In this document: piece by piece, positions 1 to 64,000 of the stretch
Layout: every line of letters begins with the position of its first letter
Numbering within the stretch: the first letter of the stretch is position 1
Assembly (NCBI GenBank): GCA_002104905.1
Contig: MCFE01000123.1
Coordinates: forward strand, 1-64,000
Length of the DNA: 64,000 nucleotides
Source: Basidiobolus meristosporus CBS 931.73
Taxonomy: Eukaryota; Fungi; Basidiobolomycota
Reading direction: 5' to 3'
The notes under the pieces: generated by a model
Databases searched by the model: none
Told to the model about the DNA's origin: nothing
The model's input: the letters and a program-made list of their open reading frames with translations, nothing else
Position numbers and translations under genes: made by a program

Positions 1-288
1 TTCGTACAGGTCAGTGAGGCTACTGCCTCCTTCTTGCAGGCCAATCAAGTTGGCACCGGTAATGAAGTCGGAGACACCAACAGTGTAGGGGGTCTTGTTC
101 AGGTATTCGGTAATCTGTTCAGGCACCGATTGTACAGTAACTTCGGATGGTGAGCAGGCATTAAGTCCGATCTGGCTTTGTTGAGCTGGTGTGAGGACGT
201 TGCAGCTGTCAACAGGCGCAGCGGTAGCAGCACCCATGAAGGAAGTAGCGGCAGCCAGAGCAGCAAAGAGAGACTTGGTGAGTTGCAT
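1..288 (-). CDS. Small secreted Cys/Tyr-rich protein, tandem paralog A (5' part only; runs off the window's left edge)
   Basis: ATG at 288 (minus strand) opens MQLTKSLFAALAAATSFMGAATAAPVDSCNVLTP...; positions 1-288 align with 2539-2826 at a constant offset of 2538 bp. No stop before the edge, so the ORF track omits it. Confidence 0.85.
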   Translation of the reverse strand, partial: MQLTKSLFAALAAATSFMGAATAAPVDSCNVLTPAQQSQIGLNACSPSEVTVQSVPEQITEYLNKTPYTVGVSDFITGANLIGLQEGGSSLTDLYE

Positions 289-2241
289 TGTATTGACTTG
301 AAGTGGGTTGTGATGATTGTTACTTACAAATGTGTGTATTTATATCTTCGTGTGTATAAGTGGTTTTTGCTGGGACATGCAAATCTGGTAAGAATCCCGT
401 TCAAGTAGTTCGATTATTTGGCTTGTAACCATACTTGGTCATCAGCCGGAGGCAGAAAGGTGATCGTAGATAGTGGTCCCACGCAGCTAAGATTTAGTAC
501 TCACTTAATTACGTTAAATCCTTGGCCGTTCTGAATTTTACCAACCAAATTTGTGCACGGATGTTTCGGATCCGGTACCGACCTAGATGATGTGAGCGTA
601 CGTCTCATTGGCTAGGTGAGTCGGAAAATACCTACCAAATCACTTCCTTGATTAACCAATTCTGTGGGCAGTAGTGCTATTTCCAAAATTCCTATTTGAA
701 CCGTCTGTTGAGTTATCGTATGGTTCCCAGTCTATGAAACATCCCCACTATAATTGATTGATGTCCCCTCATCTATGTTATATGGTCACCGTAATTATTG
801 AGTTTCATTCGCTGTGAGCAACCTACCCACATTAGCTATCGTCATAAATTACAGAATATTTGAGATCATTGGAGATAAATCCCGGTCCTGCCTCCTAGTG
901 AACTTAAGCAAAAACAAACGGCATGCCGAGATCTTCACCAAACGTGAAAACCTGGAAACCGAAAGAGGAATAGAAAATGGAAAGCTGAAGAAGGAATATC
1001 AGCATTATTTTCCGGACACACAAACCCGAGAAATAAAGACCACATTAGCTGCAAGCAAATAAACGGAGAATCGCCTTACATCAAAGTTCACGTTGTTTTT
1101 TTACAGGTGTTCTGGAAAATACTGAATACCTTGCACTACCTGCTATACAATCAGTCCAGCTGGTTTCTGTTAGCTAAAGGAACCAAGATGCTTGATGGTT
1201 GGAGCACATAGGAATGTGTGTCAGGTATTTTGCTAGTATCATTTGGCAAACTTGATATTAAGACTGATACGCAAATTTGTAACTATACTGAGCCGAAATA
1301 TTAGTGAAGCACAAGATACGGGTCTTGAACTCGGCGATTTTACGGAGGATAATGAGCACTTGACGTTTACACGTGGCTAGAAACGGCCTGATTAGCCATC
1401 AATGTTCTTTCACCATTAGGAGCTTAATTGCGATAGTATTCTGCTTTATTCCGAGTATCAAGTCCTTTCCAGGTATTACTCCAAGTACCGTAGGCATTTC
1501 CATTCTGATCCTGATTGAAGTGATGATCGAAATGTCTTCTGCCAAGCTAATGGCCCATTTTTGTCCAATGTAGAACTGCTGTCAGAGTCGAGAATATTCC
1601 TAAACAGGATAATCAACCTGGGTCAATTACTTACTCGTGAGGCATACTCCGATACTTCAGCTAGCTCGGGATGTTATTCAATTACCGGGTCAACAAAAGA
1701 GCAAGCTCCAAGATTTTTCCGGCTCCTGATACTATTCATTTCTACTGCGTATCCAATCAAGTGGGGCAAAATCTTCATCTTACCAATGCTGTATTGAATG
1801 GTACTATGATCACAGGCTGATCCGAAGACTCATATCTACGGCCTCAGTTCAGTGACAATGTTTATATCACTCGCCCAACACTTTAATTAGTGCTGGTTAC
1901 ATCATCGATATGACTGAGCAAATTCCAATGATTTTGAGTGCCGAATATGGGAATTGACCTCCAAATGAATATTATCGTGACCACAATTGGAAATAAAGAC
2001 TGATCGCCATTTTCAATTAGCATTTTCTGGAGCGAAAACTCCATAATTCTGTGATAGATACTTGGACATATCCATCCTTTGAGCAACGTAAACTCGGATA
2101 TGAATAAAAATGAGCTCCTACTCGTATGCCGCTTGACCCAAGGTTATTGCAGTCTAGGGATCTACTAGGCCTTCTATTAAATAGTATTTTATTTCTACTG
2201 TGACATTTACAATAAGTGCGCGAAACACACTCGAGCACTAT

Positions 2242-2826
2242 CTAATACACCCATGAGATGGCATTCTTGGGTGCCTCGTCAGATACAGCATCATTGATAC
2301 TGTCATGGAACTTCTTCAGCATCGTGCTCTTGATTCCGGTCTTGCGGACATCGTCAGATACTGGAACAATGGTGTTGCCATTGTTCTTGATGCACACCTC
2401 CTCGCCATAGCAGTTCCAGTTGCTGTAGTAGCAGTAGAGTCCGGCCTCGTCCGACTGTCCATAGGTGATGTAGACCTGCATATCGGTGGCTGTCTCGAAG
2501 TTGTAGCACTGGTTGTAGTTGTAGTAGCTGTACGAGGCTTCGTACAGGTCAGTGAGGCTACTGCCTCCTTCTTGCAGGCCAATCAAGTTAGCACCAGTAA
2601 TGAAGTCGGAGACACCAACAGTGTAGGGGGTCTTGTTCAGGTATTCGGTAATCTGTTCAGGCACCGATTGTACAGTAACTTCGGATGGTGAGCAGGCATT
2701 AAGTCCGATCTGGCTTTGTTGAGCTGGTGTGAGGACGTTGCAGCTGTCAACAGGCGCAGCGGTAGCAGCACCCATGAAGGAAGTAGCAGCAGCTAGAGCA
2801 GCAAAGAAGGACTTTGAGAGTTGCAT
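2242..2826 (-). CDS. Small secreted protein (194 aa, signal peptide, 6 Cys, Tyr/Asn-rich), tandem paralog B
   Basis: ORF 2242..2871. The likely start is the second Met (2826), which matches paralog A and gives a hydrophobic signal peptide MQLSKSFFAALAAATSFMGAATA|APVD. Intronless; Cys at aa 29, 45, 107, 132, 139, 145. Confidence 0.85.
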   Translation of the reverse strand: MQLSKSFFAALAAATSFMGAATAAPVDSCNVLTPAQQSQIGLNACSPSEVTVQSVPEQITEYLNKTPYTVGVSDFITGANLIGLQEGGSSLTDLYEASYSYYNYNQCYNFETATDMQVYITYGQSDEAGLYCYYSNWNCYGEEVCIKNNGNTIVPVSDDVRKTGIKSTMLKKFHDSINDAVSDEAPKNAISWVY

Positions 2827-4265
2827 TGTATTGACTTGAAGTAGGTTTTGATGACGGCTACTTACAAACACTTGTATTTATACCTTCGTGTAGGGTTAAG
2901 TTTGCATACAGCGTAGTGCTTACCAGGGCATACAAATCTGAAAGCAACTCTAGTAACTTCTATCTACAGATCAATGGCTATACTTGGAAATCAGTCGGAG
3001 GTTGAGCAGTGATCGCACTACTTTGAAGTATTGATAACAATCACGTAATATTACGTAATCTACTTGGTTGAATCTAACTTATGAGCCATTCCTGTTATAG
3101 AAATTTGCTCCGATTTCAATGGCGTGTTCTGAATTTAGTGTATCCTGGTGGTGTTTGTCACAAGCTATATTGCCAATGATGCTTTAGTCCTGCTTATACC
3201 AGTCCTGAATATTCCGCCGTTGAGGCCAAGGTATGGATAACTCGAGCTGAGGCTAGCGTACTAGCTGTCTTGGTTAAGCATCTTTTGAAGCGCAGAAAAT
3301 ACCACGCATCTGTCCTACAAATATGGGGTGTGAATTAACGAATGACAGCAGCTCTGTAAGCTAAGCATTGAAGTGAGATATCTGACAAGCCATCAAATTA
3401 TCGCATATTCTGGGACCCAGGCACTGCTGAATTTCTAATTCTAGTGCTTTTGACGCCTTAGATTATTTCGGAAATTTACAAACCAACCTAGCGCATGGAT
3501 ATCTCAGATCCGGCACAGGCCTAGATTTCATGTACTGGTCAATTAAGTTCGTCGGAAAATACTTGCTATATTTTAGACCTGATTATCCAGATTTGTGGAG
3601 AGTATTTTGATTTCCCAGCAGCCAATTTGGAGGACGAGAGATGAGTTATCCTAAGGTACAGAACACCCTTACGATACTTGATTGGTGCCCCCTATGAATT
3701 CACTACACATAATATTCGGACAACTACGTGGTCATCCTTGGTCTATAGGACTGATACACGAGAGTAGAAAACCTCGAAATTGTATGATCCAATGTTTTAT
3801 CCTATAGATCCAATAGTCACGGAATGATCGCATACTGCGATTCAACCAAATTCAAGGCGCTTATTATATATCATGGCTACCAATAATAGCAGTTCGCGAG
3901 TTGCTCTGCGAATATCAAGACCCATAACAACCTGAGCAGTTATTCGAATTTCTATCAAGTAGTACCCCTCTAAACATCTCTGCACTATCTTGAATGGTTG
4001 GATGCTCGTTTATAACGGCCTGAGTGTTCTGTGTCATGGAAGGAAGAATCTAAACGCCACGCTCAATTAGCACTTACTCGAAATTAGCCACAACTAGCAA
4101 TGACAATCCAATCAAGTAGATATCTACCACCATTATATATATTGTTGAGTAGTCCAGTTGCTCTATTTAGTGAGTTTTTCAGCTAAAAGCACTGCCTTGT
4201 ATTCTGCAACTGAACCATTGTCTTGTATTGAGTCTTGTTTATCTCACTATATCCAACCAATTTGG

Positions 4266-4598
4266 TGCTATGAGAGTTTTGGGGATATTGGAAGTGATTG
4301 GGAAAACAAGTAGATCATGTGGTTTTCACTTGATGATTTATTGAATGTAGATATAGTATTTATTCTTTCTCATGAACTTAGCAAAATAGACACGTATAGT
4401 ATGTTTAGGAAGGTCCCAAGAGCATTTGTGCAAAGTGTGGGGCTGTTTGGACAGCGTTCTGGGTACTTGATGTTTTGGTGAAAATATTCCAAGTAAATCC
4501 CAACAAGGAATTTGGCCAGAATTCACTAAGATTTGTAGACAATGATCTACGTGAGTAAGTTAGGTGAATATTTAGGTGGAATTACGAAATTTGCAACA
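4266..4598 (-). mobile_element. Ty1/copia solo LTR (family 1)
   Basis: Reverse-complement match to the LTRs at 39475-39823 and 46401-46747 (TGTTGCAAA... terminus at 4598). Flanks tttgg (4261-4265) and tttag (4599-4603) form a 5-bp TSD with one mismatch. Confidence 0.85.
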
Positions 4599-6491
4599 TT
4601 TAGTTGATAGCAGTTTGGCATTCCATTGGTGCCATCTGTTATTGCAGACCTTCAGAGCTTTGTTTGAGGGTAACCCAGGGCCTTGTATACAGTCTGCTTT
4701 ACTGACCTTAGCTAAATAGACAAAAACTAAGGTTTTACCCTCATCCATATACTGAAAGAATTTCTTATTCAGTTAGAGATTGCACTGTATAATATTAAAT
4801 AATCTTGTGAATGGAACTGTGCTGAGTACCCAGGGAGAAAATATTTCTCAGGTTTATTGAGCTTAAGCCTAGTAGCTGGCTAACGGAAAATGATTAGTTT
4901 AGAATTCTTGTATATTCACCATAGTAGAGAAAATGGAAGGCAGATGAAGATCATTATTTTATGCATAAAGTGCACTGATCGAGACTTCAGTATTATGATC
5001 ATTTGGAGCATGCTGTGAATTGAATTGCAACCAAATCTGATTGCTAGTGGCGTTTTCTCTACGAAACCGTTTTGATTAATGATATCCCCACCTCACAAGC
5101 AAGACGCTGGCTAGGGTAGGGCCGATCCTCATATATGCAATGCTCCTGGTACCTTCCCACGCATCAATAACTCAGAGCCCTTCATCCAACCCCACTACTC
5201 AGCAGATTGAGGATAATCTTAGAGCATTTGCTCCCAAACTACAGTGTTCAGATAAAGAGACCAGTTCGAGATAGAACTGAAGTACTTTTTTCACTACATG
5301 CGCATGTTCATCCAAGTCCAAACTATAGCTTCGAAGGAGTAATGACAAAGCCGCGGAGCACAATCACGACCTTCCCACTGCCATGGGTTTATCATATATA
5401 GTAATAATTTGCGGCCTGACATCATTGATGCATGTAAAAGCATCTGATATATTGGAGAGAGGTTAACAGGCTATACATATCACCGTCAATGTGTTGTACA
5501 GATCCCCATGCATTGGACCATGATGCTAATAGCGAATCGTTCCCAAAGCTTACTCACACGTTTGCAGTAGGCCCCTAACTCCCAATGGGAGGAGTTGGTT
5601 CCTGAATACTCCGGACCTTCCCAACTTTAACACCATCCTTGTACGCTCTTGGGTATACATTCAAGCTTGAACTTGCTCCATAGCGACATCATGGGATGGT
5701 GGCGGACAAGTAAAGAGGGAATAATTGTTTGCGGTAAGGAGCTTAGCTGCCTACCATGCCTTCCAGAGAAAAGCCTGATTGACAGCAACCATGCCTTGAG
5801 ATCCGGCTCGGTATGCAGGAATGTTCTTGGATGTGCAATCCCTCATCGAACATTCACAGTTTTGTGGCCTCTCTACTCGGTAGATATAGCAATCAAAGTT
5901 AGGATACTTCTTGTTGCCAACAACATAAAGCTAGGATGTTTCTTTCTTTGAAGTCATTGAGTCTGTTCAACCGTGACCAGTAAAAGTGGAGGCTCAACCA
6001 TACAAGATAGACCCATGTAAATAAGCATATATGGATGGTGGCATGTATATGCTCGTGAATTCTTTGCTAATTAGTTTCTCTGAGCCGTGCATCTGGAGGC
6101 CAGTGATATTGGGGCTTCCCTCCTAAGTAGTCACGATCAACCTCTGGTGCCTGATTGTCTACTCGCTATTCAATCCCATCCTACTATGATCTACTCATCA
6201 TCCCTACCTAGCCTGTTGTATTTGGGATGATGCCGCCGCTAAAGTATACTGATGCCACTATTCAGTAACAACCACTTGGATATACTAGACAGAATACACT
6301 ATAGGCATTATTAGGATACTGCCGAACCCCTTTTCAAGCCCCTTCTAGATTCTCTAGAGTATGCATCATGCTTGATAATCATTTTCTATATAACTTGGCA
6401 TATTCCATCAACAGTACTGGACTTTTAGCTTTCTAGCGCCAGATACTGATTCTGTGCGTACTTAATTTACTTCTTCACACTGATTGTTACC

Positions 6492-9400
6492 ATGCCGGAT
6501 GATATACAGGGCGAAAACACTCAAAGAGGGTATTGGTACGAAACACTGAAAGATGCTCCTGTGCTGCTTGACCTACCCACTGATCGGCCTCGCCCGCCTC
6601 ATCCATCCTTTGCTGGGGCAACGTCGACGGTTCAGTTTGATACACAAACAACGCATTCACTCAAGTTGCTGAGTCAAGAGAACGACACGACCCAATTCAT
6701 AATATTATTGATTGCTTGGAGTGCGGTGCTCTCGCGTCTCTCTGGCCAAGAGGACCTTGTCATCGGAATCCCAAGAGCCCAGCAGGGTTGCTGGCTACCA
6801 TTGCGCATCGATCTCTCTAGTGATCCAAGCACAATTAAATTGGCCAAGCTAGTTCAGGCATGTGTGCAGGAAGCACAGATGAATTCAGCCGTCCCCAATG
6901 AGCAAATCTTAGAGATTGTAAGCCCGCCTGAGAAATTGAATCATGCTCCGTTGTTCCAGGTCACACTTGCAGCTAGTGCAGAGCACACTCCAGATATGGT
7001 GAGTTCCGCATTCGATCTGGAACTTAATCTGCATAATGTCGACAACGAAATCCACGGATACTTGAGGTTTGCCACCAGTTTGTTCGACTCCCCAACAATT
7101 GAGCGCTACATCGGTTACCTTAAGATGATGCTACAAGGGATGATGGCCGACCCTACGAGATCTGTTCACAAAGTCAACATAATAACTCCTGCTGAGCGGA
7201 CTCTCTTGACAGAGACATGGAATCAGACACACATGACATATGCGAAGCATACATGCATTCACCAGCTGTTCGAGCAGCAGGTGATGCGCACCCCGAATGC
7301 CACTGCTTTGGTGTACGAAGGGCAGGTATGGAGCTACGAGGAGGTGAACGAGCGTGCCAACCGACTCGCACATCAGCTCGTCAGTCTGGGCGTCAAGCCA
7401 GATATGCGCATAGCGATCTGTGTGGAGCGCTCGCCAGCCATGGTGGTGGGACTGCTCGCTATCCTGAAGGCGGGAGGTGCATTTGTTCCACTCGACCCGG
7501 CGTATCCCAGCAATCGACTCGTGTATATACTGAACGATGCCGCTCCGGTGGTATTGATAGCGGATGGAGTCGGACGCAGCGTACTGAGTAGTGAATCTCT
7601 CGCTTCTCTGACTATTCTCGATCCAAACATGGAAACAACATGGCCCTGCACTAATCCAACTATCGTAGGGCTGGCTTCACACCACCTTGCCTATGTGATT
7701 TACACTTCAGGCTCCACTGGCAATCCAAAAGGAGTGATGGTGGAACACCGAGGCGTCACAAATCTAATTCAGGCAGAGAGATCTTGCTTCGGGGCTGATT
7801 CGTCAAGTCGAGTGTTACAGTTTGCCTCGCTTAGTTTCGATACGAGTGTTTCAGAGATATTCATGGCATTGAGCTGCGGTGGAAGTCTGTATCTACCGCC
7901 TGATATCGCCCGCTTTGATCGCAACGCCCTGTGGAGTTATTTGGCACACCACGCGATTTCCCACGTAACCTTAACGCCAACGATGCTTCAAGATGGCCAG
8001 AATCTGCCCATCCTGAACACCCCACTAACATTGATCATGGGAGGCGAGGCATTAAGTGGAGCGTTGCTTCAAACCCTGATCCCCCAAGGGGTGGTGATCA
8101 ATGCCTACGGCCCAACTGAAGCATCGATCAGCGCCATTATATGGCGTTGTCCACCAGACTTCAAGGGAGAAGTGGTTCCCATTGGCAGGCCAATTGCAAA
8201 CACTCGCGTCTACTTGCTGGACAAATACGGCCAGCCAGTACCCTTGGGAGCAGTGGGCGAGATCTATATTGGAGGGGCAGGCGTCACTCGTGGCTACCTG
8301 AACCGTCCAGATATGACCGCTGAGCGCTTCCTCCCAGATCCATTCAGTAATGATGACGATGGCAGAATGTACAAAACTGGGGATCTAGCTCGCTATCTTC
8401 AAGATGGCACAATTGTATATCTAGGTCGCAACGATCAGCAGGTAAAGATGCATGGAATTCGGATTGAAGTTGGAGAGATTGAAGCACGCCTTGTCGAGCA
8501 TCCGCAAGTACGTGAAGCCGTTGTGCTTGTACTGGGCGAGGGCAGCAGCAAGCGCCTTGTCGCATATGTCATGGCTGATCCTGACGAGTATCTTGGCCGC
8601 ACACTGCGTGTGTATCTCAAATCCAAGATGCCGGAGTACATGATCCCAACCAACTTTGTGCGGCTAGATGCGCTACCATTGTCGCCTAACGACAAGCTTG
8701 ATCGCCGAGCATTACCGACCCCAGATGAAGACTCTTTTGCTCGTCAGGTATATGAAGCGCCGCGAGGTGAGATAGAGATGGCTTTAGCAGCAATCTGGAG
8801 TGAACTGCTTCATGTGGAGCACATCAGTCGCCATGACAATTTTTTTGCTCTTGGTGGCCACTCGCTAGCAGTTATAGCTTTGATCGAGCGCCTAAGGTGT
8901 ATCGGTCTAACAGTTAGCCTGCGCACCCTATTTAATAATCACACTCTGGGCTCACTTGCGAAGGGCCTCGGTCAACACCACCAATTACACATACCGCCCA
9001 ACTCTATTACTCCTGGCTCAACCACATTGACTCCAGCACAATTACCGCTCATTGATCTCAGCCAAGCCGACATCGACATCATTGCTCGGCAGGTTCCCAA
9101 CGGAGCACAGAACATCCAAGACATCTACGCACTATCTCCGTTGCAGGAAGGAATCCTGTTTCATCACATCCTGGCAATGGAGGGCGATCCCTATCTTCTG
9201 ATCTCTCAGATGGTATTTGATGACCGGGAGTTGCTTGATCGCTACTTGAATGCAGTCCAAAACGTAATCAACCGCCACGATATTTTCCGCACATCCATCT
9301 TCTGGGGAAATGTCTCTGAGCCTGCGCAGGTGGTCTGGCGTCATGCACCGCTAAATATCCATGAGCTTACCCTCAGTGCCGCCAATGGGCCCATTGCAGG

Positions 9401-12400
9401 ACAACTGATGGAGCGCTTCAATCCTCGTAAACATCGCATCGACTTGTCGAAGGCTCCATTGATACACATGGCCATCGCACAGGACAATGATGGCTGTTGG
9501 GTGCTCACACAGTTGATTCACCATCTCATCGGTGATCACGCAACACAAGAGAGGATGAATATGGAGATCAAGGCGTTCGTGGACAATGTGGCCATCGATG
9601 CCCTGCCTACTCCTCAGCCATTTCGCAACTTGGTAGCACAGGCACGCTTAGGAATCACGCAAGAAGAACATAAGAGATACTTCACCGATATGCTCAAGGA
9701 CATAAGTGAAGGTACGCTGCCGTTTGGGCTATCCGATGTTTATTGTGACGGGACGCAAATCACAGAATGTCATATAATGCTCCCACAAGAACTGGATGTT
9801 CGCCTGCGTTCCCAGGCGAAAATCTTGGGTGTGAGCTTATCTAGCATGTTCCACCTGGCCTGGGGTCGGGTTCTCTCTAGTATTAGTGGGCAAATTCATG
9901 TTGTGTTTGGTACCCTGCTCTCTGGGCGAGTGCAGGCTGGAGAAGGGTCAGAGCACATGATGGGGCTTCTGATCAATACATTACCCTTCCGCATTGACCT
10001 TGATAACGATAGCATTCGCGATAGTGTACGCCGGACTCATGAGGATCTGGCCGCGCTTATGGAGCACGAATATGCCTCATTGGCACTCGCACAGCGCTGT
10101 AGTAGCTTACCTGCAGGCGGGCCCCTTTTCAGCTCCAATCTCAATTATCGGCGCGACACGCTACCATCGGGTGATTACGCAGAAGCACCAATGGCTGAAT
10201 TCGTGGGGGAGAGTGAGCGCTTCAACCATCCTGGCATTAGGTTTGTAGGTGCCTGTGAGCGGACAAACTACCCACTCTCGCTGGCCGTAGAAGATTTTGA
10301 TGTAGCTATGGGCCTGACTGCACAGGTTGTTCAACCACTTGACCCAGCTCGGATCTGCAGTTATATGTTACAAGCGCTACAAGGCCTTGCTGTGGCACTG
10401 GATTCCACACCAAGTATGCCGGTTTGGCAAGTGGAGGTTGTACCAAAGGCGGAGCGTGTGCTTTTGCTTGAAGAATGGAACGATACGGGTGTTCCCTTCA
10501 AAGAGCATTTGTGCATTCACCAGCTCTTTGAACAACAAGTCAAGCGTAATCCGAATGCAACCGCGGTGGTGTACGGGGATGAAACATTAAGCTACAGTGT
10601 GTTAAATACGCGGGCCAATGGTCTCGCGCACCGGCTCATTGAGCTGGGCGTCAAGCCAGACACTCGCGTCGCCATCTGCGTTAAACGTTCACCCGCAATG
10701 TTGGTTGGGATATTATCTATCTTGAAAGCAGGTGGTGCCTATGTTCCACTTGATCCTGCCTATCCTTGTGAACGCCTTGCGCACATACTCAATGATGCTA
10801 CCCCAATAATTCTGCTAGCTGATGATGCTGGGCGCACTGCACTTGGTGACATCGATCTTACACCGCTAACGGTACTCGACCCAAATGCGCAGATGCCACC
10901 ATCCGCAGCTAACCCAGATATCTCAGACTTGGCCTCACATCATCTTGTCTATGTAATCTATACATCCGGTTCCACTGGAACTCCCAAAGGAGTGATGGTT
11001 GAGCATCGGAATGTGGTGAACCTCATCCAGCACCAGACAGCCTGTTATGGGATAGATTCAACAAGTAGGACACTGCAGTTTGCCTCGTTAAGCTTTGACC
11101 CCAGTGTCTCGGAAATATTCAAGACGTTGAGTTGCGGTGCTTGCCTGTATCTTCCTCCAGATGCAGTCCGTTTAGACCGGAAACTTTTATGGGGCTATTT
11201 GGAAGAAAATGCCATAACGCATGTGACTTTGGCCCCGCCTCTGCTGCAGGATGGCAAAGATTTACCCGCATTGAGTACGACTCTGACACTAATCATGGGA
11301 GGCGAAACACCCACCACGACATTGCTTCAATCCTTGATCCCGAACGTTGTTGTTTTCCTTGAGTACGGGCCAACTGAAGCCACTATCAATGCTACTACAT
11401 GGCGTTGTCCACCGGATTTCAACGGAGAGGTGGTTCCCATTGGCCGACCAGTTCCAAACGCTCGCGTCTATGTGTTGGATATTCACCGTCAGCCAGTACC
11501 CTTGGGCGCGGTAGGTGAGATCTATATTGGAGGGACTGGTGTCACTCGCGGCTACCTGAACCTTCCCGGAATGACGGCGGAGCGCTTCATTCCAGATCCA
11601 TTCCATGAGAAAGAGGGCGCTAGAATGTACAAGACGGGGGATCTGGCCCGTTACCTCCCGGACGGTGCACTGGTGTTCCTTGGACGCAATGATCATCAGG
11701 TCAAGATCCGAGGAATTCGGATTGAAGTAGGTGAGATCGAGGCACGCCTTATCGAACACCCTCGGGTGCGAGAGGCGGTTGTGATTACTGTTGGCGAGGG
11801 AAGCGACAAGCGGATTGTAGCCTATGTTGTGGCCGAGCCGGACGAACATCTTGCTCACAAGCTTCGTGTTTACCTCAAGTCCAAGCTCCCTGAATACATG
11901 GTACCAGCCCACTATGTGTGCCTGGATGCGCTGCCGATGTTGCCTAGTGGCAAACTTGATCGTCGGGCCCTGCCAGCAATAGCCGACGAAGCCGTTGCTC
12001 GTGAGGTTTACGAAGCGCCACAAGGTGGGACAGAGATTGCTTTGGCGGGTATTTGGAGCATGCTACTTCAAATTGAGCATATCGGTCGGAGGGACAATTT
12101 CTTTGCATTGGGTGGCCACTCGCTACTGGCAGTACGTTTGATGAACCGAATGGTGGATCTAGGGGCCTCATTGCCATTGACAACGATCTTTTCTTCACCT
12201 AATCTCGCTTCCCTGGCAGCTACAGTTGACCAGCACTTGAATCAAAAAGACACTGGGGCCCGTGCCATTACGCCAGTCTCCCGTATGGGGGCCCTGGAAC
12301 CGTCTTTCGCTCAAGAGAGTCTGTGGTTTGTATCGCAACTTAACGATCGGGCCAGCATGACCTACAATATACCACTCGCTATAAAATTCCGCGGCACCCT

Positions 12401-15400
12401 CGACGGGGCTGCCTGGCAGCAAGCATTGAACACCCTATTCGCACGCCACGAAGCACTACGCTCCGTATTCCACATTGTCGATGGTAAACCCAAGGTGGAA
12501 CTACTGGATCCAGAGGTAGGCGTACCAATCATATGGCATGACCTGCGTGGCGTGCCCAACGCTCAGGTGCAACTTGACAGTTTAACTGCGGTGGAAATGT
12601 ATGAGCAATTCGATCTAGCCCATGGGCCACTTTTACGGGCTCGCTTGGTCCAACTTTCGGACGATGAACAGGTGTTTCTGTTTACCATGTACCATATGGT
12701 CTCGGATGGCTGGTCTGCCGGACTACTCACTCAGGAGCTGAATACCTTGTACGCAGCCTATCGCGCAGGCCAGCCTAATCCACTGCCACCGCTTTTCATC
12801 CAATACCCGGATTATGCTGCCTGGCAAAAACAACAGCTCTCCGGTAAGAGATTGGATGCACAGAGCTCGTATTGGCGCGAGGCGCTTGCTGATACGCCCG
12901 CTCTGCTGGAATTACCTACTGATCGGCCTCGGCCTCCGCAACAGTCCTTTGCTGGGGCCGTGTTAGAGATACACCTTGATAAACAGATGACTCTGGCACT
13001 CAGACGCTTGAGCCAAGAGCACGGGGTGACTCTATTTGTGATGCTGTTGAGCGCATGGGGTGCTGTCTTGTCTCGTCTCTCTGGCCAAGACGACATTCTC
13101 ATCGGCTCGATTAATGCTAATCGTAACCATCATCAGGTTGAGGGATTGATAGGGCTTTTCGCCAACTTCCTTGTGTTACGCATTGACCTTTCTGGGGAGC
13201 CGAGTGCAAGTCAGTTGCTTAAACGTGTTCAGCACTGCACACTGGCTGCCCAAGACAATCAAGACCTTCCCTTTGAGGAGGTCGTTAGAATTGTAAATCC
13301 ACCTCGTAAACTGAGCCATACCCCATTGTTCCAGGTCACATTTACTTGGCAAAACAATGATATGGGGGCATGGGATCTGCCTGGTTTGGAAGTGGTACCT
13401 GACTTGCCTAGCTACAATGCAGCTTCATTCGATCTTGAGTTGGATCTGACAGAGGAGGAGGAGGAGATCGTGGGAGAATTGAGCTTCTCGACCGCTCTGT
13501 TTGACCATCAAACCATTGAGCGCCATATCAGCTACCTGAAGGCCATGCTACGAGCTATGATAGATGATCCGGAACGGCCTGTTGCAAAACTCGACATTCT
13601 TTCTGCAGATGAGCGCAAACTTTTATTGGAATCACAAAATGAGACACATATGACATGTGAAAAGCATACGTGCGTTCACCAGCTGTTCGAGCAGCAGGTG
13701 GTGCGCACCCCGAATGCCACTGCTTTGGTGTATGAAGGGCAGGTATGGAGCTACGAGGATGTGAACGAGCGTGCCAACCGACTCGCACACCAGCTCATCA
13801 GTCTGGGCGTCAAGCCAGATATGCGCATAGCGATCTGTGTGGAGCGCTCGCCAGCCATGGTGGTGGGACTGCTCGCTATCCTGAAGGCGGGCGGTGCATA
13901 TGTTCCACTCGACCCGGCGTATCCCAGCAATCGACTCGTGTATATACTGAACGATGCCGCCCCGGTAGCATTGATAGCGGACGGTGCTGGACGCAGCATA
14001 CTAAGCAGAGAGGTTCTCGGCTCTCTGCCAACACTTGACCCTAATACACAGATCACATTACCTTCTACCAATCCATCTATTCCTAATTTGGCGTCAAATC
14101 ATCTTGCATGTGTATTGTACACCACGGCCCCCGCTGGCAATCCAAAAGGAGTAATGATAGAGCATCGAAACCTACAGAATTTGGTTCAAGGTCAATTGAG
14201 TCACCTCGAGGTCAACCCCTCTAGCCGAGTGCTACAGCTTGCCTCACTTGGAGCGGATACAAGTGTCTTGGAGATATTCATGGCAATAGGCTACGGAGCA
14301 AGTCTGTACCTCCCTCCTAATATTGTGCATGTGGTTCGATGTACGTTGTGGAGTTATCTGGCAACCCATGATATTACACACGTAGCCTTAACTCCTTCCT
14401 TCCTTCAGGATGGAAAGGATTTACCTGTTCTGAGTTCGCCACTCACACTTATCACGAGAGGTGAAGCGCTCAATGCATCATCCCTTCGGACCGTGATCCC
14501 TCGCGGTGTTTTTATCAACCTCTACGGCCCAACCGAAGCATCTGTTGGCGCCATTGTATGGCGTTGTCCACCAGATTTCAAGGGAGAAGTGGCACCTATT
14601 GGCCGGCCGATTGCAAACACCAGGGTCTACTTGCTGGACAAATATGGTCAGCCAGTACCTCTAGGAGCAGTAGGTGAGATCTATATTGGTGGGGCTGGGG
14701 TCACTCGTGGTTATCTGAACCTTCCTGAGCTGACATCTGAGCGCTTCGTCTCGGACCAGTTTGATGCAGACGAAGACTCCGGGCTATTCAAAACCGGCGA
14801 CCTGGCCCGCTACCTTCCAGACGGCAACTTGGAGCTTGTGGGCCGCGACGTTCCTGCAGTCAAGATTCGAGGGATGCGAGTAGAAGTTGCAGAAGTGGAA
14901 GCATGTCTTGTCGAACATCCAAAGGTACGAGAAGCAGCTGTGACGGTACTAGGCGAGGGAAATGACCGTCGTCTAGTTGCCTACATAGTCGCCAAGTCTG
15001 GTAACCATCTTGATTGCGTACTTCACACCTATCTCAAGACCAAACTGCCCGAACATATGATTCCTGCCAGCATTATACTTCTGGAGGCACTACCACTATC
15101 TCCTAATGGGGTGCTTGATAATCAGGCGCTACCAGTGCCTGACGGAAGGACCTCTGCTCACCATATGTGCGAGGCGCCACAAGGCGAGATCGAGATGGCA
15201 CTTGCAGGTATCTGGAGTGATCTGCTACACATGCAACATATTAGCCGCCACGACAGCTTTTTCTCCCTTGGTGGCGACTCGCTTCTGGCCGTTATGATGA
15301 CCAGCCAAATTATGACCGCCCTGAACATCGAGGTTACGGTGCATACGGTATTTGAGTCTCCCACCATTGCCCGGTTGACACAGCGTATACTCGAGGTGAC

Positions 15401-16226
15401 GCGTACCCAAGACGATCCGGTGAATGTCTTGATACCCATCAAACCGACAGGCAGCCGCCCACCTCTTTTCTGCATTCACGCTTTAGTAGGCCATTCCTGG
15501 AGTGTGGCTGACCTGGCTGCGCATCTACACCAGGACCAACCCGTCTATTATGTTGAAGCCCGTTTACACAGCAATGTTACCTCAATCGACGCCGCATTTG
15601 ACACCATGGCACTGGGATGTGTGAACGAGATACGCCGTGTTCAAAAAAATGGGCCTTACTATCTTTTGGGATGGTCGCACGGCGCCAGCATAGCCCACCG
15701 TATTGCAGTCCAACTGGAACTGCAAGGAGAGAGTGTAGCATTGCTCGCATTGCTAGATGGCTACCCCGATTACTCACGCTCCAACAAAAAATCCAATCTT
15801 GATTATTCATACTTGTCAAAGCCACTCGTCCCCAAATACCCTGAACCAGACTACATAATAGAGAAGACTACAGAGGTAACCTGTTGTTCGTTTTTCAGCT
15901 GTTTCAGCTCCGAGAACATGGCCGTTACCGGGCAATATTTTTGGGGCAAATATCGGAACTTGCTCAACAAGATCTCTAGCATCTCAAAGAAGCCGCCCAC
16001 TCGCATTCATAAGGGCAGCCTGCTCTTCATTCAAGCCACCGAAGGGACAGATGGCTCCGCTCCTCTATTCTCCCCTGATTTATGGAAGCCCTACATAAGC
16101 GGCGACCTCGAGACTCACGGCATCCACTGTCAACAAGAAGACCTCATCAGACCAGAATTCGCTCTGGAAGTTGCCCAGGTTCTGAGATGCACGCTCGACA
16201 GACTGCATCAGGACGAGCAAGTTTGA
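6492..16226 (+). CDS. Trimodular non-ribosomal peptide synthetase: truncated C*-A1-T1-dual E/C-A2-T2-C-A3(degenerate)-T3-TE
   Basis: 3244-aa intronless ORF. A-domain cores YTSGSTGxPKG, YGPTE, YKTGDL; T-domain GGHS (8862, 12120) and GGDS (15279); dual E/C signature FHHILAMEGDPY (9162) plus HHLIGDH (9519); YHMVSDG in the last C (12690); TE nucleophile GWSHG (15669). Confidence 0.97.
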   Translation: MPDDIQGENTQRGYWYETLKDAPVLLDLPTDRPRPPHPSFAGATSTVQFDTQTTHSLKLLSQENDTTQFIILLIAWSAVLSRLSGQEDLVIGIPRAQQGCWLPLRIDLSSDPSTIKLAKLVQACVQEAQMNSAVPNEQILEIVSPPEKLNHAPLFQVTLAASAEHTPDMVSSAFDLELNLHNVDNEIHGYLRFATSLFDSPTIERYIGYLKMMLQGMMADPTRSVHKVNIITPAERTLLTETWNQTHMTYAKHTCIHQLFEQQVMRTPNATALVYEGQVWSYEEVNERANRLAHQLVSLGVKPDMRIAICVERSPAMVVGLLAILKAGGAFVPLDPAYPSNRLVYILNDAAPVVLIADGVGRSVLSSESLASLTILDPNMETTWPCTNPTIVGLASHHLAYVIYTSGSTGNPKGVMVEHRGVTNLIQAERSCFGADSSSRVLQFASLSFDTSVSEIFMALSCGGSLYLPPDIARFDRNALWSYLAHHAISHVTLTPTMLQDGQNLPILNTPLTLIMGGEALSGALLQTLIPQGVVINAYGPTEASISAIIWRCPPDFKGEVVPIGRPIANTRVYLLDKYGQPVPLGAVGEIYIGGAGVTRGYLNRPDMTAERFLPDPFSNDDDGRMYKTGDLARYLQDGTIVYLGRNDQQVKMHGIRIEVGEIEARLVEHPQVREAVVLVLGEGSSKRLVAYVMADPDEYLGRTLRVYLKSKMPEYMIPTNFVRLDALPLSPNDKLDRRALPTPDEDSFARQVYEAPRGEIEMALAAIWSELLHVEHISRHDNFFALGGHSLAVIALIERLRCIGLTVSLRTLFNNHTLGSLAKGLGQHHQLHIPPNSITPGSTTLTPAQLPLIDLSQADIDIIARQVPNGAQNIQDIYALSPLQEGILFHHILAMEGDPYLLISQMVFDDRELLDRYLNAVQNVINRHDIFRTSIFWGNVSEPAQVVWRHAPLNIHELTLSAANGPIAGQLMERFNPRKHRIDLSKAPLIHMAIAQDNDGCWVLTQLIHHLIGDHATQERMNMEIKAFVDNVAIDALPTPQPFRNLVAQARLGITQEEHKRYFTDMLKDISEGTLPFGLSDVYCDGTQITECHIMLPQELDVRLRSQAKILGVSLSSMFHLAWGRVLSSISGQIHVVFGTLLSGRVQAGEGSEHMMGLLINTLPFRIDLDNDSIRDSVRRTHEDLAALMEHEYASLALAQRCSSLPAGGPLFSSNLNYRRDTLPSGDYAEAPMAEFVGESERFNHPGIRFVGACERTNYPLSLAVEDFDVAMGLTAQVVQPLDPARICSYMLQALQGLAVALDSTPSMPVWQVEVVPKAERVLLLEEWNDTGVPFKEHLCIHQLFEQQVKRNPNATAVVYGDETLSYSVLNTRANGLAHRLIELGVKPDTRVAICVKRSPAMLVGILSILKAGGAYVPLDPAYPCERLAHILNDATPIILLADDAGRTALGDIDLTPLTVLDPNAQMPPSAANPDISDLASHHLVYVIYTSGSTGTPKGVMVEHRNVVNLIQHQTACYGIDSTSRTLQFASLSFDPSVSEIFKTLSCGACLYLPPDAVRLDRKLLWGYLEENAITHVTLAPPLLQDGKDLPALSTTLTLIMGGETPTTTLLQSLIPNVVVFLEYGPTEATINATTWRCPPDFNGEVVPIGRPVPNARVYVLDIHRQPVPLGAVGEIYIGGTGVTRGYLNLPGMTAERFIPDPFHEKEGARMYKTGDLARYLPDGALVFLGRNDHQVKIRGIRIEVGEIEARLIEHPRVREAVVITVGEGSDKRIVAYVVAEPDEHLAHKLRVYLKSKLPEYMVPAHYVCLDALPMLPSGKLDRRALPAIADEAVAREVYEAPQGGTEIALAGIWSMLLQIEHIGRRDNFFALGGHSLLAVRLMNRMVDLGASLPLTTIFSSPNLASLAATVDQHLNQKDTGARAITPVSRMGALEPSFAQESLWFVSQLNDRASMTYNIPLAIKFRGTLDGAAWQQALNTLFARHEALRSVFHIVDGKPKVELLDPEVGVPIIWHDLRGVPNAQVQLDSLTAVEMYEQFDLAHGPLLRARLVQLSDDEQVFLFTMYHMVSDGWSAGLLTQELNTLYAAYRAGQPNPLPPLFIQYPDYAAWQKQQLSGKRLDAQSSYWREALADTPALLELPTDRPRPPQQSFAGAVLEIHLDKQMTLALRRLSQEHGVTLFVMLLSAWGAVLSRLSGQDDILIGSINANRNHHQVEGLIGLFANFLVLRIDLSGEPSASQLLKRVQHCTLAAQDNQDLPFEEVVRIVNPPRKLSHTPLFQVTFTWQNNDMGAWDLPGLEVVPDLPSYNAASFDLELDLTEEEEEIVGELSFSTALFDHQTIERHISYLKAMLRAMIDDPERPVAKLDILSADERKLLLESQNETHMTCEKHTCVHQLFEQQVVRTPNATALVYEGQVWSYEDVNERANRLAHQLISLGVKPDMRIAICVERSPAMVVGLLAILKAGGAYVPLDPAYPSNRLVYILNDAAPVALIADGAGRSILSREVLGSLPTLDPNTQITLPSTNPSIPNLASNHLACVLYTTAPAGNPKGVMIEHRNLQNLVQGQLSHLEVNPSSRVLQLASLGADTSVLEIFMAIGYGASLYLPPNIVHVVRCTLWSYLATHDITHVALTPSFLQDGKDLPVLSSPLTLITRGEALNASSLRTVIPRGVFINLYGPTEASVGAIVWRCPPDFKGEVAPIGRPIANTRVYLLDKYGQPVPLGAVGEIYIGGAGVTRGYLNLPELTSERFVSDQFDADEDSGLFKTGDLARYLPDGNLELVGRDVPAVKIRGMRVEVAEVEACLVEHPKVREAAVTVLGEGNDRRLVAYIVAKSGNHLDCVLHTYLKTKLPEHMIPASIILLEALPLSPNGVLDNQALPVPDGRTSAHHMCEAPQGEIEMALAGIWSDLLHMQHISRHDSFFSLGGDSLLAVMMTSQIMTALNIEVTVHTVFESPTIARLTQRILEVTRTQDDPVNVLIPIKPTGSRPPLFCIHALVGHSWSVADLAAHLHQDQPVYYVEARLHSNVTSIDAAFDTMALGCVNEIRRVQKNGPYYLLGWSHGASIAHRIAVQLELQGESVALLALLDGYPDYSRSNKKSNLDYSYLSKPLVPKYPEPDYIIEKTTEVTCCSFFSCFSSENMAVTGQYFWGKYRNLLNKISSISKKPPTRIHKGSLLFIQATEGTDGSAPLFSPDLWKPYISGDLETHGIHCQQEDLIRPEFALEVAQVLRCTLDRLHQDEQV

Positions 16227-17109
16227 CTTGGGTCACATTCCAAAGGGAGAGGGAAGGGGCGATTTTCAGCTCAATGTATATAAGCCATTTCATAATCTTT
16301 ATAGAACCCCACCAATAGTTCGAAACGAACGTCGCATATCAAATAAAACAAACCCCTACTATCCTTCTCTCTTGTCAGGCAAGCTTTGCGAGTTGCCAAG
16401 TATGTTGTATACACTTGTATCATTAACTACCAAGTTACCCTGTCCTTATAACTTGCACGATCAATGATGTTGAAGTGAAGACAGTCTACAGGTTGGAAGG
16501 GTACCATTCTAAACATATCAGTATAGGCCCGGTAGCAACACAACGAAAACATCAGTTTTGATTTTCCAAGGTTATTGCACCTTTTGTTGGCTTGGACCAA
16601 CGACGTGATACTGATGTATCTTATCCACACTCCTCACTGTGGGAAACTATAGCCTTGTCACGTGGAGGTCAATACTACTGATTTGGAATTCAGCAGGAGG
16701 GTGAGCAATATCAGATATCAATTCTCACAGTAATGAATCAAGTGCATCAGACCAAAATTTCTCGAAAATATACCGAAACAATTGTTGCGAGAAACACTGC
16801 CACTGTGTCACACGACAAATCCTCTATCCATCTTGTTCAACCCACAATCTTTGTGGCGGAATGTGAGTAACCGGTTAACAAACCGATCCTGACTTGATGA
16901 ATTGCCTTGCTCAGGTTATTCATTAATAAGATGACCTTATCATCGTTCACACGATTGTCCAATGCACGATAAACCCACCGACTCCATAAGTGGCGAGGAG
17001 GTGTTGGCTAGCAGCAGGATGTGGATAAACAAATGAATGTGAACGGCCTCCTAGTCACAACTATAAATCATCTCCAATACCATCCCCCCACAAACACCAA
17101 CAGACCGAT

Positions 17110-18837
17110 ATGAGGAAAAGCGAGACCTACGCGACTGGAAGTGAGGAGAAAGATCATATCTCCACTGAGCCCGCTACCGGCGAAAGTAACCTTCGATGGT
17201 ACCTGCGAAACCTTTGCACGAAGCAAGGCTGGTTAGGGGATTACGACTTTGGATTCCTCTGTCTGCCGAATCTTCCCGGGTTCGGCAAGCAAGCGCCGGC
17301 CAAGTTCATAGGGATCAAAGATCGCTTGCCACTTGCCGTGGCGATTATCATGGGTTTCCAGCATTGCTTGGCCATGTTGGCCGGAGTCGTCACGCCCCCA
17401 CTCATCCTCTCTGGACCCGGGCCCCAGCACATGAACCTAAACACCGAGTATCGCTCGTATCTCATCTCAGCCTCGCTTATTACCTGCGGTCTGCTGTCCA
17501 TGATACAGATGACTCGATGGAGAATCCCGGGGACGCGATACTACATGGGCACTGGATTGATCACCGTTGTAGGCACTTCCTTCACCATCATGCCAGTGGC
17601 CGAATCCTCATTCGCCTACATGTACCAGTCGGACTTCTGCCCATCCGTGAAGAACGGTGCTGGGGAAATCACCCAATACCTGGCGTGTCCGCAGGCTTAC
17701 GGCGCACTGTTAGGGACCACGATGGCATGCTCGGTGCTGATGATTCTCATCTCGTTCGTACCCGCGAAAGTCTTGCACAAGCTTTTCCCTCCGCTTGTCA
17801 CCGGGATCACCGTCACCCTGATTGGCGCGCATTTGGTTGGGTCCGGGCTGAAGAACTGGGGTGGCGGTAGCGGGCCTTGCATCGGCCATCCGACCAGTGG
17901 AAACTTCATGCGCTGCCCTAATGTCGACGCCCCGAACGCCTTGCCCTGGGGTCACATCAAGTACATGGGGCTCGGCTTCCTGGTGTTCATCTCCATCATT
18001 CTTTTCGACATCTTCGGCTCTCACTTCATGCGCTCGGCCGAGGTGGTGCTTGGGCTGATTGTGGGGCTGGTTGTCTCCTGGACCACCGGATACGTAAATA
18101 CCCAGGTCATCAACGATGCACCGGTGGTCACCTTCCTCTGGGTCAAGACCTTCCCATTGAGCATTTATACACCAGCGATCATCCCGATGTTGGTCATTTA
18201 CATGCTGATTGCAGTAGAATCCATCGGCACCATCACAGCCTGCTGCGATGTCTCTGGAGTCGAAGTGTCGGGCCCGGTGTTCGAGACTCGAATCCAAGGT
18301 GGAGTGCTTGCTGACGGGCTGAACAGTCTCCTTGCTGGTGCCTTCACCAACCCACCCATGTCGACCTTCGCCCAGAACAACGGGATTGTCGCGTTGACTA
18401 GATGCGCCAATCTCACCACCGGCTATGCCTGCTGCTTCTTCCTTGTCTTCATGGGGATCTTCTCCAAGCTGGCCTCCGTATTCCTGGCCATTCCCGAGTC
18501 CGTGCTGGGTGGGATGACCACTTTCCTGTTTGCCAACGTGCTGGTCTCCGGGATCCGCATCCTGTCGTATCTAAAGTGGACCCGTCGCGACCGGTTCATC
18601 GCGGCAGCATCCATGACCCTCGGAATGGGCACCACCATCAAAGATGACTGGTTCTCCTACGCGCTCACCTCTTTCAAGGGCACCAACACCACAGTGAACG
18701 GACTGATCATCTCTGCCGAGATGATCGTCAATTCCGGCTTCACCATCGCCGCCCTCATAGCTATTATCCTCAACTTAGTAATGCCCAAAGAACCGGAGGA
18801 TCTTGAGAACGACGAGAATGACGGTCATCCAGTCTGA
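17110..18837 (+). CDS. uapA: Uric acid/xanthine permease (NCS2/NAT family, UapA/UapC-like)
   Basis: 575-aa multi-pass membrane protein with QH motif (MGFQHCLAM) and NAT signature FAQNNGIVALTRCAN; intronless. Confidence 0.93.
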   Translation: MRKSETYATGSEEKDHISTEPATGESNLRWYLRNLCTKQGWLGDYDFGFLCLPNLPGFGKQAPAKFIGIKDRLPLAVAIIMGFQHCLAMLAGVVTPPLILSGPGPQHMNLNTEYRSYLISASLITCGLLSMIQMTRWRIPGTRYYMGTGLITVVGTSFTIMPVAESSFAYMYQSDFCPSVKNGAGEITQYLACPQAYGALLGTTMACSVLMILISFVPAKVLHKLFPPLVTGITVTLIGAHLVGSGLKNWGGGSGPCIGHPTSGNFMRCPNVDAPNALPWGHIKYMGLGFLVFISIILFDIFGSHFMRSAEVVLGLIVGLVVSWTTGYVNTQVINDAPVVTFLWVKTFPLSIYTPAIIPMLVIYMLIAVESIGTITACCDVSGVEVSGPVFETRIQGGVLADGLNSLLAGAFTNPPMSTFAQNNGIVALTRCANLTTGYACCFFLVFMGIFSKLASVFLAIPESVLGGMTTFLFANVLVSGIRILSYLKWTRRDRFIAAASMTLGMGTTIKDDWFSYALTSFKGTNTTVNGLIISAEMIVNSGFTIAALIAIILNLVMPKEPEDLENDENDGHPV

Positions 18838-19033
18838 TCCCAAGAGACTCTTAATTTCTGCACGAATAAGGAAATAAATCAACATCCATTCCACACATCC
18901 CCAACCAAAATTTGCCTTCAGAACCGAGCCTTTATAACTGATAGAATGTATGGTAACAAGTGTAAAATAAATCATTGGGATGATGCTCCGAATTTATAAA
19001 TTATCTACATTTTATGTCGTGCAACTTTATGCA

Positions 19034-20810
19034 TTAATCCGTTTGTTTCTCTTTCGCGGGCTCCTGTGCAGCTTCTTCGCTGTTACTCTCGTTAGTGCTT
19101 TTTTCGGGCTGCTGATCGCCAGTGCCTTGCTTAGCGTCGTAAGTAAACACTTGAGCTTCACTGGGATCGTAGTAAAAGTCGTATTCTTCATCCTCGTCCT
19201 CATCCTCATCCTCGACCGCGGCCTCGGTGGGATGCTCGGTCTTTGCTTTCTTGGCGTCACTCTGTGCACTATCTGCCTGAGGTGCTACGCCTTCCGTACC
19301 TTGTCCCGCAGCGTAGCCATAGTACTGGCCGTTCGCGTCATAATAATACTGATATGCGGAATAGTCGTAGGGCTGCCCGCCTGCAGCTCCCTCTTCTGGT
19401 TGCTGCTGCTGTTGCTGTTGTTGCCAATAGTGCCAAGCCCAAGCGTTGTAGTCGTTTTCGTATTGCTGCTGGGCAGTAGCATCGTCTTGGTAAGTGTACC
19501 CAAACTTTGGATCCCCCACCATTTTCTCACCGTCCGCGTCGGCCTTGCGCTTGTTCTCATTGTGATACATGTAATAGTGCTCTGGGTCACCAACAACGGC
19601 GGCCAAGTTAGGGTGGTGCTGTTGCATGGCCTCCAACAGTTGTTCCTCCGCTCTCAGCTGTTTCTGCTCCTGGACGCGAGGGTTTGGATCCTCCGTGGCC
19701 CAGCGGACGTTGAGAAGCTTCAAGGCAAGAGTGAGTATGAGTCGAGACTCGTTTTGTCCAGTCAACGCCAACCTACCTCGTTATTATCCAGACTTTGATT
19801 CATCATTGCCTCACGAGCGAACTCAGCGTTCTGTCTACGCTTGTACATAACGAAGGCGACATACTTACTGTAAAGCACCTTGACTATGAAATGAGAAAAA
19901 AAGTTAGATCACGTCGTATGGCTGTTCAAGATGGCCGTTTCTTACTGGGTTCAACGATCTCGCCCCATTCCGAGAAGTGTTTGCGCACCGTTTCCTAGGT
20001 GAGCGCGTTAATTCGGAACGAGCAGCACCGACGTACACGTATCATTCCACCTACCACGATGTTTTTACAATTCGCGCTGATACCACCAACGTACAACGTG
20101 GTTGATTCCGAGTTGAATGAGCCGACACCACCCATATCGTCACGATGAGAGCTATCAGAGTGAAGCCAAGTTAGAACAACATCTCATATAATTCGTGTGA
20201 AACTGGTTGATGGATTTGAATGAACATACGCATGTCTCTCTCGTCCGAAGATATCCACTGAATTTCCTAGATCCTGATCCCCTTCCACAGGTAATCTATG
20301 GAGGAATTGGCATTCGTACCCTTTGACACAGAAGCCCTTGGCGAAGTGCCAGCAGAAAGCGGTTTGCTCTCCCATTTCAGCCCCTTTGGTGATACCGGAG
20401 TCTCTTTCAATGTTGCAACGAGTGGTTGCTCTCTCACGACTAACATACACAAAAAGCGGGGATATAAGTACGGTGTCCTGAACAAACGGTAGGAGAGTTT
20501 CTACAAGTATTTCAGGCGCTTGATTGACCCACGTCTCTGATGAACTTGCGAAAGCAATTGGAAGAGAGGTGAAGTGACTTACGGCTTACGCGACCAACGA
20601 TCACCGCCGGTGTACTTGTTGTACCAGATATTGTACTCGCCCTGTTGTTCTGAAGCATCCATGAATTTCTTCAGAACACCGGCTTGGTTGGGTTGGGCCT
20701 ACGACAGAGTTCATCATTTTAGCCAACACGTCACTGAGGGGTACGCAACGAAAAGATCGGTGGTTTACCTGGCGTCTAGCCTTCTTGACTGGTTTGTTAT
20801 TAGTTGCCAT
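19034..20810 (-). CDS. cwc2: Pre-mRNA splicing factor Cwc2 (CCCH zinc finger + RRM), 7 exons
   Basis: Manual splicing through six GT-AG introns (donors GTAAAC, GTAAGT, GTATGT, GTAGGT, GTAAGA, GTAGGT) gives MATNNKPVKKARRQ / ...EYNIWYNKYTGGDR / RCNIERDSGITKG...FCWHFAKGFCVKGYECQFLHRLP...DIFGRERH / HRDDMGGVGSF...TLYVGGI / HFSEWGEI / AEFAREAMMNQSLDNNE / LLNVRWATEDPNP. These are all hallmark Cwc2 motifs. Confidence 0.92.
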
Positions 20811-21148
20811 GTGGGTGTTCGAGGGGTGGAGTTGTCGGTGTCTTTCGTCGACGTGAAAATTAACCAATGCCCGATATTCTAGTCACGATAAAGACGTGAG
20901 GGGAGTTCACATGGAATCTCCGCCTATTCCCGCCCTAAATAAATCCTCCTCAAACTCGACTAAGTAAACCAATGATGAGGGGGGATCACCTGACCTGCGT
21001 CGTTCGTTTCGATCCCTCGGATGAGAAAAGAAAAAAAAATCCCCTCTCAAGATATAGCTTGTATGCAGGAAACGATGGGGAATTTTTAGGCGAATTTTTC
21101 GTTGAACCCATCGAACCTCTCTACCTTTGCATCTCCCAAGTGGTAACC
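20811..21148. promoter_or_regulatory. Putative bidirectional promoter between cwc2 and rix7
   Basis: Only 338 bp separate the divergent start codons (20810 minus, 21149 plus). Function is inferred from geometry alone. Confidence 0.6.
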
Positions 21149-23608
21149 ATGGGTGGGAATAAAGGGCGCAAGAGCAAGTCAAGCCTTAGCAATGATCTCG
21201 AACGCAAGACGTTGCGATACATCGAGGAGTACCAATCTATCAACAACTTGGTCCTAGAAGCGATCGATTTGTATTCTGCCATCGAGTACCTTCAGAGTGC
21301 CGATTTCGGGATGAGACGTATGAAAAGGAATAGCTTGGAAAAAATCGTTGGCAACGTGTTAAGCCACATGAAAGCTGCCCAGGAGAGTGAGCCGCTCCCT
21401 CCTGCGGATGGGGAGGGGGAGGAGGGGGAGGACTCCAAGGAAGATCTCTCGGCTGACTCCGAGTTCGAAGATCTGAAGGGCATCAAAACTATGGAGGTGA
21501 AAGATGGCAACGCAATGAACAAATCCATTCTAAACATATGGAGCCAACATATGGCTAGCAGTGCTCCTTCTTCTCCTAGGTCCGAGGTCTCCCAGACAGT
21601 TGAATCCGATAAGAACACTGACCCCCTCCAAACCCCTCAAACCAAGAAGAAACGCCCTCGTGTCTCCACCGATAGGGAGGTGAAGAGAACCAAGTCTATG
21701 GACAAGTCTGAGAAGCATGCTCCACCCACCGCTCGTTTAGCGGACCTTGGTGGAGTGGAATCGTGCATCGAAGAAGTCTTGGAATTGGTGGCTATGCCAC
21801 TTGCCCACCCGGAGGTTTACGTTCACACTGGTGTACAGCCACCGCGAGGAATTCTTCTTCATGGCCCACCAGGGTGTGGTAAAACCCTCCTGGCTAATGC
21901 AATTGCCGGGGAGATGGGCGTGCCATTCCTCACCATTTCTGCGCCTTCCGTAGTGTCTGGAATGTCCGGCGAATCCGAGAAGAAGATCCGGGATATATTC
22001 CAAGAAGCCGCCGAGATAGCCCCTTGCATTTTGTTCATCGATGAAATCGACGCCATCACTCCTAAGCGTGAGAACGCGCAGCGCGAGATGGAAAGAAGAA
22101 TTGTGGCCCAGCTGCTAACCTGCATGGACGATCTCTCCTTGGAGAAGACCAACAACAAAGCTGTGCTTATCATCGGCGCTACCAACAGACCCGACTCTTT
22201 AGACTCGGCATTGCGTCGTGCCGGCAGATTCGACCGGGAAATCTGTTTGAACGTGCCCGACGAAGAGGCCAGAGAGAAGATCCTTCGGGTGTTGTCAGCA
22301 AAGCTGCGATTATCCGGGGATTTCGACTTCCCCACTCTCGCGAAAATGACCCCTGGTTACGTTGGAGCCGATCTTAACTCATTAACCTGCGCCGCTGGTA
22401 TGGTCGCTGTCAAGCGCATCTTCAAGACGATGCAGAGCCAGATGATCCAGCAGAGTAGTGTAGAGCATGATGATGGAACAAGCATGGAGATGGACATCGA
22501 GCGTCCGGCGGAGGAAATGGAGGCGGCCGGCACCAACAAGCCAGAAACCGAGGAGGCCCTCAAACAGCTCAGATCCATCTCCTCTTTCCTAGCCACCCAT
22601 CCCAATCCATTAACCCCAGAGGAGTTGGAGCCTCTCTCAATCAACATGGACGACTTCAGGGAGGCGCTCACCAAAATCCAGCCCTCCTCTAAGCGTGAAG
22701 GCTTTGCCACGGTTCCTGACGTCACCTGGAATGACATTGGCGCACTGCAATACGTCCGTGATGAGCTCCGCATGGCGGTTGTGGAGCCCATCAAGCACCC
22801 CGAGTTCTTCGTTCGTGTGGGAATCAATGCCCCTGCCGGAGTTCTTCTGTGGGGGCCACCTGGTTGCGGCAAGACTCTTTTGGCCAAGGCGGTTGCCAAC
22901 GAGAGTCACACCAACTTCATCTCGGTCAAGGGCCCAGAGCTACTCAACAAGTATGTGGGTGAGAGTGAGCGCGCTGTAAGACAGGTGTTTGCCAGAGCTA
23001 GAGCTTCCTCGCCCTGCGTAGTATTTTTCGACGAGTTGGATGCTCTGTGCGCCCGTCGTGATGACTCCCAATCAGAAGCCTCGGCCAGAGTGGTCAACAC
23101 CCTGTTGACCGAACTGGATGGTGTGGAGAATCGGGCCCAGGTGTTTGTCATCGCCGCGACCAATCGACCAGACATCATCGACCCAGCGATGTTACGTCCC
23201 GGCAGATTGGACAAGCTGCTCTACGTGGAACTGCCCACACCCGAGGAGCGTTGCGAGATTCTCAAAACATTGGCCAAGAAGACCCCACTCGACGGAAGCG
23301 TCCACTTCGAGGAGATCGCCCAGGATGCACGCTGCGAAGGATTCAGTGGTGCGGATCTGGCCTCCTTGGTGCGAGAGTCGGCGGTGGCTGCACTTCGAAG
23401 CACCTTCTACGCCGGAGGGACATTCGCCCCCACGGAAGCGGCCGAAGAGATCAGGGTCGGCAAGCACCACTTCGAGATCGCCTTCTCCAAGGCGGCCCCC
23501 TCAGTCTCCAAATCCGACAAGCGTCAGTACGATGCGCTGCGCAAACGATTCGGCTGCGAGAAGCCGGTCCCCGAAGTGGCCACCCACCCAGACACTCCCG
23601 TATCATAA
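21149..23608 (+). CDS. rix7: Ribosome-biogenesis AAA+ ATPase Rix7/NVL
   Basis: Two AAA domains (Walker A GPPGCGKT x2; Walker B LFIDEID and VFFDELD) with Rix7-type SGMSGESEKKIR and YVGESERAVRQVF. Likely start MGGNKGRK at 21149 (ORF track starts at 20972). Confidence 0.92.
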   Translation: MGGNKGRKSKSSLSNDLERKTLRYIEEYQSINNLVLEAIDLYSAIEYLQSADFGMRRMKRNSLEKIVGNVLSHMKAAQESEPLPPADGEGEEGEDSKEDLSADSEFEDLKGIKTMEVKDGNAMNKSILNIWSQHMASSAPSSPRSEVSQTVESDKNTDPLQTPQTKKKRPRVSTDREVKRTKSMDKSEKHAPPTARLADLGGVESCIEEVLELVAMPLAHPEVYVHTGVQPPRGILLHGPPGCGKTLLANAIAGEMGVPFLTISAPSVVSGMSGESEKKIRDIFQEAAEIAPCILFIDEIDAITPKRENAQREMERRIVAQLLTCMDDLSLEKTNNKAVLIIGATNRPDSLDSALRRAGRFDREICLNVPDEEAREKILRVLSAKLRLSGDFDFPTLAKMTPGYVGADLNSLTCAAGMVAVKRIFKTMQSQMIQQSSVEHDDGTSMEMDIERPAEEMEAAGTNKPETEEALKQLRSISSFLATHPNPLTPEELEPLSINMDDFREALTKIQPSSKREGFATVPDVTWNDIGALQYVRDELRMAVVEPIKHPEFFVRVGINAPAGVLLWGPPGCGKTLLAKAVANESHTNFISVKGPELLNKYVGESERAVRQVFARARASSPCVVFFDELDALCARRDDSQSEASARVVNTLLTELDGVENRAQVFVIAATNRPDIIDPAMLRPGRLDKLLYVELPTPEERCEILKTLAKKTPLDGSVHFEEIAQDARCEGFSGADLASLVRESAVAALRSTFYAGGTFAPTEAAEEIRVGKHHFEIAFSKAAPSVSKSDKRQYDALRKRFGCEKPVPEVATHPDTPVS

Positions 23609-24082
23609 TAGAGAAGGCGCCGTCGCTTGTCTTACGTAGGTTATTCCCGCTCACCGTACTCCTCTAGAATACATACACTTCCCAATCTTCACCACCCTGA
23701 CCCGCGTCTTGATGCCTTCAAATGTAAATTAATCTATCGATCTTTGTTGACCTTTGTTTTGATCCTATGGTGATCCAACAATAAATATCTCCTCATCATG
23801 AGTCAATCGCCAACAGCCTGATCCCCCCGATAAGGGCGATTGTCAATCGGGAACTAGAACAACCCATTGGGACCGGAATCCCAACCCACGGGCAGCTGGG
23901 ATTGGCCAGAGGGTGCGAGAGTGCCAGAGGCAGGAGCAGTGACTGAGATTTGGGTAACGGGAGCCGTAGGAATTTTTTTCAACGAGAATTCCAGTCAAGG
24001 AAAAAAATTCCATGCAAAAGGGGTCGTCGCCGTACGGAGGCCTCCTTCGTCCTTCACCGAAGAACTCCCACCTCCCTTCGCC

Positions 24083-25288
24083 ATGCCACCCAAGAAAGCC
24101 CCGGTCGCCACCCCCACCGCCCGTTTCGGCCGAGTGAAGAACAACCTGAAGATGGGTGTCGTCGGACTTCCCAACGTCGGCAAATCCAGTCTCTTCAACC
24201 TCTTGACCTCCCAGTCCGCCGCCGCCGAGAACTTCCCTTTCTGTACCATCGAGCCCAACGAGGCCCGTTGCCCGGTGCCCGATGAGCGTTACGACTTCCT
24301 GTGCGACCTCTGGAAGCCTCCTTCCACCCAGCCAGCCTATCTGTTCGTCACCGACATCGCCGGGTTGATTCGTGGGGCCAGCGAGGGTGCCGGTCTCGGA
24401 AACGCCTTCCTTTCCCACATCCAGGCCGTCGACGGCATCTACCACGTGATCCGTGTGTTCGAGGACGGGGACATCGTCCACGTCGACGACACCATCGACC
24501 CTATCCGTGACTTGGAAACCATCCAAGGGGAACTCTGCAAGAAGGACCTGGAGATCGTCCAGAAGGCCATCAGCGCCGAGGAGCTGGCCGTCCGCAAGGC
24601 CGGTGGCAAGATCAAGATCTCCCCCCTCTTCCACAGCACCATGGACAAGATCGTCGACATGTTGAACAACAACGTGCCCATCCGCAGTGGGGAGTGGAGC
24701 TCCGCCGAGGTGGAGTTGATCAACGAGAAGGCCAGACTCATCACCACCAAGCCCATCGTCTACCTGGTCAACATGAGCCAGGCCGATTACGTTCGCAAGA
24801 AGAACAAGTGGCTGTTGAAGATCCGCAACTGGATCGACGAGCACGGTGGCGGCGTCATGATCCCCTTCTCCGTCGACTTCGAGCAGCAGTTGTGGGCCCT
24901 CAGAGACGACCCAGTGCAACAGGCCGAGTTCGCCAAGGAGACCGGCGCCCTTACCGCCCTCCCCAAGATGATCACCACTGGCTACAAGGAGCTCAACCTG
25001 ATCTACTTCTTCACCACCGGTGACAAGGAGGTCCGTGCTTGGACCGTCTACAACGGTGCCCCCGCCCCCGAGGCGGCCAGCGTCATCCACACCGACTTCC
25101 AGAAGGCCTTCGTCAAGGCGGAAGTGGTGTCCTACGAGGACTACAAGAGCCTCTGCAATGGCCAAAAGGGTATGGCCGCCGTCAAGGCCGCTGGCAAGTA
25201 CCGTATCGAAGGAAAGACCTACATCGTTCGTGACGGAGACATCATCCACTTCCAGATCGGCACCTTGACCGCATCCAAGAAAAAATGA
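24083..25288 (+). CDS. ola1: Obg-like ATPase Ola1/YchF
   Basis: G1 GVVGLPNVGKS, G2 FPFCTIEP, G3 DIAG, non-canonical G4 VNMS and C-terminal TGS domain. Start MPPKK at 24083; intronless. Confidence 0.95.
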   Translation: MPPKKAPVATPTARFGRVKNNLKMGVVGLPNVGKSSLFNLLTSQSAAAENFPFCTIEPNEARCPVPDERYDFLCDLWKPPSTQPAYLFVTDIAGLIRGASEGAGLGNAFLSHIQAVDGIYHVIRVFEDGDIVHVDDTIDPIRDLETIQGELCKKDLEIVQKAISAEELAVRKAGGKIKISPLFHSTMDKIVDMLNNNVPIRSGEWSSAEVELINEKARLITTKPIVYLVNMSQADYVRKKNKWLLKIRNWIDEHGGGVMIPFSVDFEQQLWALRDDPVQQAEFAKETGALTALPKMITTGYKELNLIYFFTTGDKEVRAWTVYNGAPAPEAASVIHTDFQKAFVKAEVVSYEDYKSLCNGQKGMAAVKAAGKYRIEGKTYIVRDGDIIHFQIGTLTASKKK

Positions 25289-25486
25289 TTCTCTCTTCTG
25301 TTCCCTGCCCTCTCCTCTCTCCCTTCATCACTTAATTCCTCGTTGACCTGTCCTGACCCGATCCCACAGGAACAACCAAAACAATCCCCCCCCAATAAAC
25401 TGTTAATAGAGAGATTTATTTTTTTTCTTTTGTTGTGGAAGCATTCATGCCGATGCCCGTGGCCTGGCTCCGGCTCAGGCTCAGGC

Positions 25487-26730
25487 TCAAGGATGGATCG
25501 CGTCCGCTTCGGATTCTAATTCTATCTCTACTTTGTCATATTTCGCTATCTTGGGCGCGGCCCGGGCCCCGATCCAAAAGAACCCGGTCACCCCCATGAC
25601 CACGATCGCGGTGGAGATGGCCTTCTCCCGCGTGAAGCACTGGTGCGTGTCCCTGGAGCAGAAGGCGAACGAGCTGGCCAGGAACACCGAGATTGCCCTC
25701 AACGCCTGCAGAACCCCGGTGCTCACCGCCCCGACCGACCCCAGTAGCCGGAAGTAGGTGAAGCTGTGTCCGAAGCTGGCGAGCACGAGCAGCCCGTAGC
25801 AGATGGAGATGTGCACCGGGTTCCCGCCGTGGGTTTCAATGGGTTGCCTCACGAGGCTCTCCCATCGGGGCACCGTGTAGGCGAGGATGTACGTCCAGCA
25901 CATTCCTCCCCCCAGTATCCCCACCCAGGTGCAGATCTCCTCCGGGGTGGGCGCCCCAGGCTTCGACACCACCTTCTCGTTGGTAACGTATACGCTGGCG
26001 AACATTAGGGTGCAGCTGAACACCAGCAGGGACCCCATGAGCACATCTGAAACAAACCGTGTTAGGTAAGCCCACCATTAAGCGGTCCGCCCTCTAGTGA
26101 ACAGTACGTACCACCATCTTCGCCTGAACGAGAGGTTCCCAGCGCACTCAGGCCAAGCCCTAGGGTGATGACCAACAGGGAGAGCCACTGGAGGAGCGAC
26201 AGCTGCCGTTTCAATATCACCCTGGAGAGCAGGGCGGTGAACACGACCACCGAGGAGTAGATCACCTGGAATATCTAGAGAAGGGTGGAAGGGAGGGGGT
26301 GGGAGGTTCGGGCGGTGGCCCAAGAAGTAAAGGTCAACTTAGGTCCGGTGCGGGTGGTCCAAGCAAAAGTGAGCGGTCAAAACAACTACGACTACGACTA
26401 CGACTACGACTACCCCGCTCAAGTAAAATATGAAACGTCAAGTACCCCGCTTCCCACCAAGAACAACCCCGCCGCGGCGAATACGTTCCCCCCGAAGTCG
26501 AACAGCGCCACCGTCACCACGGGTAGCCAAGGGAACCGGCTGTTCGTCACCGGTCGGGCCTCCTCCTGTCGAGGGATGAGGTAGTTGACCAAGGTCATGC
26601 CTACGTAGTTCGCCCCGATCGTGAGGAACGACAGCTTGTCGGCGGCCCCTTGGTAGAACAGCCATTGGGTGGAGAGCGTCTGGAACACGCCGGTGAACAG
26701 AAATAGCGCCTGGTGAAGTAGTACGTTCAT
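25487..26730 (-). CDS. Drug/metabolite transporter superfamily protein (EamA/SLC35 nucleotide-sugar-transporter-like), 3 exons, ~335 aa
   Basis: Exons 26730-26446, 26274-26112 and 26046-25487 join in frame through GT-AG introns. Product is multi-helix hydrophobic with IFQVIYSSVVVFTALLSRVILKRQLSLLQW and GAVSTGVLQALRAISVF motifs. Confidence 0.8.
26385..26413. repeat. (ACTACG)n microsatellite in intron 1 of the DMT gene
   Basis: actacg x4 plus actac, read directly. Confidence 0.9.
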
Positions 26731-27129
26731 AACCTAGTTAGCCAAGGGGCGTTCGGCCCCTGGGCGCCCAATTTAAACCCACCTCCTCGCCCTTGGGCCC
26801 TCGGAAAATCTCCCCTTGCTCGCTTTGCCAATCCGCTGTCCACGTTTGATTCAGCCATTTCCACCTATCCGCCATCTTCACCCCCTCGATTCGATCCCCC
26901 CCCCTCCCCCACACCCGCACCCACACCCACACCTACTCGGTGCCACCAATTTCTTCCATCTCCTCCCCGACCCAGGCCAACACTCGGTCCGGATCTCCCC
27001 ACCCCACCTGAGCCGGTAAATCCTGGGCCCAACAAGCGGTCACCAATACCATCATACCATCCTATGAAGCCCAAGAAATACCAAGTGGCTATTGCCACCA
27101 TTTCAAATATTGATCAATCACACGAAGTT

Positions 27130-28900
27130 TAATTACTGATCGGATCCGGTAACAGTGCACTAGATAAGATAAGCGGATTTTGGGCATTTGGCCGCCATTT
27201 TGTGAGCAAATTTGATCCACTTCTGGTCAGATCAAAGCCGGTCACTTTGTGGTGGAGCAGGTGTTTCCTTTCTTCCACTTGGCGGCCTACTTCTTCTCGC
27301 CTGCCCCGTTACTCTCCCTGCTTCCGATCAGGAATCCCTCTTCTCTCATGTACTGTATATTTGCGGTGCTTTGGACACTATCGGGTCTTTGTATGGTGTG
27401 GCATCAACGATGGTTCATCTGGTTTCCCTCTTCTGGAGCAGTAGGAACATCTTTCCTACCATTATTTTGTGGAGTCTTCAAGCAGGGATATGTTTTTCTC
27501 ACTCCAATTACATCTGTTGGTGAGTCCAGACTCAGTTCCAGTCATAGTGAGCAAGAGCCATGTTTCATTTAACTTCCATGTTCCTTGCAAGTGCCCCAAC
27601 TTGCATTTTTTGGTGCCAGGGACTGGCTAATGTGTATTTCAAAGGCTTGCTGCTCTGTGATAGAGTTCTAATTATGTGGCACATGTTGTGAATCTTGTAG
27701 CTACACCAAAATATTCCATTAGCCTAGTCACTGGAGGTGTCTTTTATGAGTCTTTTGGTCTACAGACCCAACTCCTTATAGGGACTCCAACAATTGTACC
27801 AAAATATCTGGTGCCCAAGATATCAGAGTTTGAGAAGCTGTCCAAAGATCCTCTAACTATCCACACATGCTCATGGGACCTTCCTAAGCATACCTTACAA
27901 GTCTTTCTGTGAATGACCTTGCCAAAGCATATATGCCACTTGTAAATTCAATGAATCAGTAAGTAAAGCAATAAAATCTACTTGCTTTCCCAATGACCTG
28001 CAACAACTCCAAGCTGTTACAACAGGATATAAGCCCTTAAACTGTGAGTCTTTGTAGTATCCACTACTGCAATAACTGAAACTTGCTCACATGTTGAAGC
28101 ATTAGATGGATGTAACCACCAGGTTTGGAAAATGATGATGCAGATGATACTACGTAATAGAGATCTTGGGATATTGCCAGGGGGGATTATTGGCCTCCCA
28201 AAGGTGTTGGACATGAAGTCCTCAAATGTTGGAGGAAAGAATAGGTGTTGTGCACTAGCATACAAAACTTGGGCAATCTCACTGAGCTTGTAGATTCAGT
28301 ACTCTCAATGATTGTGCCCAAACCAAAAGTAGCATGCTGGTCACAGTTGATTTTTATCTGCTTTGTCATCTATTCTCATGTGATCATTACTCTATCAACT
28401 CATCAGCCATACCACTTGTTGCAATTAGCCCTCTGATATCCATCCAATAATATATTGATAGCCAAGGCATCAGCTGATTGATGATGAAGCTCATATTTTC
28501 CTCATGTACTATTCAAATTACTGCTTAATCTAAATTGTTAATACATTTCCCTAACACTGATTAACTCAACTTGATCAGAAGCATAAATGTAGTCAACTAA
28601 ATCTTGTGCTTATCATGTGTCTCAACAAGATCCAGAGCTCCACAAGCTCATCTTAGTTACTACCCAAGCCTGATAAACCAAGCGCTCATAGTGCATCAAG
28701 CCCTGCTTGCATAGCAATTTAACCTAGTAGCACCATAGGCAACTCAGCTATATACAGACCAATGTTGGGCCAGAACATCTCTGCTAATATTGCTGCTACA
28801 CTCTAACAAATGAAATATTTTGCACTGAATTATTCTGTTGGCTCAGTAATTACATTCAAGGGCTTTTGTTGCACCTTTCTCTTTGAAAACGTGTAAGGTA
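27130..28900 (-). pseudogene. Degenerate, stop-riddled ORF remnant, probably an unassigned DNA transposon
   Basis: Minus-strand frames give protein-like text broken by TGA/TAA/TAG, ending in a knuckle-like RCSYCS...H...CP motif (~27330-27420). CpG-depleted. Family not recognised. Confidence 0.3.
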
Positions 28901-28969
28901 TTGTTAAATCAACTTACGTCCAACCCAACCTTGTCTTACAAAACTGATTAGCTATATATTAGGGCTGTT

Positions 28970-30110
28970 TCAAGCGCTCTGAAAATACAGGAAGTGATTG
29001 GAAAAACATGTACATTAAATGGTTTTCACTTAATGACTGAATGAGTGTAAACTAATACTTATACTTTTACATGATCTTGGTAAGACAATCACATAAATTA
29101 TGCTCAGGTTGGTCCCAAGAACATGTGTGCAAAGTTTGGGGCTGTTTGTAGAACTTTGAGAAATACAATGCTCTGTATATCTGATGTTTTAGTAAAATAT
29201 TCCAAGTCAGTCTCAAAAGGGAATTTGGTCAGAATTCTCCAAGATTTGTAAGTAACAATCTTGGTGACTAAGTTAGGCAAGCTTTTAGGTGGAATTACAA
29301 ACTTTTAAGACTCTCCCACTCAACTAAGTACTCATATTCACAAATCCCAATTGCAATCTAGGATATTCACATTTGTCTCTAGCTAGTAGTTTGTTAAGAA
29401 TGTCTGTATATATTTCATAGTGGGACAGTAAGTTGTGTTAACTGAGTTGTGCTCTGGAGCTTCTTGTATAAAGCAATGTGTAATATATATGAGCTGAGTT
29501 TGTGCATGAAAAGTTGGATCTCCACCTAATTCTATATGTCCTTGATTATCTGCAATAATCAAGTCAACACTTTTGACATAAGCCCCAGTCTGTGAAAAGC
29601 TTTCTTAGCCACAAAGCTACTTTTGTGGCTTTACAGGCTACCACATACTCTTTCTCAGTGGTGAAAAGTGCTACAGCTGGTTGCTCTCTTGAATTCCATG
29701 AAATTGCTCCTATAGAGTATGGATAGGTGAATACTGTGAGGATCATCTGCCTTCTGAATTTTGTCACCAATCAGTGTAAGAGCAGCCCACAAGATCCTGT
29801 TCTGAATCCTTATAGGTGTACCTTAGGCAGATATCAGCAGATCTTTTTATATATCTAAAAATCTGGCTAACTGCTACAATATGATCAGATAGATAAATTT
29901 GATTATACTCACTGACAACCCCAACTGCAAATGAGATGTCTGGACATATTACTGACTGAGTATATATTCAACTGCTGGCCAAAGATGGGCCAGGAAATTT
30001 TGGGCTTTTAGATGGCACCAGGCTTGGGTGATTTGGTTACACTTTGACCAGGTTAAGGTTTGTCTTGATTGGAGTAACTGAGAGTTAACAGTCTTCAACA
30101 ATATACTTAG
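28970..30110 (-). mobile_element. Ty1/copia family 1 remnant: 3' LTR, polypurine tract and RT/RNase H end
   Basis: LTR-homologous sequence at ~28970-29312, PPT (reverse complement of ctcccactca), ORF fragment GAISWNSREQPAVALFTTEKEYVVA. Confidence 0.82.
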
Positions 30111-30149
30111 ACTAGCTTAGGGTGCTAGTCCCCTATCAATATAATTTGG

Positions 30150-30950
30150 TCCTGAGGTGGATCCAATCCAGATAAGCCATCAAGGTTCCATTGGGAGACT
30201 GCAATAATACCAGCAGCTTGGAATTAATGACCATCTACAAGTTCTTATAATGGGATTACATTAGCATTTGGCTAATTTTGAAGCCAAATAAGGTTAAGAA
30301 ACATAACATTATCTGTACAGTTTTTGCCAAGGGTGGAATGGCATTGCTGTGGTCTTAGTGTGCTCTACAACTATGTGAGTCAATCCAACTGGCCAGTACA
30401 TCCAATTACCTTATATGGCAAAAAATCTGACAATGTTTTCATGACTTCATTGCAAGCCTCTGATGGCATTAGTATGGCAGTATGGCGGCTACAGCTAGTT
30501 CTGTAAAATGCTACCATACCAATTTACCAAATGGTATTTTCTTTCTCTACCTCCCCTTGTGCAATTCATATATTACACTATAGAGTCACCCCTATTTATT
30601 TGCTTACCCACTACTACCTTGGCTATTCCACATGTAGTTCAAATCAAAAAAAACTATGGCCTCTTGTTTACTAACCTCTTCAAATGCAAACACCTGCCAC
30701 AATTGACATACTTCTATCACCTCAACTTTATGCACTTTAGTGTTTAACTTGCAGAGTTACCATATACCTTGTACTGCTGGTAACATATACATCTTGCAAG
30801 CATATGCTTGGTTGCCACCACTTCTGCCATGAATACCTCCTGAATATTTGCAAAGAACTTTTTAGTATTTAGCCAATATATTTCTTCTCCCTGCTAGATT
30901 CTAGTCCCCCTTATAGGTGCACTTTGGCTCTTATTTGTGGGAATTATGTA
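30150..30950 (-). mobile_element. Highly decayed Ty3/gypsy RT-RNase H remnant
   Basis: Minus-strand fragments resemble KYLG, FELHV(DAS)KVxVG and (N)xxxDFL motifs, with many stops and frameshifts. Confidence 0.4.
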
Positions 30951-32102
30951 TTAGACTTGTTCCATTGTACCGTGCCAGGGCACGTGGTGCAATCTGCGGT
31001 TGTAAAGAACAATTGGCACGCTATAATAGCTACTAGAAGGCAGGATTGTTCTTGGACAATTTTGCACTATGCGGGATGATCTTGCACACTATGGCACAAT
31101 CTGACACGATGAGGTTGGCACGGATGATTGCGCCAACCTGTAATGTTTGCATCATGTGCGCAATCAGATACCGCTATTATGGCAGGTAAAATCTGGTATT
31201 TGGATAGGTTTCTTTAATGTAAATGGAAATAAATGTGTATCACACTATAAACTATACTGATACTTACCATTTTGGTTACCCTCACTCCAATTGGATGGTA
31301 TCTCAGTGGTTAATTGGTCCAAAAGTATCCTGAAGCTGGCAGCCCCCAATTGGCTCATTGACTACTGAAAAAGCTACCTGATTTGCCATCAAATATCCCA
31401 TTTTGTCCATTGAGCAAGTAAATCCCTGATCCTAGTGATTGGACAAGGTGTCATAGCCAGCATGCCAGCAATTGTGTAGGTGCAAAACAGATCCAATAGC
31501 TGCACTGGTATTACAGATGACATATATATATGCAAGGTGTTTATTTATAGGGGTTCTGTCTCAAATGTGAGACGACCTTGATATTACTTATATGAAAAAT
31601 TTGATGATCACTGATTTGCAATGGCTGGATTTGGACCGCAAAAAAATGGGTTGTTGGGATCATTACAAATGTGAGCAATTTAAAGCAAATGCATCATCTT
31701 CTCCTGGGTTTTTTTCTCACAGGGATTACTACTGAAGCATTTGGTAGTGACTCACTTTGCACACCTATACTACTTCCTGGCTGACTATCATCTTGGCTAC
31801 TTGTGTATTCATAGTCAGTATTTTGCCTCCTAGTTGATGAGTGCAATGCTGCAGCTTGGCCACGCTGAATTGCTCCAACTGTACCAGCTGAACCAGCCTG
31901 TAGTGCCACATGCTGACGCATTCTTTTACTTGCTAAGGGCTCCAGTGGTTGAGGCACTTCATGTTGGTCATCATCAGTCAGTTCACCAGAAGTAACTTGC
32001 TGATGGTCAGGCAAAACAGCACGCGCAGGCGTGCCTTGATGAGTTGAGATGGCCCTTGGCTGAGTTCAATGTGATGCTGCATGTTGACGCAACTCAGTCC
32101 GC

Positions 32103-33173
32103 TGTGGTGGTGTATAAGTCCAAGGGAGAGATACGTCCAACACTTCTCAAGTGTTTTGTGTGTGGGGCGTTCACTGGGTGCGATAACCTCTGGCAAAAGC
32201 TTGCTAGGAATACTTGGGTTCTGTCTCTAATCTAATGTGAAGGGGGATAAAGCCACAAGCTTGTCAAGGGAAAACTATTGAGCTACAATTCCCAACTTAG
32301 TTGGCGTCTTAACAAAAGTATGTGCTGGGTTCAGCATCCTTTGAGATGACAATGTACTAAAGCTTCCAAAGTCAAAACAACTGTAAACTCCACCAGCAGG
32401 GACTTGATAAGAATGCAGCTGTGGTCAATAGTTACAAAGACAGAAAAGTATCTTTGCCTGTACAAGAACAAACTTGGGAAAGAATCAAATATAATAAAAG
32501 ATACCTACTCTGAGTATTCCTCACAAGTAGTGCCTCCAAGGTCAGTTGGCTGTCAGCGCGGTTTCCTGGGGGTGTCCTGTGGTCTAGGGTTGGAAGTTCA
32601 GGTAGCAGCAGGTAGCAGTGATCACACTAATCAACAAGTCGGTATATTGATAAAAGGGATGATGATTTATTGTTGAGGGATAGCCTCCCTTATATACTTT
32701 TTTCACTGGCTAAGTGATTACTAAACATGGTGTTCCAGAAGGTTCCAGAGATCAATAGAAATCTTAATGACATCAGAATGACCTAAGAATGTTCTAAGTA
32801 GGTGCCGGAAGGTTCTAAGAGGCACAGCACATCCAACCAATCAGGAATCAGTATTCTGAAACCTGTGTAACATGGGGATACCATATATGGCATGGAAATG
32901 GTAGGGATGGTGACACGGGCTGATCATGTGTCACGGGTACTGGCGCAGGTACTTGCCTAATATAGAAGTACTTATAGCTAGTAATCTTACATAAAGTGAG
33001 GGGTAACTTATGCAATAAGGTAAGCAGGTGTGATAGTCAACTGGCTTATGGGATAGTACTGATTGGGTAAGACAAATGGGATAAAACTAAAATAAGTGTA
33101 GTAGAGATATAGGGAAGTAGAAAATAAGGGAATGAGCACATCTGTCAGTGGGTGTCACTGTCACCCCACTACA
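32103..33173 (-). mobile_element. Solo LTR (Ty3-like, 1071 bp) nested in ORF1 of transposon copy A
   Basis: TGTGGTGG...CCACTACA termini; 4-bp TSD ccgc/ccac; absent from copy C, where the site reads ggtccgctccaatgg. TATA- and AATAAA-like motifs on the minus strand. Confidence 0.8.
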
Positions 33174-33404
33174 CCACTCCAATGGACTTGTGTCTAAATG
33201 AGCAGTTTGGCAAGTTCTCATAGTTTTGCTCTGAAGCACGCACGTTGACCCAATGCGCACTGACTCAATGCGGGGCGTTCTGGTAAAGGGTGTTGGCATG
33301 GTCTGGACTGACATGTGCCGGCCCGTTGTGGTTGCAGGAGATGGTAGGGAATCCAGTGAGGCGTGCTGGTGCAATCTGGACAATGTTGCTTGCGGTCTGT
33401 ATTC

Positions 33405-34648
33405 TGTTGTGTTGTATTATGATTAGTTTGGGGCTTGTTCTACAATGTAGAGGCTAATCAACAATATACAAACACTTCCAGTATGCTAATACTGAAATAG
33501 TTTATTGGGAGTTTGATATACCGATAGAAGATATAACTTTCACTAATTTCCTCAATCTTGGGCTCAAAATATACTGTAGGCAGTGTTTATCACTTCTACA
33601 GCAGTGTTCTGACCTTCTGTCAATTAATGGGCTTATTTACTTTTATAGTAACCTTTCCTTATCTGGAAGTCACTTTCCTTTCTGAGAAAATATTTCCTAA
33701 TATGGAAATTCTGAACTCCCCTTTAACCTAAAGGGGTGTGTTGTAGAAGTCTCTAAAGGGGTCTTTAGACCTAAAGGGGTGTCTAAAGGGGTGTCTTTAG
33801 AGTAAAGGGGCTTCTTGTAGTGGTCTCTAAAGTGGACTTTACACTAAAGGGGTGCCTAAAGGGGCTTCTTTAGAGTAAAGGGGTTTCTTAAAGGGGTCTC
33901 TAAAGGGGTCTTTAGACTAAAGGGGTGTCTAAAGGGGTGTCTTTAGAGTAAAGGGGTTTCTTAGAGGGGACTTTTCCAACAGAAAAGTGGTAGTTTCTTG
34001 TAGAACTTAGATTGGATTCTTGTGAGCTTTGCAGTCTCTTTACTGATGTAGTACTGATCAAAGTCAGAATACTCAACAGTGCAAGTGATGCAGGGGAAGT
34101 CTTATAATCTTTAAAACTTGTAATCGTAGTGTGGAGATTCTGGAAAGAGAGGCTCTCTCTTTATTTTTCAGCTGGGGAAGTCATATATATGAAAATTTTG
34201 AAGGATCAAAGTTTTTGGGCGATTGCGCAAGCAATACACATGATACAAAGCTAAAATTTTGCAGTGGCGCAGATCGGACATAGGCGCAGCACCTGTGAAA
34301 ATTTCACGTGATTTGATTGGCTGGTTCAAAAGCTACACGCAATCAAAGTCACCATAGTAATCCTAGCAATAAGGCATAATATATATAATAGTTGGACTCT
34401 TTTGGTCATAACTCCTTAAGTACTGCTTCAAATGAGCTGTAATTTGAAACATGTGTTGGCTACTACGTGTTCTGTATGACATAATATTCTTGGGTGGATT
34501 GCTTGTCAGGGTCTGGAGCATTTGCTCTTCAAAGTTGGAAATTCTTGATCTTTCTCTTGTGTGTTACAATAGCAAAAAGCAAAATAAAGAAATGAGTGCA
34601 ATATTGGTTTAGAGATATTGTAGTAATGGAATACTTTCCATTACCACA
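33405..34648. mobile_element. TG...CA-bounded insertion (1244 bp, probable solo LTR) nested in copy A
   Basis: TGTTGTG...TTACCACA termini with perfect 4-bp TSD attc (33401-33404 and 34649-34652); empty site gtattcttcctcc in copy C. Confidence 0.78.
33729..33969. repeat. G-rich TAAAGGGG minisatellite with ~70-bp higher-order unit
   Basis: About 13 perfect TAAAGGGG octamers plus 2 variants, counted by eye, separated by short tgtc/tctttagag/ttct spacers. Confidence 0.9.
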
Positions 34649-35623
34649 ATTCTTCCTCCTGAAGCTCACCATCTGATTCCTCAAGGTATTCACTTACCCT
34701 CTGTCAGATACTTTGGAGCTGTTGCCTGGATGAGTCCTGTGTATATTGCTCTCAGAAGCCACTTAGCTCTACTAATATATCACGTAGTACATTAGTCATT
34801 TGAGGCAAAAACTCATTCAAAATCTCTTTGGTTCCCAAAGTTGAGGCACAAATGGACACGTCCAGCCTGTACTGTGCAAATTGCATGCAAAATTGTTCCC
34901 GTGCGGCTTCTTTGTCAAAGCCCCTCACTCTCAGCTCATTCTTGATTTCAATACTTGTCTTGTTATATATCTTCTTACATACATTGGCTGGCATCTTGAT
35001 ATAGAACTCATGCCACAGCTTTCTACTCAAATTCTTCCATCTTTGTCAATTCTCTGAGGTATCTAGTTCTGCTAGATTAATCAGTAGTGCCAAAATATCT
35101 GTATGAAGGCTCATCATAGACACTTGGGCCATACTAAAAGCATTTGGAAAGAACTCAAACAGATCTGACATTGACTTTTCTGGTCCGGACCACACTTGTG
35201 AGCTGGGGGATGGGTTTTGTCTGGGTTGTACTAAAGATGAGTTGAGGCTTGGTAAGGGGACCATAGCAACAGATTTGGATACTTATACAGCAGTATATTG
35301 GCATCAACCTGGTCTTATATGAAATATATATGAATACTAATGTGATTGTTGAATTTTCCATATATTATGCATGATGCATCTTGGATTGCGTTGACATGGA
35401 TCAGATCACATCAATTGCAGATTTCCTATTTGATTATAGACCTATGATTAAAGCATCAATAAAAGTACCAAGGCATTGTTTGCGGATGATTTTTGCAACA
35501 TAATGATGGGATACATGGCAATTGATGGAGATTTAACCATAATATATTAAAAATCAGGTAAATACCTCAGATTGCGCCAAATTGATTCAAACCGCCTCCA
35601 TACAATCATCCACCAATTTTAAT

Positions 35624-36509
35624 ATGACTTACTCATCTAAGTTGGTCTTTTCTTATCAATCCCATCACTACCACTGGATTTCCTTTTGACACACTAGATG
35701 AGATCTATTCCAAGTACTGTGGACCATCAACCCCAATCTACTCAAGGAGATCCCTTGTTAAGCTTCTGTGCTATTACAAGAACTATTGCCCTACAAGGTT
35801 TCATCCCACCATCCATGGCAACAAAAGTCCTAGAAGCTTTCATTCCCAGCTGACAGCAATGGAGAACCACCTTGCAGAGGGTATGAATGACTTAGAGCAA
35901 GCTTGGAATACTAGGTTCAGAAGCTCTAATAGACTTCCATATCCCAGAGTGTTCAGCAACAGGTTCCATATCAGGAGTATATTGGATACCTTCCCAGTTA
36001 GGATTAACAGACCTTCTAGAGGGCAGAGGCACTTTTATTCTGGCAAGTACAAGGCGCACTGTGTGAAGTTTCAAGCACCGTCTGACATTGAGGGTAACAT
36101 CATCTGGTTTAGTGGGCCATTTGCTGGAAGTAGGCATGACAAAGCACTCTGGGTAGAGAATCATCCTGAATCCAGTAGAGGGGAGAAATGTATGGCAGAC
36201 TTAGTCTATATAGGAGAGGACTGTCAGAGATTAGGATGTATTACAGCTTATAGGAAGCCAAGAAATGGTGTGCTTAGCAGAAAGCAGAAGCTCTACAATG
36301 AGATATTTAATCATTTCAGAGTGAGGGTAGAGCACACATTTGGATATCTGAAGAGATTCAGCATATTGGCAGGTAAATACAGAGGAAAGTCATATATAGG
36401 AGAAAACAGCAGAATAGGTAAAATAGTTAAGATACTTATTAATGCACAGTATGTTCATACAAGAAGACATCCACTGAGAGAAATGCGTCTGGAGCAGTAT
36501 GAAGAGTAA
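35624..36509 (+). pseudogene. DDE_Tnp_4 (PIF/Harbinger/PHIS) transposase of copy A; 5' frameshift
   Basis: Motifs ILDTFPVRINRP, GSRHD, ADLVYIG, RVRVEHTFGYLKRFSIL. One extra base after the ATG at 35624 relative to copies B and C; ORF 35859..36509 is open. Confidence 0.9.
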
Positions 36510-36749
36510 ATAAAGCAAGGAAAGCACTATTCTGAGCAACATAAGTAAGATTGAGTAAAATTACCAGTAACTGTATCATACCACTGGCATCATGGTAGAA
36601 ATTATAGTGCCAGATAGTGCCGTAGAGTGCCAGATTGATCCGGCACCATAAACAGGCTGGCACTATGTGGCACTATCCACTGGAACAAGTCTATTGAATG
36701 GTGTATAAGTTGGCATGTGGCCCATACTTTAGTAGAGTTTCCCTATTAA

Positions 36750-37825
36750 AAATTAGTTGCTTGATTCACCCAACCCAACTTTGCATTTCTTGACTAATTG
36801 CCCACACATGGGGGCTGCTTAGCTTCTTAATTCCATAGGCATAGGTGTCTCCATGTGCACATCTGTCCTCAGTATTTCCAACTCTTCCTGGCTGTCCTGC
36901 ATGTACCAACTCATCACATCCATCACAGACTTGGAGGTAATATCCTTGATGAGATTGGGATATGGTAGTACCTGCAACTTCACTTGTATTCCTATCTACA
37001 CACATATCTGCTCCATAAGAAACTCCTAAAAAGTGAAGCAAGGCTCAACATTCTCTATATACCAAGCAAGATGGAGTACAGAATGGATACAGTGGCAGCA
37101 GAGATCTATGTACTCAGCTTTATGTTTGTAGTATAGCCACTCAAATCCCATTACAAACTCCTCACACAACAGCTGTAGATGTGTCAAGTTGGCATTGGTG
37201 ATTTACTTCTGGATAAATATTCCTACAATGTCCACATATGACTCCCAATGCTTCCAATGTGGTCTTGGTAGCAATGGCTTCAGAATGCCACTTGAATAAA
37301 TACATATTCAGTTCATCCAGTCTTTGCATTTGTATTGTTGCATATACATATAAGTACTGATTGGAGCATGTGAAAAGTTCTCAGGGTAGCAGATACTCTG
37401 TGATATCTTGCCAATTCTTTCAAATTTTTCTGGTATCTCAAAGGGATCATTTAGCTTGAGATGCCACACATGCAATGTAGTCATCTGTATAGGGATATCG
37501 TTAAAAAGCAAATGCATTGCTTCCAGTGAAAAGCTTTTGCTCCAACAGATACCCTCTATCTCAAGTATCTCTGGTTTCTGATTGATTCCATGTTCTGACC
37601 AATGACTTACAGCTTGCCAGCTTTGCTGTAATTGCTTGCTGACTTCTGTATGATTTCCCTGTAGGAAGATGATGTTCATAGCATTGGTGTTTAGGTAATA
37701 ATAATGTGTGTAAGTTAAGGAGTATATCCCCTGGATCTGACATGTTTGACAGCAATACCATACATTATGCCCCAAGAAGCTGGCTATCTTGCTGATGGCT
37801 GGGATCTCCAACAGAGCAAAAGGTT
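36750..37825 (-). mobile_element. CACTA/EnSpm-like Tnp2 (Transposase_21) transposase, C-terminal half, degenerate
   Basis: EIPAISKIASFLGHNVWYCCQTCQIQG...MHLLFN...KDWMN; overlaps in homology with the copy at 52760-52900. Confidence 0.75.
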
Positions 37826-38180
37826 GCATGTTCAAATCACACACTCCTCACTGATTTTGTTTTGTATGCTTGACATTTTCAAAATAGAATTTTGATTCTT
37901 ATTCAAGGTGCTCACCACTAAGTGAGTCCAACAATTTTGAATGGTGTATTTGTGTTTACCAATAGTACTCAAGTTAGGCTTGGGACATTAGTTTGACTTG
38001 CAAGAGACTGGTATTTTATGATGATTAGCATTCAGATCATCTTCCTTCTGATATTATCATTGGGTATGTTAGTTTAGAAAGCAAAATTGGCTTGTTTCAA
38101 TGCAATGATGCATTTAACAACAGTTAGCAAGGGAAGAATATTTGAGTTATAATGACAGTGCTACCACCAAAGATTGATAA

Positions 38181-38253
38181 GCTTGCATAGCTTAGTTGCT
38201 TAGAGCATGGTGCTAATAATGCAAGGTTGCAGGTTCAACCCCTGCTATGAGCA
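38181..38253 (+). pseudogene. tRNA-Ile(AAT) pseudogene
   Basis: Cloverleaf recognisable: anticodon loop CTAATAA, T arm GCAGG-TTCAACC-CCTGC. Acceptor GCTTGCA/TATGAGC is disrupted by CpG-type transitions; no CG remains. Confidence 0.82.
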
Positions 38254-38746
38254 AATAATTTTTACACCCAATAGCAATCTTCTTACAATGCCTAGAGGCC
38301 ACTATTAATATGTTATTTTAATTATAAAATCATGACCAAAAAGTAACCTGACCTTGTAACTTTTTTATGGAACTGACTTGTCTCAAAAAGAGCGCACCTG
38401 TCTTGTGAAATGGCCTGTAGCTTTGAACGCATTACAGTGACACCCTGGTGTGGTATATAGAAGAATGCATTCTTGTTTGTGCATGCCCAAAAACACTAAT
38501 GATCATGCAAAAGGAGAAGGTTATCAGTAATCCACTGTAGCCTTGTCCAAGGCAAGTCAGTCTTGGATAGTATAGTTAAGGGTACTTCATTTTGGGATTG
38601 TGTTGTATTCCTTACAAAGGAGTCTTTGTGGAGGTTCTTATCAATGTCTGTTGAGGCCTTTTGGCATGCAATTGTGGCCAACATCTCTGCTTGATCCTAT
38701 GTTTTGAAACTGTGGCTAATATGTCTCTTTTTATTGTTTCTGAGAT

Positions 38747-38818
38747 TCTCAGATAGTGTAGTGGCAAGAATCCCTGCCTGTCACATGGGAGACCCAGGTT
38801 CAATTTCCAGTCCAAGAG
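38747..38818 (+). pseudogene. tRNA-Asp(GTC) pseudogene
   Basis: Anticodon loop CTGTCAC. Restoring TG/CA to CG yields a complete cloverleaf (acceptor TCTCGGA/TCCGAGA, anticodon stem CCCGC/GCGGG). Confidence 0.85.
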
Positions 38819-39187
38819 CATTTTTGCAGTTTTATTAGCTTGATCTTGTTGAATTAATGGCCATATTTAGATTGGTTGGTAGTCATGAAGAGCATTCTAA
38901 TGAAATTGCCTTGATAAATAAATGCACTTGTTTGCACATACATATTAGCATCTACCATTTAGTATATCCATCCAAAAGTAGACTTTGGGCAACCAAGTAT
39001 TACACTTCTCAGCCATACTTCACCATAAAATTTTTGTAACTAATACATTAAAAAGAAACTGGCCAAGAGTCTCATACTAAATAGCCATCAATTGGTGGTC
39101 AAGTATGGATTTAATTGCACAATCACTCAATCATTATTTAGTGGATGAGGTAAAGGTGGTATCCTGTTTGTTGAACTTCTGTGTTCC

Positions 39188-39259
39188 TCCACATTGGTCC
39201 AGTGATCAGGATCTCATGCTCTTACCAAGAAGGCTGGAGTTTGATTACCCAATGCAAAA
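39188..39259 (+). pseudogene. tRNA-Glu(CTC) pseudogene
   Basis: TCCACATTGGTCCAGTGATCAGGATC...GCTCTTACC...GTTTGATT...ATGCAAAA follows the tRNA-Glu(CTC) pattern with CpG-type and other transitions. Anticodon loop is CTCTTAC versus expected CTCTCAC. Confidence 0.7.
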
Positions 39260-39474
39260 CACTACTTTTACTTATCAAGATATTCCATCAATTTTATATA
39301 GCCATGCCTTGCTGAGCTCACTAATGTGAAGGCCTAGCAAGCCTTACTCACTTTGATATTCCCAAGGGTATAAGCATAAGCAATTAACCATTCATTTTCC
39401 TCAATGTGAATGAGATATGTTAATTCCTGTTAGGCCAAAACAGAGCTCCCTAGTTGTTTCATTCATGTTCATTA

Positions 39475-42400
39475 TGTTGTAAGAATTAGTTTTTCCACCT
39501 AAATATTCACCTTGCTTAGTCACTTAGATCATTACCTTTAAATCCTAGAGAATACTGACCAAACTTCTAGTTGGGATTTACTTAGAATATTCTCACCAAA
39601 ATACCAGGTACCCAGAACATGAAAATTCTCAAAGTTGTCCAAACAGCCTCAAACTTTGCACACATGCTCTTGGGACTTTCCTTAACCTATTCTACATGCT
39701 TGCTATGCCAAGACTAGGTAAAAGTATAAATACTGCTTCTACATTCATTAAAGCATGAAGTGAAAACCACATAGCCTACTTGTTCTCCCAATCACTTTCA
39801 ATATCTCCAAGACTCTTACAACAGGTTGTGAGCCCAAAGCTGTCACTCTCTGCAATGTCTACTACTGCTATTACTAAAGTTTTCCCCTCTGCTGGAATGT
39901 TGGATGGTTCTAACTACTAAGTGTGGAAAGTGAAGCTGAAGAAGCTGCTACAAGAAAGAGGTCTTTGGGATATGTCATTGGAGAAGAATGCCCTCCTAAA
40001 ACATAGGAGAGGAAGCCTTAAAGTACCAGAAGAAAGAACAATATAACTTTTACTGCATTGGCCTTAATGTTAAAGACAAATTGCTAATTCAATAATCAAG
40101 AGCAAAAACTGCATAGCATGCCTGGACAGCATTGGAAGAAACTTACCAGTCATGTACAGCTGCTAAGAAAATGTATCTCAGACAACTATTTTTTACTACA
40201 AAGATGCAGCCAGGAGAAGAAATGAAAAATCAAAGTAACAAAATTACCCTGCTGGTAGATGAGATAAAATCTGTGGGCATACAACTACTGATGAGGATGT
40301 AATAGTAGCCATCCTGAATAGCTTAACAGACAGGTTTCAGGGCCTTGTATCAGCCCTAGAGTCCAGAATTAATGATTTGATCTTATATCATGTATATGGA
40401 AGGCTGCTGGATGAAGAATTAAGAAAATCAAGCACTAATAAGAAGGAAGAAGAAAATGTTTATTACGCAATGATAACCAACAAAGGAGGTATGCAAGACC
40501 TTTTAAAGGCAATGGCAACCTGTTTTGTACCTACTGCAAGAGGAAAGGTCACACATCAGACCAGTGCTTCAAAAAGAGATAGTCAGCAGAAAAAGCCTGA
40601 ATATGGAAATACTGCAATAATTGAAGATAGACTATTCATATCTGCACTATATATGACCACAAACAAGGATTCTCAGACATGGTATATTGACTCTGGAGCA
40701 TCTCAACACTTTACACATCAAAAAGAACTTTTTACCCAATATCAAGAAATTCCAATTAAGTAGGTTTTCATGGGTGACAATAGCACACTTGATGCAGTGG
40801 GAGAGAGAAATATCCAAGTAAACCTAAGAAACAGTGAAGGAAGCCATAAACTGACCCTCAAAACTCTTCATCCACTTCTGCAAAATTCATGGGATAAGCA
40901 AGAGACTACTGTACCATACTCCCCACAGCAAAATGGAGTAGCAGAACATGCCAACAGATGAATAACTGATATGGCAAGATCTGTGATCCATGATCAAATA
41001 TTATCCTATGATTATTGCACAGAATCAGTTATCACAGCTGTATACCTTAAAAATAGGAGTTTTAACAGAAAACTTTGTGGTTCTACTCCATTTGAAGCAT
41101 GGTATGGATACAGATCAGGTGCAGAACATCTAAGAATATTTGGGTGTAAGCATATGCCAAGAAATGCCTGGAAATCAGCCAAAATTTGAGCCAAAAATTG
41201 TAAAATGCATATTTTTGGGCTACTGCAATGAGGGTAGTGCATGCAGACTCTTAAATACTATAACACAGAAGCTAATCAAGTCCAGGGATGTGCTGTTTGA
41301 TGAAAATTTCAAAATATTCACAAAAAATAAAATTAGATGATGACAAAAATCTGATCTCAAGTCCGCCAATTGCCAGAAGTTGAATCAGAGTAAGCAATGA
41401 AAATTGTTTCACTTCAGAGGACTCTACAACTGTGGTTCAACCTGAAGCAGTGCCCAGGAATATCCCAGAAGCTGCCATTGCAGTATTGAATGCTGGGAGA
41501 TCCAATCAGACTAGAAATAGCCCAAATTACTCTATCAATGAGGGTACAAACTTAGCCTATATCTATTCAGTCCATATTGATGAACCCCAAGCTATAAAAG
41601 GGGCCCCAAAAAGCCCTCAGACAAAGTTTTGGAGATCTGCAACAACTGAGGAACATCAGGTCCTGATGGAAAATCAAACTTGGGCCTTAGTCAAATTACC
41701 AATCAACCAAAAATTGATATCAATGAGGGTTCAAACTTAGCCTATGCCTAATAAGTCCATATTGATGAGCCCCAGACTGTAAAAGAGGCACTAAATAGCC
41801 CTCAGACAAAGTTTTGTGGATCTGCAATGACTGAGGAGTATCAGGCCCTGATGGAAAATGAAACTTGGGCTTTAGTTAAATTACCAATCAACCACAAATC
41901 AATTGGGTGCAGATGGGACTTCAAGACAAAACACAAGGCTGATGGTACAATTGAATAATACAAAGCAAGACTTTTGACCAAGGGATACTCTCAAACAAGG
42001 GGACTTAAATATACCAAGACCTTTGCACTGGTAGCCAAGCTTAACTCCATCAGATTAATATTGTCTATTGCAGCCAGATATAAGTTTTTTATTCATCAAA
42101 TGGATGTAAAAGCTGCATTTTTAATTGGAGAACTTAATGCGGACATGTATATGGACCAGCCTGATGGGTTTGTGGATCAAGATAACCCCCATATAGTCTG
42201 CAAGCTTACAAAGTCCCTAAATGGTCTCAGCAATCTCCAAGAGCCTGGAATTCAACAATAGATTCTTATTTGGAATCTTTGAGTTTTGAAAGGAGTAATG
42301 CTAGCTATAGTATACTATAAGCCAGATAGAGCAGATCCAGTTCTATTAGCTCTATATGTGGAAGATCTTATTTTAGCCATCAAAAACCTAGAAACATTGG

Positions 42401-42845
42401 AAGAGACTAAATCCAGCCTATCTAAGGAGTTCAAGGGGTCCAATCTAGGAGAACACAGTTACTACTTGGGGATTAAGTCTTCCATAGACAGAAGTACCCA
42501 GACTATCACTCTAAGCCAATCCAAGTACAGTAATGAACTACTAAAGAAGTACCAAATGGAAGACTGTAAACCAGTGGCTACCCCAATGGAGACAAACCTT
42601 AACTTAGTCAAAACTCAACCAAATTAAGAGAGCTTGGTGCCATCCAAAAGCCATGACTTTTCTTATGAACTAATGGTTGGCAGCCTGATGTATGTCAAGC
42701 TTGGAACACGGCCAGATATCTTGTATTCAGTGGGAGTTGTCAGCCAACATAATCAGAACTATGGATTTGATCATATTGCAGCAGTTAAGCGGATTTTTAG
42801 ATACCTAAAAGGAACTGCTGAGATCTGCTTATTATACACTTATTA
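39475..42845 (+). mobile_element. Ty1/copia family 1 element, 5' LTR intact, internally deleted and 3'-truncated
   Basis: LTR 39475-39823 (TGTTGTAA...TTACAACA), PBS GGTTGTGAGCCC, gag start MSTTAITK, protease WYIDSGAS, integrase PQQNGVAE, RT KGYSQ...HQMDVKAAF. Many stops. Confidence 0.92.
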
Positions 42846-42859
42846 ATATATAATTTGTA

Positions 42860-45120
42860 ATTTCACCCAAATATTCTAAGTAAATCCCAACAAGCAATTT
42901 GGTCAGTATTCTCTAGGATTTGAAGAAAATGATCCAAGTGACTAAGTAAGGTGAATATTTAGGTGGAATTACAAATTTTTACAACACTCCCACTCAGCTA
43001 ACTGTTCATACTGACTACTCCTAATTTTGACCTAAGATATTCAAGCTTGTCTCTAGCTAATGGTTTGCTAAATATGTCTGCAATCATTTCATCTGAAGGA
43101 CAGTAAACTAAGCTAAGTTATTTTCTATTGCTTCATGTATGAAATGATGTCTAATATCTATGTGCTTAGTTCTAGCATGAAAAGTTGGATTTCTACCTAA
43201 TTGTATATATTGTTGATTATGTTGAAATAAAGTAATAGGCATTTTTTGACATAGGCCAATATCTGTAAAAAGCTTTCTCAAACACATTGCTTCTTTTGTA
43301 GCTTCACAGGCTGCCATGTACTCTGTCTCTGTGGTAGAAAGTGCTACGGTCGGCTGCTTTCTTGAATTCCATGAAATTGCTCCTTTACAGTAAAGAAAGG
43401 TGCATCCTGTGGTGGATCTTCTGTCTTCCAAATTCTGTCCCCAATCAGCATTAGAGTATCTCACAAGGTCCTGTTCTGAGTCCTTATAAGTGTATCTTAA
43501 GCAGATATCAGCAGTTTCTTCTAGGTATCTAAAAATCCACTTAACTGCTGCAATATGATCAGATCCATAGTTCTGATTATGTTGGCTGACAGCTCCCGCT
43601 GAATACAAGATATCTGGACGTGTTCCAAGCTTGATATACATCAGATTGCCAACCATAGATTGATAAGGAAAGTCTGGGCTTTCAGATGGCACCAAGCTCT
43701 CTAGATTTGGTTGAGTTTTGACTAAGTTAAGGTTTGTCTCCATTGGGGTAGCTGCCGGTTTACTGTCTTCCATTTGGTACTTCTTTAGTATATCTTAAAT
43801 ATACTTGGATTGGCTTAGGGTAATAGTCTGGGTGCTTCAGTGTATGGAGAACTTGATCCCTAAGTAATAACTGAGTTCTCTTAGATCAGATATCTTGAAC
43901 TCCTTAGATAGGCTGGATTTAGTCTCTTCCAATGTTTCTAGGTTATTGATGGCTATAAGATCATCCACATATAGAGCTAATAGAACTGGATCTATTCTAT
44001 CTGGCTTATAGTATATACTATAGTCAATATTACTCCTTTTGAAACTCAAAGATTCCAAATAAGAATCTATCTTGCAATTCCAGGCTCTTGGTGATTGTTT
44101 GAAATCCAATAGAGACCTTTTAAGTTTGCAGACCAAATGGGGGTTATATTGGTCAGCAAACCCATTGGGCCGGTCTACATACATGTCCTCATCAAGTTTT
44201 TCATTCAAAAATGCAGTTTTTACATCCATTGGATGAATAAAAAACTTATATCTGGCTGCAATAGCCAATATTAATCTGATGGAGTTAAACTTGGCTACCA
44301 GTGCAAAGGTCTTGGTACAGTCAAGTCCTTTTATTGGAGAGTATCCTTTGGCCACAAGTCTTGCTTTGTATAATTCAATTGCACCATCAGTCTTGTATTT
44401 TATCTTAAAGACCCGTCTGCACCCAATTGATTTTTGGTTCATTGGTAATTTAACTAAGGCCCAAGTTTCATTTTCCATCAGGACCTGAAATTCCTCAATC
44501 ATTGCAGATCTACAAAACTTTGTCTGAGGACTATTTAGAACCTCTTTTACAGTCTGGGGTTCATGAATATGGACTGAATAGGCATAGGCTAAGTTTGTAC
44601 CCTCATTGATAGAGTAATTTGGACTATTTCTTGTCTAATTGGATCTTTAAACATTTGATACTAGGATGATCACTTCTGAGATATTCCTGGGTGCTGATTC
44701 AGGTTGAACCACAATTGTAGGATCCTCTGGAGTGAAATAATTATCATTGTTTTGCTCTGATTCAATTTCTGACAATTGATGGACTTGAGATCAATTTTTG
44801 TCATCATCTGATGTCATTTTCTGTGAATATTTTGAATTTTCATCAAACAACACATCCCTGGACTTGATTAGCTTCTTTGCTTTGGTATTGCAGAGTCTGT
44901 GTGCTTTGCTCTCATTGCAGTAACCCAAATATATGCATTTTACATTTTTTAGCTTGAATTTTGACTGATTTCTGTGCAGTTTCTTGGCATATGCTGTACA
45001 CCCAAACATTCTCAGATATTCTGCACTTGGTCTGTACCTATATTATGCTTCAAATGGAGTTGCAATACAGTAGTTGTGTGCTTTATTACTGTGAAATTTT
45101 GTACCTTGAATAGCCACCTA
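42860..45120 (-). mobile_element. Ty1/copia family 1 element, 3' half (partial 3' LTR, PPT, RNase H, RT, end of integrase)
   Basis: LTR end at 42986 next to the PPT; ORF fragments ARLVAKGYS, MDVKTAFLN, LYVDDL, GAISWNSRKQPTVALST, ARTKHIDIRHHF. Confidence 0.92.
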
Positions 45121-45131
45121 TCATAAGCATT

Positions 45132-45204
45132 GCCTCCTTGGCTCAGTTGGCAGAGCATCTGCCTAGTAAGCAGAAGGTTGCTTGTTTGATTCCAGCAGAA
45201 GGCA
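45132..45204 (+). pseudogene. tRNA-Thr(AGT), probable pseudogene
   Basis: Anticodon arm TCTGC-CTAGTAA-GCAGA intact; acceptor GCCTCCT/AGAAGGC; T loop TTTGA (TTCGA mutated); followed by a T8 Pol III terminator; no CG remains. Confidence 0.82.
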
Positions 45205-45254
45205 AATATTTTTTTTGGAGCAAATTGCAAAGTTTTTTATTCCTACATTTACAA

Positions 45255-46400
45255 TGATGGTGGCTATTTTGGCCCAGATACCAGTGAGACACCATCAGAT
45301 TTTTGCTCAGATACTGTAAGATAGGTGGCAGATTCAGGTTGATGAGAATCAGTGACCAGTCAAATTTGCTAGTAGAGTACATGTTTAATGAGAATTCATT
45401 AAGTGCCAAGGCATAGGCATGGTCATACATACCTTCAAGGTAGCCCTTGCTTCTTAGCTGTTTGTAATGTTTGCCATCAAATATATTGGATATGTTTGCC
45501 CTTGATTGATACTAAGTGTGGTGCTTTATAGCTTTGCAATATATGGTAGACTGCATAAGCTTCTTTATACAAGGTATCAACAGAACATATCTGGAGTGTG
45601 AGCAATGTTTTTCATCAATGGTGGTGGATTCCTTACAATTTGGACACATTACATGGTGGCATTTTTGGATGTGAATGCCATGCAACTGTTAGCACATGTT
45701 GGAATCAGGACAGTCCCTAGATCATATGTTGCCAGCCACATGATGGTTGTCCACTTGTACTATATAAATGATAATTTTCATCCCAGAATGGCTTTGGCAA
45801 GAAGTAGTATTAAATCCTCAAAGCTCCATGTTGAATATTAGTGGAAACATGCCACTCCTCTAGCCACAACATTACATCATTCACCAGTAAATAGATTACT
45901 AAGTTCACTTGGCTCCATAAAGTATCCTTAGCATTTGTTACAACATGTGCTGTTGCATTGGATATTGGGATTTGACTGGGCTCATGTGAGGTGCTGTTGT
46001 TAGGGCAGATAGGCTCACAATCCATCTGTAAGCCTTCTTAGTCAGAGTTAGCGCTCTGCATGCCATATTCATAAGGCTGAGGTGAGCCCAAAGGCATCAC
46101 CAACTCACCTGACTCAGTTTGCGCAAGGTTACAAAGATGGCCAGGTGCCAATATAGAAGTATCAACCGGCCAGCAAGATAATGCTGGTACAGTAGTGACT
46201 GATGAGTTGTCAAATACAACTTGTGCAGGAAAATACTGGCTGTGATCCTTGTAATACTTTGTATGCAGTAGGCATGCTTCACAGTTGAGATGCTTGCTTC
46301 AATAGCCACATGGTCTTTTTCTCCTCTCTTATGGCATTGATGCAAAGCAGCCATGTCCATGGGGCAAACAGTTTGACCTTTGACAATGTAACATTTTTAT
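45255..46400 (-). mobile_element. CACTA/Tnp2-like transposase, N-terminal half, degenerate
   Basis: Reverse-complement homolog of 51410-52655 (CANSCMAF...CPNC zinc motif, NLNLPP); interrupted at 46401 by the copia LTR. Confidence 0.78.
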
Positions 46401-49400
46401 TGTTGCAAAAGTTTGTAATTCCACCTAGATATTCACCTAACCTAGTCACTTAGATCATTATATTCAAATCCTAGAAAATACTGACCAAATTTCTTTTTGG
46501 GACTTACCTAAATATTCTCACCAAAATGCCAGTTACCCAGAACATGAAAATTCTCAAAGTTATCCAAACAGCCAAAACTTTGCACATAGGCTCTTTGGAC
46601 CTTCTTCAACCTATTCTATGTGATTGTTATGCCAAGACTATCTAAAAGTATAAATGCTGCTTCTACCTTCAATAAAACATTAAGTGAAAACCACATAATC
46701 TACTTGTCCTCCCTATCACTTCTAATATCTCCAAGACCCTAACAATAGGTTATGAGCCCCAAGCTGTCACTCTCTGCAATGTCTGCTACTGCCATTACTG
46801 GAACTTTTCCCTCTGCTGAAAAGCTGGAAGGATCTAACTACCAAGTGTAGAAGGAGGAGATGAAGATGCTGCTACAAGAAAGAGGCCTTGGGATACTGTT
46901 GCAGGAGAAGACTACCCTCCTAACAGCGTGGGAGAGGATGCCTTAAAGTTCTAGAAGAAAGAACAAAGTTCCTTTAACTGCATATGCCTTGATGTTAAAG
47001 ACAATTTGCCAATTCAATGCTGAAGAGCTAAAACAGCAAAGAATGCCTGGAAGGCATTAGAAAACACCTATCAGTCATGTTCAGCTGCTAGGAAAGTGTA
47101 TCTGAGACAAATCTCTGTACTACAAGGATGCTGCCACAAGAAGATATGAAAAATCTAGTTAACAGAATTACCCTTCAAGTGGATGAAATGGAATCTGTGG
47201 GCATACCATCTACTAATAAGAATATGATAGTTACCATCCTGAATAGCCTGACAGACAAGTTTAAGCACCTTGAATCAGCCCTAGAGTCAAGAACTGGAGA
47301 TCTGAGCTTAAATTACATATATCAAAGGCTTTTGGATAAAGAATTAAGAAAATCAAGCGCCAATAAGAAGGAAGAAGAAAATGCTTTAATAAGCAACAAT
47401 AACCAACAAAGGCAGTACGCAAGACCCTACAAAGGCAACTGCAACCTGTTTTGTAACTACTGCAAAAGGAAAGGACACACATTGGACCAGTACTTCAAAA
47501 AGAAAGATAGTCAGCAGAAAAAGCCTGAAAACGGAAATACTGCAACAATTGAAGATAGACTATTCATATCTGCACTATGCATGTCCACAAACAAGGATTC
47601 CCAGATGTGGTATATTGACTCTGGAGCATCTCAATACCTTACACATCAAAAAGAACTTTTTACTCAATATCAAGAAATTCCAATCAAGAAGGTTTTCATG
47701 GGTGATAATAGATTTCTTGATGCAGTGGGAGAAGGAACTATCCAAGTAAACCTTAGAAGCAGCAAAGAAAGCCATATATTGACTTCTAAAGAAGTACTCT
47801 ATGTACCAGAAATAGCCAAGAACCTACTATCTATAAGCAAGGCCACAGTAGAAGAACTCAGTTTCAGCTTTGACAATTCTGGATGCAGGATCACTGATCA
47901 AAATGGTGCCCATCTTACTTTGGGTATCAGATATCAGAATCTGTACAGGTTGATCTATATTCCATCATATCAGGAAGCCAATATAAATAGCTTAAATGAA
48001 GAAACACAAATGCTTTGGCACAGGAGATTGGGACATATTGATTTTGATTATTTGCGCAAGATGATCAACAATCAGCTAATTTCTGGAGTAAATATTGATC
48101 CCCTAGCTAATATGGAGCACTGTGAATCCTGCATATATGGGAAGCAAGCCAGACAATTGTTTCAGAGCTCTGGGTTAATCAATACTAAGAAAAAATTAGA
48201 TATAATTCACTCAGATCTGTGTGGAACTATGCAAAATTTATCCTTAAGTGGGGTGAAGAATATAATCACTTTTATTGATGATTATACAAGATACACATGG
48301 GTCTACTTCAGGGAGAGAAAGGATGAAGCTCTGTCTAAGCTGAGGGAGTTTAAAGCCATGGTGGAGAGAGAAGCTGGTGAAAAAAATCAAAAGAATATGC
48401 TCTGAAAATGGTGGAGAAAATACCTCAAAACTCTTCATCCACATCTGCAAAATTCATAAGATAAAGTAAGAGACTACTATACCATACTCCCCACAGCAAG
48501 ATGGAGTAGCAAAGCATGCCAACAGATGAATAATTGATATGGCAAGATCTATGATCCATGATCAGTAATTATCCTTTGATTTTGGGCAGAATCAGTTGCC
48601 ACAGCTTTATACCTTAAGAATAAGAGTTATAAGAGAATACTTTGTGGCTCTACTCCATTTGAAGCATGGTGTGGATACAGGCCAAGTGCAGAGCATACAG
48701 AATATTTGAGTGTATAGCATATGCCCAGAAAGTGACCAGAAATCAGTCAAATTTGAGCCAAAAAGTTTAAAATGATTATTTATGGGCTACTGCAATTAGA
48801 GTAAAGCATCAGACTCTGCAATACCAAAGCAAAGAAGCTTATCAAGTCTATGGATGTGTGGTTTGATGAAAATTCAAAATCTTCACAAAAAATGACATCA
48901 GATAATAACAAATATCTGATCTCAAGTCCATCAATTGTCAGGTTTGAATCATAGCAAAAGAATGAAAATTATTTCACTCCAGAGGACTCTCCAACTGTGA
49001 TTTGGGCTAAAGAAGTGCCCAGGAATATCCCAAAAGTGATCACTCCAGTATCAAATTCCCAGAGTTTCTAGTGCACAAGAAATAGGCCAAATTACTATAT
49101 CAATGAGGGTACAAACTTAGCCTGTGCCTATGAAGTCCATATTGATGAGCCACAGACTGTAAAAGAGGCCCTATATAGCCCTTAGACAAAGTTTTGAAGA
49201 TCTGCAATGACTGAGCAATATCAGGCCCAGATGGAAAATCAAACTTGGGCCTTAGCCAAATTACCTATCAACCAAAAATCAATTGGGTGCAGATGGGTCT
49301 TTAAGACAAAATACAAGGCTGATGGTACAATTGAAAGATACAAAGCAACGCTTTGGACAAAGGATACTCTCCAACAAAAGGACTTGACCATACTGAGACC

Positions 49401-50248
49401 TTTGCACTGGTAGCCAAGTTTAATTCCATCTGATTAATATTGGCTATTGCATCCAGATAAAAGTTTTTTATTCATCAAATGGATGTAAAAAATGCATTTT
49501 TGATGGGAGAACTTGAAGAGGATGTGTATATAAACCAGCCTGGTGGGTTTGCTGACCAAGATAACCCTCATTTGGTCTGCAAGCTTAAAAAGTCTCTATA
49601 TGATTTCAAACAATCACCAAGAGCCTGGAATTGAAAGATAGACTCTTATTTGGAGTCTTTGAGTTTCAAAAGGTGCAATGCTGACAATAGTATATACTAT
49701 AAGCCAGATAGAGCAAATCAAGTTCTATTAGCTCTATATGTGGATGATGTTATTATAGCTGCCAATAACCTAGCAACATTGGAAGAGACTAAATCCACCC
49801 TATCTAAGGTGTTCAAGGGGTCCAATCTAGGAGAATTCAGTTACTACTTAGGGATTAAGTGGTCCATAGATAGAAGTAACCAGACTATCACCATAATCCA
49901 GTCCAAGTATATTCAAGATATACCAAAGAAGTACCAAATGGAAGACTCTAAACTGGCAGCTACCCCAATGGAGACAAACCTTAACTTTGTCAAAACTCAA
50001 CCAAACCAAAAGAGCATGGTGCCATCTGAAAGCCCAGACTTTTCTTATCAATTTATGGTTGGCAGTTTGATGTCTATCATGCTTGGAACACATCCAGATA
50101 TCTCATACTCAGTGGGAGTTGTCAGCCAACTAAATCAGTACTATGGATCTGATCATATTGCAGCAGTTGAGCAGATTTTTAGATACCTAAAAGGAACTGC
50201 TGAGATCTGCTTATGATACACTTATAAGGACTCAGAGCAGGATCTTGT
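46401..50248 (+). mobile_element. Ty1/copia family 1 element with 5' LTR, gag-pol, 3'-truncated
   Basis: LTR 46401-46747, PBS GGTTATGAGCCC (46748-46759), ORF 47128..48405 with CNYCKRKGH knuckle, WYIDSGAS, LWHRRLGH...CESC, IIHSDLCG; RT at 49200-50248. Confidence 0.93.
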
Positions 50249-50274
50249 CTACTTGACTAAGAGCCTGAAGAGTC

Positions 50275-51400
50275 TGTTAAGGTAGGGTCAACATACCTTC
50301 CACCAACAAGTTTATTCATATAGATATTATGATATACTTATCCATATTTTATCCTATTAGTATTATCCCATTCTTCTTTTGCCCATATCATTAGTATTAT
50401 CCCCCATGATGTTTACCCTGACTAATTATTAGCATTAGTTATCCCAGATGTTATTTAGCTATGTTATCAGTATTTGTATCTACATTAGGCAAGTACCCAA
50501 GTCAGTACCATGACATATAACTTAAGTCTGTGTTACCTTCCCTATCATTTCAACATCATATATGGTATCTCTGTGTTGCACCAGTTCTAGACTACTGCTC
50601 CCTGATTGGTTGGATGTGCAGTGCCTTTTAGAGCCTTCCAGGACCTTCTTGGCATATGTTTAACTCATAGTGATGTCATCAAGAATTCCACTGATGCGTG
50701 GAACTTTCTAGAATCATGTAATTGATGATCACTTGGCAATCCGGAAAAGTATTTAAGGGAAGTCAATCCCTCATCAATAAATCATCCCTTCTATCAGTAA
50801 CACTTCTCCCTTACTGATTAGCAGTTGATCACTGCCCTGCCTTTAACAGTTACACCTCAGAATTGCCATCAAGGAGCTTTTCAGGGTAGTGCACAGGATA
50901 CACAGAGGCCATTGAAGACACTTGGAGCATTTAGGAAGCTAGCAAAGCAGGAGCTTTTACCATAGTGACATAGTGGCAAAGAAACCAGCAGTCTAGACAC
51001 AGAGGTTATTGCACCCATCAGACACCTCACACACCTTGAATTGTGTAGCTTCTCCCAGGAGTACCTCAAAACCTCCACACCCCATTATTAGCTTCAATGG
51101 GCACACTGTCCACAGGGCCTTTTTTGGATGTAGCTCTGCTTGTTGCACTGAGTGTCAAAGCAAGCTGTTGTCCAACTGATCTTCTGCAGCCATCAGCTGT
51201 AGGATTGGGTTGGGAACCAGAGAGCTTAGCTTTATTTTTTAGCAGCATTTATATGGAAGTGAGTCAAAACAAAGGGAAAACAGCTTACATATACATGGGT
51301 ATATGGTGTTACAACATTATTCATAAAGTTTACAATGGTGGGTCATCATTGAATCTTACATTCATGATGGTGCAATGCCTCAAATACAAATCTGTCTAGA
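50275..51400 (+). mobile_element. Ty3-like LTR (50275-50848) followed by a gag/protease remnant
   Basis: TGTTAAGG...CTTTAACA termini; TATA/AATAAA block homologous to the solo LTR at 32103-33173; downstream ISFNGHTVHRAFLD resembles a retroviral aspartic protease. No TSD found. Confidence 0.55.
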
Positions 51401-51409
51401 ATTCACATG

Positions 51410-52900
51410 GGTATTGACCAAAAAGTGATATAACAGCATTACATTGGTGATGGTCAAACTGTTTGCCCCATGGCCCTGACTACTTTGCTTCAACACCAAA
51501 AGAGAAGAGAAAAATGATCATGTGGCTATTGAAGCAGGCCTCTCAGCCATGAAGCATACAGACAGCATAGGAAGTATTACAAGATTCTTGGCCAGTGTTT
51601 TGCCACGCAAACCATATTTGACCATTCATCAGTCACTACTGTGCCAACTTTTACTTGCTGGCCAGTTGATACTTCTACATTGGCACCTGGCCATGTTTGT
51701 AATCCCGCACAAACAGAGTCAGGTGAGTTTGTGACACCCATAGGCTCACTTCACCCTTCTGAATATATCTGGCCATCATTGCAACCTTGCACAAACTGAG
51801 TCAGGTGGGTTTATGACTCCTTTAGGCTCACCTCAGACTTCTGAGTATGGCACATAGAGCAATAGCTCTCACAAAGAAGGCTAACTAATGGATTGTGAGC
51901 TTATCTCCCCTTACAACAGAACCACACATGAGCCTGGTCAAATGCTGATATGCAATGACACAGAACCCATTGAAACAAATGCTGAGGATACTTTATGGGG
52001 CCAATTGAGCCCAGTAATTTATCTACTTGTAAATGATGTAATGTTGTGGCTAGAAAAGTGGCGCATTTCCACTAATATCAGTAGTGGGGGCTTAGTGGAT
52101 TTACCACTACTACTTCTTACCAAGATCATTCTGGGATGCAACTTACCATATACATGGTACAGGTAGATAGCCATAATGTGGCTGGCAACATATAACCAAG
52201 AGACTGTCCTGATTCCAGCCTGTGCTAACAGTTGCATGGCATTTACATCCAAAAATGCCACAATTGCAATGTGTCCAAATTGTCAGGAGTCCACCACCAT
52301 TGAGGGAAGACATTGTACACACTCTGAATGTATTCCAGTAATACCCCATCTAAAGAAGCTCATGCAGTCCAACAAATATTGTAAAGCTATAAAGTACTGC
52401 AAGCAGTATCAGTTAAGCAAATACATGTCCAGTATATTTGATGGCAAACAGTATAAACAACTAAGAAGCAAGGGCTACTTTGAAGGTATGTATGGCCATG
52501 CCTTTGCCTTGGTACTTGATGGATTCACATTAATAAGTACTCTAGCAGTAAATCCTGCTAGCAACTGATTTTCATCAACCTGAATCTGCCACCTATCTTA
52601 CGGTATTAGAGCAAGAATCCAATGGTAGTCTCACTGGTATCTGCACCTAAATCACTGTCCAACCTGAATTACTACCTGTGTCTATTGCTGGATGAATTTT
52701 GTATTTCTTCCAGCAGGATAACAGTAAATGGCCATCATGTCAAAGTGCACATTATTATCTGCCTTGGAGATACCCTAGCCATCATCAAGATAGCCAGCTT
52801 TTCTGGGCCCAATTGATGGTATTGCTGTTGAATGTGTGAGATCCAGGAGATTTACTCTATAGCTCTCACATATTATTATTACACAAACACCAACATTAAG
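51410..52900 (+). mobile_element. CACTA/Tnp2-like (Transposase_21) transposase remnant
   Basis: IPACANSCMAF...MCPNCQ, IFDGKQYKQL, FALVLDGF, NLNLPP, LLDEF, CLGDTLAIIKIASFSG; truncated at the AT-rich repeat. Confidence 0.8.
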
Positions 52901-52959
52901 CACACAAACTTCCCATAGAGAGAATGTACAAAAGTATTTGCAAGTCTTACATCAACAAA

Positions 52960-53710
52960 CCAAATGTTTTATTCAAAATAAACTTCCAACTTTTAAAAAA
53001 TTTTGAACCCAGCTTTATTTTGTGGAAAAAAGATTCTAAAATATTTTTCTTGATCCAAATTGAAGATTTGGTTTGTAAATATCAAATTAACATAAAGCCT
53101 TGCCCAAAATGTTCATGCGTAAATTAGTTTCAAACCCAATTTTGTCACCTGGAAAAAAATTTAAAAAATATTTTTTTCAATCTAACTTTAAAAATTTGGT
53201 TTGTAAGTATTGGTTTAGCAACCAAATAGACTTGTGCAACTTTTAAACATGTAAGTTACTATTTAGCTTGAATTTGAGTTTCAGATTCAAAATATAATTT
53301 TACAATCTTAAATAATTTTTTATAAATATTGGATTAACAACCAGAAAGATTTGATCCAAAACAAAATCCCAATGTTTGTTATGTTTCTCTAAATCCTGCC
53401 CAAAACTGTTCTGCAAATATCAAATCTGCAATTTTAAACTTTGGTACAATATTTACGCGCGTAAGTTGCTTTCCAACTTTATTTTCTGTTTGAGGTTAAA
53501 AAAAATATTTTTCAGTCAGAACTAATCTTTTGCAAATATAAAATTGGCTACCGTAAAGGTTTGTTTCCACATTTATCAAACATTTGTCAAAGTTTTCCAC
53601 ACATAAGTTGGTTTCTAACTTTGTTTTCTGTTTAGGGTTAAAAAATATATTCTTGATCTGAAAATAATTTTTTGTAAACATAGGATCAGCAACTGTAAAG
53701 GTTTGTTCCC
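52960..53710. repeat. AT-rich degenerate tandem repeat (~5 units of ~140-150 bp)
   Basis: Recurrent taagttg.ttt..aacttt.ttttctgttt..ggttaaaaaa.atat...taaaggtttgtt unit, clearest at 53460-53570 and 53605-53710. Confidence 0.6.
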
Positions 53711-54328
53711 TGCTACCGCAATATCTGCCTATGTAGATGCCAGCAAGAACATCAGGCCACCAACCATTGATTGATAAGGAAAGTCTTGGTCTGCATGTTA
53801 GCCATTTTCATTCAAACCAGCTTAGATTTGCCCAATCACAAGTTGTTATCCATTGGGGTTGCTGCAGGCTTGCAACTTTCCATCTTATAAGCCTCTAGGA
53901 TTGTCCCTGATGCACTTCAACTGATTCAACATAATTTTCTAGTAGGTACATCAAATTTAACTTCTATTCCCAGACAATAGCACAATTTTACAAGATCTTG
54001 CATTTCAAACTTTCTGAGGTGGTCTGGTTTTGTCTGTTTAAGTGCCACCTGGTTATTTATAGCTATGATTGGGTTGTCCACATAAACAACTAGGATGATC
54101 ACACCCTTTCTAAGCTGTTTCACATATGTACAGTGATCTGCAGTGCCACAAATGAATCCAATCTTCTCTGGTTATGTTTCAGTTGTGTTATACTGTTATG
54201 ATCTGCTGTTTGAATGTTTAAGTTAGATCAGTTTTTAGTCAAATCAATTAGTTAAATGCTTAGGTTATCAGTATATCAGTGTTGTCTATCAAATCAGTAG
54301 CATTGGTCAGCAAATGAATCAGTAGATC

Positions 54329-54855
54329 TGTTATGAATAGACACAAGGCAGGAGAGTAGGGCTAGGTAATGCAGGACAAGGAAAGGACTTAGGTGTGGAT
54401 CAACAAGGCAAGGCAGATTTCCAAGGCAAGGCTGTTTATTCAAGACCTGTGTTTATCAGACTGAGGAGTACTTAAGGGGGGATAGGACTATATATACTTT
54501 TTGGCTATACTGATGCCAAGAGATATTAGCTAATACTAATGGGGTTGTGGGGTGAGGCACAGCAGCAGTGCTGGGGATAATAATATAGAAGGCAAGGTAC
54601 TGAGACCGGATGGGGAAATGGATTGGGTCACGTGATCATGTGACTAAGTCATGTGACCTGGTATTTCCATATATGGTACTAGACTATGAAAAATACAATG
54701 GGAAGCTTTCATGGAATGTTCCATTGTGTAACAATGGTTTGGAATGGTCAGGAACTTTCTGGAAAGTGGTAGGTTCCAGAAGAAATCTCTTAAAAATTTG
54801 AGCTAGGAAGCTGAAACCTGGCATGGGTGTTCATGGTTGTCATGTGATCATGACA
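54329..54855 (-). mobile_element. Solo LTR (527 bp, Ty3-like)
   Basis: TGTTATGA...TCATGACA termini with perfect 5-bp TSD AGATC (54324-54328 and 54856-54860). Confidence 0.88.
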
Positions 54856-55649
54856 AGATCCTTATCAGACAGAAATAGATATATTAGGTAGGATCTTATT
54901 GGGTGATGATGATGTAATCAAATGAGTCATCAGCCACAGCCTACATTAGGAAATACAATTAGTCAGCAATTGATCTGGCCATATGTATATAAGGAGCTGC
55001 TGGAATCTTAATCAAGATCAGTTCAAGTTCTAGTGAATTCAATGCTAGCTAAACTCCCTATTCCTCTACAACTTTTATACAAAGACTTGCAACAATACCA
55101 TGCTCTAGATGCCTGTTTAGGTTCATACAACAATTTTGGGCTTGTAAAACCTTCTGGTTGCTCCATATATAGAGCTTCCATTTGGTGCAGATCTGGTCTG
55201 TTTATAGCTGCCAGGGCTACAGCTGTACTTATGGAGTTAAACATGACAACATGAGCAAATATTTTCTTAAAGTCCAGTCCCAGGATCTGGGAACAGCCTT
55301 TAGCCACCAATCCAGCCTTCTACTTATCAACAGTACTATTTGAGGTTATCTTGATCTTGTAGACCTATCTACATGCTATTGGCTTTCTCCCATTTGGTAA
55401 ATCTGACAGTTCCCACATTTTGGCCCTAATCACTGATTAGTATTCCTCCTGCATGACTTGTTACCACATAGTGCCATCTGGACTCTGTATTGCCTACTCC
55501 AATTTCTGGGGTTTGGCACATATGGCAAGATCAGCTTCTTCATGATCATTGGTTGTCTGCCACCAGGATCCAGAAACATTTCTTATTCTGGTAGATCTCC
55601 TAACTGGGATAATCTACTCCAAGCTGGTACTGGCAGAGCACTCTTCAAT

Positions 55650-58600
55650 AGACTTGTTCTGTTGGATATTGCCACATAGTGCCAGCCTGTTTATAGTGCT
55701 GGATTGATCTGGCACTATATGGCACTACCTGGCACTATAATTTCTACCATAATGCCAGTGGTAAGATATAGTTACTGGTATTATATTTAATCTCTCTATT
55801 GTTGCTCAGAATAGTGCTTTCCTTGCTATATTTACTCATCATAGTGCTCCAGACACATTGCTCTCAGTGGATGTCTTCTTGTATGAATGTACTGTGCATT
55901 AATAAGTAACTTGACTATTTTACCTATTCTGCTGTTTTCTCCTATATATGACTTTCCTCAGTATTTACCTGCCAATGTGCTGAATCTCTTCAGATATCCA
56001 AATGTATGCTCTACCCTCATTCTGAAATGATTAAATATCTCATTGTAGAGCTTCTGCTTTCTGCTAAGCACACCATTTCTTGGCTTCCTATAAGCTGTAA
56101 TACATCCTAATCTCTGACAATCCTCTCCTATATAGGCTGAGTCTGCTGTATAATTTTCCCCTGTACTGAATTTTGGATAATTCTCTGCCCAGAGTGCTTT
56201 GTTGTGCCTACTTCCACCAAATGACCCACCAAACCAGATGATGTTACCCTCAATGTCAGACAGTGCTTGAGACTTCACACAGTGTGCCTTGTACTTGCCA
56301 GAATAAAAGTGTTTCTGCCCTCTAGAAGGTCTGTTTATCCTAACTGGGAAGGTATTCAAAATACAACTTATATGGAAACTGTTGCTGAACACTCTGGGGT
56401 ATGGACAACTGTTGGAGCTTCTGACACTAGTATTCTAAGCTTGCTCTAAGTCATTCATACCCTTTGCAAGGTGGTTCTCCATTGCTATCAGCTTGAAATG
56501 AAAGCTTCTAGGACTTTTGTTACCATGGATTGTGGGATGAAACCTTGTGGGGCAAGAGTTCTTGTGATAGCCAAGAAGCTTAATAAGGAATCTCCTTGAG
56601 TAGATTGGGGTGGATGGTCCACAGTACTTAGTATAGATCCCCACTAGTGTGTCAAAAGGAGATCCAGTAGTAGTGATGGGATTGATGAGAAAAGACCAAT
56701 CAGACAAGTAAGTCATTTTAAAATTGGTAGGCAATTGGGCTGAGGTGAGTTGAATCAATTTGGCACAATAAGCTTTATTTATCTGATTTTCCATACATTA
56801 TGATTAAATCCCTATGAGTTACCATGTATGCCATAATTATAGTCCAAAAATCATCCTCAAACAGTCACTTAGTATTTTCATTGATGCTTTACTCACAAGT
56901 CAAAAATCAAATAGGAAATCTGTGGTTGATGGAATCCAATTGGTGTCAATGTAATCCAAGATGCATTATGCATAATATGTGGAACACTCAACAATCACAC
57001 TAGTTTTCATATATATTTCATATAAAACCAGGTTGATGCCAATACACTACTGTTTACATATCCAAATCCAGCACTATGGTCCCTATGGTCCCTATGCCAA
57101 GCCTCAACTCATCTTTATTACAACCTAGACAAAACCCATCCCTCAGCTCACAAGCACAGTCTGGAGTGGAGAGGTCAATGTTGGATTGGTTTGAGTTCAT
57201 GCCAAATGATTTTAGTATTGCCCAAGTGTCTATGATGAGCCTTCATACAGATATCTGGGCACTACTCATCAATCTAGCAGAACTAGATACCTCTGAGAGT
57301 CAACAGAGATGGAGGAACCTGAGTAGAAAGCTGTGGCATGAGTTCTATATCCAGATGTCAGTGGATGCATGTAAGAAGATATATAACAAGATAAGTATTG
57401 AAATCAAGAATGGGCTGAGAGTGAGTGAATTTGATGAGGAAGCTGCGCAGGAGCTATTTTGTGAGCAATTTGCACAGTATGGGCCAGACACATCTGTTTG
57501 TGCCTCAACTTTGGGGACCAAAGTGATTTTGAATGAGTTTTTCCTCAAATGACTAATGTATAACTTGATGTATTAGTAGAGCTAAGTGGCTTCTGAGAGC
57601 AATATACACAGGACTCATCCAGGCAACAGTTCCAAAGTATCAGACAAAGGGTAAGTGAATACATTGAGGAGTTAGAAGGTAAGCTTCAAGAGGAAGAATA
57701 TGGACAAAAAGCAACAGTGTCTAGATTGTGCCTGCATGCCTTGCTGGATTCCTTACCATTGCTTGCAACTTCAGCACGCCGGCACATGTCAGTCCAAACT
57801 ATGCCAACACCCTTCACAAGAGTGCCCTGCATTGAGTCAATGCATACCAGGTCAACATGCTTGCTTTGGAGCAAAATTATCAGAACTTACCAAACTGCAC
57901 ATTTGGACACAAGTCCATTGGAGTTGGCTGAATTGCATCAACAGGCAGCATCACATCAAACTCAGCAAAGGGCTATGCCAGCACATCAATTTGCACCTGC
58001 ATGTGCCATTACACCTGACCATCAGCAAGTTGCTTCTTGTGAACTGACTAATGATGACCCGCATGAAGTGCCGCCACCACCAGAGCCTTTGACAAGTAAA
58101 AGAACATGTCAGCACATAGTACTGCAGGCTGGTTTAGTATTGCACTTATCAACTAGGAGGCAAAGTACTGACCACAAATACACAAGTAGCCACAAGGAAA
58201 GTCAATAAGGAAGTAGTGTAGGTGTGCAAAGTGAATCACTACCAAATGCCTCAGTAGTAGCCCTTGTGAGAAAAAACCTAGGAGAAGATGATGCGATCGC
58301 TTGAATCGCTCACATTCGTAATGATCCAACAACCATTTTTTGCGTCAAATCAGCATGCATTGAATTGCTATTATTTGTCATGATCCAAACAACACATATT
58401 TTTTGCAAACCTAATTGAGCCATTGCAAATCAGTGATCACTTAAGTTTTTATATAGGCAGTATCAAGGTTGTCTTGCATTTGAGACAGAACCCCTATAAA
58501 TAGACACCCTGCATATATATACATCATTGGTTACACCAGTGCAGCCATTTGATCTATTTGGTGTCTATTTGATTGGTTGTGTGCTAGCTATGACAACTTT

Positions 58601-59090
58601 CAAATCACTAGGATAAGTATTTACTTGTTCAACATGCAAGATGGTATATTTGATAGCAAATCAGGTAGCTTGAGTAATGGTCAAAGAGCCAGTTGGGGGC
58701 TGATAGCTTCATGAAACATTTTGACTAATTAACCACTGAGATACCATCCAATTGGAGTGTTGGCCACCAAAATGGTAAGTATCAGTGTAGTGTATAGTGT
58801 GCTATGCAATTTTTTTCATTTACACTGGAGAAACATATCCAAATGCCAGATTTTACCTACTATAAGAGCAGTTTCCAGTTGTGCACATAATGCAAACATT
58901 ACAAGTTGGCACAATCATCCATGCTAACCTCATCATGTCAGATTGTGCTATAGTGTGCAAGATCATTCCACATGGTGCAAAATTGTCCAAGAGCAATTCT
59001 ACCTATTGGTAGCAATAATGTCATGCCTGATTATTCTTAGAGACCAGGGATTATGCCGCATGCTCTGGCAAAGTAAAATGTAACAAGTCT
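55650..59090 (-). mobile_element. PHIS/Pangu-like DNA transposon, copy B (3441 bp, inverted)
   Basis: AGACTTGTTC at 55650 and TAACAAGTCT at 59090; TSD AAT on both sides; transposase pseudogene 55832-56716 (minus) and ORF1 remnant ~57076-58290 (plus). Confidence 0.92.
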
Positions 59091-62000
59091 AATAGCCGGC
59101 TGAAAAGGTATGTATTTTCTTCATTGGTATTGATTGAATCATCAGCTGGTTGGCCAATGACTTCAGTGGCTTTCTGATCTGAATTCTCCTTTGATAATAC
59201 AGCCCTGCTATTGCTCAGCATCTACATTTTACCATCACACACTCTATACCCAATGGTATCTTCACAATGCACAAGAAAGATCCCGTTTCAACTGTTTGGT
59301 TTTTACTTAGCATGTTTTTGTCAGGCATGTGAAAGAAAACATCACTGCCAAAGATCATGAGGTGCCAGAGGTCTGATTTTTTGCCTGTGTATGCTTCAAA
59401 GGGTGTGGAACGACAAAAAACCATGTTTATGGGCATCTATTCTTCATATATACTGCAGTAGCCGCAGCTTCAGCCTAGAACCTGTTGCCATTTTCCTTAT
59501 TATGAGACATACATCTTCCCATCTCTAGTATTGCTCTATTTGCACATTTTGCCACTTCATTTAGCTATGGAGTATGTGGAGCAATATTGTGCTAGAGTGT
59601 TCCAGTAGTTGAGCAATATTTTGCAAACTCCTTGGAGCAGTGTTCTCATCCATTGTCACTGTGAAGTACCTTCAATGTGACACCCAGTTTGTGTTTCTTC
59701 CATACTCTTGATGTGCTTGAATGTCTCTAGAGCCTTATCCTTTGTCTGAGCAAGTACACCCATTTATATCTTGTCTTGTCATCAGTGAACAACATAAATA
59801 TCTCTTGGTTCCAAAGGAGTGGTTCTCTTGTGTCCACAAATATCTGAGTGCACAATAGCCAGTACTTTGGTGTAATTAGGGCCTCATGAGCTCCTGAGAC
59901 ACTGCTTGGCTTGTTTGCCATATGAACATCCCTTACAGACACCCAATTTGATTGCAACTGACTAATTATGCACAAAGTATGCTGATTTCTCACCACTGGG
60001 CCTCATTATCTGTCCCTCAATGTGTCCTAGCCTTCTATGCTACATCCCCCAGTTAGCTTCCTCCATTTCAGCAATGTTGACATACTCAGGTACAATGAGC
60101 TTGCATTGTAAGTTGTATATCTTGTGATCTCTGATTTTCAAAGCTAACTTTTGTCTATTTTCACTCAATATTGGGCAGCTTAGCTCAGTGAAAACATTTT
60201 CAGTCCCTGAGTAGCTGCTTTACTGAGTGAGTGTAGTTTCTTAGCTATTCCAGGAACATAGAGGTACATAAATCAGTTTGGCTGTTGTTGCCTCTGGGAT
60301 ATCACTCAAATTTAGCAGTATAGACCCATCAGCTGTAGCTTCCAGTGCAAAGTTGTCTCCCAGATAAACCTTTCTTGTTGGAATAGTCTTCAGGTTGCTG
60401 AACTACTCCTTTATACCAAAAGTATACTGTGCTGCTCCAGAGTCAATATACCCTCCATTACTTTGGTTACTTGCACTCTCTTGTACAGTTACAAGTAGCT
60501 GCTAATCTGTATTTTATGGTTTGCCTGCCTAGTTTGTGTTTTTTTTGTCCACATGTTTCTTCTTGTAATCTCTTGCCTAGTGTCCTGACTTCTTACAGTA
60601 GTTACAGCTACCAGGTCTTCTTCAGTTTTGTTGCCTTCCTTTCTTTTCTGTATGTCTTTCTGAGCTGAATAGACACTATCTTCATTTTTCTCTGCGTGAT
60701 CATTACATCTGAGCTCTTCATGGAGAAGTATTCCTTTGACATAGTCTAAGGATATATTGTCTTCTCTGCTTCCAAAAGCAAGTATGAGTGACTTCATCAT
60801 TTACACCAGCATTAATACTGTAAAGGTCTTCTGCAAGTGTCTCTAACCTGATAATGAGTTGCAGCATGACATCATCTAGCTTCTTGCGTATGTTTAAGAA
60901 CTTTTGCATTAAACAATGCTAGCTTGATACTGACTTTGCTCTAAAGATCTCTTCTAAGGACTGCCATGCTGCTTTGACAGTATTTGAAGCATGAATTTGT
61001 CCAATGAAGGAATCTTGTAAATTGAAACATATGGCATTAGAGGCCTTTCCCTCCTTTTCTTGAAACTCATCCACTTCATCTGCTGTTCCTTCAGGCTCTA
61101 CTTCTTCTTCTGTTCCTATATTTTAAATCTTTCTTTCCTCAAGGCAGATATGCATCTTGATTCTTCAAAATTGGTAATTAGTTCCATCAAGCCTCTCCCT
61201 TGGGGGAGAATGTTTGTGTTACTCTGCTTGCTGGTGGGAGTCATCATTAGAATAAAATAAGGCAATTGGGGCTCATATCCTATGGCAATTTAAGAAGTGA
61301 TGTGGATATAAGAAACCTATCAAGAAATAGTGTTAATAATTGAGCAGTAGCATATTCATAAAAAAGCTCAGTACTTATGCCTTTGTGGAAGTTATACAAT
61401 TGTGACATTCAGTAAGGAGAGTTTCTCAACATTCAGGAGTATACCATCACAATTTTAGGGTTAATACATAATAGACTTGTTCCATCGTACCGTGCGAGGG
61501 CGCGCGGCGCAATCTGCGGTCGCAAAGAACAATCGGGCGCGATATTATGGCTCCCAGAAGACAGGATTGTTCTTGGACAATTTCGCACTATGCGGGACGA
61601 TCTCGCACACTATGGCACAATCTGACACAATGAGGTTGGCACGGATGATCGCGCCAACTCGTAATGTTTGCATCACGTGCGCGATCGGATACCGCTATAA
61701 TGGCAGGTAAAATCCGGTATTTGGATATGTTTCTTTAATGTAAATGGAAATAAATGTGTATCACACTATAAACTATACTGATGCTTACCATTTTGGTTAC
61801 CCTCACTCCAATTGGACGGTATCTCAGTGGTTAATTGGTCCAAAAGTATCATGAAGCTGGCATCCCCCAATTGGCTCATTGACCACTAAAAAAGCTACCT
61901 GATTTGCCAACAAATATCCCATTTTGCCCATTGAGCAAGTAAATCCCTGATCCTAGTGATTGGGCAAGGTGTCATAGCTAGCATGCAAGCAATCGTGTAG

Positions 62001-62215
62001 GTGCGGAACAGATCCAATTGCTGCACTGGTATTACAGATGACGTATATATATGCAGGGTGTTTATTTATAGGGGTTCTGTCTCAAATGTGAGACGACCTT
62101 GATATTACTTATATCAAAAATTTGATGATCACTGATTTGCGATGGCTCAATTCGGATCGCAAAAAAAAAGGGTTGTCGGGATCATTACGAATGTGAGCGA
62201 TTCAAAGCGATCGCA

Positions 62216-63463
62216 TCATCTTCTCCTGGGTTTTTTTCTCACAGGGATTACTACTGAAGCATTTGGTAGTGACTCACTTTGCACACCTATACTACTTCCA
62301 GGCTGACTATCATCTTGGCTACTTGTGTATTCGTAGTCAGTATTTTGCCTCCTAGTTGATGACTGCGATGCTGCAGCTTGGCCGCGCTGAATTGCTCCGA
62401 CTGAACTAACTGAACCGGCCTGTAGTGCCACGCGCTGACGCGTTCTTTTACTTGCCAAGGGCTCTGGTGGTTGAGGCACTTCATGTTGGTCATCATCAGT
62501 CAGTTCACCAGAAGTAACTCGCTGATGGTCGGGCAAAACGGCACGCACAGGCACGCCTTGACGCGTTGAGATGGCCCTTGGCTGAGTTCAATGGGATGCC
62601 GCATGTTGACGCAACTCGGTCCGCTCCAATGGACTCGTGTCTAAATGAGCAGTTTGGCGAGTTCTTGTAGTTTTGCTCTGAAGCGCGCGCGTTGACCCGA
62701 CGCGCGTTGACTCAACGCGGGGCGTTCTGGTAAAGGGTGTTGGCGTGGTCTGGACTGACGTGCGCCGGCGCGCTGTGGTTGCAAGAGATGGTAGGGAATC
62801 CAGCAAGGCGTGCTGGCGCGATCTGGACGATGTTGCCCGCGGTCTGTATTCTTCCTCCTGAAGCTCACCATCTGATTCCTCAAGGTATTCACTTACCCTC
62901 TGTCTGATACTTTGGAGCTGTTGCCTGGATGAGTCCTGTGTATATTGCTCTCGGAAGCCACTTAGCTCTACTAATATATCACATAGTACATTAGTCATTT
63001 GAGGCAAAAACTCATTCAAAATCTCTTTGGTTCCCAAAGTTGAGGCATGAACGGACGCGTCCGGCCCGTACTGTGCAAATTGCGCGCGAAATCGTTCCCG
63101 CGCGGCTTCTTCGTCAAATCCCCTCACTCTCAGCTCATTCTTGATTTCAATACTTGTCTTGTTATATATCTCTTTACATACATCGGCTGGCATCTTGATG
63201 TAGAACTCATGCCACAGCTTTCTACTCAAATTCTTCCATCTTTGTTGACTCTCTGAGGTATCTAGTTCTGCTAGATTAATCAGTAGTGCCCAAATATCTG
63301 TATGAAGGCTCATCATAGACACTTGGGCCATACTAAAATCATTTGGCGAGAACTCAAACGGATCCAACATCGACTTTTCCGGTCCGGACCGCGCTTGTGA
63401 GCTGGGAGATGGGTTTTGTCTGGGTTGTACTAAAGATGAGTTGAGGCTTGGTATGGGGACCAT
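62216..63463 (-). pseudogene. Accessory ORF1 of the Pangu-like element (~415 aa ancestral), one premature stop
   Basis: ORFs 62588..63463 and 62216..62554 are in the same frame, separated by a single TGA at 62588-62590. Trp-containing helical N-terminal half, S/T/R-rich tail, terminal RKKPRRR NLS-like motif. Confidence 0.8.
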
Positions 63464-63822
63464 AGCAACGGATTTGGATACTTATACAGCAGTATATTGG
63501 CATCAACCTGGTCTTATATGAAATATATATGAAAACTAATGTGATTGTTGAATTTTCCATATATTATGCATGATGCATCTCGGATCGCGTTGACATGGAT
63601 CAGATCACATCAATCGCAGATTTCCTATTTGATTATAGACCTATGATTAAAGCATCAATAAAAGTACCAAGGCATTGTTTGTGGATGATTTTTGCGACAT
63701 AATGATGGGATACATGGCAATTGATGGAGATTTAACCATAATGTGTTAAAAATCAGATAAATAAGGCGGATCGCGCCGAATCGATTCAAACCGCCTTTAT
63801 ACGATCATCCATCAATTTTAAT

Positions 63823-64000
63823 ATGACTTACTCATCTGAATGGTCTTTTCTCATCAATCCCATCACTACCACTGGATTTCCTTTTGACACACTGGAGGAG
63901 ATCTATACCAAGTACTGTGGACCATCAACCCCAATCTACTCAAGGAGATCCCTTGTTAAGCTTCTCTGCTATTACAAGAACTATTGCCCTACAAGGTTTC
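63823..64000 (+). CDS. 5' end of the DDE transposase of copy C (partial)
   Basis: ATG at 63823 gives MTYSSEWSFLINPITTTGFPFDTLEEIYTKYCGP..., open to the window edge and homologous to copies A and B. Confidence 0.8.
   Translation, partial: MTYSSEWSFLINPITTTGFPFDTLEEIYTKYCGPSTPIYSRRSLVKLLCYYKNYCPTRF

Follow-up and report, generated by a model that had tools for sequence, protein, structure and literature searches.

The NRPS gene and its setting

The window (the whole 64-kb stretch of Basidiobolus meristosporus CBS 931.73 DNA that was analysed, from contig MCFE01000123.1) contains an intronless, three-module NRPS gene of bacterial type within a fungal genome. The open reading frame (ORF; positions 6492-16226, on the plus strand, as are all of the features described below) encodes 3244 aa, has no stops along its 9.7 kb, and is identical to the gene model recorded on the contig. 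It is probably JGI model 368581; Tabima et al. (2020) described one three-A-domain, beta-proteobacteria-like NRPS (this model) in strain CBS 931.73 and reported it to be highly expressed (PMC7466969). Among the sequencing runs listed, none is recorded as RNA, although the size profile of one of them may be that of a transcriptome.

The encoded domains run in the order truncated C, A1, T1, dual E/C, A2, T2, C3, A3, T3, TE. The protein opens with the remnant of a condensation (C) domain (6492-7196), consisting of the C-terminal half alone, which has internal deletions and is homologous to the C-terminal half of C3 (aa 9-245 align with aa 2122-2384); a tblastn search found neither an upstream exon nor the lost N-terminal half of this domain upstream. 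The A1 adenylation domain (7251-8738) has intact core motifs (YTSGSTGNPKG, FDTS, GRNDQQVK and NDKLDR), as does A2 (10509-11996), and the two carrier domains, T1 (8757-8975) and T2 (12015-12233), both have the motif GGHS. Between the two modules, the condensation domain C2 (9099-10421) carries an extra N-terminal HHILAMEGD motif in addition to HHLIGDH, a combination consistent with the dual E/C type.

The genes adjoining the NRPS encode a permease, an AAA ATPase and YchF, all housekeeping neighbours, and the NRPS gene has no tailoring, transport or PPTase genes beside it. Within the 64-kb window, tblastn detected neither a further NRPS-like segment nor a stand-alone A-T gene, and a search of a plasmid collection with the NRPS stretch gave zero matches. 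In the A-domain tree, the three A domains nest among Mortierellaceae, Basidiobolus and proteobacterial NRPSs, and their sister clade (36 domains from Mortierellaceae and a B. meristosporus paralogue) has a support of 0.85. With its lack of introns and its fungal neighbourhood, the gene fits the bacterial-like NRPSs of early-diverging fungi.

Lesions in A3 and the thioesterase

The third A domain (A3; 13668-15149) is full length (494 aa) yet degenerate, departing from the consensus at 29 of the 151 columns that are highly conserved. Its P-loop reads YTTAPAGNPKG where the consensus is YTSGSTGxPKG (14118-14150, aa 2543-2553). In A4 (GADTS, beginning at aa 2587), the Asp that contacts the substrate amino group is present, but the invariant Phe is replaced by Ala; the sequence TRGE begins at aa 2655. 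The A8 hinge is GRDVPAVK (14841-14864, from aa 2784) in place of GRNDxQVK, with Val for the Asp and Ala for the Gln, and the position of the A10 catalytic Lys is occupied by Val2874, in NGVLD (codon at 15111-15113). A3 retains A5 (NLYGPTE), A6 (GEIYIGGAGVTRGY) and A7 (FKTGDL), the sole change in these three being a Tyr-to-Phe substitution in A7. The residues that A3 has at the P-loop S, G, S and T positions (T, A, P and A), the A4 Phe, the A7 Tyr, the A8 Asp and Gln, and the A10 Lys are each found in none of the 562 homologous A domains in the alignment, and among 565 A domains A3 is alone in being without the A10 Lys, the A8 Asp and the P-loop Gly. Of the features that mark a competent adenylation domain, therefore, A3 has A5, A6 and A7 and is without a proper P-loop, A8 hinge and A10 Lys, and by every sequence test that we ran it appears unable to adenylate.

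The terminal domain (TE; 15414-16223) has a type I thioesterase fold. Its nucleophile motif, GWSHG (aa 3060-3064), is intact, the column of Ser3062 being invariant, and the triad Asp is present as Asp3089, a position at which all 93 homologues have Asp. The catalytic His, in contrast, is absent: the invariant His position of the G/C-x-H motif is taken by Gln3215, encoded by CAA at 16134-16136 (local sequence H-C-Q-Q), which lies opposite His in 93/93 homologous TEs and, in an ungapped alignment, opposite the C-x-H His of EntF and 7crn. The initial annotation had raised the question of whether the neighbouring His of GIHC (His3212) might stand in for the motif His. On sequence grounds, His3212 is not the motif His, because Gln3215 sits at the His position in the ungapped alignment, where substitution by His3212 would require a two-residue shift, and because 11 homologues have a His at the position of His3212 in addition to the catalytic His. 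The core of the domain still models as an alpha/beta-hydrolase fold (AF2 mean pLDDT of 82.8, with the core >90), interrupted by a low-confidence insertion in the lid (aa 3100-3129). Its best PDB matches are 7crn and the EntF TE (E-values of 1e-18 to 1e-14), and EntF- and Skyxy-type TEs (3tej, 5ja1 and 7crn), its top matches in both sequence and structure, share with it the GxSxG Ser, the Asp after strand 6 and the C-x-H context; the Basidiobolus TE differs from them in having Gln for the C-x-H His and in its extra lid insertion.

The two remaining domains of module 3 carry unique changes as well. C3 (12294-13646; motif YHMVSDG) belongs to an LCL-like group, and its second, catalytic His (His2068) is present, as had been claimed, but the claim needs the correction that the first, invariant His immediately before it is a Tyr (H2067Y), which occurs in none of 181 homologues. 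In T3 (15174-15401), Ser2930 is present in the motif GGDS, which in homologous T domains is GGHS; the change (H2929D) is to a residue that no homologue has at this position.

The substitutions listed for A3 in the initial annotation, the CAA codon, the intact GWSHG, the T3 Ser and the stop-free frame were all recovered at their stated positions, and its central claim, that adenylation and TE catalytic residues have been lost, is borne out by the unique position of A3 among the 565 A domains and by the Gln found where the 93 other TEs have His. When aligned with solved structures, the lesioned sites fall in catalytic motifs, both of A domains and of EntF and 7crn, and the lesions in A3 and the TE lie far beyond chance. 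Nor are they likely to be artifacts. Across 13931-16226, Logan contigs from two short-read runs of the same sample (depth about 250) show 0 differences from the assembly, and a contig from another sample that covers 13778-16188 differs by 7 transitions and carries the same lesions, the key codons being unchanged except for D2786N, inside GRDVPAVK. Sequencing or assembly error in the PacBio assembly, one of the outcomes that would have undone the initial annotation, can be given almost no credence as the source of dozens of substitutions, rather than a few indels, that recur in this way.

Paralogy, rates and constraint

A3 is the sister paralogue of A1 in the A-domain tree, where the three domains branch as (A2,(A1,A3)) with supports of 0.99 and 0.97. 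The sisters also share a recent gene-conversion tract of ~340 nt with 95-100% nucleotide identity, which lies at 13650-13990 in the A3 copy and at about nt 7235-7575 in the A1 copy, and at which the read contigs show paralogue collapse. Between the end of the tract and the degenerate P-loop downstream of it lie ~130 nt, or some 40 codons.

A word-based protein search found no orthologue of >58% identity in the protein database, apart from the protein itself, so that paralogue comparisons and relative-rate tests were used in place of per-domain dN/dS. The terminal branch of A3 is 0.459, versus 0.151 for A1, and a Tajima relative-rate test counted 69 versus 21 unique changes (p = 4e-7), with A3 the faster. 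The TE has 45-64 unique changes, versus 8-19 in its Mycoavidus relatives (p <= 2e-4), and a terminal branch of 1.19 against a sister depth of 0.34, the corresponding values for C2 being 0.43 and 0.53. Thus, both A3 and the TE have accelerated ~3-fold over their comparators, and C2, A1 and A2 have not. This acceleration fits the loss of catalytic constraint.

Other measures point to constraint on the same domains. The alignment of A3 with A1 across aa 2362-2930 contains 0 indels, and just 1 of the 7 polymorphisms in A3 changes an amino acid, the other 6 being synonymous (P = 0.008 if neutral). The excess of missense changes in A3 and the TE is estimated at ~93, with 0 stops, where neutrality would predict ~4.4 nonsense changes (P ~0.01, also an estimate). 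We considered whether the 7 single-nucleotide polymorphisms (SNPs) of the second sample could be a conversion tract from A1 or A2, which would have voided the polymorphism test, but dismissed this source because only 3/7 match A1 and 3/7 match A2 and because many intervening differences between the paralogues remain unconverted. The evidence against free neutral decay consists of a frame that is open and without indels, polymorphism that is 6:1 synonymous, and a TE core modelled with confidence; together, these observations suggest that module 3 is selected for more than an open frame. The results narrow the three outcomes left side by side in the initial annotation (a dipeptide with unusual release, trans-loading of T3, or retirement of the module) but do not single one out.

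Possible roles of the terminal module

The best explanation, which we hold tentatively and at slightly less than even confidence, is that module 3 is without canonical chemistry, that it has been retained as an open, folded appendage, and that modules 1 and 2 make a D,L-dipeptide. Both the module's own adenylation and canonical TE catalysis would be gone, and it would persist as a non-catalytic, folded C-terminal appendage under relaxed selection; the enzyme would then be a two-module line at most. A1 would load T1, and the dual E/C domain would epimerise residue 1 and then join it to residue 2 on T2. The resulting D,L-dipeptidyl thioester would be released by a route other than classical TE catalysis, such as hydrolysis or self-cyclisation to a diketopiperazine, and the frame would be kept open by selection for an intact long transcript or protein rather than for module-3 chemistry. 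Spontaneous release of D,L-dipeptidyl thioesters as diketopiperazines is established NRPS chemistry. A two-module reading is supported by the lesions in A3 and the TE, by the rates, by the unique changes in C3 and T3, by the confirmed base calls and by the lack of a trans partner in the window, as well as by the reported high expression of model 368581 and the known chemistry of self-release. The signs of constraint on module 3 described above (the mostly synonymous polymorphism, the frame free of indels and stops, and the well-modelled TE core) count against it.

A domains that are dead but in frame have been described before, and decay or repurposing of this kind is already known in NRPSs. 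SidD has a module with a degenerate A domain (dA), and the T domain of that module is loaded by A1 (PMC10192304; Bushley et al. 2008, PMC2644324). By sequence, the Basidiobolus enzyme would share with the SidD/NPS6 and SidC/NPS2 lineages an in-frame, non-adenylating A domain beside one or more intact A domains in a fungal NRPS. There are also clear differences: the SidD dA is without ~290 N-terminal residues, whereas A3 has its full length and differs by point substitutions within its motifs; the Basidiobolus NRPS lies in the bacterial-like clade, outside the SID/SIDE clades; and its terminal TE is itself damaged. The NRPSs for albicidin, cystobactamid, ramoplanin and enduracidin likewise keep, within a multimodular line, an A domain that is full length but poorly conserved in its core motifs (PMC8949500), but these four systems have a stand-alone A-T partner in the cluster and an intact TE, whereas the Basidiobolus gene has no such partner within the 64-kb window.

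These precedents bear on the main rival to a two-module reading, namely that A1 loads T3 as in SidD. More broadly, module 3 might be in use, with A1 or a trans enzyme charging T3, C3 making a tripeptide and A3 serving as a scaffold, and with a Ser/Asp TE that uses another base for release or merely holds the chain. We regard this as possible but rather unlikely. In its favour, module 3 retains the Ser of T3, the catalytic His of C3 and both Ser and Asp of the TE, the frame is free of indels and stops with its 6:1 synonymous polymorphism, the TE core is confidently folded in the model, and A1 and A3 still trade sequence by gene conversion; inter-module loading around a dead A domain has its precedent in SidD (PMC10192304), and inactive A domains are complemented in trans in albicidin and ramoplanin (PMC8949500). 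Set against this, the general base has been lost in 1 of 94 TEs, that of Basidiobolus, and the same TE is ~3-fold accelerated, which is not expected of a working release domain. His3212 is off the motif position, and some homologues have both His residues; invariant sites of C3 and T3 have changed in ways seen in no homologue; the window holds no stand-alone A-T gene; and the A1 and A3 pockets differ at ~6/10 positions, an approximate count made with motif offsets. If A1 does load T3, SidD-type programming would extend to another NRPS lineage. In a more specific version, which we think improbable, A3 and the TE would not be decaying but would be retained pseudo-enzyme domains of a working assembly line, A1 would charge both T1 and T3, and the Ser/Asp/Gln TE fold would release or hand over the chain without the classical His; charging of T3 by A1 would, if true, mean that SidD-like inter-module loading arose independently in a zygomycete bacterial-type NRPS.

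The whole gene could instead be an expressed relic, a 5'-truncated piece of a larger, horizontally acquired synthetase that makes no product and in which module 3 is the most decayed part. The half C domain at the start, internally deleted and with nothing upstream, would be in keeping with such an origin, as would the closest homologues, which are five-module proteins of ~5400 aa, the lack of an orthologue above 58% identity, and the neighbourhood devoid of tailoring, transport or PPTase genes. Runs of another isolate with the same species label contain almost none of the gene's words. Furthermore, of the 151 conserved columns, A1 and A2 each depart from the consensus at 14, a count beyond the 95th percentile of the set (R654H in A1 is one such mismatch), but counts of up to 15 also occur in fungal homologues. 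All catalytic motifs are present in A1 and A2, neither these domains nor C2 show rate acceleration, a stop-free 9.7-kb frame would be very unlikely under neutrality, and the probable gene model is reported to be highly expressed (PMC7466969). We therefore consider a productless relic unlikely.

The wider context is provided by the Mortierella alpina malpinin, malpibaldin and malpicyclin synthetases and the Basidiobolus "surfactin-like" clade, which are likewise intronless, with C-A-T modules, dual E/C domains and a terminal TE. The bacterial-like NRPSs of early-diverging fungi also share their nearest relatives, which belong to Burkholderiaceae endosymbionts and to Photorhabdus/Xenorhabdus (PMC7466969; bioRxiv 10.1101/2020.08.21.262279). 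The Mortierella and "surfactin-like" enzymes have 5-7 complete modules with intact motifs, whereas the gene described here is 5'-truncated, with three modules, and has lesions in its last A domain and TE. Horizontally acquired NRPS genes of bacterial type are the main source of the unusually rich predicted secondary metabolism of Basidiobolus, and genome-mining pipelines count A domains and infer products by collinearity. For the ORF at 6492-16226, collinearity predicts a TE-released tripeptide, and the sequence rules out the canonical route to it, which serves as a warning for product prediction in Basidiobolus. The gene is also a tractable natural case in which to ask why a dead A domain and a TE without its His stay in frame: the module may act as a scaffold, be loaded from another module, or do no more than protect the transcript.

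The gene and its third adenylation domain

The NRPS gene is a single open frame on the plus strand (6492-16226; 3244 codons) without a stop codon, as the initial annotation had claimed, and the record for MCFE01000123.1 (GCA_002104905.1) holds the identical protein as a single-exon model. Pfam assigns to it three AMP-binding, three AMP-binding_C, three PP-binding and three Condensation domains and one Thioesterase. The protein starts in a truncated condensation (C) domain (6492-7196, plus strand), which comprises the C-terminal half only, carries internal deletions and is homologous to the corresponding half of C3, the condensation domain of module 3. Because this first C domain is half-length and its missing N-terminal half was not found upstream of the ORF, the gene has the look of a 3′ remnant of a synthetase that was once larger. 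C2 has an additional N-terminal motif, HHILAMEGD, which we take to be typical of dual E/C domains.

The altered motifs that the initial annotation had reported in A3, the adenylation (A) domain of module 3, are all present: the P-loop reads YTTAPAGNPKG (14118-14150), the other motifs read GADTS, TRGE, GRDVPAVK and NGVLD, and in the last of these the A10 Lys is replaced by Val2874 (15111-15113). Alignment with solved A domains (LgrA, PheA and others) placed the changed residues at canonical motif positions. We extracted and aligned 565 A domains from 120 matched proteins, 562 of them foreign, and scored the 151 columns at which 90% or more of the foreign domains agree. A3 departs from the consensus at 29 of the 151 columns, against 14 each for A1 and A2, a median of 3 and a 95th percentile of 13; the only domain with more mismatches is cut off at a protein end. 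The residues of A3 at the P-loop Ser/Gly/Ser/Thr, A4 Phe, A7 Tyr, A8 Asp and Gln, and A10 Lys positions are not seen in any of the 562 foreign domains, and the A10 Lys, the A8 Asp and the P-loop Gly are each missing from A3 alone among the 565. It retains A5, A6 and the Asp of A7. Adenylation by ANL enzymes depends on the A10 Lys and the P-loop, and A3, which has lost both, should therefore no longer adenylate. With ten pocket positions set by core-motif offsets and GrsA numbering, the codes are approximately D-T-S-T-I-G-A-I-S-K for A1, D-P-S-T-I-G-E-I-N-K for A2 and D-T-L-A-I-R-L-V-G-V for A3; on this approximate placement, pocket position 301 of A3 is occupied by an Arg as a result of the TRGE change.

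C3 and the carrier domain T3 are each altered at one site that is otherwise invariant. The catalytic His of C3 and the GGDS of T3, both listed as kept in the initial annotation, are present, the former within YHMVSDG, in which the first His of HHxxxDG is Tyr (H2067Y; 12690-12692, plus strand), a change found in 0 of 181 homologues. The Asp of GGDS is also a replacement (H2929D; 15276-15278, plus strand), as ~570 homologous carrier domains read GGHS.

The thioesterase and the authenticity of the lesions

In the terminal thioesterase (TE), GWSHG is intact and the Gln of H-C-Q-Q, proposed from the outset to replace the catalytic His, is Gln3215 (CAA, 16134-16136). Ungapped alignment to EntF (DCAHVDIISP) and 7crn (RCSHPHMMQP) places Gln3215 at the triad His position, a column that is His in 93 of 93 homologous TE domains; the column two residues earlier is G or C. 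The Asp3089 column is likewise Asp in 93 of 93, and the Ser3062 column is invariant in a 34-sequence alignment. The His of GIHC (His3212) had been put forward as a stand-in base, and we rejected it: it is off the motif position, and 11 homologues have a His at this site alongside the catalytic one. An AlphaFold2 model of the TE, built with a 34-sequence alignment, had a mean pLDDT of 82.8 (core >90) and matched 7crn and the EntF TE best in the PDB. Model quality, these matches and Gln3215 together indicate a predicted TE that keeps its fold and has lost its general base. The sole part of the model with pLDDT <50 is a lid insertion (aa 3100-3129; 15789-15878, plus strand) that the closest relatives do not have, and just downstream of it lies a Cys/Ser/Phe-rich segment (aa 3132-3141).

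We compared the region with Logan contigs, which are assemblies of short-read runs. Contigs from two runs of the same sample showed 0 differences over 13931-16226 at a word depth of ~250. A 2411-nt contig from a second sample, spanning 13778-16188, differed by seven transitions, all within 14684-15045 and none at the P-loop, A10 or TE codons. The only non-synonymous one, G>A at 14847 (plus strand; D2786N), lies in the degenerate A8 motif and turns GRDV into GRNV, towards the consensus Asn. We concluded that the A3 and TE lesions are real and not the assembly errors that the initial annotation had allowed for.

Divergence, constraint and gene conversion

With A2 as the outgroup and the conversion tract described below left out, A3 has 69 unique changes against 21 in A1 (p = 4e-7). 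The terminal branch of A3 is 0.459 versus 0.151 for A1. The TE has 45-64 unique changes against 8-19 in its Mycoavidus relatives over five outgroups (p <= 2e-4), with a terminal branch of 1.19 versus a mean sister depth of 0.34; the corresponding values are 0.43 versus 0.53 for C2 and 0.47 versus 0.37 for C3. Since the root-to-tip distances of A1 and A2 are below the median and C3 and T3 have a single change each at otherwise invariant sites, loss of constraint is focused on A3 and the TE and leaves only traces in the rest of module 3.

This decay does not look free. The A1-A3 alignment has 0 indels over aa 2362-2930. Random substitutions in the region yield 0.048 nonsense changes per missense change, so that the estimated excess of ~93 missense changes in A3 and the TE (48 from the A3-A1 test and 45 from the TE test) would be accompanied by ~4.4 stops under neutrality; none was seen (P ~0.01). 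Of the seven polymorphisms, six are synonymous, against 34% expected for random transitions (P = 0.008). Comparison with both A1 and A2 ruled out that the seven are a conversion tract from either. These indicators come from a small sample and all point in the same direction, arguing that selection preserves the frame and the fold and no longer the catalytic residues.

The A-domain tree, (A2,(A1,A3)) with supports of 0.99 and 0.97, makes the three domains mutual closest relatives; their sister clade holds Mortierellaceae domains and one Basidiobolus paralogue. A1 and A3 share a recent gene-conversion tract of ~340 nt on the plus strand (~7235-7575 and ~13650-13990) with 95-100% nucleotide identity and a pS of ~0.06-0.08, which is collapsed or branching in short-read contigs and ends ~130 nt upstream of the degenerate P-loop. 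Beyond the tract, most synonymous sites are saturated (pS ~0.6-0.75). Around A5-A6 (plus strand; 14535-14715 in A3, 8118-8298 in A1 and the matching part of A2), pS falls to ~0.45 versus ~0.7 in all three domain pairs, through either older homogenisation or nucleotide-level constraint.

Genomic setting and possible fates of module 3

The gene sits in a block of ~50% GC with AT-rich stretches on both sides, which contain few long ORFs and a copia gag-pol fragment. It adjoins genes for a xanthine/uracil-type permease, a double AAA ATPase and a YchF GTPase, and the setting is eukaryotic. No tailoring genes were found near it, nor further NRPS-like fragments elsewhere within the 64-kb window. The flank at 28000-64000 has 35-45% GC, few long ORFs, a copia-type gag/pre-integrase ORF (47128-48405) and two adjacent minus-strand ORFs of 221 aa (43108-43773 and 43837-44502), the first without a match in a Pfam scan. 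A plus-strand ORF of 272 aa (18980-19798), also without a Pfam match, overlaps a minus-strand gene model with a Torus-domain product and is probably spurious.

The best protein matches, all at <=58% identity, are NRPSs with five modules from Mycoavidus and Mycetohabitans, both fungal endosymbionts, Mortierellaceae fungi, Photorhabdus and Xenorhabdus. Such NRPS genes of CBS 931.73 have been catalogued as horizontal acquisitions (Tabima et al. 2020, PMC7466969). Our ORF is probably model 368581, the sole three-A-domain “surfactin-like”, beta-proteobacteria-like NRPS in that study, where it is described as highly expressed.

We tentatively prefer the reading that module 3 has lost its own chemistry and is retained as an appendage that is still open and folded. 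The first two modules would continue to form a D-aa1-L-aa2 thioester on T2, the release of which would bypass classical TE catalysis and proceed through hydrolysis or through self-cyclisation to a diketopiperazine; D,L-dipeptidyl thioesters are known to self-release in the latter form. The frame would stay open because truncation would impair how the useful part is expressed or folds.

The main rival, which we consider unlikely, is that A1 loads T3 and C3 makes a tripeptide, with A3 as a scaffold. It has precedents in the fungal siderophore synthetases SidD and NPS6, in which A1 bypasses a dead A domain (PMC10192304), and in the albicidin and ramoplanin systems, whose inactive in-line A domains are complemented in trans (PMC8949500). 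However, the TE is His-less and fast-evolving, and no A-T gene was found nearby in the 64-kb window. Less probable again is that the whole 5′-truncated gene is an expressed relic. The read comparisons essentially exclude sequencing error as the source of the lesions.

Bacterial-type NRPSs of Basidiobolus and Mortierella were reportedly described in 2020-2021, and dead in-frame A domains are already established in fungal siderophore synthetases and several bacterial lines. Particular to the Basidiobolus gene are a full-length A domain that point substitutions have killed, an intact paralogous A1 in the same protein with which A3 still exchanges sequence, and a terminal TE that has lost its His alone. 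The gene is thus a useful caveat for product prediction in Basidiobolus meristosporus.
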